Shown one piece after another: positions 1 to 64,000 of a stretch of 64,000 bases of DNA (positions within the stretch are counted from its first letter, which is position 1; the number at the start of each line of letters is the position of its first letter). The position numbers were made by a program, and so were the translations under genes. Source of the stretch: an uncultured Gammaproteobacteria bacterium (lineage in GTDB: Bacteria; Patescibacteriota; Patescibacteriia; JAHIZJ01); contig CAZQLY010000005.1 of assembly GCA_964594455.1 (NCBI GenBank), forward strand, positions 1,682-65,681, given 5' to 3'. The notes below the pieces were generated by a model that saw only the letters and a list, made by a program, of their open reading frames with translations, was not told the DNA's origin and ran no database searches.

Positions 1-1407
1 GAGAAATTCCTGCCCCAGCTGCCGACCTTTCAGAAAATCATGAACAACGGTGTCTATGGAAAACTAAAGACTACTATTCCTCCTCTCACTCCATGTGCCT
101 GGTCGTCTTTTATGACTGGCAAGAATCCGGGTCAACATGGTATCTACGATTTTGCCTTTCTGCAAGAGGACAAAAAACTGGGCTTGTTTGATTCGACTCA
201 GCGTAAAGATGAAGATATCTGGCAAATATTATCAGCTCAGGGATACAAATGCATAGTGTTTAATGTACCAATGACTTTCCCGGCCTATCCGATCAACGGC
301 CAAATGATAACAGATTTTACAACCCCCACCCTGGACAGCGACTTCACTTATCCCGATTCATTGAAGGGTGAGCTACTGCGAGAATTTCCTAACTATAGAA
401 TCTCAGAAAATTCAAAATATTCAGAGAACGCCAGCGATCAGCGGGAATTCCTGGATGATATTTTTGATTTGTTAGAGTTACGAACCAAGGTTTTTGATTG
501 GCTATTAACCAACAATGAGTGGCATGTTTCTATGGTGGTTTTTGGTGCTAATGATCATATCAACCATTGGTACAGAAAATATATGAACCAAGATGATTCA
601 GAATACAAAGACGCTCTGCTCAACGGTTATAAACGGACCGACGAAAAGATCAAGCAGATTATGGAAAAATATCCTGATGCTAATTTCATGTTCATGTCGG
701 ATCATGGAACAGGACCATACAATAAAGACGTTAACCTTAATCAGTGGCTGCTGGAAAACAAATATATCTATTTGAATAAAAGCCAGGGTGTCATCAAAAG
801 CCTCTTACAGAAACTGGGCTTATCCCCTTCTCGATTGATAAAAATAGCTCTCAATCTAAAGCTGTGGAAACTAATAAAGAGGCTAGGCATCAAAGATACT
901 CTGGTTAAACATACTAGCGTCACGTTTGAAGACGTTGATTGGGAAAAGACTAAAGCCTATTCGTTTGGATATTACGGTCCGATCTATATTGTTGATAATG
1001 AAAACCGAAAAAAACTGGTGACTGAATTAAAAGAAAAACTTCTCAAGATAAAGGCTCTTGATGGAAAGCCTTTGATATCAGATATTTGGACCAAGGATCA
1101 ACTTTACCACGGCCGACACGCATCAAGAATGCCAGACTTAATATTCGCCATGCAAAACTTTACTTATGGCTGTTCTAGTAGCTTCGCTTTTGGCGGCAAT
1201 CAGCTATTCACGGATCCTAAGACTTTTAAAAACGGCGATCACAGCATTTACGGAATCTTTGCCGCCTATGGACCGGACATCAAAAAAACTGGTGCCAAAT
1301 TAGAAGGGTTGAAAATAACTGATATCGCTCCTACGGTTTTGAAGATTTTTGATACTAAAATACCCGAAGACTTTGATGGACGCCCCCTAGACGAAATATT
1401 CAATTAG
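1..1407 (+). CDS. Alkaline-phosphatase-superfamily protein (type I phosphodiesterase/nucleotide pyrophosphatase-like); 5' end probably outside window
   Basis: The ORF is open in frame back to base 1 with no stop upstream of the listed Met. N-terminal motif TPCAWSSFMTGKNPGQHGI and overall pattern match AlkP/ENPP-like metalloenzymes. Confidence 0.5.
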   Translation, partial: EKFLPQLPTFQKIMNNGVYGKLKTTIPPLTPCAWSSFMTGKNPGQHGIYDFAFLQEDKKLGLFDSTQRKDEDIWQILSAQGYKCIVFNVPMTFPAYPINGQMITDFTTPTLDSDFTYPDSLKGELLREFPNYRISENSKYSENASDQREFLDDIFDLLELRTKVFDWLLTNNEWHVSMVVFGANDHINHWYRKYMNQDDSEYKDALLNGYKRTDEKIKQIMEKYPDANFMFMSDHGTGPYNKDVNLNQWLLENKYIYLNKSQGVIKSLLQKLGLSPSRLIKIALNLKLWKLIKRLGIKDTLVKHTSVTFEDVDWEKTKAYSFGYYGPIYIVDNENRKKLVTELKEKLLKIKALDGKPLISDIWTKDQLYHGRHASRMPDLIFAMQNFTYGCSSSFAFGGNQLFTDPKTFKNGDHSIYGIFAAYGPDIKKTGAKLEGLKITDIAPTVLKIFDTKIPEDFDGRPLDEIFN

Positions 1408-1424
1408 AATAAAAAAACACTTAG

Positions 1425-2486
1425 TTATACGTTACCTAGGTGTTTTTTTATTTCCTCAAGATATAAATGACTAATATATTTCCAGTTATAGTATTTCTTG
1501 GTATAAGCAGCTACCTCTTCAGATATGTTCTTTAAATTACTGCTGCCTTTCAATTCATTTATTTTGGAAATGAATTCCTCAGCTCGACCTGACTCGACTA
1601 AGAAGCCGTTTTTGCCATCAACAATCGCATCCTGTATGCCTTCAATGGACGAAGCCACGGCCGGTAATCCTCTAACTGCCGCCTCAATCAAAACAATACC
1701 AAACCCCTCAATATCTCCAGCCACTTTGATATTGGGCATAATAAACAAGTCACAGACACTGAACAACATTTCACGTGTTTCATCTGGTACTCGACCCAGT
1801 AATTTAACTTTTGAATGAAGATGTAACTCTTCTATTTTTAAACTTATTGTTTCGGCCTCAGATCCATCGCCGGCGATTAGATACAAAAAATCATCTGATA
1901 AATTCGGCATAACGTTTTCTACAAACCAGGCAGTTCCCTTTCTTTTCACTAAACGACCCAGAGAGAGCAAGATAAATTTTCCTTCAACACTTTGTTGCAA
2001 ATATCCTTCGAGATCTTTTCTGTAATATTTTTTTATCAAAGTAGGAATTTCCGTACCATTGGGTATAAAAGTACATTGGTCTCCCCTGATACCTCTTTTT
2101 ACACACTCATCAATAGTGGCCCGCCCCACAGTAAATACATGATCCATCTTTCTGATAAAAGGAACCACTGCCTTCTGATACAGCTTGTTCTGGTATGTAA
2201 TATCCAGACCGTGAACTGTAATATAAACTGGTTTTCGTGTTATTAATTTAAGTAGATAGCCAACCGGAGCCAATAAACCATCCGTTAAATAAATACAGTT
2301 AACTCCCCATGACAAAAAAAACCCTGCAACCAAGGAATAGGGCAAGAACCAAATCAGATTATATTGCTTGCCCTTTAGAGCGATAAGTCTTCGTCGGCAA
2401 GCTATATTATTGATAAGTCCATAACTGTAATTTTCCATCCCTCCAACCTGAGGTGGATATTTTCTAGTTATGAAAAGTATTTTCAT
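1425..2486 (-). CDS. Glycosyltransferase family 4 (GT-B, GT4)
   Basis: N-terminus MKILFITRKYPPQVGGMENY and C-terminal GT4-like segment (EGFGIVLIEA... GLP... S..G). Head of a co-directional glycosylation operon. Confidence 0.7.
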   Translation of the reverse strand: MKILFITRKYPPQVGGMENYSYGLINNIACRRRLIALKGKQYNLIWFLPYSLVAGFFLSWGVNCIYLTDGLLAPVGYLLKLITRKPVYITVHGLDITYQNKLYQKAVVPFIRKMDHVFTVGRATIDECVKRGIRGDQCTFIPNGTEIPTLIKKYYRKDLEGYLQQSVEGKFILLSLGRLVKRKGTAWFVENVMPNLSDDFLYLIAGDGSEAETISLKIEELHLHSKVKLLGRVPDETREMLFSVCDLFIMPNIKVAGDIEGFGIVLIEAAVRGLPAVASSIEGIQDAIVDGKNGFLVESGRAEEFISKINELKGSSNLKNISEEVAAYTKKYYNWKYISHLYLEEIKKHLGNV

Positions 2487-3433
2487 TTTTTCAATGCTTC
2501 TTTCTTTTGTCGGTATAATATCTCTTCCTGCATTTTTCTATTCCAGCCAATGGCTGAAGCTATCAGGCCCAAGATAAACACCTGGAATCCTAATAGTATC
2601 AATATAGCTGCAATCACCAGTGACTGAATATGACCTTTGCCCTCATCAGCGGTAAAAAAGTAAAAATAGAGAAAACGTAATATCAGAAAAAAACCAGGCA
2701 GAAAAATCACCAAACCCAACCCCGACATCACTCTGAGCGGTTTATAGATGGTGAAGACTCGGGAAATAACTATCAAAGATTTAACCAGGTGCTTTGGTAT
2801 GCTAGAAATAAGCCGAGACTTACGAGTAACCTTGCGGGCTTTGATAGGTACCGAGGTTATTTTCATGTTATGGTCCAGGGCTTGAATCAGGGTTTCGTGA
2901 GTATAAGTATGTTTAGACAAAATTGAAATACGCAGGGCTGCTTCACGGTTGTATGCCCGAAAACCGCTTGATACGTCCAGGGTCTTTTTTAAACCGATTA
3001 ATCTAGAAACGCAGTAACTGCCAAACAGGTTTAAATATTTATTGGCCGCTGGCATATATTCTAAGTTTTTTACTTCCCTATCTCCGATTACCACGTCAGC
3101 CTTCTTTCCCAACAACGGCTGGATCAAATCCGGAATACGGGATTGATTATAATGATTATCGCCATCAGTGTTTACAATAATATCAGCCCCACGCTGCAAG
3201 GCTTCCTGAATCAGGCGTTGAAAGGTATAGGCCAGTTTCTTATTAGTACCATTTGATAAAACATAATCAGCCCCAGCCGAACGAGCCAGATCCATTGTAT
3301 TGTCTGTGGAGCCGTCGTCCAATACCATAACTTCAACCTTTTCAATACCAGGTATTTGGCGCGGGATTTCCCGAATCACAGTCTCAATATTTTCTGCCTC
3401 GTTATAGGCAGGGATGGTGACTATTAACTTCAT
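2483..3433 (-). CDS. Glycosyltransferase family 2, polyprenol-phosphate mannosyl/glucosyl-transferase-like (DPM1/GtrB-like) with C-terminal TM segment
   Basis: TIPAYNEAENI...VLDDGSTD... DGD motif. Hydrophobic C-terminal helices. 4-nt overlap with the next gene. Confidence 0.7.
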   Translation of the reverse strand: MKLIVTIPAYNEAENIETVIREIPRQIPGIEKVEVMVLDDGSTDNTMDLARSAGADYVLSNGTNKKLAYTFQRLIQEALQRGADIIVNTDGDNHYNQSRIPDLIQPLLGKKADVVIGDREVKNLEYMPAANKYLNLFGSYCVSRLIGLKKTLDVSSGFRAYNREAALRISILSKHTYTHETLIQALDHNMKITSVPIKARKVTRKSRLISSIPKHLVKSLIVISRVFTIYKPLRVMSGLGLVIFLPGFFLILRFLYFYFFTADEGKGHIQSLVIAAILILLGFQVFILGLIASAIGWNRKMQEEILYRQKKEALKK

Positions 3434-3443
3434 AAAATTGGGC

Positions 3444-4727
<1,284 letters not shown>

Positions 4728-4792
4728 AAATTATGTTTTTTATTAATTATCATCCCAATACCAACAAACTTAACCCAGCTAATTATACAGAG

Positions 4793-5971
4793 TTAACGCT
4801 TGTTCTTGCCAATATACTTCTTTAATACCGGGACCATATCAGTTTTTTCCCAGGTAAATCCAGCTTCATTGCGGCCGAAATGCCCATAGGCAGCAGTCTG
4901 TTTATAGATTGGTCTTTTTAAGTTAAGCTTCTTGATGATTCCAGCTGGTGTCAGATCAAAGTGTCGGCGAACAATCTTCTCTAGCTTAGAATTTGATAGC
5001 TGGCTGGTACCGAACGAATTAATCAATATACTAATCGGGTCAGCATAACCAATAACATAGGCGATCTGGACCTCACACTTCTTAGCTAAACCAGCAGCTA
5101 CTAGATTTTTGGCAACATAACGGGCCATATATGAAGCGGAGCGATCAACTTTGGAGGGATCCTTGCCAGAAAAGCATCCGCCGCCGTGGCTGCCATGACC
5201 GCCGTAGGTATCGACAATGATTTTACGACCGGTTAAACCGGCGTCAGCTGGAGGTCCGCCTTTGACGAATTTGCCGGTAGCATTGACAAATACTCTGGTT
5301 TTGGAATCAAAATATTTTCTAGCAACTGGTTTAATAACCTTTTGAGTAATGTCTCGTTCCAGCTTTTTCATATTAACCCCTTCGTCATGCTGGGTAGCCA
5401 GTACTACAGTATCAATTCGCTTAGGCTTGCCATCAACATATTCAACTGCTACTGCTGTTTTGCCATCAGGACCTAGGTAGGGCAGTGTTTTGTTTTTACG
5501 CACCTGGGCTAGACGGCGGGCCATCTTATGGGATAAGACAATCGGCAAAGGCATATATTCCGGAGTTTCGTCAGTAGCAAAGCCAAACATTAAGCCTTGA
5601 TCGCCCGCGCCCTGCTTCTTAAACTTACCCTTGCCTGCATCAACTCCTTGAGCAATATCGGGGCTTTGTTCGTCGATGGCTAAAACCACGCCGCAGTCTT
5701 CCCAATGAAAACCATATTCATGATTATCATATCCGATATCTCGAATTGTTTCTCTAACTATTTTCTGGACATCTACATAGCCCTTGGTTCTTATTTCACC
5801 AGCTACAACGACTAAGCCAGTGGTGGCCAAAACCTCACAACCGGAATGGCTTTCCGCGTCTTGGCGTAATAATTCGTCTAAAATAGCATCAGATATTTGA
5901 TCACATACTTTATCCGGATGCCCCTCAGTAACAGATTCTGAGGTAAAAATGTAACGTTCTTTGCTTTTCAT
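4793..5971 (-). CDS. metK: S-adenosylmethionine synthetase
   Basis: [24 protein letters not shown] and [16 protein letters not shown] MetK signature motifs. Confidence 0.95.
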
Positions 5972-5990
5972 TTTTACTCCTGTTTATTTA

Positions 5991-7016
5991 TTATATTTTT
6001 ACGTCGTTTAATCCAATGACTCGACTTCCTTTCATGTCATCGATGGTGAGTTTTAAGCCCTCCTCTAAGGGAACCACTGGGAACCAGCCAAGCTTATTCT
6101 TTGCCAAGTCAATGTCAGGTACTCCCCTGTGATGAGTATAGGGTGATTCTTCTTCGTAAATTATTTCGGAATTAGATTCTGACACGGTCTTAACTTTTTC
6201 GGCAATCTCACTTAAACGCACTGGTGATGAGTTTCCAATATTTATCGGGCCACCTAATTCTGATCCCATCATTCTATGGATTGCTTCAATTACATCTGTG
6301 ATATAACAAATGGCTGTCACGTCATCTGGTTGGGCATAGACTACCATTTTCTCACCAGTTAAAGCTTTTGAGACCAATCTTGGTATCATACGGTTGTCAC
6401 TCAAGCTCATTCTAGGGCCGTAGGTTTGAAAGAGCCTTATTATTCGAGTATCAACCTTGAATTTTTCGCAATATATTTTTATTAATGTCTCAGCGTACCT
6501 TTTTCCTTCATCGTAACAGCTACGTTCACCCAGATGATCGACAAAACCCCAATAGTCCTCTTTAAAAACTTTACCGTTTTTTTCTATTGGCCAGCCATAG
6601 ACTGCTGAGCTGGAGGTAAAAATAAACCGAGCATGGTACTTCACCGCTAAGTCAAGGGCATTGCGCGTCCCTACCCCATTGGTAAGTATGGTGGCTACCT
6701 GATGCTCATGTTTTTCATAATGTGAAGTAGGGCAAGCCAAATGGTAAATATCTTGAATTCCGTGAAATGGAATTTTAAACTTTTTCAAGCCTGGTGAAGA
6801 TTCAAGATCTATCGGGTCTACTAAATCGTGTTTTACAAATTCAAAATTAGGCAAGTGGAGAAGGTGTTCAATATTATTGATGTTACCACTAATGAAATTA
6901 TCAATACATATAACATTGGCATTCTTTACCAAAGAATCACAAAGATGACTACCAATAAATCCGGCCCCGCCGGTAACTATAATATTTTTCTTTTGGACAA
7001 GGTCAGCTATAGACAT
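5991..7016 (-). CDS. NAD-dependent epimerase/dehydratase, UDP-glucuronate decarboxylase (UDP-xylose synthase)-like
   Basis: GGAGFIGSH Rossmann motif plus YHLACPTS, SCYDEGKRYAETL and RLFQTYGPRM, which resemble UXS. Adjacent to ugd, which supplies its substrate. Confidence 0.65.
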   Translation of the reverse strand: MSIADLVQKKNIIVTGGAGFIGSHLCDSLVKNANVICIDNFISGNINNIEHLLHLPNFEFVKHDLVDPIDLESSPGLKKFKIPFHGIQDIYHLACPTSHYEKHEHQVATILTNGVGTRNALDLAVKYHARFIFTSSSAVYGWPIEKNGKVFKEDYWGFVDHLGERSCYDEGKRYAETLIKIYCEKFKVDTRIIRLFQTYGPRMSLSDNRMIPRLVSKALTGEKMVVYAQPDDVTAICYITDVIEAIHRMMGSELGGPINIGNSSPVRLSEIAEKVKTVSESNSEIIYEEESPYTHHRGVPDIDLAKNKLGWFPVVPLEEGLKLTIDDMKGSRVIGLNDVKI

Positions 7017-7017
7017 A

Positions 7018-7740
7018 TTATTTAAATAAATGATGAAATCTAACTTTGATAAGCGATAAAAACATATTGAGACTGGTTTTAATCAATTTTCCAGTTGAGC
7101 CAAGCATTTCAGAGCTCGATTGGTCAACCCAAATAGTTGGAACCTCTTTTAACTTATACCCAGCCTGTTTGACAAGTAATAGTAATTCCACATCAAAAGC
7201 CATATTTTTTACTTTTAATTTTGGCACAATTTTTTCTATCACCTCGCGTTTAAACAGTTTCGCTCCACACTGTGTGTCCCGAACCGGCAGCCAAAATAAT
7301 AATTTATTGATAATATAAAAACCTTGGCTTACTATAGTCCTGAGTGGGGATGTCCGACCAACCACTTGAGCTCCTTTGAGCCAGCGTGAAGCTATCGCAC
7401 AATCATATTCATCGTGGAGTATGGTTTCAACCAACTTTCGAAATTCAGCTGGGCTGGTAGCGCCATCAGCATCGACAAATCCTACTAATTCGCCTTTGGC
7501 AATCTTGAAGCCTTCTTGAACGGCTAATCCTTTTCCGCCCTCCTTAATATTATGGATAACAATTTCATCTTCCAATTCCTCCTGGGCTTGTTGCACTACT
7601 CCTAGAGTATTGTCAGTACAACCGTTAGGTACAATTATCAACTCCTTATTCCCCGGATAGAAATCCTTTACGTATTGATCCAACGTGCGCCGTATCCTTT
7701 TTTCTTCGTTGTAGGCTGGGATTATTAGTGAGACTAACAT
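7018..7740 (-). CDS. Glycosyltransferase family 2
   Basis: LIIPAYNEEKRI... VDADG GT2 DxD signature. Confidence 0.7.
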   Translation of the reverse strand: MLVSLIIPAYNEEKRIRRTLDQYVKDFYPGNKELIIVPNGCTDNTLGVVQQAQEELEDEIVIHNIKEGGKGLAVQEGFKIAKGELVGFVDADGATSPAEFRKLVETILHDEYDCAIASRWLKGAQVVGRTSPLRTIVSQGFYIINKLLFWLPVRDTQCGAKLFKREVIEKIVPKLKVKNMAFDVELLLLVKQAGYKLKEVPTIWVDQSSSEMLGSTGKLIKTSLNMFLSLIKVRFHHLFK

Positions 7741-7746
7741 GGTAAT

Positions 7747-8982
7747 TTATTTTAAGGCGTTAAGCTCGGATTCTATAATGACTGTTTCGGAGTCACGAAC
7801 AATTTCCAGCTTAATTTTTGCTCCAGGGGTTTGATCCTGAACAAGGTCAGTCAATGTGTTTGACCGGTCTATATTAATTCCATTTACCTTCAATATTACA
7901 TCATTCTTGGTTAATCCGGCTTCAGCCGCAGCGCTATTATCCGCCACCGTAGGAAATCCAGCTTCTAGATCTCCATACAATAAAGCTCCCTGCTTTTTAC
8001 CTTGGGAATAAAGAGTAGAAATATTTGCGACAGTCGTTAAATCAATATAATGAACCCCCAATGAAGAGCGAATAACTTCACCATTTTTTAATAAGCTTGT
8101 TAAGCCACCACGTATTTGAAAGGCCGGCACCAGCTCGCTGGTAGGCCAATCCGCTGAAGCTACCAAGCCTACAACCCTCCCAGATAGATCAACTGCTACT
8201 GCCCCTTGATAGTCCTCTGACACTTCGTTGGAAACTAAAGTACGCCTCTGATAGCTGTCACTTGATTCTAGATAATCAGCCTCGGACGACAATACTATGT
8301 GCTGTTGTTGTATTATAGATGAAGGCAATATCATGGGTAGTGTGCCTTCATTTCTAGTCAACAGATAAATAGACTGAGTGAGTATGCTTTCTTCCCGATC
8401 AACAAATTCTACCACTGGAAGATTTTCGGCTCCTATTTTCACGAAGTAAATTGGGGTAACGGCATCGGCCATTATTTTTTCAATCTTATAAACCTCGTTA
8501 TCAGAAGTCACTGCAACATAAGATTGAGATAAATCTGGAGTGGCCCAACGCGGGATAGCTATCCAGCCATCGCTGGTTACTGCCAAACCGGTTGATAGTT
8601 GATCCCAGGGATTATATAGGCTACTGCGAGGATCGTTCACAGCAGTCGGCTCTTCGTTTTCCAAGAATATCCCCACAATAGCTGAAGATAATGAATCAAT
8701 AATCTTTGCTGAGTCAGTTGTCTGCTGGGCGTTATTTCTCTGACCTACTTGTACAGAAGTAATGCCGGTCGACTGACCACTATCACCAAAATAGTTATAA
8801 AAGAAGTAACCACCGAAAAAACCCGAAAAAATACCAATTACTATAGCTAGGATGATTATAAAAACCCGGCCGTTGCGAAACGACGGTTTATGTATTTCTT
8901 GGAGGCTTTTATCATTATAAAGCTTTTCAATGTCTTTCATTTTTTTTGCTTTGGGTGAGGTCGGTGAAGGTTTTACTTCCAT
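7747..8982 (-). CDS. Membrane-anchored HtrA-like (trypsin-fold) protein with C-terminal PDZ domain; catalytic triad apparently degenerate
   Basis: N-terminal TM helix, S1C-like middle region and a C-terminal PDZ-like segment (GALLYGDLEAGFPTVADNSAAAEAGLTKNDVILKVNG). The canonical GNSGGP serine motif reads DYQGAVAV, and no TNNHV-type histidine was found. Confidence 0.45.
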   Translation of the reverse strand: MEVKPSPTSPKAKKMKDIEKLYNDKSLQEIHKPSFRNGRVFIIILAIVIGIFSGFFGGYFFYNYFGDSGQSTGITSVQVGQRNNAQQTTDSAKIIDSLSSAIVGIFLENEEPTAVNDPRSSLYNPWDQLSTGLAVTSDGWIAIPRWATPDLSQSYVAVTSDNEVYKIEKIMADAVTPIYFVKIGAENLPVVEFVDREESILTQSIYLLTRNEGTLPMILPSSIIQQQHIVLSSEADYLESSDSYQRRTLVSNEVSEDYQGAVAVDLSGRVVGLVASADWPTSELVPAFQIRGGLTSLLKNGEVIRSSLGVHYIDLTTVANISTLYSQGKKQGALLYGDLEAGFPTVADNSAAAEAGLTKNDVILKVNGINIDRSNTLTDLVQDQTPGAKIKLEIVRDSETVIIESELNALK

Positions 8983-8998
8983 GGTTTTACAAAAATTG

Positions 8999-9760
8999 TT
9001 ATATCCATCTGGCTGTAACTACAGTTAATAATAACACACTTACACTAATAACTAAATAGCGTATTACTACCGATTTATATAGTTTTTCCAGATAAAAATA
9101 CCGACCTAAATTCACCATTGCATAGTAAACCACAGTGACAATCAACGCATTAACCAAGAAGCTTGAGGGTAAAAAACTAATTGCCCAAAATACTTCAAAT
9201 CCCACCAGACCGGTAATAGCCGAGAAGCCCCAGGCTTGGGCAGCTAGTATTTTGTTTACCCATAAAGTCTGTAGAGAAAGCACTGTGATTACAACAAACA
9301 TAAAAATACTCAAGAGCCAATTTGGCCAGGCTAAATAAAGTATCAAGCTGTAAAAGGTGCCCGCTAGTGTAAATACTGACACTAAGTTCAAATAACTGGA
9401 AATGTTTTGCAAAGCATTAACCTGATATTTTTCTGTCCGGAAATGATAATAATATATTTGCGTTAAAGTAATAGTATTTAATATCAATGTGGTGACAATA
9501 ATAGATTGCCTGATCAATTCACCCGAGATGAAGAAAATAAAAAAGTAGGCTCCACTGTTAAAAAATATCAGACTAATGAGTAGGGCTAGGCGCACCATCC
9601 CCAATCCTCTTTTGGAAATTATTATTACACTACCGACAATTATCACCAAGGCCGCGATCCAAATATAAAAAATGTAGTCAGTATACTTTAATAACGCCTC
9701 GTAAACCAAAGCTAAACAAATTGGGGCAACAATCGGTATTGGTCTTTTTAATATCAACAT
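8999..9760 (-). CDS. Polytopic membrane protein (about 8 TM), unknown function
   Basis: Long hydrophobic segments throughout. No recognisable motif. Confidence 0.4.
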   Translation of the reverse strand: MLILKRPIPIVAPICLALVYEALLKYTDYIFYIWIAALVIIVGSVIIISKRGLGMVRLALLISLIFFNSGAYFFIFFISGELIRQSIIVTTLILNTITLTQIYYYHFRTEKYQVNALQNISSYLNLVSVFTLAGTFYSLILYLAWPNWLLSIFMFVVITVLSLQTLWVNKILAAQAWGFSAITGLVGFEVFWAISFLPSSFLVNALIVTVVYYAMVNLGRYFYLEKLYKSVVIRYLVISVSVLLLTVVTARWI

Positions 9761-9763
9761 ATT

Positions 9764-10462
9764 TTATAAAGGTAATACGGAATTTACTATTCGGCCCACA
9801 AAAATAACTTCTTGCGGACGTAATTCCACAGCATTTAATAATATATATTCCTGTAATGCATCATTGAACTTCTGCCAGGGGTCACCAATCACATCAGAGA
9901 TTATATATTCTACCATACTTGAAGGCATTGTTAATCGTTCAAATTTCGACTTGACCACCTTGAGTTGTAATTCACCGAGTTCTATCTCGGGTACTACGTT
10001 CATTGAAAACAAGTAAGTACGCTTATCAGTCACTACTTCACCAAAAAACTCAATTGAGTCATTTGCGATCGCGGCCTGCACATTCCTGAAAGGTAGGTCT
10101 CTATTGGCCTCAAGGGCTTGAGCGATCAGGGCTGTTAACTCCCCCTCACTCAGGGCAACTGATCCTTCAAGTCCGGTGGAGAGTTCCATTCTTCCGGAAA
10201 CCCTATCTCCTATATCCCCCACTTCAGCTTCCACTTTTCTAATCGGCTGGATTGGTCTGTAAAAAATCTGGGTAAAAACCGGGACTTCAATTAAGCCAAG
10301 ATAACATAGCCAAGCCACTAAACTACCTAACAGTAATACCAGAAAAAACAATATTCTTGTTAAACAACTTTTCGGGAATAATATTTTTTTGAAGATACTG
10401 GCCGTTTTTCTCTTTTTTGATAAAGACTCTTTAGTTGGATCGGGTCGTTCTACTCTCGCCAT
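9764..10462 (-). CDS. Membrane-anchored hypothetical protein
   Basis: Basic N-terminus followed by one TM helix, then a soluble domain. In-operon spacing. Confidence 0.4.
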   Translation of the reverse strand: MARVERPDPTKESLSKKRKTASIFKKILFPKSCLTRILFFLVLLLGSLVAWLCYLGLIEVPVFTQIFYRPIQPIRKVEAEVGDIGDRVSGRMELSTGLEGSVALSEGELTALIAQALEANRDLPFRNVQAAIANDSIEFFGEVVTDKRTYLFSMNVVPEIELGELQLKVVKSKFERLTMPSSMVEYIISDVIGDPWQKFNDALQEYILLNAVELRPQEVIFVGRIVNSVLPL

Positions 10463-10480
10463 ATCATTAATTAAGCAGCA

Positions 10481-11575
10481 TTATTGGATTGAAGAATTTT
10501 TTGGCAACGCCAGCCAGTTGTTGCCTGATCGAGTAAGCGCCTCTCGATAATTACCTTTTGAATTCATTTTCCAAATTTGCACTTTACGATTACCGCTGGA
10601 TAAATCCAAAGTGTTATACAAAATATCGCCGTTCTCAGTCCGTGACCATCTAGCTGATATGCCGTTGTTGATTAATTGTTCCCACTGACTGCCGTCGACT
10701 CTAACGTGGCCGATATTTCCTAGAAGAGCATCTTGATCTATTACTTGAGTATAGAGAATAATCTGACTGTCAGCTGACAGGTCCAGAGTCCAGTCTCCTA
10801 CATCAGCTATTTTTGGCATTTCAATAATGACCGACTCGTTCTGTCCACGCAAGTCATTGGCTTTGATCCTAAAATTGTTTTCTTCTTCAACTATATAATA
10901 AACTTTTTCGCCTGCGATAGAAAAGATCGGGGCATATGTAACACCCGATACGATCAGTAAAGGGTCAGTTGTCACCCCAGTACGCAGAATCTCCGAATAA
11001 TATGTCCCTGACCTAGTATTGTATACCATTCTCCGGCTGTCGGGTGATATTTGTATTGATAAAACACCGTCACTTATGGGCCGCACCTCATGACTGTCCA
11101 AATGAACCAAAAAACTTCTCAGGCTTCCATCCATACTCTTAGTATCAGAAACCGAATAGACTGCATAGTGGCCGTTGGGAGCCGCCGTTAACTGCTTGGG
11201 TATATCTCTGAGAGCTAGGACAAAATCTTTCTCATTAGAATCAATAGTATACTTCCAAAGTTTAAAAAACTCTTCCTCTCTTGAGAAATACAAAAGAGTA
11301 TTATCACCTATCATCACGGGTAGCAACTGATCGCTGCTATTTGGAACTACAGCTACTGACCGATCACGATACTCTTGATAAGTATAAATATTCCATAGGC
11401 CTGTTTGGTCCGAAATAAAAGGCTGTATCGGCTCTGAGGTCAGTAAATCAACTGTTTCTCTTTGAACAATATGGCCTTTTACTTCCCCTGTCTCCCCTTC
11501 TGACTCCAACCACCAATAAACCAGGCCGGCCAGGCTTATTACTGCGATAACTAATATCAATATCCGTTTAACCAT
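10481..11575 (-). CDS. Membrane-anchored hypothetical protein, possible beta-propeller ectodomain
   Basis: N-terminal TM helix. Repetitive beta-rich segments with recurring aromatic/Ser/Asp pattern. Weak call. Confidence 0.35.
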   Translation of the reverse strand: MVKRILILVIAVISLAGLVYWWLESEGETGEVKGHIVQRETVDLLTSEPIQPFISDQTGLWNIYTYQEYRDRSVAVVPNSSDQLLPVMIGDNTLLYFSREEEFFKLWKYTIDSNEKDFVLALRDIPKQLTAAPNGHYAVYSVSDTKSMDGSLRSFLVHLDSHEVRPISDGVLSIQISPDSRRMVYNTRSGTYYSEILRTGVTTDPLLIVSGVTYAPIFSIAGEKVYYIVEEENNFRIKANDLRGQNESVIIEMPKIADVGDWTLDLSADSQIILYTQVIDQDALLGNIGHVRVDGSQWEQLINNGISARWSRTENGDILYNTLDLSSGNRKVQIWKMNSKGNYREALTRSGNNWLALPKNSSIQ

Positions 11576-11629
11576 AATTATATTTCTAACCTAATGCTGT
11601 TTTTTGTCAATATACGAAATACCCTCTTT

Positions 11630-12451
11630 TTATTTATTTCCTTTTTCCAAAAAACATTTATCAAAATTAGGGTTATCTTTCCATTTACATTGTCCACTAA
11701 CACAGCCACAGGAAGTGTACTGATAGCATTCATAATAAGGCCGAGCCAGGCAAGGACTGACTACTGACTCCACTAGCCCCTTGACCCCACATACTTCGCT
11801 GGAACACCCACCGATCGCACAATCTGAATCTGAGTTACATTCGTCTCTGGCTTTAGAAATAATAGTAAACTTCTCTTTGGTAACTTGTCCGTCAGCGTCA
11901 GTTATTAATACATGGTAAGTTCCAGACGGCACTAAGCTAGATTCTTCATGAGAAATAGTTTTACCCTGGCACTCCTCTTGGATAGACCAAAATATATTCT
12001 GGTCCCAGCTAAACGTGCCTGATACTTTTTTGACCCCGCAGTCAATCGCATCACTGCAGCGATCATCAGTGTTTTCAACAATAATCTCTCCGGCCTGACA
12101 ATACAGATCCACGCCGCGTCCCACTATTCCTGCGCAGGAGTGTTTTATATTTAAACTTTCACCTTCACTATCGGTAATTTGATAAGGTAAGAAATCAGAA
12201 CAATACTCTACTAGGTAATTACTTAATGTGAATTCCACCGTTTCTCCAGATACATAGGTTTTTTTAGTCAGCTCAATACTGCCCTCACCCGACTCGGTAT
12301 TGGAATCGCTGTCAGTGGTTGTTTCATTATCAACCGTACTATTTGATGTATCACCACTTTCAGACTCTTGATTAAAGACTAAAGCAACAACAACCCCAAC
12401 CCAACCTAGGAATAAAATTGTTATTACCGTATATAATACTTTTTTATTCAT
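11630..12451 (-). CDS. Secreted Thr/Ser/Asp-rich, cysteine-rich protein
   Basis: Signal/TM N-terminus, a low-complexity TTDSDSNTESGEG linker and more than 20 Cys, including a C-terminal cluster CNSDSDCAIGGCSSEVCG...CGCVSGQCKWK. Confidence 0.4.
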   Translation of the reverse strand: MNKKVLYTVITILFLGWVGVVVALVFNQESESGDTSNSTVDNETTTDSDSNTESGEGSIELTKKTYVSGETVEFTLSNYLVEYCSDFLPYQITDSEGESLNIKHSCAGIVGRGVDLYCQAGEIIVENTDDRCSDAIDCGVKKVSGTFSWDQNIFWSIQEECQGKTISHEESSLVPSGTYHVLITDADGQVTKEKFTIISKARDECNSDSDCAIGGCSSEVCGVKGLVESVVSPCLARPYYECYQYTSCGCVSGQCKWKDNPNFDKCFLEKGNK

Positions 12452-12460
12452 TTGTTGATC

Positions 12461-14239
12461 TTATAAATCGCCTATGCAATACACAGGATCATCGCAACTA
12501 ATGTTTGGTGTCGTCTCAAATGACCCACCATCGCTAGTTATACAATCTGTTGCTTCATCATAACTAACCTCAGGACCATCTAAATCCCTAGCAATGTCTT
12601 GGTTGGTCTCTAGTTCAGCTGCTAATAAATAATCTTCTCCATTCTCGCAATAAACATAGCAATTTCCTTGGATTTCACCATCTACTATCTGGCATTCCGC
12701 GCCTCCGGGAGGAAATATAACATCACTACTGGAGTAATACCCATCAATTTCTGCAAGAAACACTTCCCAGGTGGGAGTGCTGTCATTCAACGGCACGACT
12801 CCATTTTCATTCTTATAAAGCTCAATAGCACTCTGAAGCAATCTGAGGTCGGCTTGCCTAGTTTCATCGCGGGCAACCAACTCGCTATCACTTTCAGTCT
12901 CAGTTTCGGTCTCAGTCTCAACACTAAATATCTGATCAATTGATGTTTTGCGTTGCAAATCCGCTTCACTCATCTCACCTTCGCCATTTGGGTTATAACC
13001 ATTTTCTACCTCTTCTCCGTCTAAGTATCCGTCACCATCAGTGTCTGAATCATCAGGATCGGTTCCAAATAATTCTTCCCAATAATCAGCCAGGTCATCC
13101 TCGTCGGTGTCTGTTATATAATCAGTGTAATCATCATCTGGGTCTGTTGGCATCATTGAGTTTATATCAAACATGCTCATTATGTACTCAACAATATTTT
13201 CAGAATCAGCGGGCGCTTCAACGGAGACTGGTTGGTTGAACTCGCTTGATTTAACGGCAACTGACACTCTCCCGCTGTACACTTCTGCATAGTCCAAAGC
13301 CAGAGCCATTGTTAATTGATACGTGTACATGTCTTTCTTGCCTACCCAGATCTCGCCACTTATTTCCCCCAAATCCTGAAGTGCCATATCAACTGTTTCC
13401 TCAAGATCAACTTCTGATGGGATTAATTCAAGAAATGAATCTTCATTCACATCTGAAGTCATTGAATTATTAGTTAGATCCATAAGCTCAACCATCAAAG
13501 ATTTTAGTTCATCTTTATCTATGTGGTAGGTATAGTGATAAGTTTTGATACCATTTATTTCCTCATCAGGCAGGCGTTTATCGACAACCAAGATATCTGA
13601 GCCATAAACTAACGCCTGAACCTGTTTACTAAGCTCCTCCGCTTCCTCCTCTGAAGGCATCATGCTATTAACATTTTCAACCCCCTCACCTAGCCCAAAC
13701 AGTAGCCCAAACAGGTCGCCTGTCGAAATGACATCATCTAGACCATCTATTACTTCAGTCGAGTCAAACCGGAACCAAACATTTTGAAATTGACTCAGAT
13801 CAATAAATTCATCCAACCCGGGAATACTAGGGATGCTTGGTATTCTGAGATAGGTAACCTCATCAACTGTTTTAATGTCCAATCCCAAATCCACATCAAA
13901 TCCACTATATCCAAAAGAAATGCTGGCTGAACCATCCATATTATTGTTGGTCAGATCGGTGCTGGCTCTATAGGTTATTTTTGTGTTAACTGGTTCAGTA
14001 ACGGTAGTAGTGGTTTCCGAAACAGACTCTACAATAATATTAGCTAACATTTCCGTTTTTACGGAATCAAGCGCCGCCATGTTTTCCATGGTGGCAGCAA
14101 TAACTTTATCTGGAGACTTTTCTAAAAAAGGCACGGTAAAGATAGTGTCGGTGAAAGGAACCCTGCCTGATGCCACAATAGCAATGCCAGCACCGACTAC
14201 TATCACTATTGCCGCGTAGATAATAAGATTTTTTCTCAT
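12461..14239 (-). CDS. Large acidic membrane-anchored protein with (TE)4 repeat, TSP3-like Asp-rich Ca-binding-type motif and Cys-rich C-terminus
   Basis: N-terminal TM helix. Motifs DPDDSDTDGDGYLDGEEVENGYNP and SVETETETETESDSE. C-terminal Cys cluster. Confidence 0.4.
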   Translation of the reverse strand: MRKNLIIYAAIVIVVGAGIAIVASGRVPFTDTIFTVPFLEKSPDKVIAATMENMAALDSVKTEMLANIIVESVSETTTTVTEPVNTKITYRASTDLTNNNMDGSASISFGYSGFDVDLGLDIKTVDEVTYLRIPSIPSIPGLDEFIDLSQFQNVWFRFDSTEVIDGLDDVISTGDLFGLLFGLGEGVENVNSMMPSEEEAEELSKQVQALVYGSDILVVDKRLPDEEINGIKTYHYTYHIDKDELKSLMVELMDLTNNSMTSDVNEDSFLELIPSEVDLEETVDMALQDLGEISGEIWVGKKDMYTYQLTMALALDYAEVYSGRVSVAVKSSEFNQPVSVEAPADSENIVEYIMSMFDINSMMPTDPDDDYTDYITDTDEDDLADYWEELFGTDPDDSDTDGDGYLDGEEVENGYNPNGEGEMSEADLQRKTSIDQIFSVETETETETESDSELVARDETRQADLRLLQSAIELYKNENGVVPLNDSTPTWEVFLAEIDGYYSSSDVIFPPGGAECQIVDGEIQGNCYVYCENGEDYLLAAELETNQDIARDLDGPEVSYDEATDCITSDGGSFETTPNISCDDPVYCIGDL

Positions 14240-14269
14240 ACTATATAACTTAGTCTAATAAATTTAAGA

Positions 14270-16225
14270 CTAGCCTGCACTGACGCTACCGCCGCCTCCA
14301 CCTCCTCCTGAAAATCCTCCAGAAAAACCAGACGACGATGAGCTGGATGACGAACGAGGAGACCCGATAGAGCCATTAGCCACCGTACTAAAACTAGATA
14401 AACTCTTTGACAAAGAAGATATATTAAACTTGCCCGGAGTATAACCGTAAGCCGGCACATACCAGTCAGGCGGTTCAGTATACAAATCTTTAAAATGCTT
14501 GGCCCATTTTTTTTCTACCCCGAGGATCATGGCGTAGGGAAAATAACTTTCAAAAGTTTCCTGAGTCATTTTGGCAATACGGTATTTCTCGGCTTTTTCT
14601 AAAAACATCTTAAACCCTTCTGACCACCATTTGTATTCAGAACCTAAGGCTGTCTTGCGCGGCATGACTGAGCCAAATATCATTCCCACAATCCCAACCA
14701 ATATGAAGGGCGCTGTCAGAACGGCCAACCAATTAACAAACGCTGACAAAACGAAAGATAATATTATACTGATCAAGAATAAGATAAATGGCTTGGTCAT
14801 ATACTTCTTTCTCACCTGGGACGGCGAGTTATCAAAGTAGCTCTTATTAGTCACTGACTGGTATATGAGCTTCTTGATCTTGGGCAGTTTTCTATAAAAC
14901 TTGTTGCGCAAATCAGAAAGCTTGACCTCTCTCTTGCTACCAAACAACCCTCTGAGCATTTCTTTTTCATATTCCTGGAACTGTTCTGGCTGCTTATCGG
15001 TTCTAAGCAGTTTGAAATTTTTGGTTTTTTGAAGACGCGATGTCTTCTTCATTTCTTTGATAACTAAATAACCCCGGACAGCAAAATCTATTATCATCGG
15101 AGTGATATCTTTTTGTTGAACTTTCTCATCTAGCAATGTTCCCATTTCACTCGGGCGCATGCCCTTAGGCGGTTCATACTGAGGAATGATGGTGCTTTTC
15201 TGCTCCGGGTCTTTACCAAATCTTTGCCAACGCCGGTAATAATAGACAAAGGCCCAAATCGGTGATATCCAAACCAAAATAGCTAAAATGGATATTAAAT
15301 AACGGCCGATTCTGTGCCACCATAATTCCTGAAGTTGGAAACGATAAACGTTTGTTTCACCCTTTCTGATTGTTAAATCTATTGGATCAGCTGTATAGCC
15401 GAAAGACTCTGCCGAAAACTTATAGGTCTCCTGATCATTTTCCGGATTGCTCATTTGATAGGCCTGAGGCGTAGTGTGGCTACTGTCCTCATCATTGATG
15501 ATGATGGTTGCTCCCTCAAACTCCTTAGAATCAACCTCAGCTTCAATTCTCAGAGTACCAGGATCATTTACTATACCCTTGGGCCAGCTGGATACAATAG
15601 TTACTCCCTCAGAGCCTCCAATATACCTTTCCCAGAACTTAATGGTTCGTCCGTCCGCTATCTGGTAATTGTAAGATTCCACGGTTGAACCGTAAGAACC
15701 AACATACATTAACTGGGAATAGTCGGATAAGCTATTGCTTGCTTCGGGTAAAATAACGGCAGCGCTGACTGTTTCAATAATTGCTTCGTGATCAGTTGGA
15801 ATAATATCCCAATAAAGCTCATCATGATCTTCAAAGAAGCCCACCCCTCCTAAAACCTTATACTCAAATATCCAGGTCTTTGACTCATTGTAAGCAGAAA
15901 AATTTATCCGAGTGGAAATTGAATAGGCTGTATCGGTGATTTCAACATCAGGCCATGAAAGCAAGATATTGTTTTCATCATATACTTTAAAATTGACAAT
16001 ATTTTCAACACGCTCTTTATACAACTCAGTTTCTACCCACGAAAAAGAGCCTTCAAAATCAAAGGTCCTCGTTTCTCGAACACTGAAGCTGCCGTCCTCC
16101 TGTATCCTCATCTGCACATCCCAGTCTGTAATAGTCCAGGATTTAGCTTCTGTTTTTGCAGGTATCAGGGCAACCGTAACAATAACACCCAATAATATTA
16201 AAAGTTTATACGTTAGCCTTGGCAT
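14270..16225 (-). CDS. DUF2207-like membrane protein with Gly/Ser-rich C-terminal tail
   Basis: Architecture matches DUF2207: signal peptide, large ectodomain, TM helices, cytoplasmic segment, then a terminal tail (SSSSSSSSGFSGGFSGGGGGGGSVSAG). Confidence 0.5.
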   Translation of the reverse strand: MPRLTYKLLILLGVIVTVALIPAKTEAKSWTITDWDVQMRIQEDGSFSVRETRTFDFEGSFSWVETELYKERVENIVNFKVYDENNILLSWPDVEITDTAYSISTRINFSAYNESKTWIFEYKVLGGVGFFEDHDELYWDIIPTDHEAIIETVSAAVILPEASNSLSDYSQLMYVGSYGSTVESYNYQIADGRTIKFWERYIGGSEGVTIVSSWPKGIVNDPGTLRIEAEVDSKEFEGATIIINDEDSSHTTPQAYQMSNPENDQETYKFSAESFGYTADPIDLTIRKGETNVYRFQLQELWWHRIGRYLISILAILVWISPIWAFVYYYRRWQRFGKDPEQKSTIIPQYEPPKGMRPSEMGTLLDEKVQQKDITPMIIDFAVRGYLVIKEMKKTSRLQKTKNFKLLRTDKQPEQFQEYEKEMLRGLFGSKREVKLSDLRNKFYRKLPKIKKLIYQSVTNKSYFDNSPSQVRKKYMTKPFILFLISIILSFVLSAFVNWLAVLTAPFILVGIVGMIFGSVMPRKTALGSEYKWWSEGFKMFLEKAEKYRIAKMTQETFESYFPYAMILGVEKKWAKHFKDLYTEPPDWYVPAYGYTPGKFNISSLSKSLSSFSTVANGSIGSPRSSSSSSSSGFSGGFSGGGGGGGSVSAG

Positions 16226-16330
16226 AAAAATCTGATTTATTTTAACATTTTTGAGCTATTACCGCAAATAAGCTTTTAGGCATTACAAAACAGCCAGCCT
16301 TAATATACTCGCCTGATTTTTTCTGACCGA

Positions 16331-17254
16331 TTATTTCAATTTGTTAATGTAGTTTTGAGCTGTCAAAAAAGCGGTAGTACCTTGCCCGGCCGCAATAACA
16401 ATCTGATTATATGGCAGGTTGGTTACATCTCCAGCCGCAAACAAGCCCGGTACTTTTGTCTCCATTAACAGATTCACTTCGGCAAAACCCACTTTGTCCG
16501 TCACCCCCAAATCTTTGATCATATCGGAATTGGGTATCACGCCAATATGGATAAACACTCCATTAACTTTAATGTTTTTGGTCTCACCAGCAGGGTCCTG
16601 ATAATCTACGCCGCTGACCGTTGGATCACCCACAATCTTAGTGGTATTAGCCTCTGAGATTAATTCTACGTTTTTAAGTTGTTTAACTTTGTCTATGTAT
16701 ACTTGCTCTCCGCGCAATTCAGCGTTTTTGTTTATCAAATATACTTTCTCGGCAATACCAGCCAACATCAGAACCGACTCCAAGGCTGAATTTCCCCCAC
16801 CGATAGTAGCCACAGTCTTATTACGGAAGAGCGGCCCATCACAGGTGGAACAATATGACACGCCTTTTTGATATAATTCTTTTTCTCCTGGTACATTCAA
16901 ATGCCTGGGTCGGACCCCAGTGGCAACAATAACTGATTTAGCTTCGAAGCTTTTATCCTGGCCATTTAAATCTTTTCCCGCTACCAAAAAACCGTCACCT
17001 TGCTTTTTGATCTTGATAATCTCAACATCATTTTCAACGTCAACATTATTGAATTTCAACTGATCGTTAAATTTCTGAGATAGGTCAATGCCTGTGGTTT
17101 CGTTAAAACCAGGATAATTACCAATCTCACCTGAGGTAGCCACTTCCCCGCCCAGTTCTTTGGCTACTAATTTGAAATTCATTTTGGCTCGAGCGGCATA
17201 GACAGCCGCAGCGGTTCCAGCAGCCGAGCCACCGATTATTAATATATCCAACAT
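16331..17254 (-). CDS. trxB: Thioredoxin-disulfide reductase
   Basis: FAD motif IIGGSAAGTAAAVYAARA, redox-active CSTCDG, and NADPH motif GGGNSA. Confidence 0.9.
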   Translation of the reverse strand: MLDILIIGGSAAGTAAAVYAARAKMNFKLVAKELGGEVATSGEIGNYPGFNETTGIDLSQKFNDQLKFNNVDVENDVEIIKIKKQGDGFLVAGKDLNGQDKSFEAKSVIVATGVRPRHLNVPGEKELYQKGVSYCSTCDGPLFRNKTVATIGGGNSALESVLMLAGIAEKVYLINKNAELRGEQVYIDKVKQLKNVELISEANTTKIVGDPTVSGVDYQDPAGETKNIKVNGVFIHIGVIPNSDMIKDLGVTDKVGFAEVNLLMETKVPGLFAAGDVTNLPYNQIVIAAGQGTTAFLTAQNYINKLK

Positions 17255-17370
17255 ATTACTTTTTTTTTAGTTGTCTTCAATGCTGCCGGACTAGGATTCG
17301 AACCTAGATTACCAGGGCCAGCCCGCCCCGCCAGCTTCGCTAATTATAAGTTTTATATTCTCAAGTAGAT

Positions 17371-17443
17371 TGCTCCGGGGCCTGGACTCGAACCAGGATT
17401 ACCAGGGCCAGAACCTAGCGTCCTACCATTAGACGACCCCGGA
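17371..17443 (-). tRNA. tRNA-Gln (anticodon CUG), intact, lying inside the intervening sequence of the outer copy
   Basis: Minus-strand sequence TCCGGGGTCGTCTAATGGTAGGACGCTAGGTTCTGGCCCTGGTAATCCTGGTTCGAGTCCAGGCCCCGGAGCA. 7-bp acceptor stem with U1:A72; D, anticodon (loop TTCTGGC) and T arms all pair. Confidence 0.85.
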
Positions 17444-17513
17444 ACAATTCACTCGAGATATTTTTTAACCTGCAGACGCAGCGGGCCGGGGAACCTGGCG
17501 TCCTACCATTAGA

Positions 17514-17546
17514 CCCGCCTCGACTTGCCGGTCTCGGCGAGGCGGG
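17514..17546 (-). repeat. GC-rich hairpin element (CCCGCCTCG-N15-CGAGGCGGG) inserted in the D-stem of the outer tRNA-Gln copy
   Basis: Perfect 9-bp inverted repeat. Same family as 40578-40648, 56798-56829 and degenerate copies at 32676-32700 and 34933-34959. Confidence 0.7.
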
Positions 17547-17570
17547 CGATCCGGCAGCAATGCAGGCAAC

Positions 17571-19112
17571 TTATCCGACCACCTTCCCACCAAAGGCTTC
17601 TAAAACCGGATCAATACTATCCTCAGTATCGGTTTCCGATTCAGTTTGCCCTTCTATTAAGACCGTGTCAACCTTCATCGCTTGGCCATATACATTTTTC
17701 AACACCTTTTCAATCCGACTGCTTAGCTTGGCTTGTTTAATTTGGTCCGCGTGAAAAGCATAATTACAACCCAGTATTAAGGTATCCCCCTCTATTTTTT
17801 CAGGTGTAACTACTTGGAATATAAGTGCCAAGGAATGATTTTCTTTCTGCATTCCTTTTAGTACCTCGCCCCACTGCGCCTTGACGTCTTCCAGGCTCAT
17901 CTTCAAATTAGCCGATTTCGATTTGCTAACAGATGTAGATTTTGGACTAATTGTATTCTGGCTGATTTTTGGGGTTGTTGACTCGGATGGCTCATCGGGC
18001 TCATTACTATCATCTCCAGTTTCACAAATTTCCACGATGGCAAGTTCTATGGGCAGCTGGGTAATATCAGAATATTTTATCTCTCTCTCTTTGTTGAGAA
18101 AGAGATTAATCGCTTTTGTCAAACGATCGAGTTCGATATTCTTCGCTTGATCAATGGCCGATTTTTCCAACTCTTGAGTAAGCTCCATGGAAGTGAAGAT
18201 GTCTAACCGACCGTTGACCTTGATCAGCAAAATCTTGCGCAAAAATTCAACTAGCTCTTTTGTAAACTGGATAAAGTTGATCCCCTCTTGTGCCAAGTTG
18301 TTAACCAAATCCAGAGCTTCTCCAGTTTTGCGTCCAGCCAAGAAATCAAAAAGCTTAACAATAGATTCTATGTTGGATCGCGGTAAAACCAAATCAGCCA
18401 TTTCTGCGGTGATCTTTTTATCTCCCAGGGTTAAAATTTGCCCCAATAGACTTTCAGCGTCACGGGCTGAGCCCTCGGCCATGCGGGCAACATTCTTCAG
18501 TATGCTTTCGTCTATTTTAATCTTCTCCTTGCTAACGATTGAGCTTAAGCGTTTAACTAGATCCGCTTGGTTTATTTTTTTGAAATCAAATCTCTGGCAT
18601 CGGGAAACGATAGTATCAGGTAAACGATGGATTTCTGTAGTGCATAAAATAAATATCGCGTACTCAGGAGGTTCTTCTAGAGTTTTCAGAAGCGCGTTAA
18701 ACGCAGCTAAGGACAACATGTGCGCTTCATCAATTATAAATACTTTATATTGCCAGCGGGACGGAGTGAAACGAGCGTTTTCTATAATATTGTCTCGGAC
18801 ATTGTCTACTCCAGTATGAGAAGCCGCGTCCATTTCAATCAAGTCCAGGGATCTGGCTGACAATATATCCTGGCAAGACTCGCAGGTACCACAAGGTTCA
18901 CTTTGATTATCTTTTCTTTTCTGACAATTGATGGCTCGAGCCAAAAGCCGGGCCGTGGTAGTCTTGCCCACTCCCCGGGGGCCAGCAAATAAATAAGCAT
19001 GGGCCAGTCTTTGACTGGTAATTTCATTTTCTAGAGTAATCTTAACGTGATTCTGGCCCAGCAGGTCGGAAAATGTCTGGGGTCTATATTTTCGATATAA
19101 TGTTTGAGACAT
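17571..19112 (-). CDS. dnaX: DNA polymerase III subunit gamma/tau
   Basis: YRPQTFSDLLGQNHV...AYLFAGPRGVGKTTTARLLA Walker A, CxxC zinc module, and SRC motif. Confidence 0.9.
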   Translation of the reverse strand: MSQTLYRKYRPQTFSDLLGQNHVKITLENEITSQRLAHAYLFAGPRGVGKTTTARLLARAINCQKRKDNQSEPCGTCESCQDILSARSLDLIEMDAASHTGVDNVRDNIIENARFTPSRWQYKVFIIDEAHMLSLAAFNALLKTLEEPPEYAIFILCTTEIHRLPDTIVSRCQRFDFKKINQADLVKRLSSIVSKEKIKIDESILKNVARMAEGSARDAESLLGQILTLGDKKITAEMADLVLPRSNIESIVKLFDFLAGRKTGEALDLVNNLAQEGINFIQFTKELVEFLRKILLIKVNGRLDIFTSMELTQELEKSAIDQAKNIELDRLTKAINLFLNKEREIKYSDITQLPIELAIVEICETGDDSNEPDEPSESTTPKISQNTISPKSTSVSKSKSANLKMSLEDVKAQWGEVLKGMQKENHSLALIFQVVTPEKIEGDTLILGCNYAFHADQIKQAKLSSRIEKVLKNVYGQAMKVDTVLIEGQTESETDTEDSIDPVLEAFGGKVVG

Positions 19113-19225
19113 AAGCGTTGTACCTCCTTATGATTTTAACAACTCCTGCGATATAGTGCAAAAAACCATCTAAATAGCGCACCTCCCTAACAAGGTGCCT
19201 ATTCTTAATATTTCTTTATTTATAT

Positions 19226-19837
19226 TTATTCGTCTATTTTTTCAATTTCTGAAGACGCCTCTTCAGTTGGTTCGTCGGCTGACAGGCCGTTTTTATTTAT
19301 TTCAGCTTTCTTAATAATATTTTCCACAGCCGCCCATTTACTATCTTTTTCTTTGGGTACCAGTATAACGGCCTCGTCCCCGGATTCACCTTTGAAATAA
19401 GTTATGCTTGCCAGCAACACTCGGTAGCTTTTATTGTTTGCCAATACCCGAAATTCGCTTGTCTGTTCATCTCGGGTCAGGGTGCCGATTAAGCGCTGTC
19501 TCTCAGCTGGGCCGATTTGTTTATAGACAAACGATCCGTCAGGGGTAATGGTCAACTTAAGAGTGTCCCCTTCAACGAGTTTTGATTTTGACGCATAATT
19601 GGCCGGTACAGAATATTGCTTTCCATCCGGTCCAATCATATTCTGTCCGTCAAACATTCCTTCTATTATTTTTCCTTCAGCGCCTTCTTCTATCTTACCT
19701 TCTATCTTTTCTATCTCCGGCTCGTCAGACAAATCATCTCCACCTAATTCAGCCAGCAGCTGTCTGGCAACTTGGATGTTTGTTTGGGCGTTTTCTAGGG
19801 CATCTTTTATTTTAGAAATTTTTTTTGGTTCGGACAT
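19226..19837 (-). CDS. Hypothetical acidic protein
   Basis: ORF with good coding periodicity. No recognisable family. Confidence 0.4.
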   Translation of the reverse strand: MSEPKKISKIKDALENAQTNIQVARQLLAELGGDDLSDEPEIEKIEGKIEEGAEGKIIEGMFDGQNMIGPDGKQYSVPANYASKSKLVEGDTLKLTITPDGSFVYKQIGPAERQRLIGTLTRDEQTSEFRVLANNKSYRVLLASITYFKGESGDEAVILVPKEKDSKWAAVENIIKKAEINKNGLSADEPTEEASSEIEKIDE

Positions 19838-19929
19838 TTTCTTTTCAGATTTATTTCTAAATTTGAGGTTTTATTATACTTTTGTGTTGCTTTAGCTCAA
19901 AATTTAGTATATCATATATTGCCGGTTCG

Positions 19930-20463
19930 TCAATTTTTTTCATACATATAAATTGGTATGTTAGTGGAGGCGGGGCGGCTTATTTGTGTCGCTTTCAGAT
20001 CAGGGAAAGAAAAACTGTATGAGGCAAATCTACAGCCTGAACGCATCTCGGCTGCAACCTTTGGCTGTAGTTTTTTCATTGCTTTGGGAGTTAAGAAACA
20101 AACAATTGCATCAGCTGATCCAAAATCTGCATTAAAGAAGTTTTGATATTTGATAACAACTTGCTTATTGGTGCCAGAAAGCCTGACTCTTAGCAGCGAC
20201 CACAAATAATGGAACAATGATAATTCATATCCTACACCTTTGACATTATATTTTTTGGCAGCTGAAATAAGCAGCCGCGCATCACCACAACCCAGGTCAA
20301 TCAATAATTCCCCCGGCTGCAGACGCACGGTATTCAATAAACGTTCGACGTCCTGGCGTCTAGTCGGTAGCCAAGGTGCGGCCGACAAGCTGGCTAACAT
20401 GGCCATACCGAAAACCACGACCACAATAACCAAATAAACTATTAAAAAAGGAGTAGTCAACAT
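19930..20463 (-). CDS. Class I SAM-dependent methyltransferase with N-terminal TM helix
   Basis: LIDLGCGDARLLISAA SAM-binding motif I. N-terminal hydrophobic helix. Confidence 0.6.
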   Translation of the reverse strand: MLTTPFLIVYLVIVVVVFGMAMLASLSAAPWLPTRRQDVERLLNTVRLQPGELLIDLGCGDARLLISAAKKYNVKGVGYELSLFHYLWSLLRVRLSGTNKQVVIKYQNFFNADFGSADAIVCFLTPKAMKKLQPKVAAEMRSGCRFASYSFSFPDLKATQISRPASTNIPIYMYEKN

Positions 20464-20492
20464 ACTCCCATTATAGCAGATATTATTATGAC

Positions 20493-23030
20493 TTACATTT
20501 TTGATTCGGAGCCCATAGCCGTATCAGCTGACGTGCTCGGAGCACCTAGTTTGCTTCGTTCGCTTATTTCCGTTTCAACGATGCTTTTTTTTTGGCCATA
20601 CTTCATACGTGACATCTCTCTTAACCGAACAGCCAACTCTTTGTCACCTGGTACTGGCGGCAATGTCTGCATATTGAAGGCTCGAGCCGGCTGATTGTCG
20701 ATCAGCAGCTTAACATACGCGTTGTATTTTTCGATATTTTGGGCATCGTATTCATTAAATACCGGCGCAAATATCTTTCCGACGGTTTGAGCGTCTTCAA
20801 CTCCCACCTTGAACGATATAATTGTTCCGGCATTACCCAGAACCGCATCGCGTATTTTGGTATCACTCCCCTGAACCAGCTGGCCGATGTATTGATGACC
20901 AAAAATAAGATTTAGCCGATACTTCCTGGCCTCGGACAATATTGTAGCAATGCTGTCAGTAATAAAATTCTGAAACTCGTCTATATAAAGATAGAAATCG
21001 GGTCGTTGCTCTTCAGGTAGTCCGGCTCGGGCCAAAGCAGCCATTTGTAACTTTGAAACAATTATCAGCCCCAGAAGCTGGCTATTGACTTCTCCGGTTT
21101 TGCCCTTAGACAAATTCACCAACAAGATCTTGCGTTTGTTCATTATATCTTTAAAACTAAAGCCCGAGTGAGACTGCCCGATGATATTTCTCATCATTTC
21201 GTTTTCTACGAATCGCCCTACTTTTGAAATCAGATAACCCAGCATTTCTGATTTATGAAAATCAGTGGTCTTAGCCATTTCTTTTTCCCAGAAGTTTCGC
21301 ACCACCGGGTCTGTGACTTTGGCTAGCCGCTGTCGCTGATAGGCCGGGTCGGTAAACATCCGCGGTATTTCAACGATCGTACCGGGCCGCTCTCGATCCG
21401 CCATCAAGGTTAGCATGACGTTTCTCATATTATGTTCAAACATCGGCCCGATCATTTCTGGCGGGAATAATTTATAGAAAATCGCGATCATTTCCTGAAC
21501 CGCGAAATCTCTTTCTTCTGGCGTTTCAGCTTCAAGCATATTCAAACCAATCGGACGCTCCAGGTCAGAAGGGTTGAATAATATTAGGTCTTCCATTCTC
21601 TCTTTTGGAATATGGCTTAGTATGTCTTCAATTAAATCACCGTGCGGGTCAACTACACATACGCCTTCGCCGTTCTGAATATCCTGAATGGCCATATTGT
21701 TTAACAAGACTGACTTACCCACCCCGGACTTACCGAGCATATAGACGTGTCGGCGCCGATCATCTTTTTTTATCTTTACCAAGACCTCTCGACCACGATA
21801 TTCACTTTTACCTAAAACAATACCCTCAGTAGGAAGACTTACGGGTGGAGCCGAACGCTTGGCTAAAGACCAGCGGATATTTGGGGTTTCTGTTTCAGCT
21901 AGAGGTAAATGGAAGATGCTAGTTAATTCTTCGCTATTTAAAATAAATCTGTTTCGATTATTAAAGTTCCGGTAGATAAAATCGTGCAAAAATCTTTCTT
22001 TTCGTAAAAGCCTGACTTTGCGAAAACCATTGCCTACCTCCTGGGCAGTATATTGGGAAAAAGTATTCACAATATTATCCAAATACACCTGGGCCCGATC
22101 TGAATCTTGGGCTGAGACTACGATCCTGATATTAGTTTCAAAGGCAAATTTGCTGGCTTTTTCCCCTACCGATTTTATTTTTTCTTCTTCCATCGGCGAC
22201 ATACGATACATGCGTTCTTTTTCCAATTCTTTCTGCTCTTGATCCTGGCTGGGGAAAGCTGACTTCATGACTTCGTTCATCACCCCACCGCTATCACCCT
22301 TGCCTCTGATAATCTTCCTAGCATAGGCCTGGGCTTTGGATTGCCAGCCAGCCGGAGCGGGCCTAATCAAAATCTGTATGGCCGCACCTTCTGGTTCGCT
22401 AATCTTACTTAAGACATTTGTCAGAGCGCTCATTGGATCAGCTTCCATCTTGGCATATGTACGAATGGGAAATAAATTTGACTTAGTCAGCTTCAAATAA
22501 CAACCTTGGATAATTCCCTGAGGTGAAAAGATGTTATAATCCTCAGCTTCATCTATTTCTGCTTCCGGGTAGATCGCATGTATTTGCTGTTCCACAAACT
22601 GCTGATGCTTGCGCGGTACGGCAAAGAAAAAAGAAACAAATCCTTGATAGGCTACAATTTCTACCCCGATATGATCCTGCCTGCCATAAAACAATCGATA
22701 ATACCATTTCTGCCTGATGATACCTCCGAGATTGGCATAGAGAGATTCGGCCACTGACATCATTTCTTTTATTCCGCCTTGAGAACGTTGGGTCTGTTCT
22801 TCTAATTCTAAATGTTCTTTGGGTACTGTGACCAACAACACTACGCGCTGAAAAGCATCGGGCAGCTTACCCGAAGAGATCAATATCTTTCGTAAGATGT
22901 AAACCAGTCCACCCAAAGCCACTAGAACCCCTAAGCCGATGAGTAGGCCAAACATAATATTATTGCCGGCTTCAGAATCAACACCGGCAGCATTTGTAAC
23001 ATTGGGTAGGGTAACTAAGAGAGTTAGCAT
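20493..23030 (-). CDS. Membrane-anchored P-loop NTPase of the FtsK/HerA/TraD-VirD4 (type IV coupling protein-like) superfamily
   Basis: N-terminal TM helices. Walker A GKSGVGKS, Walker B FYLYIDEF, and ARKYRLNLIFGHQ (Arg-finger/sensor region typical of VirD4/HerA-type ATPases). No other secretion components nearby. Confidence 0.5.
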   Translation of the reverse strand: MLTLLVTLPNVTNAAGVDSEAGNNIMFGLLIGLGVLVALGGLVYILRKILISSGKLPDAFQRVVLLVTVPKEHLELEEQTQRSQGGIKEMMSVAESLYANLGGIIRQKWYYRLFYGRQDHIGVEIVAYQGFVSFFFAVPRKHQQFVEQQIHAIYPEAEIDEAEDYNIFSPQGIIQGCYLKLTKSNLFPIRTYAKMEADPMSALTNVLSKISEPEGAAIQILIRPAPAGWQSKAQAYARKIIRGKGDSGGVMNEVMKSAFPSQDQEQKELEKERMYRMSPMEEEKIKSVGEKASKFAFETNIRIVVSAQDSDRAQVYLDNIVNTFSQYTAQEVGNGFRKVRLLRKERFLHDFIYRNFNNRNRFILNSEELTSIFHLPLAETETPNIRWSLAKRSAPPVSLPTEGIVLGKSEYRGREVLVKIKKDDRRRHVYMLGKSGVGKSVLLNNMAIQDIQNGEGVCVVDPHGDLIEDILSHIPKERMEDLILFNPSDLERPIGLNMLEAETPEERDFAVQEMIAIFYKLFPPEMIGPMFEHNMRNVMLTLMADRERPGTIVEIPRMFTDPAYQRQRLAKVTDPVVRNFWEKEMAKTTDFHKSEMLGYLISKVGRFVENEMMRNIIGQSHSGFSFKDIMNKRKILLVNLSKGKTGEVNSQLLGLIIVSKLQMAALARAGLPEEQRPDFYLYIDEFQNFITDSIATILSEARKYRLNLIFGHQYIGQLVQGSDTKIRDAVLGNAGTIISFKVGVEDAQTVGKIFAPVFNEYDAQNIEKYNAYVKLLIDNQPARAFNMQTLPPVPGDKELAVRLREMSRMKYGQKKSIVETEISERSKLGAPSTSADTAMGSESKM

Positions 23031-23032
23031 GA

Positions 23033-23566
23033 TTAATCTTTATGCTGCTTGATAGCAATGATTTTATCAGTTTTGATTTTGGCTTCCTGTTCTAAGAAAT
23101 ACTTATTCATTCCGGGGATCAACCTTAACCAATTTTTGATAACCGATAAAATATTTTTTACTCTTATCTTAGTTTCTTGAAGTAAGGTTTCAATTTTGCC
23201 TGCAGCCTCTTCACCAGCTTTTTTAAATCTTTCTCTCTCCTCTTCGCTCATTTGCAAATATATGTCTTTAAGATCCTCCTCCAATATGGTTTCCACCTGT
23301 TGGTAGGTTTCTGATTTGGCGGGAGATTGAACTGGTGTTTGGGCTGGGGTGGGCGTCGTCTGACTGGGAGCTTCTTTAGACTCTTCAATTTTTTCGGCTG
23401 TGCGTTCTGGCTCGGGTTCTTGTTCAGTTTTCGTTTCAACAGGCTTTTCTATTTCAACATGCCGGGGCTGTTCACTGGGTTGCTCCGGCCGCTTTCCTGC
23501 TTCACCAAAAATATCTTCTACTTTTGGTTTATTTTCTTTTTCTTTATTGGGATCCATTTTTTTCAT
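23033..23566 (-). CDS. Hypothetical Pro/Glu/Lys-rich protein
   Basis: Low-complexity acidic/proline-rich N-terminal two-thirds with a structured C-terminal about 50 aa. 2-nt gap to the upstream ATPase gene. Confidence 0.35.
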   Translation of the reverse strand: MKKMDPNKEKENKPKVEDIFGEAGKRPEQPSEQPRHVEIEKPVETKTEQEPEPERTAEKIEESKEAPSQTTPTPAQTPVQSPAKSETYQQVETILEEDLKDIYLQMSEEERERFKKAGEEAAGKIETLLQETKIRVKNILSVIKNWLRLIPGMNKYFLEQEAKIKTDKIIAIKQHKD

Positions 23567-23623
23567 TTATAGTATATCACAATATCGCCATTTTTACAAG
23601 TTAGATGTTTATCAGCTTTGGTA

Positions 23624-23652
23624 TTGACAAAACGGTTTCCTTGTGATATTAT
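23624..23652 (+). promoter_or_regulatory. Sigma70-like promoter (TTGACA-N17-TATTAT) ahead of the GC-rich lipoprotein gene
   Basis: Consensus -35 at 23624-23629 and -10 at 23647-23652. Strong SD GGAAGGAGGG before the ATG at 23710. Confidence 0.4.
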
Positions 23653-23709
23653 GCTTGGTTACTGTGGGCTAGATGCATTGATTTCAACTCCCGGAAGGAG
23701 GGATTCAAA

Positions 23710-24288
23710 ATGTACCGGAAGAATCATTTTTCGTTCTTTGTTTTCGTCTTCGGCGCAGCCCTTCTTCTACAGGGTTGCGCTGGTGGCATTCGTGGTTTCG
23801 CCGCAATCGGAATCAATCCAGTTGGCCTCTTCTGTGGCACCACCCTGACCATCAAAGACGGGCAGTACTATCGGTATCTGTCCGACGAGCAGATCAGCGA
23901 GGAAGGTAACCTTACCACCTACGCGGTCAAGCCGATCGGCACGATCCGGAGACGACTGGACTTTGGTGTTCGACCTGATCCTCCGCATGGCATGTTCGTT
24001 TACCGCGTCGAATGGCGCAACTCACAACATGATCATTGGCGTGAGATCGGCCATCAGCGTCACGGAGACAATCCTTACCAATTCAGCATGGGGCGTCGAG
24101 CCATTGGCTCAATCCAAGCTGAGGTCAGGGTGATCTACCGTTACGCTACTGTGGCGCCATCTACATCAGGAGATATGGTCATCGTCAACTCGACTCCAGA
24201 AGACCGGAACACGATCAATCCGGACGACAAAATCGTCCACTACTTGATCCCGATCACATTCGCTCACAGCTATTGCGACCTCAACTAG
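23710..24288 (+). CDS. Lipoprotein (lipobox LLQGC), unknown function, on a GC-rich compositional island
   Basis: Signal peptide plus LLLQGC lipobox. Local GC is clearly higher than the flanks. Own promoter and terminator. Confidence 0.5.
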   Translation: MYRKNHFSFFVFVFGAALLLQGCAGGIRGFAAIGINPVGLFCGTTLTIKDGQYYRYLSDEQISEEGNLTTYAVKPIGTIRRRLDFGVRPDPPHGMFVYRVEWRNSQHDHWREIGHQRHGDNPYQFSMGRRAIGSIQAEVRVIYRYATVAPSTSGDMVIVNSTPEDRNTINPDDKIVHYLIPITFAHSYCDLN

Positions 24289-24305
24289 GCCGCCTAGCCT
24301 GACTC

Positions 24306-24348
24306 GGGCGCTGAAGAATTCATTCTTTAGCGCCCTTTCTCTTTATTT
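24306..24348 (+). terminator. Rho-independent terminator
   Basis: GGGCGCTGAAGAA-TTCA-TTCTTTAGCGCCC 13-bp stem (one G:U) followed by TTTCTCTTTATTT. Confidence 0.6.
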
Positions 24349-24356
24349 AAAAGGCC

Positions 24357-24385
24357 TTGATTTTTTTGACAAAATGTGCTACAAT
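24357..24385 (+). promoter_or_regulatory. Putative promoter TTGATT-N17-TGcTACAAT (extended -10) for corA
   Basis: Spacing and extended -10 TG. Upstream of the corA start at 24441. Confidence 0.3.
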
Positions 24386-24440
24386 ATAGTTATGAAGGTA
24401 AAAAAACCTTCATAGATAAAACAAAAAAGAAAAACAAAAA

Positions 24441-25367
24441 ATGAACGTAAAAACAGTCAAATACAAAGGGCTGCGTTGGGTCAGTGTTGTTAAGCCTACT
24501 AACGAAGAAATAGAGTATCTGCGCCAGAATTATAAATTCCACCCCCTAGACCTCAAGGACTGCCTTTCCCCCGCCCAACGACCCAATCTGGATAAATATC
24601 CGGATTATATGTTTATGATCCTCCTCTTTCCGGTCTTCAATAAGAAGACGCGCGAGATTAATCCTTCTGAGGTGGATTTTTTTATCGGAGAAGATTATTT
24701 AATTACTGTCCATCACAACGACTTGCCCCCTTTGGTTGACCTCTTTGACCTGTGCTCTGTTAATGATCAGGCTTTAGAAAAATATTTTCATGAAGGCATA
24801 GAAAAACTTCTTTACACTATTCTGAATTCACTGTTTCTTTATTGTTACCCCATGCTTAACCACATTAGCATGGATATCAATCAACTGGAAAAAAAGATCT
24901 TTGCTGGAGCCGAAAAAAAGATGGTCAAAGAAATTCTCGTTGTTCACCGCAATATCACAAATTTCCGCAAGATCATGCAGACTCACAAAAACGTTCTGAA
25001 GAAACTAATTGACCGCAAAGATGATAATAAATTCCGTCTTAACGGATTACTGGTTTATTTCCAGGAGCTTATTGAGGATACAAAGGATATCTGGGACACC
25101 CTGCAAGGATTCAAAGAAGCCATCGAGTCACTTCAGCAAACCAACGAGTCCTTAATTTCTTTCAGAATTAATGATATTATTAAAACACTCACGGTCATCT
25201 CAGTTGTCGCTCTGCCTATTACCCTAGTAGCTTCTATTTTTGGAATGAATGCCCAGCACATGCCTTTTATCGGGCAAGGTAATGACTTCTTGATTCTCTT
25301 AGCAATCTGTGGTGCTGCCGGAGCCAGTATGTTTCTCTTCTTCTACTATAAAAAAATGTTGAAATAA
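24441..25367 (+). CDS. corA: CorA-family Mg2+/Co2+ transporter
   Basis: C-terminal two TM helices carrying the FGMN motif (FGMNAQHMP). Length and layout typical of CorA. Confidence 0.75.
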   Translation: MNVKTVKYKGLRWVSVVKPTNEEIEYLRQNYKFHPLDLKDCLSPAQRPNLDKYPDYMFMILLFPVFNKKTREINPSEVDFFIGEDYLITVHHNDLPPLVDLFDLCSVNDQALEKYFHEGIEKLLYTILNSLFLYCYPMLNHISMDINQLEKKIFAGAEKKMVKEILVVHRNITNFRKIMQTHKNVLKKLIDRKDDNKFRLNGLLVYFQELIEDTKDIWDTLQGFKEAIESLQQTNESLISFRINDIIKTLTVISVVALPITLVASIFGMNAQHMPFIGQGNDFLILLAICGAAGASMFLFFYYKKMLK

Positions 25368-25368
25368 C

Positions 25369-26361
25369 ATGGCTGAACTATTTCCCTACCTAGTAATATT
25401 CATTTTTTTAGCCGGTATTGCTTATTGGTATATCCAAAACCGCAGCACTTCATTTCCGGTTCATGCCGGCAAGACTCCTTTGTTAAACTTATACTCTCGT
25501 GATTTAACCCAACTGGCCTTGGATGACAAACTAGACCCTGTCATTGGAAGACGTCATGAGATAAAACGTGTTATACAAATACTTTCTCGGCGTACAAAGA
25601 ATAACCCAGTTCTGATTGGTGAATCTGGAGTCGGTAAAACTGCTATAGTGGAAGAATTGGCCCATGAAATAGCTACCGGCAATGTACCAGGACCTCTAAA
25701 AAGTAAGCGCGTTCTGCAACTAGATTTATCTGGATTAGTGGCAGGAACCAAGTACCGTGGTGAATTTGAAAAAAGATTAAAAGGCATCCTCGATGAAATA
25801 ATTGCTTCTCAAAGACTTATCATTCTTTTCATTGATGAGCTGCATACCCTAGCTGAAGCTGGAGAAGCAACTGGAGCAATCAATGCCGCTGACATACTCA
25901 AGCCGGCTCTGGCCCGAGGAGACCTGCAGGTAGTTGGGGCTTCAACCGGAAGGGACTACCAAAAATATATCGAGCATGATCAAACGCTAGAACGCCGCTT
26001 CCAACCCGTGCACGTCGAAGAGGCTACTCCCGAACAAACTATCGAAATCCTCAAAGGTATCCGCAGCCGCTACGAACAACACCACCAAGTTGGAATAACT
26101 AATGAGGCAATAGAGGAAGCGGTGGAAATGGCCAAGAATGTTTTACCAACCCGTACCTTCCCGGACAAAGCTATTGATATCGTTGACGAAGCCGCGGCCA
26201 AAGTTAGGCTGGAAGCAATCTCCCATCCAGAAAAATACAAAGGCGGGATATATCCTCAAATAACTCGTGAGGATATCGGTGAGGTGGTGAGAGAATGGAA
26301 AGAAGATAGCCAGGCCGTCCATGAAAACGATAAATCAAAAGCTCAAAAGAAAGACCAGTAA
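25369..26361 (+). CDS. Membrane-anchored Clp/Hsp100 D1 AAA+ module only (no N-domain, M-domain or D2)
   Basis: N-terminal TM helix followed by near-canonical ClpA/B/C D1 sequence: [54 protein letters not shown], sensor-1 and Arg finger (ALERRFQPV). Ends after the D1 small domain. Start is 1 nt after the corA stop. Confidence 0.7.
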
Positions 26362-26405
26362 AGTCCTTACCCAGAAGCAAATCCATAAATATCATATTAA
26401 TAAAT

Positions 26406-26433
26406 AAGAGCTAGTAAGAGCTCTTTTTTATTT
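26406..26433 (+). terminator. Rho-independent terminator
   Basis: AAGAGCT-AGTAAG-AGCTCTT stem followed by TTTTATTT. Confidence 0.55.
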
Positions 26434-26461
26434 ACTAAAAAACTGATACACTAAAAGTGTT

Positions 26462-27997
26462 ATGAAATTGAAGATTTATAATACTTTAAGCCGTAAAAAA
26501 GAGGAATTCAAACCGTTAAAAAAAACAACGGTTGGTTATTATACTTGCGGACCCACAGTCTATAACTACGCCCATATTGGAAATTTCAGAACCTATATCT
26601 TTGAAGATATTCTGAAGCGCACCTTGCAATTTAATGGCTATGAAGTAAAACATGTCATGAATATTACTGATGTCGGCCATTTAACCGATGATGCAGACGA
26701 AGGTGAAGACAAGATTGAAATGGGCGCCCAGCGTGAAGGCAAAACGGCTCAGGAAATTGCCAAACATTATGCTGACGAATTCAAGTACAACCTTAAAGAA
26801 TTAAATATCTTACCGCCTGATCTCTGGCCAAAAGCCACCGAGCATATAAAAGAGCAGATAGCCTTAATCCAAAAATTGGAAAACAAGGGCTTTACTTACA
26901 AAACCAGCGATGGAATTTACTTTGATAGTTCAAAGTTCAAAGGCTATGAAAAACTGGCCAAGTTGGACGTCAAAGGCCTCCAAGAAGGTGCACGGGTCCA
27001 AAAAAACAAGGAGAAAAGAAACAGCACGGACTTTGCTCTCTGGAAGTTTTCACCCAAAGGTAAAAAGAGGCAGATGGAATGGAATTCTCCTTGGGGTATC
27101 GGCTTCCCGGGCTGGCACATAGAATGTTCAGCCATGAGCATGAAATATCTAGGCAATACTATAGACATCCACGCCGGTGGCATAGATCACCTACCGGTCC
27201 ATCATACTAACGAAATTGCCCAGTCTGAAGCCGCTACTGGCCAACAGTTTGTCAAATTCTGGGTACACGGTGATTTTTTACTAATGGAACCCACTTCACA
27301 AGTTAACCTCAACAATGCATCACTAACTTGTTTAAAGTGTGGTTATAAAAACAATATTAAAAACAGTAAAGAATTTTCAACAAAAAAGGAGTACGGGAAA
27401 GTAGTATATTCACTCAAATGCAAAAAATGCGGAAATCTAATGTCTTTGGGAGTCAAAATGGCAAAATCAGAAGGCAATTTTATCACCTTGAAAACCCTTA
27501 TTGATAAAGGTTATAATCCATTAGCTTATCGATATTTCGTTCTCCAGGCCCATTATCGTTCCAAGCTGCACTTCTCCTGGAAAGCCTTGGACGCTGCTCA
27601 GACCGCCCTGGATAAGCTTTATGACAGGGTTGCAGAATTGAAAAGCTCTAAAACGGATAAAACGCCTTTTGAGAAAAAATTCCAAGATGCCATTAATGAC
27701 GACTTAAACACTCCCCAAGCCTTAGCTGTGGTCTGGGATCTATTAAAATCAAAAACGCCAGAGGCGGTAAAAAAGAATACTCTAATTAAGTTCGATCAAA
27801 TACTGGGGCTGGGGTTAAGCAAGATTACCAAAAAGAAAGTTGTCATACCGGAAAACATAAAGAAGCTGGCCGAGCAGCGCGAGCAAGCCCGTTCCAGCAA
27901 AGACTGGCCTAAGGCTGATGATCTCAGAATAGAAATAGAAAAACTTGGCTATACTGTTGAGGATACCGCCCAAGGACCAAAGTTGTTACCAAAATAG
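26462..27997 (+). CDS. cysS: Cysteinyl-tRNA synthetase with an about 55-aa CxxC...CxxC zinc-ribbon insertion ahead of a KMAKS (KMSKS-variant) motif
   Basis: [17 protein letters not shown] (HIGH-type), WHIECSAM zinc-site motif, and anticodon-binding C-terminus. The insertion [12 protein letters not shown]...[23 protein letters not shown] sits ahead of the KMAKS motif. Confidence 0.85.
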
Positions 27998-28157
27998 TAT
28001 CCGTTGTCACCCTGAATTTATTTCAGGGTCTCCAGAGCCGAAGTGGTTGTTGGAGATGCCGAAACAAGTTCGGCATGACAACCAAGAGTGGTTATAAAAA
28101 TCAAACCAAAAAAGACCTCAACCATGAGCGTCTATTTTTTATTAATTCTTAATTGAA

Positions 28158-28724
28158 TTATATATCGTATTTGAACTTTTTGTCTTTGTCCTTACCCTTG
28201 AATAAGATCATCAAAATAATCGGAGCTACGATCCAGATAAAACGGCCCAACTCACTAGTAAAGATTGTTTGGGTCAACGCAGACAGCGACTCCTCAGATG
28301 CTTCAGGTAAAAATGATAACGTGATACTGATTAGTAAACCAACGTGTAAAACGCTAAACAACATTATTTGAAAGAAGTTACCTTTAGTTTCAGACGAAGC
28401 AATTGTTTGCAGCAAGGCTGAACGTGATAAAAGGAAGAACAACAGTATGAATACACCCAAGAACAAAGAAATCTTCATGACAAAAAAGTCGTTGATGCCT
28501 ATCTCAGTGGAAAAGCTGCCTATGTAAGGCGCTGTACTAACCACTGCCAGCGACATATAGATGCTGACCAGTATTACCACGATACGGTCCCGGCCCAGGG
28601 AAATGCCATACAAAAAGGCTGAGATGATAAAAAACAGAATAATAAATAAATCCCAGGTTGGTTGGGACCAGTCTATGTTGGCAATAAAAGATGAATCTGC
28701 CGCAGCAGTGGCTGTTAAAAACAT
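28158..28724 (-). CDS. Integral membrane protein, unknown function
   Basis: Five to six hydrophobic helices. No recognisable motif. Confidence 0.4.
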   Translation of the reverse strand: MFLTATAAADSSFIANIDWSQPTWDLFIILFFIISAFLYGISLGRDRIVVILVSIYMSLAVVSTAPYIGSFSTEIGINDFFVMKISLFLGVFILLFFLLSRSALLQTIASSETKGNFFQIMLFSVLHVGLLISITLSFLPEASEESLSALTQTIFTSELGRFIWIVAPIILMILFKGKDKDKKFKYDI

Positions 28725-28855
28725 TGGTTTTTATTTGAATATTAACAGTACTTTTGTATTACCTTTCTATTATAGCATAAAAACGAAAAAGAATCAACCT
28801 AAGGCAAATTAATATAATAAAAACACCTCCCAGGTGTTTTATTTTGTTAGAATAA

Positions 28856-29317
28856 TTATTTATTTGTATTCTTGGCTCGTTGAATCCCCTGCTCTTCTAA
28901 CTCCGAAGGGGTTAGTGTAGCCTGTGTTTCTTGGCCCAATACTTCACCCTCTGCATCTAAATCACGTTCCGTAACATTTATTGAATTACGATTTGGTTCT
29001 ATATCGGCTGCTTCCAGCTCAGAGGGCGGTAGCATAGGGCCGGTTGTTTCACCTAATACCCGAGCTTCTGATTCTGAAGAATCTTCCCGACTAGTAACCG
29101 GCTGACCATTAGCCTGCTGAGTCCTAATACCAAGTATTTGCCCTTGGGGGCCATTCTCAACTGGAGACAGATCAGTGGGTAAAGCTCCTAAAAAAACCAA
29201 AGCGGCTGGCCAAGCCAAGGCACCAAAAATCAACCAATTTACCTGAGTGTGATAGGGAAACTTTTTCCAGCGCTGATACCAGTTCTGTGGCTGTTTTTTC
29301 TTCTTAGCTTCTGCCAT
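28856..29317 (-). CDS. Membrane-anchored hypothetical protein with internal tandem repeat
   Basis: Basic N-terminus followed by a TM helix. Duplicated segment VLGETTGPMLPPSELEAADIE / VLGQETQATLTPSELEEQGIQ. Confidence 0.4.
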   Translation of the reverse strand: MAEAKKKKQPQNWYQRWKKFPYHTQVNWLIFGALAWPAALVFLGALPTDLSPVENGPQGQILGIRTQQANGQPVTSREDSSESEARVLGETTGPMLPPSELEAADIEPNRNSINVTERDLDAEGEVLGQETQATLTPSELEEQGIQRAKNTNK

Positions 29318-29397
29318 ATCAACTTAGTATAGGCTCAAATATGTTTAATTGTCAAGGATAAAAAAAGACTCCCTGAGAGCGGAGCCTTGATAGACTA

Positions 29398-29769
29398 TCA
29401 ATCGTCTTCATCGTCAACATCGATATCTGGTTCAGGTCGGGTGAGCTCGTAGGAGCTGAGGTGATCAATGATGGTGATGAAGAAGTTGGGCGCAGCAGTA
29501 CCCCTACCATAAAGAAGCCAAGTTCCATCATTACGATTGAGTAGAAAATCGTGGAAATACGATGGACCATCACTGTTGGTTACGATATGACAGCGCGAGC
29601 CTGGTGCCAAATGAGTCATCGTAACCACGAGACGCAAGACATGTCCTGGCCCATAATCGAGCCACTTCTTCTGTGCCAGGCAAACAGCTTCAATGACATC
29701 ACCTGGCGTTGGAACCGTCACCTGACCAACTTCGGTGTCTTCGACTCGTCTTTGGGGTTTATCCGTCAT
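29398..29769 (-). CDS. Hypothetical protein with acidic C-terminus on a GC-rich island; start probably at the ATG preceded by GGAGG rather than the upstream ATG at 29853
   Basis: GGAGGTAATG-ATG places the SD before MTDKP. GC is higher than the flanks. Confidence 0.4.
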   Translation of the reverse strand: MTDKPQRRVEDTEVGQVTVPTPGDVIEAVCLAQKKWLDYGPGHVLRLVVTMTHLAPGSRCHIVTNSDGPSYFHDFLLNRNDGTWLLYGRGTAAPNFFITIIDHLSSYELTRPEPDIDVDDEDD

Positions 29770-30002
29770 CATTACCTCCATAGGAAAGTGGTGTGCGACC
29801 GACAACACAAAGAACGATAGGGTATATCTTATAATATTTTTGCTTTTTGTCAATGTTTAAAAAGGTGTAAACCAATATCAACGATAGGTACTATGATATC
29901 GAAATACAGCTCGCTGGGCTTCCATGTCCAGCGATGAGATTCAAAGGTGTCGGAGCGTGGAAGCTCCGACAGCTATGATAATTGAGATAAAACACTAACA
30001 GC

Positions 30003-31103
30003 CTACTCTCCTTCTTCAGCCAACTCTTCTAATAGTTTTTTTATCTTCTTGGATGGCTTGGATGGCACCCTTACCTTTACAGTAACCAGGTGGTCGCCCC
30101 GACCTCGGGTTTTCAGATATGGGACACCCTTGTCTCGTATTCTAAATACTTTGCCCGAGGGAGTGCCTGATGGAATCTTCAGAATTACTTCGCCATCAAC
30201 AGTGTTAACTGGCACTTTTCCACCTAGCGTAGCTACTGAAAAAGGTATTTCAATTGTTGATACTATATCGTTGCCTTCACGTTCGAAATCCTTATCCTCT
30301 TTCACTCTGATTCGAATATATAAATCTCCAGCCGGGGAACCTTTTAAACCCGCTTCACCGCGGCCAGCCAAACGAATTGATTGCCCGTCTGAAATGCCAG
30401 CTGGTATCCTCACCTGCATTTCATCGTGGTCTTTTACTGCACCTTGGCCTTTACATTTCTTACAGTTCTGGGAATATTTCTTGCCTTCGCCTTTGCAATC
30501 CGGACAAGCCCCAACTGTGCGCATCTGGCCCAGAATGGTATTTTGGACTCTTTCCACCTGGCCATTACCACCGCAAGTGGAGCAAGTTTCTATCTTGGTG
30601 CCGGGTTCAGCGCCATTGCCAGAACAGTGCGGGCAGGTTACTGTCTTATACAATTTCAATGGCTTAGTAGCCCCAAAAACCGCTTCGTTAAAATCAACTT
30701 GGAGTTCGACTTCTATGTCGTTACCCCGATTGGAGCGTCCTCGGGTCCGAGTCCGGCGTCCCATGCCAAACATGTCACCAAAGATATCACCTAGATCTCC
30801 AAACCCCATATCTTCAAAATTAACATTGGTTCTGTAACCGCCATTCGCACCGGCCTGCTGAGCAAAATCCTGCCAATTAAAACCCTGTGAACCATCAAAG
30901 GTTCTTCCGAATTGATCGTACTGGGCTCGTTTTTCGGGTTTGGATAACGTCTGATAGGCTTCGTTCAGTTCCTTGAACTTGGCTTCATCTCCGCCCTGCT
31001 TATCTGGGTGGTATTTATGAGCCAATTTGCGGTAAGCCGCCTTGATCTCAGCGTCAGACGCTCCCCGAGCCACTCCTAAAATATCGTAATAATCTTTTGA
31101 CAT
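30003..31103 (-). CDS. dnaJ: Chaperone DnaJ
   Basis: J-domain with HPD (KYHPDKQ), a Gly/Phe-rich region, and four CxxCxGxG zinc-finger repeats. Confidence 0.9.
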   Translation of the reverse strand: MSKDYYDILGVARGASDAEIKAAYRKLAHKYHPDKQGGDEAKFKELNEAYQTLSKPEKRAQYDQFGRTFDGSQGFNWQDFAQQAGANGGYRTNVNFEDMGFGDLGDIFGDMFGMGRRTRTRGRSNRGNDIEVELQVDFNEAVFGATKPLKLYKTVTCPHCSGNGAEPGTKIETCSTCGGNGQVERVQNTILGQMRTVGACPDCKGEGKKYSQNCKKCKGQGAVKDHDEMQVRIPAGISDGQSIRLAGRGEAGLKGSPAGDLYIRIRVKEDKDFEREGNDIVSTIEIPFSVATLGGKVPVNTVDGEVILKIPSGTPSGKVFRIRDKGVPYLKTRGRGDHLVTVKVRVPSKPSKKIKKLLEELAEEGE

Positions 31104-31107
31104 AAGT

Positions 31108-32235
31108 TTAGACTAGCTTTATCACCTGGGCTTTTTTTACTTCTTCTTCAATCTTAAACATCTTGGCCATTTTCAAAATTCCAAACACGATTATGGCCAG
31201 CAACCGCGCAATCCAAACATAGAGAAAACCGAAAATCTGCAAAGCAAAATATAGAGTCAGGGCTAATATCGGCGGGATCAAATATTTAAACGGTGAAAAG
31301 ATATCATCCAGTTGGACATGAACGGCTTTTTCCACCACACTGCCGACTGAATCAGTGCCTTCAGCTTCTATGTTTAAAGTCTTCAGAAGTTCATCCCGCA
31401 CTTCAGCTAATTGCATAATAATTAATTCATTCTTAATCTGTTCGTAAACATCAGTAATATACTCTGGATTATCTTTTACTTTTTCTTCAAAATCTGGCGG
31501 CAACAAGGCTTTTAAATCTTCCGTGGATATATCATCGGCATTCTCCATAACGCCGGACAAATCCACTCCAAAAAAACTATCGCTTTGCGTTGAATTATCC
31601 TCAGCTGCTTTGGTTTCATTGAGCTTAGTGGCAAACAGCAACAGCATGAACTCATCCAGGGACATATTTGGATCATAGCCAGGAACCTGGATAGCCAGAG
31701 CCTGATTAGCGCCATTGGATGCTACCCGAGACAAAACGTCTATTGGATCCATCTTCTCGGTTCCTTGATCCACTACTGTGCCATAAAAGCTTATAGATAT
31801 CGCCAGAATAGTCGCGCTGATAGCCAAGCCCAATCCATGTCTCAAGTATTTATTAATCGAAACCTTCAGCCTTTCTTGTCGCTCTTCCCTCACCTTATAG
31901 CCAAACTGGATCAATCCAGCCAGCCAGATCACCGCACCGATTAAGGTATAAATAGAAACGCCCAGCATAGCCATCAGAGACAGCGGCAAGATTATTCCCA
32001 AAGCCAGCTTGAACCAGTTTCTGGACTCCAGGGCTGATACAACGCCATACAAAGCTAATACCAGCAATAGAATCAGCAGAGATAGGATGAAGTTAATTAA
32101 GACGCCCCAGCCGGGAATAGCTAAAGATAACTGTAAGTCTGAAAAGACCGAGCGCAGCATCCACCAGCCAAATACACTGACCAGTAGAATAACCGCGCCA
32201 AGTCCGACCAGTTTTTTTATTTCTTTTTGATTCAT
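31108..32235 (-). CDS. Integral membrane protein, unknown function, within the heat-shock cluster
   Basis: Multiple TM helices at both ends and a central soluble acidic region. Confidence 0.45.
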   Translation of the reverse strand: MNQKEIKKLVGLGAVILLVSVFGWWMLRSVFSDLQLSLAIPGWGVLINFILSLLILLLVLALYGVVSALESRNWFKLALGIILPLSLMAMLGVSIYTLIGAVIWLAGLIQFGYKVREERQERLKVSINKYLRHGLGLAISATILAISISFYGTVVDQGTEKMDPIDVLSRVASNGANQALAIQVPGYDPNMSLDEFMLLLFATKLNETKAAEDNSTQSDSFFGVDLSGVMENADDISTEDLKALLPPDFEEKVKDNPEYITDVYEQIKNELIIMQLAEVRDELLKTLNIEAEGTDSVGSVVEKAVHVQLDDIFSPFKYLIPPILALTLYFALQIFGFLYVWIARLLAIIVFGILKMAKMFKIEEEVKKAQVIKLV

Positions 32236-32252
32236 ATAGCTTGAAACTATTT

Positions 32253-32561
32253 TTATGCGGTGTTGAATCCGATCGGCTCAGGCGCCTTAGCTTCTTCAAC
32301 TTTGCCAAACTGGTTCTCGTATTTCTTCAGATTGTCCTGCAAGGCGGAAATAATCCGTTTCATGTGTCCTGGGGAAATTATAATACGTCCGTTGACAATT
32401 CCCGCACCCTGATGCGGATAAATGTTCATAAAGTCCAGAGTAAATTCCTCTTTGGAATGAACGACTGACATGGCATTGGCATACACGCCTTTCATGGTCT
32501 CATCCGGAATCTTGATCTGGATTTGACGTTTTTGTTGGTTGGGTTGGGGTTGGTTGTTCAT
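32253..32561 (-). CDS. DUF3467-family protein
   Basis: KIPDETMKGVYANAMSVVHSKEEFTLDFMNIYP...GRIIISPGHMKRIISALQDNLKKYENQFG matches the DUF3467 pattern. Confidence 0.55.
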   Translation of the reverse strand: MNNQPQPNQQKRQIQIKIPDETMKGVYANAMSVVHSKEEFTLDFMNIYPHQGAGIVNGRIIISPGHMKRIISALQDNLKKYENQFGKVEEAKAPEPIGFNTA

Positions 32562-32597
32562 GTGAATATTTTAGTGTATGAAGCATGGGAACAATTC

Positions 32598-32625
32598 ACG
32601 TAGGCGAACAAGCGCTTGTTCGCCT
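32598..32625. repeat. Perfect 28-nt palindrome GTAGGCGAACAAGCGCTTGTTCGCCTAC between dnaK and the DUF3467 gene
   Basis: Exact dyad symmetry. No flanking T-run on either strand. Confidence 0.5.
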
Positions 32626-32675
32626 ACGGTTATATTTCAATTTATTTTCGTATATTGTACCTCTCCACAAGCCTG

Positions 32676-32700
32676 CCCCGCCGCATGGCGGGAGTCGAGG
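32676..32700. repeat. Degenerate member of the GC hairpin family (CCCCGCC-GCAT-GGCGGG followed by AGTCGAGG)
   Basis: Shares the CCCGCC/GGCGGG arms and the GTCGAGG motif with the tRNA-associated hairpins. Confidence 0.35.
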
Positions 32701-32779
32701 AATATTTATTTTAATATCTCTCGACTGACTATGAACCTGAACGAAGTGAATGGTTCATGGGAATGGAGAGACACCTCTA

Positions 32780-34702
32780 TTACTTTTTAGGATCTTCTAC
32801 TTCGCCTTCGACCGGGCCTTCATCCTTTTTGTCCTTTTTTTCATCCTTCGATGGCTCAGCTGGACCGGCTCCTGGCGGAGGTGGAGTTTGACCGGGTTGG
32901 CCCTGCTGGCCATACATAGCTTGACCGATCTTCTGAGCGGCCTGGCTCAATTCTTCCGTGGCCTTCTTGATTGCTGCCAAGTCACTGCCGTCTTTCACCT
33001 TTTTCAGGGCTTCAACTTTTGTTTCTATTTCTTTCTTGTCATTATCCTTGATCTTGTCTTTGGCATCTTTGACCGCTTTTTCTGCAGTGTATATTAACGT
33101 ATCAGCCATGTTTCGAGCATCAATCATTTCTTTTTTCTTCTTATCCTCGTCAGCATGAGCTTCAGCGTCTTTTTTCATCTTTTCTACTTCATCTTCTGAC
33201 AAGCTAGTTGAGGCTTGGATAGTGATATTCTGTGACTTACCGGTAGCTTTATCTTTGGCTGTTACTTTCAGGATACCATTGGCGTCAATGTCAAAGGTTA
33301 CTTCGATCTGCGGTACGCCTCTGGGTGCTGGCGGTATGCCATCCAGGATGAACCGGCCTAGGGTTTTATTGTCACTGGCCATTTCGCGCTCACCCTGCAA
33401 TACGTGAATTTCAACTGTGGACTGACTGTCAGCAGCAGTTGAGAATACCTGACTCTTGGAGGTCGGGATAGTGGTGTTGCGTTCAATTAATGGCGTACGC
33501 ACTCCACCCAGAGTCTCTAATCCAAATGTCAGCGGCGTGACATCTAACAGCAATACATCTTTGACATCACCCTGTAATACACCAGCTTGAACAGCCGCGC
33601 CAATGGCTACAACTTCATCCGGATTAACGCCTAAGTGAGGCTTCTTGCCAAAGAATTTTTCAACTGTTGACTGAACCAGAGGCATTCTAGTTTGTCCGCC
33701 AACTAAGATCACTTCCTCAATATCTTCCGGCTTCATCTTGGCATCATTCAAAGCTTTTTTGACCGGATCCAGAGTAGCTTCAACCAAATCACCTACTAGT
33801 TCTTCCAGCTTGGCTCGAGACATCTTTAAGACCAAATGTTTTGGTCCGGAAGCGTCCTGGGTGATAAACGGCTGGTTTATCTCAGTCTCAGAAGAGGTTG
33901 AGAGCTCAGTTTTGGCCTTCTCAGCCGCTTCTTTCAGCCGCTGGAGGGCTAATTGGTCATTGGACAGATCTATGCCCTGATCCTTCTTAAATTCCTCAAT
34001 TATCCAATCGATTATCTTCTTATCAAAGTCATCACCTCCCAAGTGTGTATCGCCGTTGGTTGATTTCACTTCCACGGTATCTTCAGAAACATCCAAAATA
34101 GAAATGTCAAAAGTACCGCCCCCCAAGTCGTAGACTGCGATCTGTTGACCTTTCTTTTTTTCAAAACCATAGGCCAAGGCGGCGGCGGTCGGCTCGTTGA
34201 TAATGCGTTTGACGTTCAAGCCGGCGATCTTACCCGCGTCCTTGGTGGCTTGACGCTGGGAATCATCGAAATAAGCCGGAACAGTAATAACTACGTCCTC
34301 AATCTTTTCGCCCAGCTTCTCTTCAGCATCCGCCTTTAGCTTCTGCAAAATCATGGCTGAGACTTCCTGCGGCGTATGGTCTTTGCCATTCATGGCCACA
34401 GCTACGCCTTCGCCTGATTGTTTAATCTTGTAGGGTAACGTTTTTACGTCTTGTTGAACTTCTTCATCCTCAAACCGGCGTCCGATCAAACGCTTAATTG
34501 AAAAGATGGTGTTCTCCGGATTGGTTACGGCTTGGCGCTTGGCTGTCGTACCGACCAGTCGTTCACCGCTTTTGGAAATAGCTACTACAGAAGGGGTGGT
34601 TCTAGCACCTTCCTTGTTTTCTAATACTTTAGGCTTTCCCCCTTCTATCACTGCCATAGCGGAGTTAGTCGTACCCAAATCAATTCCTAAAATTTTCGGC
34701 AT
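32780..34702 (-). CDS. dnaK: Chaperone DnaK (Hsp70)
   Basis: [34 protein letters not shown], and an EEVD-like acidic C-terminus. Confidence 0.95.
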
Positions 34703-34715
34703 TTTTTATTCTCCT

Positions 34716-34898
34716 TAATTTATCTAATTTACTTTTTATAATTTGGATTCTTGCGCCAGTGGCCGGCTATCTTCTGACCTTTTCTTATGTAGGCTCCGAC
34801 CCAGTATTTCTTGCGCGTGCCGGCTGCTGGCGATTTATGGACATCTGACTTGGAATACTTGCGGCCAGTCGCCCTTTCTTTTTTCCAAATTCCAAGTG
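34716..34898 (-). CDS. Small basic protein (60 aa), unannotated in the ORF track
   Basis: ATG preceded by the strong SD AGGGGGAAAGT. Translates to MKKSLGIWKKERATGRKYSKSDVHKSPAAGTRKKYWVGAYIRKGQKIAGHWRKNPNYKK. Lies between hsp20 and dnaK on the same strand. Confidence 0.35.
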
Positions 34899-34932
34899 AC
34901 TTTTTCATACTTTCCCCCTGAGGATTTAATAA

Positions 34933-34959
34933 TCAACCCATGCCCCGCCTCGATTCAGA
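34933..34959. repeat. GC hairpin family member (CCCCGCCT-N12-AGGCGGG) between hsp20 and the small ORF
   Basis: 7-bp GC arms identical to the tRNA-associated hairpin arms. Conspicuously GC-rich against AT-rich surroundings. Confidence 0.4.
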
Positions 34960-34981
34960 TCAAGGCGGGAATATTGACCGA

Positions 34982-35416
34982 TTATTTCTTCTGGGCTTTT
35001 GATTTTACCTGGACCTTGATGCTCTTAGGTTTTACGCGCTCTTCTTTCGGCACCGTGATCTTCAGGACGCCATTTTCAAATACTGCTTGCGCCTTATCAC
35101 CTTTTACCGAAGTAGGCAGAGCTATCGCCCGATGAAAAGAACCGGAGCGGATTTCTTTGCGGTAATACTCTTTGTCTTCCACTTCGCTCTTTTTTTCCGA
35201 CTTTCCTTCAATCGTCATAACGTCGTTTTCTATGGAGATATTGACGTCATTGGGATCAACACCCGCTAGGGTGGTTTCAACCACTACGTTGTCTTTGTCT
35301 TGATAAACGTCTATCGCGGGTACAAACCCCCGGCCGGAATTGGGCATGAGTTCTTCCATCATTCTGTCCATATCTTCCCAGGGCTCCATTAATGGTTTCC
35401 ATTTGATCATTCTCAT
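34982..35416 (-). CDS. Hsp20/alpha-crystallin family small heat-shock protein
   Basis: Alpha-crystallin domain pattern (AIDVYQDKDNVVVETTLAGV...GVLKITVPK). Confidence 0.8.
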   Translation of the reverse strand: MRMIKWKPLMEPWEDMDRMMEELMPNSGRGFVPAIDVYQDKDNVVVETTLAGVDPNDVNISIENDVMTIEGKSEKKSEVEDKEYYRKEIRSGSFHRAIALPTSVKGDKAQAVFENGVLKITVPKEERVKPKSIKVQVKSKAQKK

Positions 35417-35437
35417 GGTTTGTCTCCTCCTTTTTAA

Positions 35438-35926
35438 TTATTTAGATACTTTGACCCGGGCTGGTTGAATGACCTTGCCATTCAGTGTAAAGCCCGATTT
35501 TAATTCTTCAATGATTGAGCCAGATGGCTGATCGCTTTCCACTTGTTCTACTGCCTCGTGTAATTCTGGGTTAAATTTCTCATTTTCGGTTTCAATCTCT
35601 TTTACCCCGTTGTAGGCTAAGGTTTTATCCAGGCTTGACTGGATATGCCTGATTCCTTCCACCCAGTCATTGCTCTTCAAATCATCTGGAATATGCTTGA
35701 AGGCTTGTTTGAAATGATCAATGATCGGCAATAATTCTCTGATTAAATCTTCGTTGGCATATTTGGCAAAATCCAGCTGCCGCTTCTCTACTTCTTTCTG
35801 AAGGTTCAGATAATCAGCCTTGGCTCGCTTCCAGCCATCCAGATACTCTTCAGTTTTTTTCTTTAAATTTTCTATTTCGCTGGTTTTATTATCTTTGGGA
35901 GCTGGCTGCTTCGTCTTTTCACTCAT
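35438..35926 (-). CDS. grpE: Nucleotide exchange factor GrpE
   Basis: Coiled-coil N-terminus followed by a GrpE core (DYLNLQKEVEKRQLDFAKYANEDLIRELLPIIDHF...). Confidence 0.85.
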   Translation of the reverse strand: MSEKTKQPAPKDNKTSEIENLKKKTEEYLDGWKRAKADYLNLQKEVEKRQLDFAKYANEDLIRELLPIIDHFKQAFKHIPDDLKSNDWVEGIRHIQSSLDKTLAYNGVKEIETENEKFNPELHEAVEQVESDQPSGSIIEELKSGFTLNGKVIQPARVKVSK

Positions 35927-35931
35927 CTGTC

Positions 35932-36627
35932 TTATTTACTTAATAAATCTTTAGCAAATTTCAAAAGGGCTCTATTTTCTGCGTAAGGCATTCGCACCGG
36001 CCCCAAAATCCCAAACATCCCTGTCTGATCCTGGTTTTGGTATTTTGTAAGCAGTACGCCGCACAGCTGACCAAAAGGATTATCTCGCCCTACTAGTATC
36101 CGAACATCGCTATCAACTTGCGGGAATAATACTTCCATCACCTCATCCAGTTTATCAATAACCTCAGAGAAATTGTGTATCAGATCCATCTCGACAAATT
36201 CCGGTTGACGAAACAAATTAGACAGGCCGGTATAATAAACATCCCGCGGTGAAAAACCAACTATGACTGCTTCGTTAGAAAGCTCGGCCACGCCTTTCGC
36301 TAATTCTCGAATCAACTGGCTAGACTGATCAGCGTGAGTTTTCTTTATCTTTTCTAAGAGTTGCCGACCAGGTTGCCCTAAATGGATATCTTTCAAAAAA
36401 TTCTTGACGTAAAACTCATATGCCTTAGTCGTAGGGATACGGCCAGCAGAGGTATGCGGCTGTTCAATTAGTCCTTCCTTCTCCAGTTTATTCATCTCAC
36501 TTCTTACAGTGGCCGAGCTAACCGCTTTTAAATACTTATCAACAATAACCTTTGACCCAACTGGGCGTGAATATCTGATATGTTCGTTAATAATAGCCAG
36601 TAATAGTTCTTTTTCCCTATCTGTCAT
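35932..36627 (-). CDS. hrcA: Heat-inducible transcription repressor HrcA (short form)
   Basis: N-terminal wHTH (LLLAIINEHIRYSRPVGSKVI...SSATVRSEMNKLEKEGLIEQPHTSAGRIPT). Sits upstream of grpE and is preceded by CIRCE. At 231 aa it is shorter than the roughly 340 aa typical of HrcA. Confidence 0.7.
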   Translation of the reverse strand: MTDREKELLLAIINEHIRYSRPVGSKVIVDKYLKAVSSATVRSEMNKLEKEGLIEQPHTSAGRIPTTKAYEFYVKNFLKDIHLGQPGRQLLEKIKKTHADQSSQLIRELAKGVAELSNEAVIVGFSPRDVYYTGLSNLFRQPEFVEMDLIHNFSEVIDKLDEVMEVLFPQVDSDVRILVGRDNPFGQLCGVLLTKYQNQDQTGMFGILGPVRMPYAENRALLKFAKDLLSK

Positions 36628-36647
36628 GTTTTTATTCAGTCAATCTG

Positions 36648-36674
36648 TTAGCACTCCCCTTATTTGAGTGCTAA
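36648..36674. promoter_or_regulatory. CIRCE operator (TTAGCACTC-N9-GAGTGCTAA), perfect consensus
   Basis: Exact match to the HrcA-binding inverted repeat, 21 nt upstream of the hrcA start codon. Confidence 0.85.
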
Positions 36675-36752
36675 ATGTATTCTACAACGCACCAAAATGG
36701 CTGTCAAGAATCAGGCAGCCGATTGTGACCCCCTCCCCTTTTTGGTGTTATC

Positions 36753-37904
36753 CTAGCGCTTTTTTCTTTTCTTCTTTCTTTTTTTGGGCTGTTTGGCTAA
36801 TACTTCTTTATAAAACTTCTCTATCTGTGCGGTTATTCTAGGCCAAGAATATTGCATGGCTGTGGCTCGGCCCTTTTTACTCAGCCTTTGTCTTAAGCTT
36901 TTATTGCCTATTAACTCGATGAGTTTTTCGGCTATCTTCATGGGGTATTCTTTGGGCACCAATATCCCATCTGCTCCATTTTTCACTACTGCGCTATAGC
37001 CTTGGATATCTGAAGCCAGGACAGGCGTGCCAGTAGCCATAGCCTCTATTAAGACGATACCAAAGCTTTCACCTCCAGTGGCCGGTGAAACGTAAACATC
37101 AGCTGTACGGTAATATTGCGGTAATTCTTCGGCAGTAACAAATCCCGTAAATATAATCCGATCGCGGATTTCCCGCTTGATATAGTTTTTATAATATTCC
37201 TGTAATGCTCCCCCACCTACCACAATTAATCTTGTTTTGGGCACAGCTGCTAAAACAGTAGGCATGGCCTGAAGCAAATACCTTAAGCCTTTTCGAGGAT
37301 CTAAACGACCGACAAACAAGAGGTTGTTATAACCATCTTTAAATTTCTTGATCGGTTTGACCCTGGGATTGAAACGATCCGTATCAACTCCGTTGGGAAT
37401 TATCCGATATTCACCAGGAAAATATCTCAGAATAAATTCTTTCGCCGCTGGTGACACCGCTATGCGGCCATCCAACATATCAATATACTTTTTGATCGGC
37501 TTGCTAAACAAATCCAGAGCTAAACACTTGTCCATATAAGTATGAAAAGTGCCCACTTTCGGACAATCAAAAACCCGGTTGGCCAATATCGGCAAAACCG
37601 GGTCAGTCGGCTGATGGATATGGATGATGTCAAAATTCTTTTCCTTCTTAATCTTTTTTAGCTGAGAGACTATCCTCGTACCCACTGTCACATTTACAAA
37701 AGCCCGGTTAGACGGAATGGTTACGTCAAAGCCCACCCGGCAAACTCTCGGATGGTCATAGTGCTTATCCTTCTTGTTGAAGTTGGCCGTAATGATTGTC
37801 ACCTTATGGCCTAGTTTTTCCAGCTCAAGTGCGGTGTGATGGACATGTTCCGTCACCCCTCCATGGATAGGAAAATATGCTTGAGTCACTATTCCAATAC
37901 GCAT
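36753..37904 (-). CDS. Glycosyltransferase family 4 with Lys-rich C-terminal tail
   Basis: GT-B/GT4 pattern (MRIGIVTQAYFPIHGGVTEHV... EGFGIVLIEAMATGTPVLASD). Terminal KKRKKKRKKR tail. Confidence 0.7.
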   Translation of the reverse strand: MRIGIVTQAYFPIHGGVTEHVHHTALELEKLGHKVTIITANFNKKDKHYDHPRVCRVGFDVTIPSNRAFVNVTVGTRIVSQLKKIKKEKNFDIIHIHQPTDPVLPILANRVFDCPKVGTFHTYMDKCLALDLFSKPIKKYIDMLDGRIAVSPAAKEFILRYFPGEYRIIPNGVDTDRFNPRVKPIKKFKDGYNNLLFVGRLDPRKGLRYLLQAMPTVLAAVPKTRLIVVGGGALQEYYKNYIKREIRDRIIFTGFVTAEELPQYYRTADVYVSPATGGESFGIVLIEAMATGTPVLASDIQGYSAVVKNGADGILVPKEYPMKIAEKLIELIGNKSLRQRLSKKGRATAMQYSWPRITAQIEKFYKEVLAKQPKKRKKKRKKR

Positions 37905-38065
37905 GTTCTAAATAAAAAAATTGACCACGTTCACAGGATAATTCTACTATATTTACTGTTTTTGGTAAATAAACTAATTGCTTCAATGCAAATTTGTTGA
38001 TAAACTACTGTCAGCACATTGTGATATAGTATTGACCCAAAAACCATACAGTAGGAGCGCCGTTA

Positions 38066-38220
38066 TGGAATTTCTCTACCTGTCCGATGTGGAGTTCGTC
38101 GCTCTAATCATCTGCGTTATACTGCTGAGCGGTCTGGTGCAATTCAGCAATTACTTCAGTACCTACCTCAGAAGCATCAACGAGCGGTTGAAGCAGCATT
38201 TCGCCAAACTCAAGGGTTAA
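38066..38220 (+). CDS. Small membrane protein (51 aa from the internal Met; the upstream start at 37978 is possible)
   Basis: A single TM helix. Followed immediately by a strong terminator. Confidence 0.3.
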
Positions 38221-38223
38221 TAG

Positions 38224-38248
38224 CCTACCAACTTTGGTAGGTTTTTTT
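38224..38248 (+). terminator. Rho-independent terminator
   Basis: CCTACC-AACTTT-GGTAGG hairpin followed by TTTTTTT. Confidence 0.6.
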
Positions 38249-38325
38249 ATACACAGATTAGGGTATTGACAAATATTAGTTATGGGTATATATTCATTAT
38301 GTATAATAATTAATCACCTAATATT

Positions 38326-38625
38326 ATGCCAAGATTAGACGGAACCGGTCCCCAAGGCATGGGTCCTGGCACTGGCCGGGGCCTGGGTCCTTGCGAGAGC
38401 GGTAATCGCCCAGGGAGAGGCCAGGGACGCGGTCGAGGTTTTGGCCGAGGGATGGGCATGGGTCGCGGTTTTGGCCGCACACCAGCCCAGGGCCAATACA
38501 ACGCCTCAAGCCAACCGTTATCCAAAGAGGAAGAAGTCAGCCAATTAAACCAAGAGGCTGAAGATCTAAAGGCAGAACTCCAGGATGTGGAACAGCGTCT
38601 CAAGCAACTCAAGGGCAAAAAGTAA
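38326..38625 (+). CDS. DUF5320-family Gly/Arg-rich small protein
   Basis: MPRLDGTGPQGMGPGTGRGLGPC...GRGFGRG repeats with a C-terminal coiled-coil. The minus-strand ORF at 38310-38648 reads the same GC-rich repeats and is treated as an artefact. Confidence 0.5.
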   Translation: MPRLDGTGPQGMGPGTGRGLGPCESGNRPGRGQGRGRGFGRGMGMGRGFGRTPAQGQYNASSQPLSKEEEVSQLNQEAEDLKAELQDVEQRLKQLKGKK

Positions 38626-38696
38626 ACCTTAAAGACCCCCTTCCCCAAGGGGGTCTTAGGGTTTATCCCAATTCAAATTTATCCTATAATACCTTT

Positions 38697-39854
38697 ATGC
38701 GAAATTCGAAACAATTCATGGCTACCTTATCTCTCATTCTACTGGGTGTTTTTTATATACTGCCGAATGTTGTCCAGGCTCAGGAGAACACCGATAATAT
38801 ATTCGAAGCCAAAGTAATAGAGATAGTGAAGGAAAAAGAGCTAACACGTGAAGACGGTTCTACTAATCTGCAGCAAAATTTGAAACTAGAAGGCCTGACT
38901 GGACGCTGGGAAGGTAAAGAATTTAATTTCTACGGCATTGATGAACTAGATGTTATTAACTCCAATATCTACCAGGTTGGTGACAGAGTAATGGTCAATT
39001 ATTTACAGGATGCAGAAGGTAAAGACGTATATTATGTGGTTGATTATGTCAGGCGCGGTAACTTATATTTATTGGCTATTATTTTTGCAGTCCTGGTTAT
39101 TGCTATAGGCGAATGGAAGGGCCTGAGAGCCGTTATTAGTCTGGTTGGCAGCTTTGCCGTAATAATGGGTTTCATCATTCCAAATATACTAAACGGTCAC
39201 AGTCCTCTGATGATTGGATTAATTGGCGCACTGGTGATTTTAATCTTTATCATATACATTACGGAGGGATTTAATAAAAAATCCCATATTTCTATTTTGA
39301 GTATTTTTGTCTGCCTGGTTTTAACCTACATCCTAGCCTCCATGTTCAGCTCGTTGGCACGCCTAACCGGAATGGCTCAAGAGGAAACAATGTTTCTCAT
39401 AGGAATTGGGGAAACCGCTATAGATTTCAAAGGTCTGCTGCTAACAGCGATAATAATAGGCACTTTAGGCGTTTTGGATGACGTAGTGATCAGCCAAGTT
39501 AGCTCAGTAGAACAAATAGTCAAAGCTAACCCCAACCTGTCCAGGATGAAGGTTTTCTCAATGGCTTTTGATGTGGGTAAAAGCCACTTGGCCTCAATGG
39601 TTAATACTTTATTCTTAGCCTATGCTGGTGCTTCTCTCCCCTTGCTAATATTATTCAGCGTCAATGAACCACCTTTCTTGACCTTTGGACAAGTAATAAA
39701 CAACGAGATGATAGCCACTGAAATAGTTAGAACTCTAGTCGGCAGCATTGGAATTGCCTTGGCCGTACCAATATCAACAATTTTAGCAGCCAAATATTAT
39801 ACTCAAAAAAATCATGGACCTAAACCAAACCCGATCCATAATCAAACCTCCTAA
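38697..39854 (+). CDS. YibE/F-family membrane protein
   Basis: Signal peptide, soluble N-domain, then about 7 TM helices with a GVLDDVVISQVSSVEQ motif typical of YibE/F. Confidence 0.55.
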   Translation: MRNSKQFMATLSLILLGVFYILPNVVQAQENTDNIFEAKVIEIVKEKELTREDGSTNLQQNLKLEGLTGRWEGKEFNFYGIDELDVINSNIYQVGDRVMVNYLQDAEGKDVYYVVDYVRRGNLYLLAIIFAVLVIAIGEWKGLRAVISLVGSFAVIMGFIIPNILNGHSPLMIGLIGALVILIFIIYITEGFNKKSHISILSIFVCLVLTYILASMFSSLARLTGMAQEETMFLIGIGETAIDFKGLLLTAIIIGTLGVLDDVVISQVSSVEQIVKANPNLSRMKVFSMAFDVGKSHLASMVNTLFLAYAGASLPLLILFSVNEPPFLTFGQVINNEMIATEIVRTLVGSIGIALAVPISTILAAKYYTQKNHGPKPNPIHNQTS

Positions 39855-40098
39855 ATCAGAAAAGATAAAAGCCGGTCTGGTTGTCTTGCAACCTGGTGAA
39901 GAAGTGGGCAAACACCGCACGGAAAATTGTGAAGAAATTATTGTAGTGATCGAAGGAACGGCAGTGGCTCTGGTCAACGACCAAGAGACAACAATTTCAC
40001 AACACGAAACCCACTATGTCCCAAAAAATATTCCGCACAACATTTTTAACAGGACCGACAAGATCTTAAAATATTACTATATAGTATCATTACACTAA
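39814..40098 (+). CDS. Cupin-domain protein
   Basis: Small beta-barrel pattern with His/Glu (GKHRTENCEEIIVVIEGTA...HYVPKNIPHNI). Overlaps the YibE/F gene end. Confidence 0.5.
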   Translation: MDLNQTRSIIKPPKSEKIKAGLVVLQPGEEVGKHRTENCEEIIVVIEGTAVALVNDQETTISQHETHYVPKNIPHNIFNRTDKILKYYYIVSLH

Positions 40099-40099
40099 C

Positions 40100-40435
40100 A
40101 TGTCACCACGACCATACAAATTAAGGCATGTTCGCCATCAACCAGGCGCCACCTATTATAAACCTCGTGGCATACCCATGCGCCAGTTGGAAGAGGTGAT
40201 CCTAACTATTGATGAAAACGAGGCCATCAGGCTGAAAAACTTGGAAGGTCTGGACCAAACAGATTGTGCGGCAAAGATGAAAGTCTCTCAGAGTACTTTT
40301 CAGCGAATCTTGGTTTCTGCCAACAAAAAAATCGCTGATGCGCTAACAAACGGCAAAGCGATAAAAATAGAGGGTGGAAACATTAAATTACCGAGAGGCT
40401 TTGGGCGCCGACATCGGCACCGTGGCTGGCAATAA
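40100..40435 (+). CDS. DUF134 (UPF0251) predicted DNA-binding protein
   Basis: PRGIPMRQLEEVILTIDENEAIRLKNLEGLDQTDCAAKMKVSQSTFQRILVSANKKIADALTNGKAIKIEGG matches the DUF134 consensus. Confidence 0.6.
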   Translation: MSPRPYKLRHVRHQPGATYYKPRGIPMRQLEEVILTIDENEAIRLKNLEGLDQTDCAAKMKVSQSTFQRILVSANKKIADALTNGKAIKIEGGNIKLPRGFGRRHRHRGWQ

Positions 40436-40443
40436 ACAGTCTC

Positions 40444-40518
40444 TGGTGACCCCACGGGGAGTCGAACCCCGATTGCCAGGTTGAGAACCTGGTGTCCTAA
40501 CCATTAGACGATGGGGCC
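40444..40518 (-). tRNA. tRNA-Glu (anticodon CUC), intact
   Basis: Minus-strand GGCCCCATCGTCTAATGGTTAGGACACCAGGTTCTCAACCTGGCAATCGGGGTTCGACTCCCCGTGGGGTCACCA. All stems pair and CCA is encoded. Confidence 0.85.
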
Positions 40519-40569
40519 ATGATTAGGGCTTTAATATTCTCTATATCTTTGTGTTTCTAAATCCAAGCG

Positions 40570-40666
40570 TGTCCTAACCCGCCTCGCCCGACTTGCGCGA
40601 GCGAGTCGAGGCGGGCCCAGCCTCGACTTGCCGTCTTGGCGAGGCAGGCCATTAGACGATGGGGCC
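40570..40666 (-). pseudogene. 5' fragment of tRNA-Glu (positions about 1-26), duplicated 51 nt upstream of the intact gene and interrupted in the D-loop by two tandem GC hairpin elements
   Basis: GGCCCCATCGTCTAATGG-[33-nt hairpin][38-nt hairpin]-TTAGGACA, then diverges (CGCTTGG instead of CCAGGTT). Confidence 0.55.
40578..40648 (-). repeat. Two tandem GC hairpin elements (40578-40615: CCCGCCTCG-N20-CGAGGCGGG; 40616-40648: CCTGCCTCG-N15-CGAGGCTGG, a degenerate copy)
   Basis: Same arms and loop core (GACGGCAAGT) as the copies at 17514-17546 and 56798-56829. Confidence 0.65.
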
Positions 40667-40715
40667 ATGAATAACTTGACTCAGTGTATTGTAATTTGGG
40701 CTAAACGTCAATACT

Positions 40716-41744
40716 CTATTTCTTGGCTTTTAACTTTCTTCCTACATAAGCCGTCATATCGGCCAGACGGACTGAATAAGCCCACTCATTATCATACCAG
40801 GCTACCACTTTTACCAAATCGCCATCAATTACTTTGGTCAGCTCTAGATCAACAATACCGGAAAAAGAATTGCCAATATAGTCTGAGGAAACCAATGGTT
40901 CATCTGAGACGCCCATAATGCCTTTGTATTTGGGATTCTTTGAGGCATTAACTATGGTTTTATTCACTTCTTCTACTGTAACCTTTTTCTTTAACAGCAT
41001 GGTGAAATCTGATATGGAAACAACGGGCGTTGGAACACGGATTGCCATACCGTCAAAATGGTTTTTTAATTCTGGAATAGCTTCGGTCACGGCTATAGCT
41101 GCACCTGTACTGGTTGGCACAATACTCTCGGCTGCTCCCCTAGCCCGACGTAAATCCTTGTGCGGTCCGTCCTGAAGGTTCTGATCAGCCGTATATGAGT
41201 GCACTGTGGTCATGAAAGATTTCTTAACACCATATTTATCATTTAGCACTTGGATCACCGGCGCTATACAATTTGTGGTGCATGAACCCATATTGATCAC
41301 CGGCTCGCCTTTGTATTTTTTTTCATTAACTCCCAACAAAAGTGTGGGGACTCCTTGGCCTTTGGCTGGAGCTGAAATAATTACTTGCTTGGCGCCAGCC
41401 TTAATGTGCTGGGCTGCTTCTTCTTTGGTCCTGAACCTTCCAGTACATTCCAGCACTACATCTACTCTCAAGCGTTTCCAGGGCAGCTTAGCCGGTTCTT
41501 TGATGGCATACACTCTAATCGACTTACCATCTATTACTAAATTGTCTTTTCTGGCCTTGACTGTCTTGTTATACAAACGATAACTGGTATCGTGCTGTAA
41601 TAAATGAGCCAAGGTGGCTGGATCTGTTAAATCATTGATAGCAACAACTTGAACATTGTTCTTTTCCATCAAGGCTTTAAAGGTGGTGCGGCCAATCCGG
41701 CCAAAGCCATTGATGGCTACTCTGACTGGTTGTGTTTTTTTCAT
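40716..41744 (-). CDS. gap: Glyceraldehyde-3-phosphate dehydrogenase
   Basis: VAINGFGRIGR N-terminal motif, catalytic SCTTNC, and length consistent with GAPDH. Confidence 0.9.
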   Translation of the reverse strand: MKKTQPVRVAINGFGRIGRTTFKALMEKNNVQVVAINDLTDPATLAHLLQHDTSYRLYNKTVKARKDNLVIDGKSIRVYAIKEPAKLPWKRLRVDVVLECTGRFRTKEEAAQHIKAGAKQVIISAPAKGQGVPTLLLGVNEKKYKGEPVINMGSCTTNCIAPVIQVLNDKYGVKKSFMTTVHSYTADQNLQDGPHKDLRRARGAAESIVPTSTGAAIAVTEAIPELKNHFDGMAIRVPTPVVSISDFTMLLKKKVTVEEVNKTIVNASKNPKYKGIMGVSDEPLVSSDYIGNSFSGIVDLELTKVIDGDLVKVVAWYDNEWAYSVRLADMTAYVGRKLKAKK

Positions 41745-41782
41745 ATCAATTCGTCAATTATTATTTAGTCGATATTTCATAA

Positions 41783-42298
41783 TTAATCTGGACAGCGCGT
41801 GGACCACACGTATGTAGCATCTCCCAAGCCAAAGTTTACCAAACCCATATTGCAATTATCCTCTTGGGGAATTCCCTCTTCCATATTTTCCTCTAACAAG
41901 AAAAAAAGTACATAATCGTGGTGCTGGCCTCCTTGGTCATTAATATCATCGGCATAGATATAAACATCATAATCCTCGTGATAGTGTCCTCTGGGATCTT
42001 CGGGCAGTGGTGTAATAAAATCTGATAAGGGTCTAACCGGTAAGCCCCAGGATGGATCGGCAGTAACACATACTGAGTAGCCATTGTAGTCATCACAACC
42101 GTCAAATGGATATAGTCCTGTCTGGTCAAAATATAAATATAGTGCCGTTTGAAGAGTGGCAATATCTGCTCTTCTCTTGGCGTCCCTGGCTTCACGACGG
42201 CTATTATTCAACATTATTAGAGCTAAGGTGGATAACAAACTTATAATGGCTATGACTACCAGCAGTTCTATCAATGTGAAGCCTTTATCTCTTTTCAT
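41783..42298 (-). CDS. Type IV pilin / pseudopilin-like protein (class III signal peptide)
   Basis: N-terminal KGFTLIELLVVIAIISLL prepilin cleavage/methylation motif. C-terminal Cys pair. Confidence 0.65.
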   Translation of the reverse strand: MKRDKGFTLIELLVVIAIISLLSTLALIMLNNSRREARDAKRRADIATLQTALYLYFDQTGLYPFDGCDDYNGYSVCVTADPSWGLPVRPLSDFITPLPEDPRGHYHEDYDVYIYADDINDQGGQHHDYVLFFLLEENMEEGIPQEDNCNMGLVNFGLGDATYVWSTRCPD

Positions 42299-42309
42299 AT
42301 TTATTACTA

Positions 42310-42810
42310 CTAATTACATCTGGTAGACCAAATTCTTGGCGGATCCGGCGGAAACAGGTCTTGAGGCCCTTCACCACATTTATCATCCTGGGGCGGCACT
42401 TCTAATCTGAAAAAGACTGTATAATGTTGGTACTCCGGTGCATCAGAATAATATATATATTGGTCAAAATTCTCATTGGAATGTCCACCTGGATCTTCGG
42501 GCGGAGGCGAGGTATAGCCCTCCAGGTGGGGTATCCAATAGGGATCGCCGGCGGCAGTACTGGAAAGACAAACCCATTTACCGTTCTGCTGCTGGCAATT
42601 GCTGGGAGGGTAATTTCCATTTTGATCATAAAACAATTCAAAAACAGTTTGCATTATTGCCACGTCAGCCATGCGCTTACCATCGCGTGCCTTCTTTCGC
42701 GTATCTGTTAACGCGATTATTGCCAAAGTGGATAATAATCCAATTATCGCAATAACTACCAGCAGCTCTATCAGGGTGAAGCCAAATATGTTTTTTTTGC
42801 TCAGAGCCAT
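42310..42810 (-). CDS. Type IV pilin / pseudopilin-like protein, paralog of the upstream gene
   Basis: N-terminal FGFTLIELLVVIAIIGLL prepilin motif. Same layout as 41783-42298. Confidence 0.65.
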   Translation of the reverse strand: MALSKKNIFGFTLIELLVVIAIIGLLSTLAIIALTDTRKKARDGKRMADVAIMQTVFELFYDQNGNYPPSNCQQQNGKWVCLSSTAAGDPYWIPHLEGYTSPPPEDPGGHSNENFDQYIYYSDAPEYQHYTVFFRLEVPPQDDKCGEGPQDLFPPDPPRIWSTRCN

Positions 42811-42812
42811 AG

Positions 42813-43667
42813 TTATATTTTATTAGCAGAGCCTAATACTTTTATTTTTTCTTTAGCCATTTCTTTGATGGCCTCTATTGTCGGTGTCATGAGAGCCCGA
42901 GGTCCGGTTATTTTTTTACTCGTTTTCAGAGTCTTCTTTATCGAATCTACAAAAGTTGTCTTAGTCTCGGTACCAATATTGACTTTAGTCATACCGGCTT
43001 TTATTGCCTTCCCTATTTCAGCATCAGGCAGGCCAGAAGCTCCGTGTAAAACTAATGGAATATCTACTTTTTCCCGAACTTTTTTCAGCAGATCAAAGTG
43101 TATTTTCTCATTTTTAAACTTCCCATGTACGGTGCCCAATGCCGCTGCCAGCATATCAACATCAGTCTGTTCAACGAATTCTTCAACCTCTTCCGGTTGA
43201 ACCAAAGGAATTTTGCCCTTGAAAACTCCGGTCTCTCCGTGACCACCATAGATGGCACCTAATTCACCCTCTACCCATATCTTTTTCTGATGGGCGTAAC
43301 GAACTACCTTTCTGCTAAGCTCGACATTTTTTTCAAACGGAAAAGAAGATCCATCGATTTGAATCGAAGAAAAGCCTTCGTCAATACAGGTCTTGGCCGA
43401 CTCAAAACTACGGCCGTGATCTAGATGCAAGGCTATAGGTACACTTACAGCCTGGTTTTCCGCTATTGTCTTTATGATTTCAGAAATGGTCTGCCGTCCA
43501 GCAAAAGAAATAGTAAATTCGGACACCCCGATAATAACTGGGGAACGCATTTCTACGGCCGCTTGAGCTACCGCTAAAGCTGTTTCCAGATTATAGACAA
43601 TAAAACAACCAATACCGTATCCCTCTTTATAGGCTTTTTGGATAATGAAGTCTGTCTTAATCAGCAT
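42813..43667 (-). CDS. fba: Class II fructose/tagatose-bisphosphate aldolase
   Basis: Class II FBA pattern (ALHLDHG, GELG, HGASG). Confidence 0.85.
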   Translation of the reverse strand: MLIKTDFIIQKAYKEGYGIGCFIVYNLETALAVAQAAVEMRSPVIIGVSEFTISFAGRQTISEIIKTIAENQAVSVPIALHLDHGRSFESAKTCIDEGFSSIQIDGSSFPFEKNVELSRKVVRYAHQKKIWVEGELGAIYGGHGETGVFKGKIPLVQPEEVEEFVEQTDVDMLAAALGTVHGKFKNEKIHFDLLKKVREKVDIPLVLHGASGLPDAEIGKAIKAGMTKVNIGTETKTTFVDSIKKTLKTSKKITGPRALMTPTIEAIKEMAKEKIKVLGSANKI

Positions 43668-43669
43668 GT

Positions 43670-44431
43670 TTAAGTTGATGATTTTATTATTTTGGTAAAT
43701 TTTTCTACATCTAGACTGGCCGCTCCGACTAAGGCGCCTTCAACTCTGGGTATTTTTAAATAGTCCTTCACATTGCCGCCATCAACGCTACCGCCGTATA
43801 TGATGCGAATATTTTCTTCCACCAGGTTCTGGGGCAGCATGTCTATTAACGCCTGATATATCAAATCAACCATCGGGGCTACTTGCTCAGGAGTAGCTGG
43901 ACCGTTCGGGCTGATTGCCCAAACTGGCTCATACGTAACAATTATGGGAATTTCTCCGGACACCTGTTTGAGAGCTGTTTTTAACTGATTCAAGACCACT
44001 AATTCACTTTTGCCACTGGATCGCTGATCATAAGTTTCTCCTATGCACAAAATGGGCGTCACTCCTTCAATAAGAAGATTGTGAAGTTTTTTGTTGACCA
44101 TGTCATCAGTCTCTTTTAGGCTACGGCGTCTTTCAGAATGACCAATGATACAATATTCAGCTCCGGCTTCTTTGATCATCATGGCCGACACCTCACCAGT
44201 TAGAGCGCCCTGTTTTTCTACAGCCACATCCTGGGCCCCAAGTTTTACTGGGAATTTTCTTAACTGTTCGTCCACCTGACAAAGACCAACATGACTGGGG
44301 CACAATACAACGTCAACTTTGTTAGAATATTTTCCCTGCGCTTTAACAACCTGTCTAGCCAAACCAGCCTCTTCCTCGGGCAGCAGGTTCATCTTCCAGT
44401 TAGCTATAATTATGTTGTTTCTTTTTATCAT
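43670..44431 (-). CDS. tpiA: Triosephosphate isomerase
   Basis: ANWKMN, IGHSERR and YGGS motifs. Confidence 0.9.
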   Translation of the reverse strand: MIKRNNIIIANWKMNLLPEEEAGLARQVVKAQGKYSNKVDVVLCPSHVGLCQVDEQLRKFPVKLGAQDVAVEKQGALTGEVSAMMIKEAGAEYCIIGHSERRRSLKETDDMVNKKLHNLLIEGVTPILCIGETYDQRSSGKSELVVLNQLKTALKQVSGEIPIIVTYEPVWAISPNGPATPEQVAPMVDLIYQALIDMLPQNLVEENIRIIYGGSVDGGNVKDYLKIPRVEGALVGAASLDVEKFTKIIKSST

Positions 44432-44926
44432 TTAAAAAATGTTACTTACTCCTAAAGTTATTATCGTCATTATCAGGCCGGCAATAACTACTCCAATTGA
44501 TATTAACGGTAGGGATTTCTTGGGTGGTATACCAAACACAAAGGCCGCTACGCTTCCAGTCCATCCTCCAGTGATCGGCAAAGGTATGGCCACAAAGGAT
44601 ATCAGGGCCAGGGCACCATATTTTTCAAACTTTCTGGAATGCTGACGTCTGGTTCTTTCGAACAGCCAGGTGAAAAACCGGTTAAAAAAATAGAATCGTT
44701 TCATCAACCAACGAGAACCTGAATTCAGGCCCCAAACCAATATCACTACTGGAATCATGTTTCCGATAACTGCATAAACAAAGGTGGTGACAACTGACAG
44801 GTCAAACACTGTTAAACCCACTGGGATAGCAGCACGTAGTTCAGCTATTGGTAATGTGGAAATGAGCAAAACCGCTAATTCGGGCGAAAGGCCGCTAAAA
44901 ACTTGTGCCCAATCTATATCAAACAT
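44432..44926 (-). CDS. Small-multidrug-export-like membrane protein family (Sm_multidrug_ex-like)
   Basis: LPIAELRAAIPVG motif and four TM helices. Weak family call. Confidence 0.4.
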   Translation of the reverse strand: MFDIDWAQVFSGLSPELAVLLISTLPIAELRAAIPVGLTVFDLSVVTTFVYAVIGNMIPVVILVWGLNSGSRWLMKRFYFFNRFFTWLFERTRRQHSRKFEKYGALALISFVAIPLPITGGWTGSVAAFVFGIPPKKSLPLISIGVVIAGLIMTIITLGVSNIF

Positions 44927-44946
44927 ACCATATTTTCCTAATATTT

Positions 44947-45879
44947 TTAATCATTATCCCAACTCCAGTTCTCAAATCCCCAGGTTAATAAGCCCTTAGT
45001 TTCTTGGAACCGGTCTTCGGCACTGGATGCTCCCAATACAACAGAAACTATTTGGTGACCCCGTCCATCATCAGTCCTAACCACTAAGCAGTTACCCGCT
45101 TCATTGGTGAAACCGGTCTTGCTGCCTGTTATTTTGATGAATGAATCAAACAACTGGTTGGTGTTGTCAATGTTGATTTTTCTTTGTCGACCAATAGTTT
45201 GAAAAGTATAATCAGCCTGTCTGGAGACTTCTTCAATAAATGAATTGTTAAACGCAAAACTGGCCAGACGGGCAATTTCATAAGCTGTAGAAACATTGTT
45301 CGTGCTTAATCCGGTAACATCATCAAATGAAGTTTGGGTTAGCCCTAGATCCTTAGCTCGCTGGTTCATTTCTGACAAAAAATCCTCCCGTGATAGGCCA
45401 GATAATCTAGCCAAAGCTTCTGTGGCATTGTTAGCAGAGCCTACCAAGCTGGCATTAAATAAATCCCAGACCGTCAGACGTTCCCCTTCCCGTAAATCTA
45501 AATTACCGCCCGGAACCTGGTCAGCCTCAATAATTTCTGCTTCCGAATTGAACCCCGGGTTATGATCCAAAAAAACCAGCGCCGTCATCAGCTTGGTGAT
45601 GCTGGCAATCGGTCTGACTTCATTAGGGTTTTTTTGAAATAAAATCGTTAGACTGTCGGGATCATATAACACTGTAGAGCCCGCAGTGGTTTCAATGCCT
45701 AGACTGTCAGTAATTTTCTGAGGTGCTGATGACTGGTATATCAGCGAGGAAGTTCGTTGCTCAACCACCACACTCACTTGGTTATCGCTGGAAATCTCAT
45801 AGGTCAAAGGGTTAACAATCCAGGCTGATGGAATCAGCTGAGATAAGACTAATATTCCAATGATAAGTGAGTGGTTCAT
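44947..45879 (-). CDS. D-alanyl-D-alanine carboxypeptidase (peptidase S11, PBP5-like)
   Basis: Signal peptide. SITK (SxxK), SxN-like and KTG motifs (FIKITGSKTG). Confidence 0.65.
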   Translation of the reverse strand: MNHSLIIGILVLSQLIPSAWIVNPLTYEISSDNQVSVVVEQRTSSLIYQSSAPQKITDSLGIETTAGSTVLYDPDSLTILFQKNPNEVRPIASITKLMTALVFLDHNPGFNSEAEIIEADQVPGGNLDLREGERLTVWDLFNASLVGSANNATEALARLSGLSREDFLSEMNQRAKDLGLTQTSFDDVTGLSTNNVSTAYEIARLASFAFNNSFIEEVSRQADYTFQTIGRQRKINIDNTNQLFDSFIKITGSKTGFTNEAGNCLVVRTDDGRGHQIVSVVLGASSAEDRFQETKGLLTWGFENWSWDND

Positions 45880-46457
45880 TGTTGCTCTTTTGTTTCCTCT
45901 CCCTCTTCCTCGGGATTAAGTTCTAATACTTTTTCCAAGGTCACGTGCTGAGAAAGTTTTTCATAATCTGGAAGCTCATTGACGCTATTGACTCCCAAGT
46001 AACGGACGAAATCAAAAGTCGCGCTGTAAAAAGTCTGCATTTTTTCTTTGTCCTCTTGCATTTCTACTAATCCTTTAATCATGAGATTGCGCAAAATCAA
46101 GCTACAGTTTACGCCCCTGATCTGCTCTAAATCACTCTTGGTGATGGGTCCACGATAAACAATGATAGTCAGCGTCTCTAGAGCGGGCTTGGTCAGATCA
46201 CCAAATTGTTCGTCCTTAAGATAGCTTTCAACCACCTTGCGGCAATCCGGATGACTCATGAACTGGATCTTTGAGTTGTGGGTAACTAGCTGGATTCCCC
46301 TGTTTTGATCGTTATAATCTTTGCGCAAATCGGCTACCGCGTCTTTGACGGCTTCCGTTTCCGCCTGGAGAAGTTCAGCGATTTTGCTGTAGCTGAGCGG
46401 TTTGGTAGCTACAAATAGTAAGCCCTCCAGTTTATTCTTCAGTGACTGGTTCGTCAT
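45876..46457 (-). CDS. scpB: Segregation and condensation protein B
   Basis: LEGLLFVATKPLSYSKIAELL wHTH pattern. Sits downstream of scpA. Confidence 0.75.
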   Translation of the reverse strand: MTNQSLKNKLEGLLFVATKPLSYSKIAELLQAETEAVKDAVADLRKDYNDQNRGIQLVTHNSKIQFMSHPDCRKVVESYLKDEQFGDLTKPALETLTIIVYRGPITKSDLEQIRGVNCSLILRNLMIKGLVEMQEDKEKMQTFYSATFDFVRYLGVNSVNELPDYEKLSQHVTLEKVLELNPEEEGEETKEQQ

Positions 46458-47142
46458 ACACTTTGATAGTTATATCTTTAAAAATATTCTCTTGGACTAC
46501 CACAATGCTTTCTTGCTTGATTAATTCCAGCAATGCCAGAAAAGTCACGATAATATCAGTCTTTGATTCAGCAGCATCAAGCAAAGTGCGAAAATTGGTT
46601 TGGGGGTTGGCATAAATCAAATTGCGTATCTGGTCAATTTTTTCCTGGATAGAAACCGTACGTTCAATCACATCTTCCGGCACACTGACTAGAGGCTCCA
46701 ATTTCTGGAGTAGAGACAGCATCATCTTGTGCAAGTCCTTCATGTCAAGATTGGGCGGTGGGCTGAAAATCGGTTCCATAAACGACCGACTGGCTTCCCG
46801 AACGTAAGAAAACCTTCTTTTTCTGATCATTTTATGGATATTTTTTGAAGCTTCTAAATACTCTTTGTAAATCTTGAGCTGCTTCTCTAGATCTATTTCC
46901 TCTTCTTCCGGTCCTAGCATTGGTAAGAGAGCTTTTGATTTAATCAAAAGCAGTTTGGCAGCTACAACCAAGAAATCTGCCAGCTCTTCGGCATTTATAT
47001 TCCGCAACGTATCTAAGTAAACTAAGTATTGATCCGTTACTTTTGCTAGAGAAACCGTAGTAATGTCTAGTTTTTCTTCCTCAATCAGTCTGAGTAAGAG
47101 GTCTAATGGTCCTTCAAATTGCTCAAGTTTTATCTTATACAT
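46432..47142 (-). CDS. scpA: Segregation and condensation protein A
   Basis: KLEQFEGPLDLLLRLIEEEKLDIT N-terminal ScpA signature. Confidence 0.8.
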   Translation of the reverse strand: MYKIKLEQFEGPLDLLLRLIEEEKLDITTVSLAKVTDQYLVYLDTLRNINAEELADFLVVAAKLLLIKSKALLPMLGPEEEEIDLEKQLKIYKEYLEASKNIHKMIRKRRFSYVREASRSFMEPIFSPPPNLDMKDLHKMMLSLLQKLEPLVSVPEDVIERTVSIQEKIDQIRNLIYANPQTNFRTLLDAAESKTDIIVTFLALLELIKQESIVVVQENIFKDITIKVYDEPVTEE

Positions 47143-47159
47143 CCGATGTTTTTTTATAT

Positions 47160-47627
47160 TTACTTTTTCTTAGAAATTGAACCCACAATTGGTGATTCGA
47201 CTTTTATCAAGCTGGCAGGAGTTATTTTAATCGATTCTTCAAAACTGCCCGAACCAACTAGAATCTTTTTTTGTTTTTTCAGGGCAGCATCCAAATAAAC
47301 TGGAAGTTTGTAGAGCTGGCCAAAGGGAGTAATAGCACCAGGTTTTATCTTCAATTTTGTTTTCATCACATTTTCTTTGAGGATAGATATTTTTTTAGCT
47401 TTAGCTAATTTTTTTAATTTTCCAAAATCTAGCTTAGCAGAAGCGGGCAGAACCGTTAAAGCCAATCCAGTGTCTACTTTGACTAACAAAGTTTTGGCAA
47501 TCTCTGGCAGTTTCATTTTAAGAGTCTGGGCCAGGTCATAAGCCGTAAAAACAGTCTTGTGCTCAACCGTTTCATATTTAACTTTGTTTTTGTCTAAATA
47601 ACTTAGAGTTTTTTTAGGAATGGCCAT
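47160..47627 (-). CDS. YbaK/ProX-family aminoacyl-tRNA deacylase domain protein
   Basis: ETVEH..VFTAYDLA...EIAKTLLVK.D.GLALTVLPA...ITPFG pattern. Confidence 0.55.
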   Translation of the reverse strand: MAIPKKTLSYLDKNKVKYETVEHKTVFTAYDLAQTLKMKLPEIAKTLLVKVDTGLALTVLPASAKLDFGKLKKLAKAKKISILKENVMKTKLKIKPGAITPFGQLYKLPVYLDAALKKQKKILVGSGSFEESIKITPASLIKVESPIVGSISKKK

Positions 47628-47645
47628 GGGTTTATATTTAAATTA

Positions 47646-47993
47646 TTATTTTTTGCGCGTTGTTTTACTAGTGGCTGTCTTGACTGCTTCAGCTATTTGA
47701 TAAATATCCATTTTTATCCCACCGACCCAATCAGACCAAAGGTTGTAAATTAGGGCCACTAATCCGCCGATGACAAAACCCATGATAAATCCGCCACCAG
47801 CCATGAAGGGAATCATCACCAGAAAAGCACCCGCACTACTAGACACGCTAAAGGGCATTAAGTCATTTATGGCTAAGCCCGTCGGTACAATAATAAACAT
47901 GAAAAACAGCAGCATGATTAAATAAATAGAACCGACAATAAATCCCGTCATCAGAGCCAGTGGCATTACGTGGAGTTTTTTGATCTCGTACAT
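47646..47993 (-). CDS. Small integral membrane protein
   Basis: Three hydrophobic helices. Unknown function. Confidence 0.35.
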   Translation of the reverse strand: MYEIKKLHVMPLALMTGFIVGSIYLIMLLFFMFIIVPTGLAINDLMPFSVSSSAGAFLVMIPFMAGGGFIMGFVIGGLVALIYNLWSDWVGGIKMDIYQIAEAVKTATSKTTRKK

Positions 47994-48005
47994 AATTATT
48001 TTGTA

Positions 48006-48554
48006 TTACTGATCTGTTAGTTGTTTTTTCTTTTGTAGGAATAATACCAGTCCGGTCAAAACCACAACCAAAGCGAAAAACACAATGTAAATGCCGAGCG
48101 TCTTCTGCTGCACTACCAAGAAGGATCCTAGCTCGATCACTAGATGTAGCAAAATCCAGAAAGCGAATATCAGATAAGCCCAGGTTAAGCCTCGATAATA
48201 TGATTGGGGACTTTTCTTCAAATGAGTAAAAAAGTAAAGGATCACTGCACCCAGCAACACCGGCAGAGTAAAGGCCGTGTGGAGCAATAGCTCATATAAA
48301 CGATAGCTACCCGAATCACACTGCGTACCGGAATACAAACTCTGAAGATTGTCATACATTAATAATGGCTCGTAATAACTGCCACGACAGCTGCCATATT
48401 CTGGGTTAAACGATTTGTTCAAATCGGTAAATACTCTTTCGCCAAACAATACTAAGACTATAGTAAGAATTACAATTAATAATACCACTATGGGTAAGGT
48501 GTGGCGTTTTTTTGAAGACGCGATAGGAGCGTTTGCTAATACGTTATTGGCCAT
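48006..48554 (-). CDS. Integral membrane protein
   Basis: Four to five TM helices. Overlaps the upstream gene by 11 nt. Confidence 0.35.
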   Translation of the reverse strand: MANNVLANAPIASSKKRHTLPIVVLLIVILTIVLVLFGERVFTDLNKSFNPEYGSCRGSYYEPLLMYDNLQSLYSGTQCDSGSYRLYELLLHTAFTLPVLLGAVILYFFTHLKKSPQSYYRGLTWAYLIFAFWILLHLVIELGSFLVVQQKTLGIYIVFFALVVVLTGLVLFLQKKKQLTDQ

Positions 48555-50355
48555 TGTTTTTCTTCTTATTGTTTCTTGATTTATTTGAAGGTTTTTTGCG
48601 GTCCTTTTTATTCATCAGGTAAACAATCATTACCAGCAAGGCGGCGCTCAGAAATAAACCCGTAGCGAGCACTAGATAAAACCCAAGCCGATTAGCCTCT
48701 GAGTTATCTGGAGCGTTGACAGGTTCATTATTGTCAGCCTTACGCAATACCAAATCACTATCCATCTCGCTAACAGACATATAGCGCGTGAGTTTGGTCA
48801 AAAAGTACTTATTTTTTGTTACATCTATCCAGGATTGTAATTTTTCGTCAAAAGCTAAGTCCCTGACTTCATCGGCTGTCAACCAGCCTGCATAGGAGGT
48901 ATCAAAGCCCGGCAGAGTATATTTATTGTCTGTAATAACATACAAAACCAGATACATGGAAGTCGGAATAGAGATGCTGTGTTCATAATCAGCTTTTGTT
49001 GTTTGCGAGATATATGTGAATAATCCTGTCTCTCCGCCCAACCTGGTATATTGAAGGTTTTTTTCAAAAGACGCTGACCACAGCAAAGAATCATAAAGAG
49101 CATAGGACCCCTGGCTATAGCTTTCAGCTATTTGAGCGGCAGTCAATGGCTCCTGGAAAACGGCCAGCTCATCAATGGAACCATTCAAGGAGCTAAGAGT
49201 TAAATTAAGACCATCTTGACCGATATATATAATTCCATCACTCAATGGACTGATTGCACCCGTGGCTTGAGCCTCATTTAAGCTAGATTGATCCGTTGTT
49301 GTTAATACACCACCATCAAAATAAAACTGCGGAGCCGAACCTTCGCTCCAGGTAACAGCTATATGATGCCAGCCATCGCTTCCAGATTCTTCAATATTCG
49401 CATCCCAACGAACTGTGGTGCTATCAACAGCTACTGTCTTGAATTGAAGGGTTGGGCCCCAAGAATTTATTGATAGGGCCTCTTGGCCATCAGCCCCGAC
49501 TACACTGAAATAATTACTAGGCTCAGCATAACTGTCTAGCTCGACATCTTTTACCCAAAAAGCTACGGTGCCTTTTTGGGCATTGAAATTGTTGGTCAAA
49601 GGCAACGAAACGATATCAGACTTGCTCAAAGACGCCGCATATCCAGAATGCCCGGTGATATATTTGGGTGCGCTTTTTACTGATTTCTCACTGGGGTCAT
49701 AATAACTCATCGCACCAGTAAGCTTCATGGGATAAACTATCTGATCAGTCTCAAACGCTATCTCTACTGGCGTGGCATGACCACTCTTCAGATCTTCAGA
49801 AACCATATCAGTCAACTCATCTGTCGCTATTTTCATAGCCACAAAGTACCAGTCGTTTTCCGTATAACTTTCCAGCAATCTATCAGCAGCGCTGGGATAG
49901 TTATAATCGTTCTGAGTGAGCCAATCTGACAGTGCAGTGGCGCTTCCAGCTTGAAGGGTCGTAACTTCATAATAATCTATTTTTTGCGTTTCGATGACTG
50001 ATACGCCTTGGTAATCCACTTCTGTCTTTTCTAAACGACCAGCTGAGTCATTCAAATCATAATAATAATCAGAAGTTAATTCCTCTAAAGAAGTAAAAAG
50101 CTCCTCAGATGATTTTGCCACTTCTGGCTGGCTAGGTACTGGAACCAGCCAACCAAAGTCTTCGGCATCACCTTCAAAACCGATGGAAATAACCAATGTT
50201 TCAACACCGTTCTCATAAAAAATAACAGCCTCCTGCCCTGTCTCATACATATTGTAGTCATACGGCGGCACTATCAACCCATCTGCTAAAACAGCAGTCG
50301 GAATGACTACCAAAGAAATTGCTACCACTAAGGCAAATCTTCTAAATAGTTTCAT
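48544..50355 (-). CDS. Secreted, C-terminally membrane-anchored protein with central LamG/concanavalin-A-like domain
   Basis: Signal peptide. LamG-like segment (GTVAFWVKDVELDS...GWHHIAVTWSEG...FYFDGG...IDELAVF). C-terminal TM helix followed by a Lys/Asn-rich tail. Confidence 0.4.
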   Translation of the reverse strand: MKLFRRFALVVAISLVVIPTAVLADGLIVPPYDYNMYETGQEAVIFYENGVETLVISIGFEGDAEDFGWLVPVPSQPEVAKSSEELFTSLEELTSDYYYDLNDSAGRLEKTEVDYQGVSVIETQKIDYYEVTTLQAGSATALSDWLTQNDYNYPSAADRLLESYTENDWYFVAMKIATDELTDMVSEDLKSGHATPVEIAFETDQIVYPMKLTGAMSYYDPSEKSVKSAPKYITGHSGYAASLSKSDIVSLPLTNNFNAQKGTVAFWVKDVELDSYAEPSNYFSVVGADGQEALSINSWGPTLQFKTVAVDSTTVRWDANIEESGSDGWHHIAVTWSEGSAPQFYFDGGVLTTTDQSSLNEAQATGAISPLSDGIIYIGQDGLNLTLSSLNGSIDELAVFQEPLTAAQIAESYSQGSYALYDSLLWSASFEKNLQYTRLGGETGLFTYISQTTKADYEHSISIPTSMYLVLYVITDNKYTLPGFDTSYAGWLTADEVRDLAFDEKLQSWIDVTKNKYFLTKLTRYMSVSEMDSDLVLRKADNNEPVNAPDNSEANRLGFYLVLATGLFLSAALLVMIVYLMNKKDRKKPSNKSRNNKKKNNGQ

Positions 50356-50675
50356 TTTTTATTCCTCCGTTCTTTAATATGCAAGGGCAATAATTGTTGC
50401 TGACCTTGTAATTTTTTGGCCAAACGACGACCCATAGGTGTCAGCTTTACTTCTCTGATAAACCACTTATGAGGCGTCCGCCGGCCAAACCCGATCATTA
50501 ATTCTTTATCTATTAAACGTTCCAAACTTTTTGTAATGATGTTTTGCTGGTCCCCTTTTTTTGGTTTTTTTGATTGGGAATTATAAAACCTGTTGATTCC
50601 CTGGCGTGAATATACTTTTTCCTTACTAGTATAAACCTCTACTAGGATAAATTTTTGAAGCGGCGAAAGCCTCAT
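50352..50675 (-). CDS. Small basic hypothetical protein (possibly a wHTH-type DNA binder)
   Basis: 107 aa, Lys/Arg-rich. Overlaps its neighbours by 4 nt on each side. Confidence 0.3.
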   Translation of the reverse strand: MRLSPLQKFILVEVYTSKEKVYSRQGINRFYNSQSKKPKKGDQQNIITKSLERLIDKELMIGFGRRTPHKWFIREVKLTPMGRRLAKKLQGQQQLLPLHIKERRNKK

Positions 50676-52090
50676 TCTGGTTTATCAATTTTGATGCCTA
50701 ACTCCCTGAGCTGAGCTGGTTTTACTTTTGAGGGAGCTCCCATCATCGGGTCACGAGCCTCGCTGGTCATAGGAAAGGCGATCATTTCTTTTACACTTGG
50801 TTCATTCAAGATTGCCATCAGCAAACGCTCTATACCTGGTGCGATTCCACCGTGGGGAGGAACTCCATAAGTAAAGGCGGTTAAAAGATGGCGAAACTGC
50901 TTTTTCTGATCTTTGTCAAAACCGATTATGTCAAAAACTTTTTCTTGAACCTCTGGCTGATGAATTCTGATGCTGCCGCCGCCCACTTCTAAGCCGTTAA
51001 GAACCAAATCGTGCTGATAGGAGCGAACTTTGGCTGGATCGCTGTCTAACAAAGGAATATCTTCCTCTTTTGGAGCAGTAAACATATGATGGCTCGGCGC
51101 CAGTTGGGATTCACCTGCCCCGTGGAAATAATCATCTTTGGTTTGCTTGACGAACAGTGGGAAATCTATCACCCAAGCAAAAGCTAATTCATTTTTATCG
51201 TTTTTATTCTTTCTTAAGTCAGGCTTATCTGAATTATGCTTCTTCATCGCTTCAGTATGAGTCAACCGCGGCCAAGGTATCTGGGTAATCTTTTTTTCAG
51301 GAAAAATCTGCTTGACCATTTCCGTAAACATTTGTTCGACCAGCTGCAAGATATCTTCTTGGGTCACAAAAGCCATTTCAATATCCAGCTGATAAAACTC
51401 ACCGGGACTGCGATCAGCTCGCGCCGCCTCATCTCTAAAGCACGGTGCTATTTGAAAATACCTTTCAAAACCAGCTACCATTAATAACTGCTTGTACTGT
51501 TGAGGTGATTGAGGTAAGGCAAAGAACTTTCCTTTGTGAACCCGTGATGGCACTAAAAAGTCACGCGCACCTTCAGGTGTTGATTTAGACAAAATCGGAG
51601 TTTGGATTTCGACAAACCCTTGCTGGCTCAGCTGATCCCGAAAGAATTGCGTCATCTGATGGCGCTTGGTAATATTATTCTTCATCCTTTCGTGACGGAG
51701 ATCCAAGTAGCGATGTTTCAATCTTAATTCTTCTGAGGCTTGGCGCTCTTCGTTGACTATTTCAAACGGCGGTGTTTTTGATTCGCTGATAATTGATAAT
51801 TCTTCAGCATTAACTTCAACCTTGCCGGTCAGCAAATTGGAATTAACATTCTTTTTATCGCGTTCGACAACTTTGCCCGTGACAGTAATAACAAACTCTG
51901 GCCTGACTTTTCTGGCCTGTTCATAAGCTCCCTTGGTATCAGGTGAGCACACTACCTGGAGTAAACCATCTTTATCTCTTAAATCTATAAAGACTATCTT
52001 ACCCAACCGGCGCACGGTATGAGCCCAACCGGAAAAAACGGCTGACTTACCGACTAACTTATTGGCTTCACTGGAAAATACTCTTTTCAT
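50672..52090 (-). CDS. aspS: Aspartyl-tRNA synthetase, short form lacking the GAD insertion domain
   Basis: Class IIb motifs: QSPQQYKQLLMVAGFERYFQIAPCFRDEAARADRSPGEFYQLDIEMAF (motif 2) and a GGGSIRIH-type motif 3. At 472 aa there is no room for a GAD domain. Confidence 0.8.
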   Translation of the reverse strand: MKRVFSSEANKLVGKSAVFSGWAHTVRRLGKIVFIDLRDKDGLLQVVCSPDTKGAYEQARKVRPEFVITVTGKVVERDKKNVNSNLLTGKVEVNAEELSIISESKTPPFEIVNEERQASEELRLKHRYLDLRHERMKNNITKRHQMTQFFRDQLSQQGFVEIQTPILSKSTPEGARDFLVPSRVHKGKFFALPQSPQQYKQLLMVAGFERYFQIAPCFRDEAARADRSPGEFYQLDIEMAFVTQEDILQLVEQMFTEMVKQIFPEKKITQIPWPRLTHTEAMKKHNSDKPDLRKNKNDKNELAFAWVIDFPLFVKQTKDDYFHGAGESQLAPSHHMFTAPKEEDIPLLDSDPAKVRSYQHDLVLNGLEVGGGSIRIHQPEVQEKVFDIIGFDKDQKKQFRHLLTAFTYGVPPHGGIAPGIERLLMAILNEPSVKEMIAFPMTSEARDPMMGAPSKVKPAQLRELGIKIDKPE

Positions 52091-53382
52091 TATGGATGAA
52101 TTCGATTTATTAATCGTGGAAAAGGAATGGTTTCTCTAACGTGGTCAAGGCCGCAAATCCAGGCTACGGTTCTTTCAATGCCTATTCCAAATCCTGAATG
52201 CGGGAATGAGCCATAGCGCCGAAGGTCTAAATACCACTCGAAATCTTGGCGCGGAAGCTTGTGCTCTTTGATCCTTTTTTCTAATAATTCTAAATTATCT
52301 ATTCGCTGAGAACCACCAATTATCTCGCCATATCCTTCAGGAGCTATCATGTCGTCATTCAGAACCAAATCTGGGTTTTCAGGGTCTGGTTGCATATAAA
52401 AAGCTTTTATCTTGGCCGGATAGTTGGTTATGAAAACTGGCTTGTCATATTGCTTGGACAGTACTGTTTCTTCGTCACCACCGAAATCATCCCCCATTTT
52501 TACTTTCATCCCGGCTTTTTGTAATTTTTCTATCGCTCCTTTATAAGTTATGCGGTTAAATGGGGCTTTGATTTTTTGCAATGGTTTAATATCACGTTCT
52601 AATGTTTCTAAATCATTCTGGCTTTCTTTTAAGACATTCTGGATTACATAGCTGATCATATCTTCTTGAATTTTCAGATTGCCTTCGTGATCCACAAAAG
52701 CCGCTTCAGCATCCAACATCCAGAATTCAGTCAGATGACGCCTAGTCTTTGACTTCTCAGAACGAAATGTCGGACCGAAATCGTATACCCTGCCCAAAGC
52801 TGCGGCCGTAGCTTCAATATACAACTGTCCGGATTGGGCTAGATACGCTTGAGTATTAAAATAATCTGTTTGAAAAAGCGTGGTCGTACCCTCACAAGAA
52901 GTCGGAGTTAGAATCGGCGAATCGGTTAAGACAAACCCATTCTCCTTAAAAAACTTGCGCAGCTGCCAGATTACTTCATCGCGAATACGCAAAATAGCTG
53001 TTTGACGCTTGGAGCGCAGCCAGAGATGACGATTATCCATCAAAAACTCAGTTCCGTGCGATTTTTTGGAGATGGGATAATCTTCGGCTATCTGAACGAC
53101 TTTAACCTCTTTGGCGTCCATTTCATAGCCAAAAGGCGAGCGTTTATCAGCCCGCGCCTGGCCCGTGATCTCGACTGAACTCTCCATAGTCATTTTTTGA
53201 CAAGCTTCCCAGGCTCCCCCTGAAACTTCTTTTTTTGAAACCACTACTTGAATCCGGCCAGTACCATCTCGAAATTGTAAAAAAAAGATACTGCCCGAGG
53301 AGCGTATGTTAAATACCCAACCTTTAAGCAGTACCTCCTTTTTTAAATTCTGCGCTATATCTGAAACTGGAATATATGACAT
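52090..53382 (-). CDS. asnS: Asparaginyl-tRNA synthetase
   Basis: GPTFRSEKSKTRRHLTEFWMLDAE (AsnRS-type motif 2) and a GFGIGIERTV-type motif 3. 430 aa. Confidence 0.8.
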   Translation of the reverse strand: MSYIPVSDIAQNLKKEVLLKGWVFNIRSSGSIFFLQFRDGTGRIQVVVSKKEVSGGAWEACQKMTMESSVEITGQARADKRSPFGYEMDAKEVKVVQIAEDYPISKKSHGTEFLMDNRHLWLRSKRQTAILRIRDEVIWQLRKFFKENGFVLTDSPILTPTSCEGTTTLFQTDYFNTQAYLAQSGQLYIEATAAALGRVYDFGPTFRSEKSKTRRHLTEFWMLDAEAAFVDHEGNLKIQEDMISYVIQNVLKESQNDLETLERDIKPLQKIKAPFNRITYKGAIEKLQKAGMKVKMGDDFGGDEETVLSKQYDKPVFITNYPAKIKAFYMQPDPENPDLVLNDDMIAPEGYGEIIGGSQRIDNLELLEKRIKEHKLPRQDFEWYLDLRRYGSFPHSGFGIGIERTVAWICGLDHVRETIPFPRLINRIHP

Positions 53383-53418
53383 TTATAGTATGTGTTAATC
53401 CACCCAATTATAGCGATT

Positions 53419-54051
53419 TTACGACTGTTTGTCAAAATCAACCCGGTGTCTATTCTTTTTCCAAAGAACGGCTATTATTACCCCAATTATAGTACCTAGT
53501 AAATTCCACATTAAGTCATCAGCTGTATCAAAAAGGTCTGTAACTCGGTGGGTTGGGAAAAAGCTATCGCCAACAAACTCTGAAATCTCATAAAGAACCG
53601 ATAAAAGCACCACTAGAGCTACCGTGACTAAGTGCCTTAACCAAACTGGCATAAATATTAATCCTCTTTTATCTAATTCATACAGAATTATCCAAACTAC
53701 AACCGCCGGAGCAATGGAACTAACACCATGAGCTAATTTGTCCCACCAAAGAATGTCACCAAATAAATGCAAGAAATTACCCATGGCATCAGCCCAAATA
53801 CTCATAGCCACCAGCCAAGATGCGATCCAGGGAAGAATGATGCCCCTTTTTTTCAGTTTCAAAAATACAATCAGATATACTCCCCCTCCCACGATGTTGG
53901 TGACCGACAAAGCTACTTGCCTGGAATAACTATCATAATGCGTAGCCAGCTCAATAACTAACAATACTACCAGAGACAAAAAAGCTACAAAAGTTAAAAT
54001 ATTATTTCTTTTCATGAGGGGCATGTGTATACCTATATTTGATAATTTCAA
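53419..54051 (-). CDS. Integral membrane protein
   Basis: Six hydrophobic helices. Overlaps the P-type ATPase gene end by 50 nt. Confidence 0.35.
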   Translation of the reverse strand: MKLSNIGIHMPLMKRNNILTFVAFLSLVVLLVIELATHYDSYSRQVALSVTNIVGGGVYLIVFLKLKKRGIILPWIASWLVAMSIWADAMGNFLHLFGDILWWDKLAHGVSSIAPAVVVWIILYELDKRGLIFMPVWLRHLVTVALVVLLSVLYEISEFVGDSFFPTHRVTDLFDTADDLMWNLLGTIIGVIIAVLWKKNRHRVDFDKQS

Positions 54052-56683
54052 TAAAGAAGATAACTATGAACACCCCAATTCCTATTACACCCCAATGACC
54101 CAGGTTTAATGGAACCGTTTTTAAAATGTTCTGTAGGAATGGTGTGTAAATAGCAGCTAACTGCAGAAAAGCGGCTGCTACGACCGCAATGATCAGCCAT
54201 GGGTTGGTAAGTGGGTTACTTTTCAATATTGAGGTCTTAAGTGATCGACAGCTGTAGACATAAAAAAGTGAGTCTATAGCAACCAACGTAAATGTCATAG
54301 TACGCGCCAATTCTAGATCACCTTGATAATGCCAATAATAATAAAAAATAGCTAAACCCATCAAGCCAGAAATTAGACTCGTTGCAATTATTAAGGTTTT
54401 TATCTCTGAATTAATGATAGGGGCCTTACGATGAATCGGCGGTCTAGACATAACATTTTTCTCACCCGGATCAACGGTAAGTGCAATATCAGGAAATCCA
54501 TCAGTAACAAGATTTACCCAAAGAATCTGGGCAGCCAGTAACGGCAAGGGCATACCTACAATTAATGCTCCGACTATTATAACTACTTCCGAAAAGCTGT
54601 CAGAAAGTAAATATAAAACAACCTTACGGATATTTTCAAAAACCACCCTGCCTTGCCGAACAGCTGAAACTATCGTATTGAAATTATCATCCAAAATGAC
54701 AAGACTGGCGGTTTCTTTCGTAATATCAGTGCCAGAACCAATCGCTACTCCGATATCAGCCGAGCGTAAAGCCGGAGCATCGTTAACTCCGTCCCCTGTC
54801 ATGGCTACGACTTCTCCATTAGCTTGCCAGGCGTCTACTATTCTCAATTTATCTTTAGGAGTAACCCGCGCATAAACCGAAATATCTTTTACCTTTTTCT
54901 GTAGCTGTGTATTATTCAAATTTTCCAAATCGCTACCCTCAATAATATTTTCTGACTTGGCTGGCAGGCCTAATTCCTGGGCAATCGCCTGGGCAGTTAA
55001 TTTATGATCACCGGTTATCATGACAGTTTTTATGCCGGCTTTGTTACACAGTGATATAGTCTCCTTAGCTTCCTTACGAAGCGGGTCTTTAATACCCATT
55101 AAACCAACAAAAACAAAATCCTCATACAAACTTGGTTTCTCTTCAAGTTTTTTCATGTCGGCGGCCGCCGGCTTATAGGCTAGAGCAATAATTCTTAACC
55201 CCTTGTTGCTCAGATATTCATAACGTTTTTGCAATTTTTTTCGACGCTGCGAACTTAGGCTCTCAATCTTGCCGTCAATATCCACCCGATCTGACATTTC
55301 CAACACTTTCTCCGGCGCTCCTTTCATTAAAACTATATTATGGGTTTTTGTGTCCTTATGCAGTGTCATCATAAACTTGCGCTCAGAATTAAACTGTATC
55401 GTATCTATTCTGGGTTTAACTTTTTCCAAATTGCTCCGGTTAAGACCAAAAGTACTGCCCGCTAGAATTAACGCTTTTTCCGTTGGGTTGCCAAAAATTA
55501 CCCAGTTTTTCAAATCACTGTATTCATTTTCGATATGTGCGTCATTGCACAATACACCAATCTCCAATGCACGCATATAACTAGCGTGCTGGCTGATCTC
55601 TTTTATATGCGTTTTAAACTTGTCCGAATCTGTATCAAAATCCTGGTTATTAGTTATGATCCGAGCAACTCTCATAGAGCCTTCAGTCAACGTCCCTGTT
55701 TTATCGGTACAGATGACTGTGGTCGAACCCAGTGTTTCAGCCGCCACTAATTTTCTAACTAGCCCCTTGCGTTTTAGTATCCGTTGCATACCAATAGCTA
55801 AAATAACAGTAACGCCCACGGCTAAACCTTCAGGTATCGCAGCAACTGCAATGGCCACAGATGTGGTGAACATTTCAGTGAATCCATGATTAGTTAACAT
55901 TCCGACACCAAAAATAACCAGGCTGATTAATAAAATAAAACCGCCCAGAAACTTACTCATAGATGACAAGCGCTTCTGTAAGGGGGTTTGCTCCTCCTTA
56001 GTTTCTTTGATTAATTGGGCAATCTTACCCAGCTCAGTTTCAATGCCAATATGGCAAACAACTCCCCTAGCCTGACCGCTTACCACGGTGGTACCCATAA
56101 AAGCCATGTTTACCCGATCAGCTAAAACTAATTCATCGGTGAGTGTTTTAGCGTCTTTGGAAACAGGGTGCGACTCTCCTGTTAGCCTAGCTTCATTAAT
56201 CTGCAGATTTGCGGATTCTAATAAACGAACATCAGCGGGCACCTTATCACCCGGCTCTAATGATATAACATCTCCTGGAACCAGGCCTTTGATATTAACG
56301 GATTTTTCTTCACCATCACGGATAACAAGTGCATTAAAATGCACTATTTTTTTTAGTTTTTCCATGGCTCGCATTGCCCGGTTTTCCTGAATAAAGCCAA
56401 CTATTATATTAATTACCACCGCAGCTAATATTACATACATGTCAACGTGGTCATCTAGCAATAAACTTATTCCAGCTGCAAAAAGTAAAATATAAACTAG
56501 AGGGCTGTTAAACTGCCTTAAAAACAAAATAATCCGGGAAGCCTTTTGCTTCTCTGGCAATGAGTTCGGTCCATACTTTTCCTGTCGAGCTTTTACTTCC
56601 TTTTCGGTCAAGCCAGTTTTTCTGGTCTTAAGAAGCTCAAAGACTTTTGTTTGATTTAGGTTGTACCAGGCCTGGGTTGTCAT
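54002..56683 (-). CDS. Cation-transporting P-type ATPase (P2-type, Ca2+-ATPase-like)
   Basis: DKTGTLT phosphorylation motif, TGES-like actuator motif, MITGDH, GDGVNDAPAL, and 10 TM helices. 893 aa. Confidence 0.8.
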   Translation of the reverse strand: MTTQAWYNLNQTKVFELLKTRKTGLTEKEVKARQEKYGPNSLPEKQKASRIILFLRQFNSPLVYILLFAAGISLLLDDHVDMYVILAAVVINIIVGFIQENRAMRAMEKLKKIVHFNALVIRDGEEKSVNIKGLVPGDVISLEPGDKVPADVRLLESANLQINEARLTGESHPVSKDAKTLTDELVLADRVNMAFMGTTVVSGQARGVVCHIGIETELGKIAQLIKETKEEQTPLQKRLSSMSKFLGGFILLISLVIFGVGMLTNHGFTEMFTTSVAIAVAAIPEGLAVGVTVILAIGMQRILKRKGLVRKLVAAETLGSTTVICTDKTGTLTEGSMRVARIITNNQDFDTDSDKFKTHIKEISQHASYMRALEIGVLCNDAHIENEYSDLKNWVIFGNPTEKALILAGSTFGLNRSNLEKVKPRIDTIQFNSERKFMMTLHKDTKTHNIVLMKGAPEKVLEMSDRVDIDGKIESLSSQRRKKLQKRYEYLSNKGLRIIALAYKPAAADMKKLEEKPSLYEDFVFVGLMGIKDPLRKEAKETISLCNKAGIKTVMITGDHKLTAQAIAQELGLPAKSENIIEGSDLENLNNTQLQKKVKDISVYARVTPKDKLRIVDAWQANGEVVAMTGDGVNDAPALRSADIGVAIGSGTDITKETASLVILDDNFNTIVSAVRQGRVVFENIRKVVLYLLSDSFSEVVIIVGALIVGMPLPLLAAQILWVNLVTDGFPDIALTVDPGEKNVMSRPPIHRKAPIINSEIKTLIIATSLISGLMGLAIFYYYWHYQGDLELARTMTFTLVAIDSLFYVYSCRSLKTSILKSNPLTNPWLIIAVVAAAFLQLAAIYTPFLQNILKTVPLNLGHWGVIGIGVFIVIFFIEIIKYRYTHAPHEKK

Positions 56684-56778
56684 AGCTTTTTTATTATACC
56701 AAAATATTGCCTTTCTTTCAATTATAGGCTCTTGCCAAATAATATTTATTCTGCTAGTATAGGAAAAGTTTCAAACAC

Positions 56779-56838
56779 GCGCCGTTAGCTCAGTTGGCCC
56801 GCCTCGCCGAGACGGCAAGTCGAGGCGGGTAGAGCAGT
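56779..56838 (+). pseudogene. 5' fragment of tRNA-Lys (positions about 1-26), duplicated 254 nt upstream of the intact gene, with a 32-nt GC hairpin inserted in the D-loop after G18G19
   Basis: GCGCCGTTAGCTCAGTTGG-[hairpin]-TAGAGCAGT is identical to 57093-57119 apart from the insert. Similarity also extends about 5 nt upstream (CAACACGC). Confidence 0.55.
56798..56829 (+). repeat. GC hairpin element CCCGCCTCG-CCGAGACGGCAAGT-CGAGGCGGG
   Basis: Perfect 9-bp inverted repeat. Family member. Confidence 0.7.
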
Positions 56839-56844
56839 TATTAA

Positions 56845-57102
56845 ATGATTGCTACTTACATACTGTTTAGCCAAAAAGACAGAAAAACATACGTCGGGTA
56901 TTCTTGTAATTTAACAGATAGGTTAAGAAATCATAGACTGGGACTAGTCTCAGCAACTAGAAATAGACGACCGTTGTCGCTTATAGCTTATCGACCTGCT
57001 AGTAATATCGAAGACGCAAGAAAAATAGAAAAATATTGGAAAACAGCGTCAGGGCGCAGATTCCTTAAAAAAATACTTATAGATATCAACACGCGCCGTT
57101 AG
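56845..57102 (+). CDS. Small GIY-YIG domain nuclease (85 aa, catalytic domain only)
   Basis: TYILFSQKDRKTYVGYSCNLTDRLRNH matches GIY...YIG...R..H. A downstream Glu (IEKYWK) is present. The last four codons and the stop (AAC ACG CGC CGT TAG) are the 5' end of the tRNA-Lys gene. Confidence 0.6.
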   Translation: MIATYILFSQKDRKTYVGYSCNLTDRLRNHRLGLVSATRNRRPLSLIAYRPASNIEDARKIEKYWKTASGRRFLKKILIDINTRR

Positions 57103-57168
57103 CTCAGTTGGTAGAGCAGTGGCCTTTTAAGCCAACGGTCGGGGGTTCGAATCCCTCACGGCGCACCA
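57093..57168 (+). tRNA. tRNA-Lys (anticodon UUU), intact
   Basis: GCGCCGTTAGCTCAGTTGGTAGAGCAGTGGCCTTTTAAGCCAACGGTCGGGGGTTCGAATCCCTCACGGCGCACCA. Cloverleaf pairs and CCA is encoded. Confidence 0.9.
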
Positions 57169-57172
57169 GTAA

Positions 57173-57198
57173 AAAACGCCATTGGGGCGTGTTTTTAT
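57173..57198 (+). terminator. Rho-independent terminator after tRNA-Lys
   Basis: AAACGCC-ATTG-GGGCGTG hairpin followed by TTTTTATTT. Confidence 0.5.
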
Positions 57199-57233
57199 TT
57201 GACTAGAATCCCCATCTAAGTCATCATTAAAGT

Positions 57234-57731
57234 ATGGAAGAAATAACCATAAAACAGCTAGAAGAAAAAGCTCAAGAATTGCAGAACGCTGAAAAACGCT
57301 GGCATTTTCATATGCTGACTCCAGACTGTTTGTTTAACGAAAGTAATGACAAACATGCACTTGTAATAGAAGATACTACCGATGACCAGCAATATGTTGC
57401 TTATTCCAAAAACAGAGAGTTTGCGCTTGGTAAAAAGCTGCTCAAACTTCTTCATGGCGGCAAAGTTTTAACTAAATCAAAAAAACCATCCACTATAGAA
57501 AACCCGAACTTGCAGAAATTGATTGACCGAGCAAAGGATATAAATAAAAAGGGCCTACCCTGGCACCATCACGTTTTGTTCCCTGATTGTCAGTATAACG
57601 ACCGAGTAGGTCAATGGAATATAGTCATGGAGGATAAGGAGAAAGGCGAGCTGCTTGAGGCTTCATATGATTTAGAGCCAACCAACGATCAGAATATCAT
57701 CGAACAACTTTTCTACGATCAAAAAGAATAA
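57234..57731 (+). CDS. Hypothetical protein with tandem WHxH-hLxPDC repeat
   Basis: Two copies of an approximately 37-aa module (RWHFHMLTPDCLFNESNDKHALVIEDTTDDQQYVAY / PWHHHVLFPDCQYNDRVGQWNIVMEDKEKGELLEASY). Confidence 0.4.
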   Translation: MEEITIKQLEEKAQELQNAEKRWHFHMLTPDCLFNESNDKHALVIEDTTDDQQYVAYSKNREFALGKKLLKLLHGGKVLTKSKKPSTIENPNLQKLIDRAKDINKKGLPWHHHVLFPDCQYNDRVGQWNIVMEDKEKGELLEASYDLEPTNDQNIIEQLFYDQKE

Positions 57732-58253
57732 ATGAAAAAAAATCAGATTCTAAAAAAACTAACCGGAGGGGATCTGCGCTCGATCGGACGAGCTGACGAA
57801 GTTGCCCAGGATGTTTTGGATAATCCTGAGTTGTTTTCTAATGTTTTTGAAGGTATGAATAATGACGATCCTAGGATCCGGATGCGCAGCGCTGACGCTC
57901 TGCAGAAAGTGGCAGAAAAGCACCCGGAATATTTACAACCCCACAAGAAACAACTGCTTGACGAAATATCAAAGATTGATCAGCAAGAGGTGCAGTGGCA
58001 CGTAGCTCAAATGCTGAGCTATCTTGATTATCAATCTGAAGAGATACCAAAAGCGGTTGATATTCTGATGGAATATATTAATAAATCAGATAGCAATATA
58101 GTCATTGTCAATTCACTTCAGGCTTTAGCAGATCTGGTGGAAAAAGATCAATCACTTAAGCCAAAGGTGAAAACAATAATTGAAGACAAGATGAAATCCG
58201 GGGGACCGGCTATCTTCAGTCGAGGCAAGAAACTGCTGGAAAAAATGAATTAA
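57732..58253 (+). CDS. Hypothetical alpha-helical (HEAT/ARM-like) protein
   Basis: Repetitive helical pattern. Start codon abuts the stop of the preceding ORF. Confidence 0.35.
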   Translation: MKKNQILKKLTGGDLRSIGRADEVAQDVLDNPELFSNVFEGMNNDDPRIRMRSADALQKVAEKHPEYLQPHKKQLLDEISKIDQQEVQWHVAQMLSYLDYQSEEIPKAVDILMEYINKSDSNIVIVNSLQALADLVEKDQSLKPKVKTIIEDKMKSGGPAIFSRGKKLLEKMN

Positions 58254-58292
58254 AAAAGCTCCCTATTGAATTGAGAGCTATAGGCAGGCTGA

Positions 58293-58658
58293 TTATTCGG
58301 CCGGTTTTGAGATACGGATCCGGTGGAATTCACCGTGCCTGGTTCGAAGGTCATATATACCTTCATAGTAGACCATACCAACACGCTCAACCGGCATCTC
58401 AAAACCAATCCAATAAGAGGTTTTTATATTACCAAGACTAGTCAGGCCCAGAAAAACAACTCGGCAAGCACACAAATTGAACTCACAACCAGGTGCAGTA
58501 AAACACACTGTGTGCTGCCTAGAGAGCGAGCATAGAATGTCGAGCTCACCCGGCCCCCCAGTAACACCAATCTTGTCTGCATCACGTTCAACAACCACTT
58601 TCCCCGAAACTGTGTTGTACGAATGCCAGGGAAAAATGGTTTCGTTTCGTTCGGCCAT
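58293..58658 (-). CDS. Hypothetical Cys-containing small protein on a GC-rich island
   Basis: ORF in a region of clearly raised GC. No recognisable family. Confidence 0.35.
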   Translation of the reverse strand: MAERNETIFPWHSYNTVSGKVVVERDADKIGVTGGPGELDILCSLSRQHTVCFTAPGCEFNLCACRVVFLGLTSLGNIKTSYWIGFEMPVERVGMVYYEGIYDLRTRHGEFHRIRISKPAE

Positions 58659-58792
58659 ATCGGCACCTCCTGGTCAAAGAACTTTGCCAGAGCATATCGC
58701 TCAGACTACCCACTCAGGATGAGCAAGCTGTTTACTGTATATCGAATTTATATAGATGTCAATAAAAAACCCACACCTATGTAAGGCTGGGT

Positions 58793-59497
58793 TTAGAACC
58801 ATCTGCCCGTAACGTGATACGGATGGTTAGGAATGGCCGGAGCACTGATCAGACAGCCCAGGCAATCGAACACGTCTGATTTGGCTTTTACGACGATCTG
58901 ATTCTGCTCAAAACAGACTTTGACTTCGTATCTGGGCCGACCTACGATCGTCAGAAATATCTCCAAATCTTCCGGGTCGTTGAAGTCAGCTACGGCCAGA
59001 AATTCCGGCGATAGCTCGATGTGGCCACGCCCGTCTATCAGACAAACTTGGGTGACTTCCTCAACCCTGGGCTTCAGAGTAACCACGTTACTGTCAGCAA
59101 AGACGTAACCGATATCTCCCCAGCACAGGTGTTTTGGCGCTAGAACCATGAAGTTGGCCCAGCCGTTGTAGGTCGAGTCAGCGTGAAAGATAATCGACTC
59201 GCTGGTATACTCGAACCAAATCTGCCCAGAGCCGGGCTGGCATGAAGTCAAAGAAATGGTTGGCGTGTAGCCTGGATCGACTTCCTGGAGAAAAACGGGA
59301 TCGAACCGAAATTCAGCCAACCCGTTTTGAAACTCCACGTCGCCATAACGCCGAATCACTGGCGCAGTCGTGACTACGAAGTAGATCCGGTCTAAACCTG
59401 CCGAGTAACTCAGTGAATCAACAGAACTATCTTGAGCTGACGACTCGACTGGGGCGCATATCGCCATCAGGCACAGAAGTAATGATAATCGAATCAT
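58793..59497 (-). CDS. Secreted hypothetical protein on a GC-rich island
   Basis: Signal peptide (MIRLSLLLCLMAICAPVESSA). Raised GC. Several Cys. Confidence 0.4.
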   Translation of the reverse strand: MIRLSLLLCLMAICAPVESSAQDSSVDSLSYSAGLDRIYFVVTTAPVIRRYGDVEFQNGLAEFRFDPVFLQEVDPGYTPTISLTSCQPGSGQIWFEYTSESIIFHADSTYNGWANFMVLAPKHLCWGDIGYVFADSNVVTLKPRVEEVTQVCLIDGRGHIELSPEFLAVADFNDPEDLEIFLTIVGRPRYEVKVCFEQNQIVVKAKSDVFDCLGCLISAPAIPNHPYHVTGRWF

Positions 59498-59584
59498 CCT
59501 GACCCCCCCTATCGGAAACCATAGCCTATAAAAAAAGGAACCTATATCTTATTACCAGTATAGGACCTAATTGTCAAGCCATGC

Positions 59585-60247
59585 TTAAAAAAGTTTCTGC
59601 GTTGAGGGCGTCGATGGTGCTGCTGGCTTTTTGTTTATTGGACCACTGGAGGCGCCGTTGTCTTTGGCTATGTCTATAGCCCTGCCCCTCGCTTGAGCTC
59701 TTTCGTTTAACTTGATGAAAACCTGCCGGGTAACTTCAACATCAACCTGAGCTCGATGGGCAGAGGGTTGCGGCACTTTTAGATAAGCCGCTACTTTTTC
59801 CAAACTATAGCTGGGGATTATCAAATACTTGCGGGCTAATTCAATTGTATCAATCGTTTTATTCTTTAAAGAAGGTTGACCCAAACGATCCAGATGGGCG
59901 TTCAAAAAAGCCAAATCAAATCCGATATTATGACCGATCAAGGGCAGGTCTTCAATAAACTGTACAAATTCTGGGATAACCATTTCAGCTGGCTTACCCT
60001 CTTTGGTCAATAATTCGTTTGATATGCCGTGGATTGATTGCGACTCCTCATCAATGTGTCGGTCTGTCATTACTAGGGAATGGTAAGAATTAACCACCTC
60101 AAGATCACGGATTCGTTCACCCGCCACTTCAATGATACTGTGGCCTTCATGTGGTTTAAAACCCGTGGTTTCTACGTCTAATACTATGTAGTCACTTTTT
60201 GCCATAATACCAAGCATTGTACTCGATATCATCATTTTTGACAACAC
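59585..60247 (-). CDS. DnaQ-family 3'-5' exonuclease (DNA polymerase III epsilon-like)
   Basis: Exo I motif YIVLDVETTG, Exo II IGHNIGFDLAFL, Exo III H....D near the C-terminus. Confidence 0.7.
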   Translation of the reverse strand: MLSKMMISSTMLGIMAKSDYIVLDVETTGFKPHEGHSIIEVAGERIRDLEVVNSYHSLVMTDRHIDEESQSIHGISNELLTKEGKPAEMVIPEFVQFIEDLPLIGHNIGFDLAFLNAHLDRLGQPSLKNKTIDTIELARKYLIIPSYSLEKVAAYLKVPQPSAHRAQVDVEVTRQVFIKLNERAQARGRAIDIAKDNGASSGPINKKPAAPSTPSTQKLF

Positions 60248-60352
60248 TTAACCTTTATTGTGTGGGGATAATCCGTTAACAAACTGTGTGCTTTGGCGCC
60301 TTGATTCTTTCTTGGCGATCAGCTAAGATAATAGGACTGAAAGTGGTTTAAT

Positions 60353-61762
60353 ATGATGGCGGAAAACAAACCAGAGGACAAAAAAACTATTACCAAAATG
60401 CCACCGCACAACCTAGAGGCTGAGCAGGCTCTTTTGGGTTCTCTTTTGATTGATAAAGACGCCATTACAAAAATTGCCGATATCGTTTCTCCTTATGACT
60501 TTTATAAAGACGCTCATAGATTTATCTTTGAATCAATGCTGGATCTGTACGAGAAGCGTGAACCAATAGATATGTTAAGCTTGGCTAACAGGTTAGAAGA
60601 AGTTCAGAAACTGGAAAACGTCGGTGGACGCACTTACCTCACCAATCTGGCGAATATAGTACCCACAGCCAGTCACGTAGTTTATTACGCGAATATAATT
60701 CAGAAAAAAGCTACTTTACGCCGTTTGATAGACTCGGCTACCGAAATAGCCGGCATGGGCTATAACGAAGAAGACGAGGTTGACTCTCTTTTGGATCGGG
60801 CCGAACGCTCTCTTTTTCAGGTATCACAAAAATTCTTAAAGCAAAACTTTTACCCCATTAAGGGCTTGTTGACTGATGCCTTTGATCGAATGGATGAGCT
60901 TCATCGAGAAAGCGGCAAGCTGCGAGGTTTGCCTAGCGGTTTTCCCGACTTGGATAATTATTTAGCTGGATTTCAAAAATCTGATTTGATAATTTTAGCC
61001 GCCCGTCCTTCAGTGGGTAAAACATCTTTGGCCTTGGACTTCATTCGTCAGGCTGCAATTAAGCACAAGGCAGCCATTGCCATGTTCAGCTTGGAAATGT
61101 CTAAGGAGCAGCTGATTGATCGCCTACTCTGTGCTGAAGCCAGAGTCAGCTTGTGGAAGTTTCGCACTGGGAAATTGTCGGATCAGGGCGAAGAAAATGA
61201 TTTTACTAGCATTGCCCACGCCATGGGTAAATTATCTGAAGCAAAAATTTATATTGACGACACTGCGACATTAAATCTAATGGAGATCCGGACTAAGGCC
61301 CGACGTTTGAAATCTGAAAACGGACTGGATCTTTTACTCGTTGATTACCTTCAGCTGATGGAGGGTCGTGGCAATAAAGACAATAGGGTGCAAGAGATAG
61401 CTGAAATCACTCGGGGCTTAAAAGCTATAGCCAGAGAAATAAACGTACCGGTTATAGGGCTATCGCAGCTATCACGGGCAGTTGAGATGAGTAAACCAGC
61501 TATTCCTAAACTGGCTCATTTACGTGAGTCCGGTTCTATTGAGCAAGACGCTGACGTGGTTATGTTTATTTATCGTAAGCTGATGGATCGAAATTTTCGC
61601 AAAGAAGATATTAAACCAGAAGAATTAAATCTAGCTGAAGTACATATTGCCAAACATAGAAATGGGCCCACCGGGACAGTCAAACTAAGGTTTAATGAAA
61701 ACAGCGTAAATTTTGAAAGCGACGTCGGAGAACGTTTTTTAGAAAACGAAAGCCCCTTCTAA
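60353..61762 (+). CDS. dnaB: Replicative DNA helicase
   Basis: PPHNLEAEQALLGSLL N-terminal motif. Walker A ARPSVGKTSLA. RecA-like C-terminal domain. Confidence 0.9.
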   Translation: MMAENKPEDKKTITKMPPHNLEAEQALLGSLLIDKDAITKIADIVSPYDFYKDAHRFIFESMLDLYEKREPIDMLSLANRLEEVQKLENVGGRTYLTNLANIVPTASHVVYYANIIQKKATLRRLIDSATEIAGMGYNEEDEVDSLLDRAERSLFQVSQKFLKQNFYPIKGLLTDAFDRMDELHRESGKLRGLPSGFPDLDNYLAGFQKSDLIILAARPSVGKTSLALDFIRQAAIKHKAAIAMFSLEMSKEQLIDRLLCAEARVSLWKFRTGKLSDQGEENDFTSIAHAMGKLSEAKIYIDDTATLNLMEIRTKARRLKSENGLDLLLVDYLQLMEGRGNKDNRVQEIAEITRGLKAIAREINVPVIGLSQLSRAVEMSKPAIPKLAHLRESGSIEQDADVVMFIYRKLMDRNFRKEDIKPEELNLAEVHIAKHRNGPTGTVKLRFNENSVNFESDVGERFLENESPF

Positions 61763-61810
61763 AGAATTAAAAAGTAACAATTAAAAATTAACAAAATTGT
61801 TATTTATTAA

Positions 61811-62128
61811 TTGTTAATTCTTAATTTAAACGTTGTGTTTCAAAAACTAAAACAGTACAAAGACCTTCGCGATAAGGCAAAAAATATCCAAAGCGAGCTG
61901 GCCCAAGAATCAGTGGTAGTTGAGGAAAACGGCGTCAGCCTTGTCATGGACGGAAATCAAGAGATATTGAAAGTTGAAATCCAAGATGAGTTACTGGCTC
62001 CCGAAAAAAAAGATAAGCTGGAACAAGCTATCAAGGGTGCGGTTAACCAAGCTCATAAGAAGATCCAGCGAGTAATGGTAGAAAAAATGCGTTCCAGTGG
62101 TGATTTTAATATTCCCGGACTCTCCTAA
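61811..62128 (+). CDS. ybaB: Nucleoid-associated protein YbaB/EbfC
   Basis: Pattern ...KLKQYKDLRDKAKNIQSELAQESVVVEENGVSLVMDGNQEILKVEIQDELL. The true start may be the in-frame GTG at 61835. Immediately upstream of recR, as is typical. Confidence 0.75.
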   Translation: MLILNLNVVFQKLKQYKDLRDKAKNIQSELAQESVVVEENGVSLVMDGNQEILKVEIQDELLAPEKKDKLEQAIKGAVNQAHKKIQRVMVEKMRSSGDFNIPGLS

Positions 62129-62133
62129 TTTAT

Positions 62134-62733
62134 ATGTCTCAATTACCAAAACCGATCCAGGATTTGATAGAAGAATTCAATAAGCTACCCGGAGTTGGAC
62201 CCAAAACATCCGAGCGCTTTGCTTATTATCTAATTCAGCAGCCGGATAGCGATATAAAAAAATTGATCCAGTCATTACAGAACCTGCAAACCAAAGTAAA
62301 AAAATGCTCTCGTTGCCTGACCTTTTCGGAAATGGATCCCTGCAACCTGTGTAAGGATTCTCAAAGAGACCAAACAACGCTCTGTATAGTCGCCCACCCG
62401 CCGCAAATCCAGCTGATAGAAAAGACCGGCGAGTATCAGGGACTTTACTTTGTCCTCGGAGGAGTTCTGAATCCAGTCGAAGGAATTACGCCCGATCACT
62501 TGAATATTAAAATGTTGCTTCAAAGAATTAAGAACAGCCAGCCTAAAATCAAAGAAATCATATTGGCTCTAAATCCAGATGTTGAAGGTGAATCGACTGC
62601 CTTGTATCTCAAAAAATATTTACAATCAGAAGTACCAAAAATAACCAAGCTGGCCCGAGGCCTACCTATGGGTGGTGATCTTGATTACGCCGACGAGATA
62701 ACTCTCCAGAACGCCCTCAAAGGAAGAATGTAA
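62134..62733 (+). CDS. recR: Recombination protein RecR
   Basis: HhH motif LPGVGPKTSERFAYYL, C4 zinc finger CSRCLTFSEMDPCNLC, and Toprim domain. Confidence 0.9.
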   Translation: MSQLPKPIQDLIEEFNKLPGVGPKTSERFAYYLIQQPDSDIKKLIQSLQNLQTKVKKCSRCLTFSEMDPCNLCKDSQRDQTTLCIVAHPPQIQLIEKTGEYQGLYFVLGGVLNPVEGITPDHLNIKMLLQRIKNSQPKIKEIILALNPDVEGESTALYLKKYLQSEVPKITKLARGLPMGGDLDYADEITLQNALKGRM

Positions 62734-62744
62734 TATAACAAAAA

Positions 62745-62777
62745 ACGTGTTGAGTTAATGACAACACGTTTTTTTAT
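62745..62777. terminator. Bidirectional rho-independent terminator between recR (+) and rplU (-)
   Basis: AACGTGTTG-N9-CAACACGTT hairpin flanked by TTTTTT on the plus strand and by a T-rich run on the minus strand. Confidence 0.6.
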
Positions 62778-62781
62778 ATCT

Positions 62782-63102
62782 TTAGGCGTTAGGAATCTTT
62801 GTTATCTCCACCAAAGTATAAGGCTGGCGGTGACCTCGATTGCGCAGGTAACGGGTCTTATTCTTGTACTTTACAACTTTTACCTTCTTAGCTCGGCCAT
62901 GCTCTATGGCCTTTCCTTCGACTTTGGCCTGACTGACCTTGGGCTTCCCTACCTTAACCTGCTTACCTGTTTTATCAGCAATTAATAAAACATTATCGAA
63001 GGCAATGCTACTGCCTTCTTTTTTGGCAATTTTTTCCACCTTGATCTTATTCTTTTCTTCAACGGTGTATTGCTTTCCACCTGTTTTAATTACTGCAATC
63101 AT
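62782..63102 (-). CDS. rplU: 50S ribosomal protein L21
   Basis: MIAVIKTGGKQYTVEEKNKIKVEKI... canonical L21 N-terminus. About 105 aa. Confidence 0.85.
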   Translation of the reverse strand: MIAVIKTGGKQYTVEEKNKIKVEKIAKKEGSSIAFDNVLLIADKTGKQVKVGKPKVSQAKVEGKAIEHGRAKKVKVVKYKNKTRYLRNRGHRQPYTLVEITKIPNA

Positions 63103-63149
63103 TAATATCGGTTAAATTTTTAACAGTTAGTAGTATACCTCGTGTCCTA

Positions 63150-64000
63150 TTAGCTGTCAATCCTTGGTGTAAGCCGAGCGTTTCTTTTGTATAAAATAAC
63201 CACAATAACCCCCAGGATCAGCATTACTCCAGCTAATATGACAAGGCTCCAGACTTTGGCTTTTCCGGTCAGAAGTAGACTAACGATGCCAAAAGTAGCT
63301 GTAGCCAGATAGAGAAATAAGACGGCTTGCTTGTGCGACATTCCTACATCTAAAAGCCTGAAGTGGAGATGTTTTTTGTCGCCTAGAACCGGAGATTTTT
63401 TCTCAAAGAATAGCCTGCGTATTAGCACCCAAACCACATCTAATATTGGAATACCCATAATGAGAAGTGCCGTAGCCACTTTGGCACCTGAAATGATAGC
63501 TAGAACGCCCAGAATAAACCCGACCAAAACACTTCCACCTTCGCCTAAAAATATCTTGGCGGGATGGAAATTAAAGATCAAAAATCCGGCCCCGGCTCCA
63601 GCGAATATCAAAGCCAATAAAGCAGTTTCCGGCTGACCGACTTCAAAAGTCATACTCAAGAAAAATATTATCAGAGCACCGATGGTTGTCACGCCGCTGG
63701 CCAACCCATCCAATCCATCAAGAAACTTTGTCGTATACATCATACCCATTAGCCAGATAAAAATAAATATATCGCTAAAAAGAGTAAGAGTATAGGGCAG
63801 GCCACTCCAGCGAAATAATTCAATATTTATATTATCTAAGCGTATGGCTTCACCAAAAGGATTGGAAATATATTCAACCTGAATACCGCAGGCAATAATC
63901 GTTGCCGCAGCCAATATGGGAAAAATTATTTGCTGGCTGGGCTTCAAACGATAACGGTCATCTAAGTAACCTCCAAACATCAATATTGCGCTGCCGATCA
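63150..64000 (-). CDS. MraY/WecA-family polyprenyl-phosphate sugar-1-phosphate transferase (GT4 family), N-terminus probably beyond the window edge
   Basis: Multiple TM helices with Asp-rich cytoplasmic loops (YLDDRYRLKP; DGLDGLASG). Listed start is at 63983, but the frame is open to the window edge. Confidence 0.55.
   Translation of the reverse strand, partial: IGSAILMFGGYLDDRYRLKPSQQIIFPILAAATIIACGIQVEYISNPFGEAIRLDNINIELFRWSGLPYTLTLFSDIFIFIWLMGMMYTTKFLDGLDGLASGVTTIGALIIFFLSMTFEVGQPETALLALIFAGAGAGFLIFNFHPAKIFLGEGGSVLVGFILGVLAIISGAKVATALLIMGIPILDVVWVLIRRLFFEKKSPVLGDKKHLHFRLLDVGMSHKQAVLFLYLATATFGIVSLLLTGKAKVWSLVILAGVMLILGVIVVILYKRNARLTPRIDS

What the first reader, a model, noticed from the sequence alone, without database searches (positions are those of the whole stretch)
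56774..57198. tRNA-Lys locus: a 60-nt hairpin-interrupted duplicate of the tRNA 5' end, then a minimal GIY-YIG nuclease ORF whose last codons are the tRNA itself
Positions 56779-56838 repeat tRNA-Lys positions 1-26, with the 32-nt hairpin inserted after G19. Seven nucleotides later an 85-aa ORF (56845-57102) begins, with a clear GIY-YIG motif (TYILFS...TYVGYSCNLTDRLRNH). Its C-terminal NTRR and TAG stop are encoded by the 5' end of the intact tRNA-Lys (57093-57168). In phages, GIY-YIG proteins are free-standing homing endonucleases. A catalytic-domain-only GIY-YIG wedged between a tRNA gene and a partial copy of that tRNA's target-like sequence looks like the footprint of a homing or repair event (cleavage near the tRNA D-arm, then repair that duplicates the flank). 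It could also be a selfish cassette using the tRNA promoter.
Basis: partly seen in the sequence, partly recalled or inferred. Interest (0 to 1): 0.7.

Follow-up and report, generated by a model that had tools for sequence, protein, structure and literature searches.

The report
Selfish nuclease cassette inside tRNA leader
A tiny nuclease gene sits between a tRNA promoter and its tRNA, behind a hairpin-broken stub of that tRNA; the same layout recurs at many tRNA genes in other bacteria and looks like an undescribed mobile element.

Summary
tRNA-Lys (57093-57168) is preceded by an 85-aa GIY-YIG ORF (56845-57102) whose TAG stop is tRNA U8-A9-G10. Upstream lies a stub: 5 nt of leader plus tRNA 1-28, split after G19 by a 32-nt GC hairpin.

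It is not a one-off scar. The same hairpin family interrupts 5' stubs at the other two tRNAs of the window. At tRNA-Gln, an intact tRNA is nested in the anticodon loop of a second, hairpin-broken tRNA-Gln.

The host is a Patescibacteria chromosome, not a phage. Six of nine homologues whose DNA I fetched abut a tRNA (Tyr, Gln x2, Ser, Met, Cys), each with a palindrome-interrupted copy of that tRNA. One is in a cultured Flavobacterium. The other three are bounded by co-varying inverted repeats, and one splits a gene.

Two relatives carry different arrangements at the orthologous tRNA-Lys locus.

Best reading (0.6): a mobile, selfish UPF0213/Slx1-like nuclease cassette embedded in the tRNA 5' leader and expressed from the tRNA promoter. 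The mobilisation chemistry and the role of the hairpin are unresolved.

I found no description of this in the searchable literature. The nearest is GIY-YIG insertion sequences in CPR rRNA genes.

The parts
56732..56760 (+). Promoter-like site (TTGCCA-17 nt-TAGTAT with TG) upstream of the stub; the probable native tRNA-Lys promoter.
   Evidence: The block GGCTCTTGCCA is conserved as GGCTCTTGTCA directly upstream of the intact, stub-free 5' end of tRNA-Lys in relative L030.
56774..56797 (+). Stub part L: 5 nt of 5' leader (AACAC) plus tRNA-Lys positions 1-19, 100% identical to 57088-57111.
56798..56829 (+). 32-nt GC-rich palindromic hairpin (stem CCCGCCTCG/CGAGGCGGG, inner CCG-AGA-CGG stem, CAAGT bulge) inserted after G19 of the stub.
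   Evidence: The same family occurs in tRNA stubs of L004, L007, L009 and L012.
56830..56838 (+). Stub part M': tRNA-Lys positions 20-28 (TAGAGCAGT).
56845..57102 (+). 85-aa stand-alone GIY-YIG (UPF0213/Slx1-like) nuclease ORF. Its last 10 nt, including the TAG stop, are tRNA positions 1-10.
57093..57168 (+). Intact tRNA-Lys(ttt).
57176..57198 (+). Intrinsic-terminator-like hairpin plus T run that closes the transcription unit.
40569..40670 (-). Sister locus: tRNA-Glu stub (leader TCAT + positions 1-18, two tandem hairpins at 40648-40617 and 40615-40578, then positions 19-27). It lies 50 nt upstream of intact tRNA-Glu (40518-40444). No ORF.
17282..17556 (-). Sister locus: a second tRNA-Gln(ctg) gene interrupted by hairpin 17546-17514 (between positions 10 and 11) and by an inverted-repeat-bounded 169-nt segment 17490-17322 in the anticodon loop. 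That segment carries the intact tRNA-Gln (17443-17372).
   Evidence: Removing both inserts gives a canonical 72-nt tRNA-Gln by ARAGORN.

Best explanation
The locus is one copy of a widespread, mobile, selfish cassette. It is a naked ~80-aa GIY-YIG (UPF0213/Slx1-type) nuclease gene lodged in the 5' leader of a tRNA gene.

Shown:
- The order of parts is native tRNA promoter, then a stub of the tRNA 5' end broken by a GC-rich palindrome, then the ORF, then (0-10 nt later, or overlapping) an intact tRNA, then the terminator.
- There is no room for a separate promoter between ORF and tRNA. The cell therefore cannot silence or lose the ORF transcript without losing the tRNA.
- This architecture recurs at different tRNAs in different phyla and turns over at orthologous loci.

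Inferred:
- The cassette arrived by insertion into the tRNA gene, accompanied by an in-situ duplication of 17-41 nt of target (from 1-10 nt of leader up to tRNA position 12-38). This regenerated a complete tRNA downstream and left the promoter-proximal copy as a dead stub.
- RNase P cleavage of the precursor separates the mRNA from the tRNA.

Speculative:
- The nuclease initiates the events by nicking structured (cloverleaf or cruciform) DNA.
- The GC palindromes (termini CCC...GGG) are ORF-less miniature relatives of the inverted-repeat-bounded copies of the same ORF. In the stub they may break the direct repeat that could otherwise delete the ORF, stabilise the 5' end of the mRNA, or both.
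For: Local anatomy.

Same hairpin family in stubs at all three tRNAs of the window and nowhere else in 64 kb.

Protein:
- GIY-YIG by Pfam.
- UPF0213 and SLX1 are the best solved relatives by sequence and by fold.
- Y5, Y16, G18, R26, H30 and E62 are invariant in 14 homologues.
- The family is very large: 7,229 50%-identity clusters at E<=1e-10.

Contexts:
- 6 of 9 homologues fetched by protein look-up abut a tRNA: L001 Tyr, L009 Gln, L012 Gln, L017 Ser, L027 Met (a cultured Pontimicrobium), L011 Cys.
- My rough binomial estimate for this, from the window's tRNA density, is P ~1e-9.
- Every one has a palindrome-interrupted partial copy of that tRNA. In L011 the layout is mirrored, with the partial copies on both sides. 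In L001 the stub is diverged and was read by eye.
- Stub and intact copy share non-conserved leader bases (AACAC here; ATTAGTTTAT in L012), which points to in-situ duplication.

Turnover at the orthologous locus:
- L029 has stub, tRNA-Lys, then a GIY-YIG only 36% identical to the window's.
- L030 has no GIY-YIG, but a 3' stub after a hairpin-rich insert.

Mobility outside tRNAs:
- L008 splits an AlbA_2/HATPase_c_4/HTH gene, and excising the element restores a 450-aa ORF.
- L008, L033 and L028 are bounded by 16-22-nt inverted repeats, with compensatory changes between L008 and L033.

Nested tRNA-Gln shows a replacement tRNA carried inside an inverted-repeat-bounded insert.
Against: - No nuclease activity, target or transposition intermediate has been shown.
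- An 80-aa catalytic domain has no evident DNA-binding module.
- No strictly empty versus filled pair of otherwise identical alleles was found. All population copies fetched are identical.
- The Glu and Gln loci of the window have stubs and hairpins but no ORF, so the hairpin/stub phenomenon may be independent of the nuclease.
- Long, variable duplications with a palindrome inside one copy fit no known transposition chemistry.
- Gln-associated nucleases from three genomes cluster at 62-68% identity although their stubs differ. This is awkward for a purely non-homologous insertion model.
- The apparent recombinant L025 could be an assembly chimera.
Confidence: 0.6

Rival explanations
1. Classical homing. 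The nuclease cuts cassette-free alleles of the cognate tRNA gene. The break is repaired from a donor in which both homology arms are tRNA-derived (the stub on the left, the intact tRNA on the right). The hairpin destroys the target site in the stub.
For: - GIY-YIG homing endonuclease SegB of phage T4 acts in a tRNA gene cluster (PMC2330249).
- Nucleases next to tRNA-Gln in three genomes cluster at 62-68% identity.
- L025 carries a cassette 100% identical to L017 as far as tRNA position ~45, then a different tRNA-Ser 3' half and a different neighbouring gene.
- The window's Gln locus has a foreign-looking intact tRNA inside the native one.
Against: - The intact downstream tRNA keeps any target site uninterrupted.
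- There is no DNA-binding domain.
- Stub architecture (hairpin position, stub end) differs among the related Gln cassettes.
- Stub and intact copy share up to 10 nt of non-conserved leader, which an imported arm would not.
- Left arms of 10-24 nt are short for recombination.
- L025 may be an assembly chimera.
Confidence: 0.2
2. Two unrelated things. The stubs are leftover att-type duplications from integrase-mediated islands that target tRNA genes. The hairpins are an independent MITE/REP-like repeat. The GIY-YIG is a bystander gene.
For: - Partial tRNA duplications are the normal signature of tRNA-targeting integrative elements (established knowledge).
- 3' stubs also occur (L030, L027).
- The hairpin also occurs in a CDS and in intergenic DNA of a Pirellulales MAG with no nuclease nearby.
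- The window's genes 57234-59500 are absent from the L030 locus.
Against: - No integrase lies at any of the loci examined.
- The duplicated part is the 5' end, and the 'element' between the repeats is just the ORF (about 260 nt).
- The ORF ends within 0-10 nt of the tRNA in six independent loci.
- The hairpin lies 10-33 nt upstream of the ORF start at every locus where this was measured (window, L004, L009, L012, L017, L027).
- All four hairpins of the window are in stubs.
Confidence: 0.1
3. Host function. The small GIY-YIG is a housekeeping nucleic-acid repair or processing enzyme deliberately co-expressed with tRNAs. The stub plus hairpin is a 5' UTR or processing signal.
For: - Catalytic residues are conserved across a very large family.
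- The family is related to UPF0213/YhbQ, which is chromosomal in many bacteria.
- The hairpin would stabilise the 5' end of the transcript.
Against: - Different tRNAs are involved in different genomes.
- The copies at the orthologous tRNA-Lys locus are only 36% identical, and the ORF is absent in L030.
- Stub length and hairpin position are not conserved.
- One copy disrupts a gene.
- Many homologues sit on very short contigs, as repeats do.
Confidence: 0.1

Closest known systems
GIY-YIG ORFs in non-intron insertion sequences of CPR/Patescibacteria rRNA genes (PMC11270868; first noted by Brown et al. 2015, from memory)
   Same: Same phylum. Small GIY-YIG ORFs sit in short insertions inside genes for structured RNAs. 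[quoted passage not shown]
   Different: Those are inside rRNA genes and are presumably removed at the RNA level. The paper does not mention tRNAs at all. No stub duplication, no palindrome family and no leader-embedded arrangement is described there.
Free-standing GIY-YIG homing endonucleases, e.g. phage T4 SegB in the tRNA gene cluster (PMC2330249)
   Same: A GIY-YIG nuclease gene lies next to tRNA genes, with selfish inheritance through DNA breaks and repair.
   Different: Seg proteins are about 200+ aa with a DNA-binding domain, live in phages, and leave no target duplication. The protein here is 85 aa, catalytic domain only, chromosomal, and flanked by a duplicated and interrupted target.
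UPF0213 / YhbQ / Slx1 branch of the GIY-YIG superfamily (PDB 1zg2, 1ywl, 4xlg, 7cq3)
   Same: These are the best sequence and fold matches. Size and the catalytic-domain-only architecture match UPF0213. Slx1 is a structure-specific nuclease.
   Different: No mobile behaviour or tRNA linkage was found for UPF0213 in the literature searched. Slx1 needs Slx4 and has an extra zinc-finger domain (the latter from memory).
tRNA-targeting integrative elements (att sites that duplicate part of a tRNA gene)
   Same: Insertion into a tRNA gene with regeneration of an intact tRNA, leaving a partial duplicate.
   Different: Those use a tyrosine or serine recombinase, usually duplicate the 3' part, and are kilobases long. 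Here there is no recombinase, the 5' part is duplicated, and the payload is about 260 nt.
REP/REPIN-RAYT systems, MITEs and Rickettsia palindromic elements; IS200/IS605 hairpin-dependent elements
   Same: Short GC-rich palindromes are dispersed in the genome. Some are inserted in frame in genes (L005). They are associated with a single small nuclease gene. Insertion leaves little or no target duplication.
   Different: The associated enzyme is GIY-YIG, not an HUH/Y1 transposase. The palindromes are concentrated in tRNA stubs.

Membership tests
GIY-YIG nuclease superfamily | Sequence match to the GIY-YIG catalytic domain profile above the curated threshold | tested here: met
   PF01541 at E=1.8e-11, 44.6 bits against a cutoff of 22.6, covering residues 3-71.
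GIY-YIG nuclease superfamily | Conserved catalytic residues (the two Tyr of GIY and YIG, plus Arg, His and Glu) | tested here: met
   Y5, Y16, G18, R26, H30 and E62 are invariant in 14 homologues and present in the window protein.
GIY-YIG nuclease superfamily | Three-stranded sheet flanked by helices (the GIY-YIG fold) | tested here: met
   AlphaFold model with pLDDT 91.7 and E-E-H-E-H-H topology. Best Foldseek hits are UPF0213 1zg2, Slx1 4xlg/7cq3, I-TevI catalytic domain and UvrC N-terminal domain.
UPF0213 / Slx1 (COG2827-like) subfamily | Closest relatives by sequence are UPF0213/Slx1 rather than I-TevI/Seg or UvrC | tested here: met
   Profile against PDB: 1ywl 3.2e-9, 1zg2 9.3e-8, SLX1 7.3e-5; no I-TevI or UvrC hit at E<=0.01. 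NCBIfam intron-endonuclease model gives only 17.6 bits against a cutoff of 56.
Homing endonuclease gene (free-standing) | Sequence-specific DNA-binding module in addition to the catalytic domain | tested here: not met
   The protein is 85 aa and the whole length is the catalytic domain.
Homing endonuclease gene (free-standing) | Cleaves the cassette-free allele of its own insertion site | not testable with these tools
   Needs an enzyme assay.
Homing endonuclease gene (free-standing) | Presence/absence polymorphism at a conserved site among relatives | tested here: inconclusive
   The orthologous tRNA-Lys loci differ: the window has stub-ORF-tRNA, L029 has stub-tRNA-ORF with a 36%-identical protein, and L030 has no ORF. 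These genomes are only 68-73% identical in the flanking ATPase. No clean empty/filled pair was found.
Integrase-mediated tRNA-targeting island | A recombinase gene between the direct repeats or adjacent to them | tested here: not met
   No recombinase Pfam family appears in any locus gene list. Only the ORF lies between the repeats.
Group I / group II intron in a tRNA gene (known in Patescibacteria, PMC13011429) | Match to an intron covariance model | tested here: not met
   No intron family reached E<=0.5 anywhere in the window.
Transposon with terminal inverted repeats | Terminal inverted repeats bounding the element, conserved by compensatory change | tested here: inconclusive
   Met for the non-tRNA copies: L008 16 nt, L033 22 nt, L028 22 nt, with co-varying arms between L008 and L033. 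Not met for the window cassette. Its only bracketing inverted repeat is the tRNA acceptor stem (pair I11).

The most novel reading that the evidence does not exclude
The ~80-aa Slx1-like GIY-YIG protein is itself the mobilising enzyme of a new class of structure-targeting mobile DNA. It nicks extruded stem-loops (tRNA cloverleaf DNA, palindromes). That drives clean insertion of inverted-repeat-bounded copies and long-duplication insertion at tRNA 5' ends. The GC palindromes (CCC...GGG termini) would be its MITE-like non-autonomous derivatives. Some elements carry a replacement tRNA, which makes the host dependent on them.
Probability: 0.25. Interest if true: 0.85.

Novelty: new variant of a known kind. 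Interest (0 to 1): 0.72.

Why it matters
Small 'GIY-YIG nuclease family protein' genes are among the commonest unexplained ORFs in Patescibacteria and Bacteroidota. The profile found 7,229 clusters at 50% identity.

If they are leader-embedded selfish cassettes, several things follow.
- It gives a function-level explanation for a very large orphan family.
- It shows a new way for a parasite gene to make itself hard to silence or delete, by sitting between an essential tRNA and its promoter.
- It explains partial tRNA copies and GC palindromes that confuse tRNA annotation and break metagenome assemblies in these genomes.
- It offers a minimal nuclease whose specificity, if structural, could be of practical interest.
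- It links to the unexplained GIY-YIG insertion sequences in CPR rRNA genes.

The nested tRNA-Gln suggests that such elements can replace a host tRNA with their own copy.

Tried and rejected
- Exact-sequence look-up of the 85-aa protein found nothing. The ORF was evidently not called in the source assembly, although the flanking ATPase is on record (P0121).
- A single-sequence homologue search gave one hit only. An alignment was needed.
- The hairpin scan of viral contigs found nothing.
- The protein scan of viral contigs found nothing.
- tblastn against plasmids and phages found nothing. There is therefore no support for a phage or plasmid origin.
- Rfam finds nothing for the stub, the hairpin or the region 58150-58900. 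Group I and II introns are rejected.
- NCBIfam gives only sub-threshold hits.
- I looked for inverted repeats around the window ORF like those of L008, L028 and L033. There are none.
- I looked for polymorphism among 15 population copies of two cassettes. All are identical.
- The archaeal-type split or intron-containing tRNA idea for the Gln locus is rejected. The tRNAs are bacterial in type and intact copies are present. The hairpin at 10/11 shows no bulge-helix-bulge context.
- An assembly artefact is rejected. The architecture recurs in NCBI, JGI, ENA and Logan assemblies and in an isolate genome.
- Literature searches for UPF0213/YhbQ/COG2827 and for GIY-YIG with tRNA, palindromes or Patescibacteria found no description of this arrangement.
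Full report
**1. What is at the coordinates**

ARAGORN and Rfam place tRNA-Lys(ttt) at 57093-57168. An 85-aa ORF runs from 56845 to 57102. Its last codons AAC ACG CGC CGT TAG run from the 5-nt leader into the tRNA, so the stop is tRNA U8-A9-G10.

Upstream, 56774-56797 is an exact 24-nt copy of 57088-57111 (leader AACAC plus tRNA 1-19). After a 32-nt hairpin (56798-56829), 56830-56838 repeats tRNA 20-28.

The hairpin has a perfect 9-bp stem, folds at -19.9 kcal/mol and has z = -3.2. Its pattern occurs 3 times in the window against 0 expected.

The stub reaches linear position 28, and the ORF starts 6 nt after it.

**2. One transcription unit**

The best promoter-like site on the + strand (TTGCCA-17-TAGTAT with an extended TG) is at 56732-56760, just upstream of the stub. 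A terminator-like hairpin with a T run follows the tRNA at 57176-57198. There is no space for a promoter between ORF and tRNA.

The block GGCTCTTGCCA around the -35 element recurs as GGCTCTTGTCA immediately upstream of the tRNA-Lys of relative L030, which has no 5' stub. The stub therefore occupies the native, promoter-proximal position. The ORF lies in what has become a ~320-nt 5' leader of the intact tRNA. That RNase P releases the tRNA from this precursor is inferred from general knowledge.

**3. The same thing at the other two tRNAs of the window**

A BLAST of the stub region against the window hit only two other places, both just upstream of the other two tRNAs.

- **tRNA-Glu (40518-40444, minus strand).** It is preceded by TCAT + positions 1-18, then two tandem hairpins, then positions 19-27, then a 50-nt spacer.
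- **tRNA-Gln (17443-17372, minus strand).** It lies inside a 169-nt segment bounded by the inverted repeat CCCGGCCCGC/GCGGGGCGGG. That segment sits in the anticodon loop of a second tRNA-Gln, whose D-stem is split by the same hairpin. Deleting both inserts in silico yields a canonical 72-nt tRNA-Gln(ctg).

All four copies of the hairpin family in 64 kb are in tRNA stubs and in the tRNA orientation. The GIY-YIG ORF occurs once.

**4. The protein**

- **Pfam:** GIY-YIG at E=1.8e-11.
- **Solved relatives:** a three-sequence profile matches the solved UPF0213 proteins EF2693 and BH0048, and SLX1.
- **Model:** an AlphaFold model built on 14 homologues has pLDDT 91.7. Its best structural matches are BH0048, Slx1, EF2693, the I-TevI catalytic domain and the UvrC N-terminal domain.
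- **Catalytic residues:** the catalytic Tyr, Tyr, Arg, His and Glu are invariant.
- **Extra domains:** none.
- **Family size:** the family is very large. There are 617 hits in the word-indexed search, mostly Patescibacteria, Bacteroidota and Ignavibacteria, many on 1-2-kb contigs. Among 1.84 billion representatives there are 7,229 clusters at E<=1e-10.

**5. The host**

The flanking P-type ATPase is 100% identical to a protein on a 121.5-kb NCBI contig. Its nearest relatives (68-73% identity) are annotated Patescibacteria. Neighbours include DnaB, RecR and an RNase T-like exonuclease. This is a bacterial chromosome, not a phage.

**6. Contexts of homologues**

I fetched DNA around nine homologues by protein look-up. 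Six abut a tRNA.

| Locus | tRNA | Stub L | Palindrome | Stub M' | ORF-to-tRNA arrangement |
|---|---|---|---|---|---|
| L001 | Tyr | diverged, ~6-16 | short GC hairpins | 17-23 | 6 nt before tRNA |
| L009 | Gln(ttg) | -4..18 | CCCGCCTCG-type | 19-37 | 9 nt before tRNA |
| L012 | Gln(ctg) | -10..5 | same family | 6-12 | stop codon in the duplicated leader |
| L017 | Ser | -1..10 | 30-nt unrelated | 11-16 | 5 nt before tRNA |
| L027 | Met | -1..11 | CCCGCC-type | 12-21 | stop again at tRNA U8-A9-G10 |
| L011 | Cys | mirror layout | hairpin-interrupted partial copies on both sides | - | ORF downstream of the tRNA |

L027 is Pontimicrobium aquaticum, a cultured Flavobacterium.

A metagenome scan for the hairpin itself returned L004. 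There a GIY-YIG ORF lies between two hairpins, and one of them splits a tRNA-Gln stub at 10/11 exactly as in the window.

In every stub, L and M' are contiguous in the tRNA. The palindrome is therefore a clean insertion.

The probability of 6 of 9 random positions falling within ~130 nt of a tRNA is roughly 1e-9. This is my estimate, from the window's tRNA density.

**7. Copies away from tRNAs**

The other three homologues (L008, L033, L028) have no tRNA nearby. They are bounded by 16-22-nt inverted repeats, and the right arm overlaps the last codons of the ORF.

Between L008 and L033 (proteins 65% identical) both arms have changed in a compensatory way: ACCCCGTTAGATA/TATCTAACGGGGT against CACCCTATTAAGTAA/TTACTTAATAGGGTG.

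L008 splits a gene. Removing the element restores a 450-aa AlbA_2/HATPase_c_4/HTH protein.

The termini of these repeats, of the hairpins and of the Gln insert all begin CCC... and end ...GGG.

**8. The orthologous locus in relatives**

- **L029 (ATPase 73% identical).** It has a tRNA-Lys stub (positions 2-10, two long GC hairpins, positions 10-18), then the intact tRNA-Lys, then a GIY-YIG only 36% identical to the window's, then the homologue of the window's 165-aa gene.
- **L030 (ATPase 68% identical).** It has no GIY-YIG and no 5' stub. It does have a 145-nt hairpin-rich insert followed by a 3' stub of tRNA-Lys.

The locus is therefore a hot spot with rapid turnover, not a conserved housekeeping arrangement.

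**9. Mechanism**

*Shown.* The architecture, its recurrence across tRNAs and phyla, the single transcription unit, the turnover, and the gene disruption by one copy.

*Inferred.* Stub and intact copy share 1-10 nt of leader that is not conserved between relatives. The 17-41-nt duplication was therefore most likely made in situ when the ORF arrived. The DNA between the two copies is essentially the naked ORF (3-23 nt plus the coding sequence), which in three cases borrows its stop codon from the target.

*Unresolved.* How the insertion is catalysed, and why every stub carries a palindrome. I considered three roles for the palindrome:

- It breaks the direct repeat that could otherwise delete the ORF.
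- It stabilises the 5' end of an mRNA that is otherwise a disposable tRNA leader.
- It is a MITE-like derivative mobilised by the same nuclease.

The nested Gln locus shows that related inserts can carry a whole replacement tRNA.

*Rival: classical homing.* Homing with tRNA-derived arms has some support. The tRNA-Gln nucleases cluster, and L025 carries a cassette identical to L017 fused to a different tRNA-Ser 3' half. However, it conflicts with the shared leaders, the variable stubs and the uninterrupted target in the intact copy. L025 may also be an assembly chimera.

**10. What is known**

Searches of the paper library found no description of GIY-YIG cassettes with hairpin-interrupted tRNA stubs.

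- **Closest report.** GIY-YIG ORFs in CPR rRNA genes lie in non-intron insertion sequences at stem-loop tops or bases and seem not to spread by homing (PMC11270868). That paper does not mention tRNAs.
- **tRNA introns in Patescibacteria.** The study of tRNA introns in Patescibacteria concerns group I introns (PMC13011429). None is present here.
- **SegB.** T4 SegB is a much larger GIY-YIG homing enzyme in a phage tRNA cluster (PMC2330249).

**11. Verdict**

The real finding is broader than the locus: a recurrent, apparently undescribed tRNA-leader-embedded GIY-YIG cassette with an associated palindrome family.

I rate it a new variant of a known kind (selfish nuclease cassettes and insertion sequences in structured-RNA genes). 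There is a one-in-four chance that it represents a new mobilisation mechanism.

Noticed in passing
window 17282-17556 (-): An intact tRNA-Gln(ctg) is nested, within a 169-nt inverted-repeat-bounded insert, in the anticodon loop of a second tRNA-Gln(ctg). That second gene is also split by the hairpin at position 10/11. Removing both inserts restores a canonical tRNA.
   Followed up: yes
window 40569-40670 (-): The tRNA-Glu stub carries two different hairpins in tandem (variants of the CCCGCCTCG family) and no ORF. It may be a decayed cassette.
   Followed up: partly
window 34944-34969: A weaker relative of the hairpin (CCCGCCTCGATTCAGATCAAGGCGGG, 7-bp stem) lies in intergenic DNA after a minus-strand gene, with no tRNA nearby.
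   Followed up: no
window 57234-59500: Four genes lie between tRNA-Lys and the RNase T-like gene: a 165-aa unknown, a 173-aa HEAT-repeat protein, and 121-aa and 234-aa ORFs with no Pfam match. GC rises to 46%. L030 has no such genes between tRNA-Lys and its RNase T-like gene, but homologues of two of them are present in L029. This may be a small islet next to the tRNA. Rfam finds nothing in 58150-58900.
   Followed up: partly
L005 11500-11521 and L006 967-988: The same 32-nt hairpin lies in frame inside the C-terminal region of a 564-aa protein (translated as PASPRRQVEAG). This resembles Rickettsia palindromic elements inserted in genes.
   Followed up: partly
L002 811-837 / L003 4910-4932 (Pirellulales MAG): A near-identical hairpin lies in intergenic DNA of a different phylum, itself flanked by a further inverted repeat AACACGAGC/GCTCGTGTT. 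This could be horizontal spread or a mis-binned contig.
   Followed up: no
L027 3293-3349 and 3455-3512: In Pontimicrobium aquaticum, the 3' end of tRNA-Met plus its terminator is duplicated 160 nt downstream, in addition to the 5' stub and GIY-YIG cassette.
   Followed up: no
L030 4738-4905: In a relative, tRNA-Lys is followed by a 145-nt GC-hairpin-rich insert and a 3' stub (CAAATCCCTCTGGGCGCACCA) before the terminator. There is no GIY-YIG. This mirrors the 5' stubs.
   Followed up: partly
L009 10432-10680: A second, distantly related GIY-YIG ORF (40% identity to the first) lies just downstream of the same tRNA-Gln.
   Followed up: no
L025 302-391 vs L017 3255-3345: An identical cassette and tRNA-Ser 5' half are joined to a different tRNA-Ser 3' half and a different neighbouring gene, giving two mismatched acceptor pairs. 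It is either a real recombinant or an assembly chimera.
   Followed up: partly
window 57100-57102 and L027 3241-3243: In two unrelated cassettes the ORF uses the conserved tRNA bases U8-A9-G10 as its TAG stop codon. RNase P cleavage would therefore leave the mRNA without a stop codon.
   Followed up: no

Follow-up and report, generated by a model that had tools for sequence, protein, structure and literature searches.

A GC-rich two-gene block in the tail-to-tail junction of a HEAT-repeat gene and dnaQ, probably gained horizontally by a Patescibacteria genome

A short GC-rich block lying downstream of a tRNA-Lys gene and adjoining dnaQ raises the question of whether this DNA is foreign to its Patescibacteria genome and, if it is, how much of the neighbourhood arrived with it. 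An earlier note, made from the sequence alone, had described a GC-rich stretch between poorer flanks, and this was borne out in the window, i.e. the whole 64-kb stretch of DNA that was analysed: the segment at 58254-59584 has a GC content of 0.483 against 0.419 for the window, and the 1-kb windows at 58251-60000 top the whole 64 kb, reaching 0.498 (z = 3.2 in the distribution of 1-kb windows), so that the GC-richest kilobase of the window lies here. We consider it probable that the block is a horizontally acquired two-gene islet placed in the junction where the HEAT and dnaQ genes meet tail to tail, the donor and gene functions proposed below included, and a laterally acquired cassette for secreted or surface proteins is the most likely explanation. 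In kind it is an ordinary, very cleanly delimited horizontal gene gain.

The two minus-strand genes reported for the block exist as described, ORF121 (121 aa, Cys-containing) at 58293-58658 and ORF234 (234 aa) at 58793-59497. ORF234 owes its GC excess to third codon positions: its GC3 of 0.574 is the second highest among the 57 ORFs with 150 or more aa (0.413 ± 0.051; z about +3.2). Its codon usage, scored as the log-likelihood under its own genome minus that under the L002 model, gives -0.041 (z = -4.4) and falls outside the native range given by 41 native ORFs (+0.080 ± 0.028). Third-position GC and synonymous codons of ORF234 suit a GC-richer genome better than its own. For ORF121 the rise in GC is chiefly at position 2 (GC2 0.434), and because its GC3 (0.443) is nearly native and its codon usage borderline (z -1.9), the insert is compositionally heterogeneous; the deviant composition and codon usage expected of a horizontal islet are found in ORF234 and are borderline only in ORF121.

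Both flanks of the block are native. To the left is a HEAT-repeat protein gene (ORF173, 57732-58253, plus strand; Pfam HEAT_2, E 3.4e-10) with native GC and codon usage and a homologue at the same position in L027, the closest available relative (identity 61% for HEAT, 71% for DnaQ, 73% for the ATPase and 85% for DnaB). To the right is a gene for a DnaQ-like DEDDh 3'-5' exonuclease (59585-60247, minus strand; Pfam RNase_T, E 1e-26), with a homologue occupying this position in each of L027, L002 and L003, always beside dnaB. The order in L027 is hyp210-ATPase-tRNA-Lys-o165-HEAT-dnaQ-dnaB-ybaB-recR-rplU, and because ORF165 (o165; 57234-57731), ORF173 and dnaQ are conserved there and native in composition, the inserted DNA comprises 58259-59584 only, 1,326 bp that are missing from L027. 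The suggestion that the GC-rich block is an accessory segment therefore held, and the wider island proposed at 57169-60250 did not. The neighbourhood of o165 is not conserved in more distant relatives.

In L027 the HEAT gene (10511-11026, plus strand) and dnaQ (11018-11668, minus strand) overlap tail to tail by 9 bp without intervening DNA. This is an empty site of the kind that the earlier note had proposed to look for, and the same genes were not found in conserved synteny in the relatives, as ancestral genes might have been. The insert in the window is flanked by two exact copies of a 9-bp direct repeat, TTAAAAAAG; the left copy (58250-58258), a putative target-site duplication, contains the HEAT gene stop TAA (58251-58253), and the right copy (59585-59593), read in complement, gives the last two codons and stop of dnaQ (..L-F-stop), so that both stop codons are covered and the gene ends stay intact. 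In-silico removal of the insert and one repeat copy yields an L027-like overlap of the gene ends, here of 4 nt, with both proteins at full length (HEAT ...KKLLEKMN-stop, DnaQ ...TQKLF-stop) and a predicted empty-site sequence of GAATTAAAAAAGTTTCTGCG. Duplication of the 9 bp common to two overlapping gene ends would have left both genes intact, and the locus illustrates at base resolution how a streamlined, gene-dense CPR genome can gain foreign genes without harm to their neighbours. TTAAAAAAG has only 6 copies in the 64-kb window, both strands counted, and the position-specific chance of the repeat is p ~0.003-0.005; any shared 9-mer between two 110-nt end windows occurs in ~9% of shuffles, and an A-rich 9-mer such as this one is not extremely improbable. 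Scanning dnaQ for a recombination footprint revealed no clear similarity shift along the gene. Polarity, i.e. gain here as opposed to loss in L027, rests on one distant relative (~85% DnaB identity).

Pfam, NCBIfam, PHROGs and PADLOC gave no family for ORF121 or ORF234, both returned self matches only in a word-indexed search of 5.8 billion proteins, and ORF234 again matched only itself when 1.84 billion representatives were searched exhaustively with phmmer. A PDB sequence search gave nothing for ORF234 or for P0003 (a fibre-cassette protein discussed below), the insert had no blastn match in phage genomes, and ORF234 had none in viral contigs. The two are genuine ORFans, and as such possible targets for structure determination. 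The claim that neither has an identifiable family thus stood as far as family databases go, but has to be qualified for ORF234, which contains a short significant motif of relatives' surface proteins. That both are real genes is supported by lengths improbable by chance: of random sequences matched to the insert in composition, 0.05% contain an ORF of 234 aa or more, and 0.3% a second one of 121 aa or more. It is supported as well by the Shine-Dalgarno and promoter signals of ORF121 and by the hairpin and U-run after each ORF.

ORF234 begins with a signal-peptide-like N-terminus, MIRLSLLLCLMAICAPVESSA/QD, read from the sequence as M-I-R, then LSLLLCLMAICAP, then VESSA/QD, and is probably exported through Sec. 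The remainder forms two tandem halves (approximately residues 36-128 and 129-234), each with the motif G-x-[AG]-x-[IF]-x-[LF]-[DS]-P-x-F-L. Both halves match one C-terminal motif of two tail-fibre-like proteins, L002_899 and P0003, over 26-39 residues per half (pairwise BLASTP, E 3e-5 and 7e-4); Smith-Waterman scores against the fibre C-termini were 53-64 compared with 26 ± 4 in shuffles, and were attained by 0 of 2000 shuffles in three of the four comparisons. An hhalign comparison with the fibre C-terminal domain gave E 4.9e-5 and a probability of 68%, over 30 columns only and for a family of 2-3 known members. These matches suggest that the ORF234 module may be a relative of the distal C-terminal domain found in the tail-fibre-like proteins of L002 and L003, and that ORF234 could be a small cell-surface or secreted binding protein with two copies of a beta-rich module. 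AlphaFold2 single-sequence models of ORF234 and ORF121 were unusable (pLDDT 39.8 and 32.7, respectively), and the functional assignment, including any binding or surface role of ORF234, is therefore weak. The ORF234 signal peptide resembles that of the L003 fibre more closely than shuffles do, but an unrelated signal peptide also beats shuffles, and the comparison was set aside as non-discriminating. Directly after the ORF234 stop is a terminator-like hairpin with U6 (58764-58794, minus strand; RNA fold -12.6 kcal/mol, z -1.6).

ORF121 is a strict ORFan without a signal peptide, predicted to be all-beta, with five Cys grouped at residues 43-65. Its ATG is preceded at 5 nt by a Shine-Dalgarno sequence, AGGAGGTG (58664-58671, minus strand), recognized by reading the sequence, and farther upstream by a sigma-70-like promoter, TTGACA-17-TACAGT (58734-58762, minus strand), a consensus match only, which agrees with 10 of 12 consensus positions and is a joint top-scoring site of the region. 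ORF121 is probably a separately transcribed, cytoplasmic Cys-cluster protein with an accessory role. Two weak similarities were dismissed: one to a designed propeller in the PDB sequence search (E 0.002, sub-threshold, with no stretch passing), and a single match to FlgD_ig proteins (E 0.019 in a 9-sequence database) without Pfam support.

The slot beside dnaQ is occupied differently in relatives. Its occupants in both L002 and L003 are a tail-fibre-like signal-peptide protein (899 and 811 aa, respectively) and a FlgD_ig/Por_Secre_tail protein; such cassettes lie at 5810-9119 in L002, 5969-9063 in L003 and 249-3704 in L051, and P0003 sits in the same kind of cassette. The insert shares with them the position, the strand and, in ORF234, a signal-peptide protein, and each half of ORF234 resembles the fibre C-terminal domain in a VNG-x-AHVELDP-x-FLE-type motif. 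Unlike the fibres, ORF234 has neither the N-terminal SYQG..LYD module nor GIGT repeats and is 234 rather than 811-899 aa long, and unlike the fibres' partner ORF121 lacks a FlgD_ig or sorting domain; the similarity as a whole is limited to 26-39 residues. No flanking repeats of at least 8 nt were found around the L002 and L003 cassettes, and their cargo has a GC excess of 5-8 points located in codon position 2, with native GC3. From tRNA-Lys to dnaB, L008 has nothing, L024 a GIY-YIG gene, L002 and L003 o165, the fibre cassette and dnaQ, and L027 o165, HEAT and dnaQ, and this differing content indicates that the region is plastic over long times. Three related genomes thus differ in which genes for secreted or surface proteins fill the dnaQ-side slot, which bears on how episymbiotic Patescibacteria vary their cell surface.

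Several other explanations have to be weighed against horizontal gain at the gene junction. The tRNA-Lys(UUU) gene (57093-57168) does lie 1.1 kb upstream with the DnaQ-like gene adjoining the block, as first reported, and all of 57169-60250 could be an island integrated there by a site-specific recombinase, the integrase since lost or degraded. The variable content between tRNA-Lys and dnaB among relatives would fit this, as would a separate GIY-YIG insertion in the window that disrupts the tRNA 5' region. If so, everything between the tRNA and a distal repeat should be absent from relatives, but o165 and HEAT, the two native genes standing between the tRNA and the insert, are present in L027, in the same order with dnaQ and with native composition here, and the actual boundaries, at the two stop codons, are 1.1 kb away from the tRNA. 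The lack of an integrase gene that had been noted was confirmed, with 0 recombinases among the six ORFs in 56845-60247 (Pfam, NCBIfam), and a relaxed search of 57169-60300 for a repeat of the tRNA 3' end found none, again as first stated: with as many as 3 mismatches allowed, the 25 nt of the 3' end matched the tRNA itself alone, and local alignment of the whole tRNA gave a best score of 21 against 19.5 ± 2.0 for shuffled tRNA. Rfam detected the tRNA alone. The tRNA-Lys gene took no part in the insertion, and an island of this extent is extremely improbable. We regard as very unlikely, too, that the block comes from a different organism or locus and became mis-joined to the HEAT gene during metagenome assembly. 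Its composition is unlike that of the host, and an independent Logan assembly of the same run (SRR7048224) breaks exactly at the left junction, which it does not span: L050 ends at 58244 and L001 starts at 58253, which leaves 8 bp uncovered between two A6 runs. A variant allele, a differing A-run length or a dip in coverage could account for this gap. Against this, L001 is 100% identical to window 58253-62273 and reproduces the whole insert and right junction, contiguous with dnaQ-dnaB-ybaB-recR, and runs 6 nt past the insert into the left TTAAAAAAG copy. The join, moreover, gives a HEAT protein of normal length (173 vs 171 aa in L027) and a 9-bp duplication far below any assembler k-mer, and L027 synteny predicts that HEAT should adjoin dnaQ.

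Loss in the L027 lineage is a more serious, though still unlikely, alternative. ORF121 and ORF234 would then be ancestral, deleted together in L027 by recombination between the 9-bp repeats with fusion of the gene ends, and the raised GC would reflect an unusual amino-acid composition of fast-evolving surface proteins. Deletions between short direct repeats are common, the more distant L002 and L003 also hold GC-rich cargo in the slot, the motif that ORF234 has in common with that cargo could mean descent from an ancestral cassette, and ORF121 codon usage is nearly native. Vertical descent does not explain the deviation of ORF234 in GC3 and synonymous usage, however, and the L002/L003 excess is of a different kind, confined to codon position 2; deletion also needs a chance 9-mer on both stops beforehand (the position-specific probability given above), whereas insertion makes the repeat automatically. 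It is also possible, but quite unlikely, that the ORFs are pseudogenes decaying from a former fibre and FlgD_ig cassette, their ORFan status a product of decay rather than novelty, as could be suggested by the short motif that is ORF234's only tie to fibre proteins, by the lack of a homologue in anything searched and by the low confidence of the structure models. Such remnants would not be expected to retain long uninterrupted ORFs, which are improbable by chance, or a signal peptide, strong Shine-Dalgarno sequence, near-consensus promoter and terminator-like hairpins, all of which are kept here, and a tblastn search detected no fibre or FlgD_ig gene fragments with frameshifts.

If the block was gained, as we favor, the 9 bp would have been duplicated by the insertion event, possibly through a staggered cut that was filled in or through a circular intermediate recombining across 9-bp microhomology or a core site. 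Because the insert has neither a recombinase gene nor inverted ends, the enzyme would have acted in trans: with 80-nt ends and wider windows searched for terminal inverted repeats, the left end scored 14 against the reverse complement of the right, compared with 13.5 ± 2.3 in shuffles. Another lineage of Patescibacteria, richer in GC, is the probable donor. DDE transposases of the IS4/IS5/IS1 type generate duplications of 9 bp, and in mobile insertion cassettes, e.g. MIC231 of Bacillus cereus, passenger genes lie between IS ends and are moved in trans. The insert is like these in that its passenger genes come with no transposase and lie between the copies of a short target-site duplication, but it has no terminal inverted repeats, no second copy in the window or databases (its proteins included, within the 64 kb) and no matching IS. 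The term mobile insertion cassette appears in PMC4337579 and PMC5444012. Integrative genomic islands linked to tRNA genes, the subject of a review (PMC2704930), are similar in their atypical GC, accessory genes and, here, a tRNA within ~1 kb, and differ in having an integrase, a tRNA-derived repeat, no native genes in between and a size 10-100 times greater. Patescibacteria have hundreds of islands and individually transferred genes, mostly swapped within the phylum (PMC12455944), and the block resembles those islets: it is short and of atypical composition, its genes are hypothetical, relatives lack it, and it was probably passed between members of the phylum; it differs in its base-exact limits (9-bp repeat and empty site) at 1.3 kb and two genes, and in genes without a homologue in any public collection searched. 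It is decidedly unlikely that the insert is the first copy of a new non-autonomous Patescibacteria cassette without inverted ends, making a 9-bp duplication, equipped with its own terminator-like hairpins and promoter signals and moved in trans, which slips self-contained secreted-protein genes harmlessly into overlapping converging gene ends, its ORFs founding new host-attachment families. Otherwise the block is an ordinary strain-specific gene gain.

Two hairpins lie at the ends of the insert. Downstream of ORF121 a 7-bp hairpin followed by a U-run (58252-58279, minus strand) is weakly terminator-like, with an RNA fold of -8.7 kcal/mol that is no different from shuffles (z -0.8), and the U-run is the complement of the A-run in the left TTAAAAAAG copy. 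Inside the right end, 21-55 nt downstream of the dnaQ stop, a hairpin CCUAUA...UAUAGG with U7 (59530-59564, minus strand), of putative function, is similar to the hairpin and A-run at the left end (repeat family D10).

The GC-rich block between the HEAT-repeat gene and dnaQ in this Patescibacteria (CPR) genome is most likely an islet of two ORFan genes with sharp boundaries, gained by horizontal transfer. GC content is 0.483 in 58254-59584 against 0.419 for the whole window, and the GC maximum of the 64 kb falls in 1-kb windows within 58251-60000 (top 0.498, z = 3.2). The compositional contrast, the two minus-strand reading frames, the lack of an identifiable family for either product and the limits of the block, all claimed in an earlier note on this DNA, are borne out. 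The genes are ORF121 (58293-58658, minus strand, 121 aa) and ORF234 (58793-59497, minus strand, 234 aa), and they are not chance reading frames: among composition-matched random versions of the insert, 0.05% contained an ORF of 234 aa or longer, and 0.3% a second one of 121 aa or longer. Neither has a family in Pfam, NCBIfam, PHROGs or PADLOC, and against a collection of 5.8 billion proteins both found only themselves (on an NCBI contig of 121,564 bp and in a single Logan assembly), as did ORF234 when 1.84 billion cluster representatives were scanned exhaustively with phmmer. Sequence searches of the PDB gave no match, and none came from phage genomes queried with the insert by blastn or from a scan of viral contigs. 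By these searches the two are genuine ORFans.

Relatives were found by probing with DnaB and the conserved neighbour ORF165, and three were informative. The contig L027 (JAEAME010000056.1; 85% identical to the window in DnaB and 73% in the ATPase, with an equal GC of 0.419) carries, in this order, hyp210, P-type ATPase, tRNA-Lys, ORF165, HEAT-repeat protein, dnaQ, dnaB, ybaB, recR and rplU, which is the window order minus ORF121 and ORF234. The empty site that the earlier note proposed to look for in relatives is present, with HEAT and dnaQ joined without the block; there the converging HEAT (10511-11026, plus strand) and dnaQ (11018-11668, minus strand) genes overlap by 9 bp (TTAAAATAA), and in the window their ends lie 1,331 bp apart. 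An exact 9-bp direct repeat, TTAAAAAAG, stands at both junctions, the left copy (58250-58258) including the HEAT stop codon and the right copy (59585-59593) being the complement of the last two codons of dnaQ and its stop; counting both strands, the window has just six occurrences of the 9-mer. The insert proper is thus 58259-59584, 1,326 bp. Deletion of 58259-59593 in silico leaves full-length HEAT and DnaQ proteins, ending in KKLLEKMN and TQKLF, whose genes overlap by 4 nt, an arrangement of overlapping ends as in L027. A simulation keeping local base composition gave p 0.003-0.005 for a shared 9-mer over both stop codons, and a looser test, for any shared 9-mer anywhere in two 110-nt end windows, gave about 0.09, so the repeat is good evidence, not overwhelming.

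The independent Logan assembly of SRR7048224 supplies one contig (L001) identical to 58253-62273 with zero differences, joining the whole insert to dnaQ, dnaB, ybaB and recR, and a second equal to 57127-58244, with ORF165 and HEAT. The 8-bp gap between them (58245-58252, ATGAATTA) is flanked by A6 runs and coincides exactly with the HEAT/insert junction. Such a pattern of missing 31-mers is just what a population variant within the 8 bases would leave; a coverage dip is another possibility. An erroneous join of the block to HEAT is unlikely because L001 reaches into the left repeat copy by 6 nt, the junction yields a HEAT protein of normal length, and synteny with L027 predicts HEAT adjoining dnaQ.

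Composition bears on whether the block was gained here or lost in L027. The GC3 of ORF234 does point to a lateral origin: at 0.574 it is the second highest value, the 57 ORFs of 150 aa or more having 0.413 +/- 0.051. When synonymous codon choice was modelled from the long ORFs of this genome and of the GC-richer relative L002, ORF234 fitted the L002 model better than that of its own genome, with a per-codon log-likelihood difference of -0.041, where 41 native ORFs gave +0.080 +/- 0.028 (z = -4.4, beyond the native range). ORF121 is borderline (codon-usage z = -1.9, GC3 0.443), so the two genes of the insert differ in this respect. The alternative that L027 lost the block by a deletion between the 9-bp repeats draws some credit from the empty site having been seen in one relative only, but we consider it unlikely, as it needs the repeat to have lain on both stop codons already by chance and leaves the foreign synonymous codon usage of ORF234 unexplained. 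Acquisition of the islet is an event of a sort expected in Patescibacteria from a survey of aquifer members, in which hundreds of islands and individually transferred genes were exchanged mostly within the phylum (PMC12455944); the islet is neat and well resolved, yet unsurprising for CPR genomes. Elsewhere in the window, a 192-aa ORF at 23710-24288 (plus strand), without a Pfam family and within the GC-rich 23.25-24.75 kb adjoining a CorA gene, exceeds every other ORF in GC3 (0.615) and in how far its codon usage departs from that of native ORFs (z = -6.1), and is probably another laterally acquired ORFan.

The earlier note had proposed that 57169-60250 is an accessory island integrated at tRNA-Lys(UUU) (57093-57168). 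That model is rejected: ORF165 and HEAT, which lie between the tRNA and the block, are kept in L027, and their GC3 and codon usage are native. The note's own negatives, on integrase and 3'-tRNA repeat, hold: Pfam and NCBIfam identified no recombinase among the ORFs of the region, no second copy of the tRNA-Lys 3' end was found at up to 3 mismatches, and the whole tRNA, aligned locally to 57169-60300, scored at best 21, against 19.5 +/- 2.0 for shuffled tRNA. A classical transposon or MIC is likewise rejected, there being no inverted repeat of the insert ends beyond chance (score 14 against 13.5 +/- 2.3), no transposase in the insert and no second copy of its proteins in the 64 kb; the mechanism behind the 9-bp duplication accordingly remains inferred. 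An enzyme supplied in trans could have made a staggered cut that was then filled in, or a circular intermediate could have undergone a single crossover with the chromosome across a 9-bp core or microhomology.

The idea of a plastic neighbourhood stands in a general sense, that content varies over longer evolutionary distances. Between tRNA-Lys and dnaB, L008 has nothing, L024 a GIY-YIG gene, L027 ORF165, HEAT and dnaQ, and L002 and L003 (DnaB 81-82%; backbone common with the window but without the HEAT gene) ORF165, a fibre cassette and dnaQ. The cassette, in the ORF165-dnaQ interval, consists of two minus-strand genes, for an 899/811-aa signal-peptide protein with tail-fibre-like repeats (mutual identity 30%, E 5e-71) and for one of 197/206 aa bearing FlgD_ig and Por_Secre_tail domains. 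Its GC is 5-8 points over that of its own genome, but the excess lies in codon position 2, reflecting amino-acid make-up, with native GC3, so the parallel with the insert is superficial. In L002 tRNA-Lys is inverted (3685-3761, minus strand), and its flanks hold two genes poor in GC (2087-3393; 0.41, where the locus has 0.49) and a 267-aa ORF found beside ORF165 on the metagenome contig L025 as well; 2087-4672 is a further rearrangement around tRNA-Lys.

In the window, the GIY-YIG ORF (56845-57102; 85 aa, with just the catalytic domain by domain match) lies between two exact copies of a 24-nt direct repeat, AACACGCGCCGTTAGCTCAGTTGG, that takes in the tRNA-Lys 5' end; the upstream tRNA pseudo-copy is followed by a 32-nt GC-rich hairpin (-26.7 kcal/mol) and then by TAGAGCAGT, the next tRNA bases. 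In L027 and L003 tRNA-Lys is uninterrupted and the gene is missing, and in L024 a homologue lies downstream of the tRNA. Occupying 56774-57111, it looks like a mobile insertion into the D-arm region or 5' part of the tRNA, separate from the block and bringing a replacement 5' half. ORF165 (57234-57731, plus strand; homologues at L002 5204-5701, L003 5060-5551 and L027 10001-10498) is a conserved family without a Pfam model, seen on 25 metagenome contigs, with its neighbourhood conserved only among the four closest genomes; each of its two repeats has a W-H-[FH]-H ... P-[DE]-C motif that may bind metal. HEAT (ORF173, 57732-58253, plus strand) weakly matches the PADLOC model OloA, a candidate defence-system component (E 8.4e-5, 20 bits), and the gene beyond the block (59585-60247, minus strand) encodes a DEDDh/DnaQ-type exonuclease (RNase_T, E 1e-26).

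ORF121 is preceded by a promoter-like site of its own, TTGACA-17-TACAGT (10/12 consensus match, joint best in the region), and by a strong Shine-Dalgarno sequence (AGGAGGTG); on its 3' side are a weak hairpin and a U-run. Its product lacks a signal peptide and has five Cys clustered at residues 43-65. ORF234 has an N-terminus that reads as signal-peptide-like (MIRLSLLLCLMAICAPVESSA followed by QD), six Cys in the mature part, and a 3' hairpin with U6 (-12.6 kcal/mol). An all-beta fold is predicted for both products, from single-sequence AlphaFold2 models too poor to use (mean pLDDT 39.8 and 32.7). The halves of ORF234 align weakly with each other (E 0.008; 38/2000 shuffles reach the score), and both match the same C-terminal-domain stretch in the L002 fibre-like protein and in its sole database homologue, P0003 (BLASTP E 3e-5 and 7e-4 against P0003). 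Smith-Waterman scores against the fibre C-terminal domains were 53-64, compared with 26 +/- 4 in shuffles, and were reached by 0/2000 shuffles in three of four comparisons and 2/2000 in the fourth; comparing the two small alignments by hhalign gave E 4.9e-5 and probability 68% over 30 columns. With low confidence, these matches suggest a compact, putatively exported protein with two binding modules related to a distal fibre domain, which might serve in surface binding, plausibly attachment. The P0003 gene is itself followed by a FlgD_ig/Por_Secre_tail gene. On its metagenome contig (L051, 249-3704) the fibre C-terminus and the FlgD_ig/Por_Secre_tail protein precede a 746-aa protein whose C-terminus is again of FlgD_ig type and 55% identical to a 180-aa protein, a layout that suggests arrays of such surface-protein genes.
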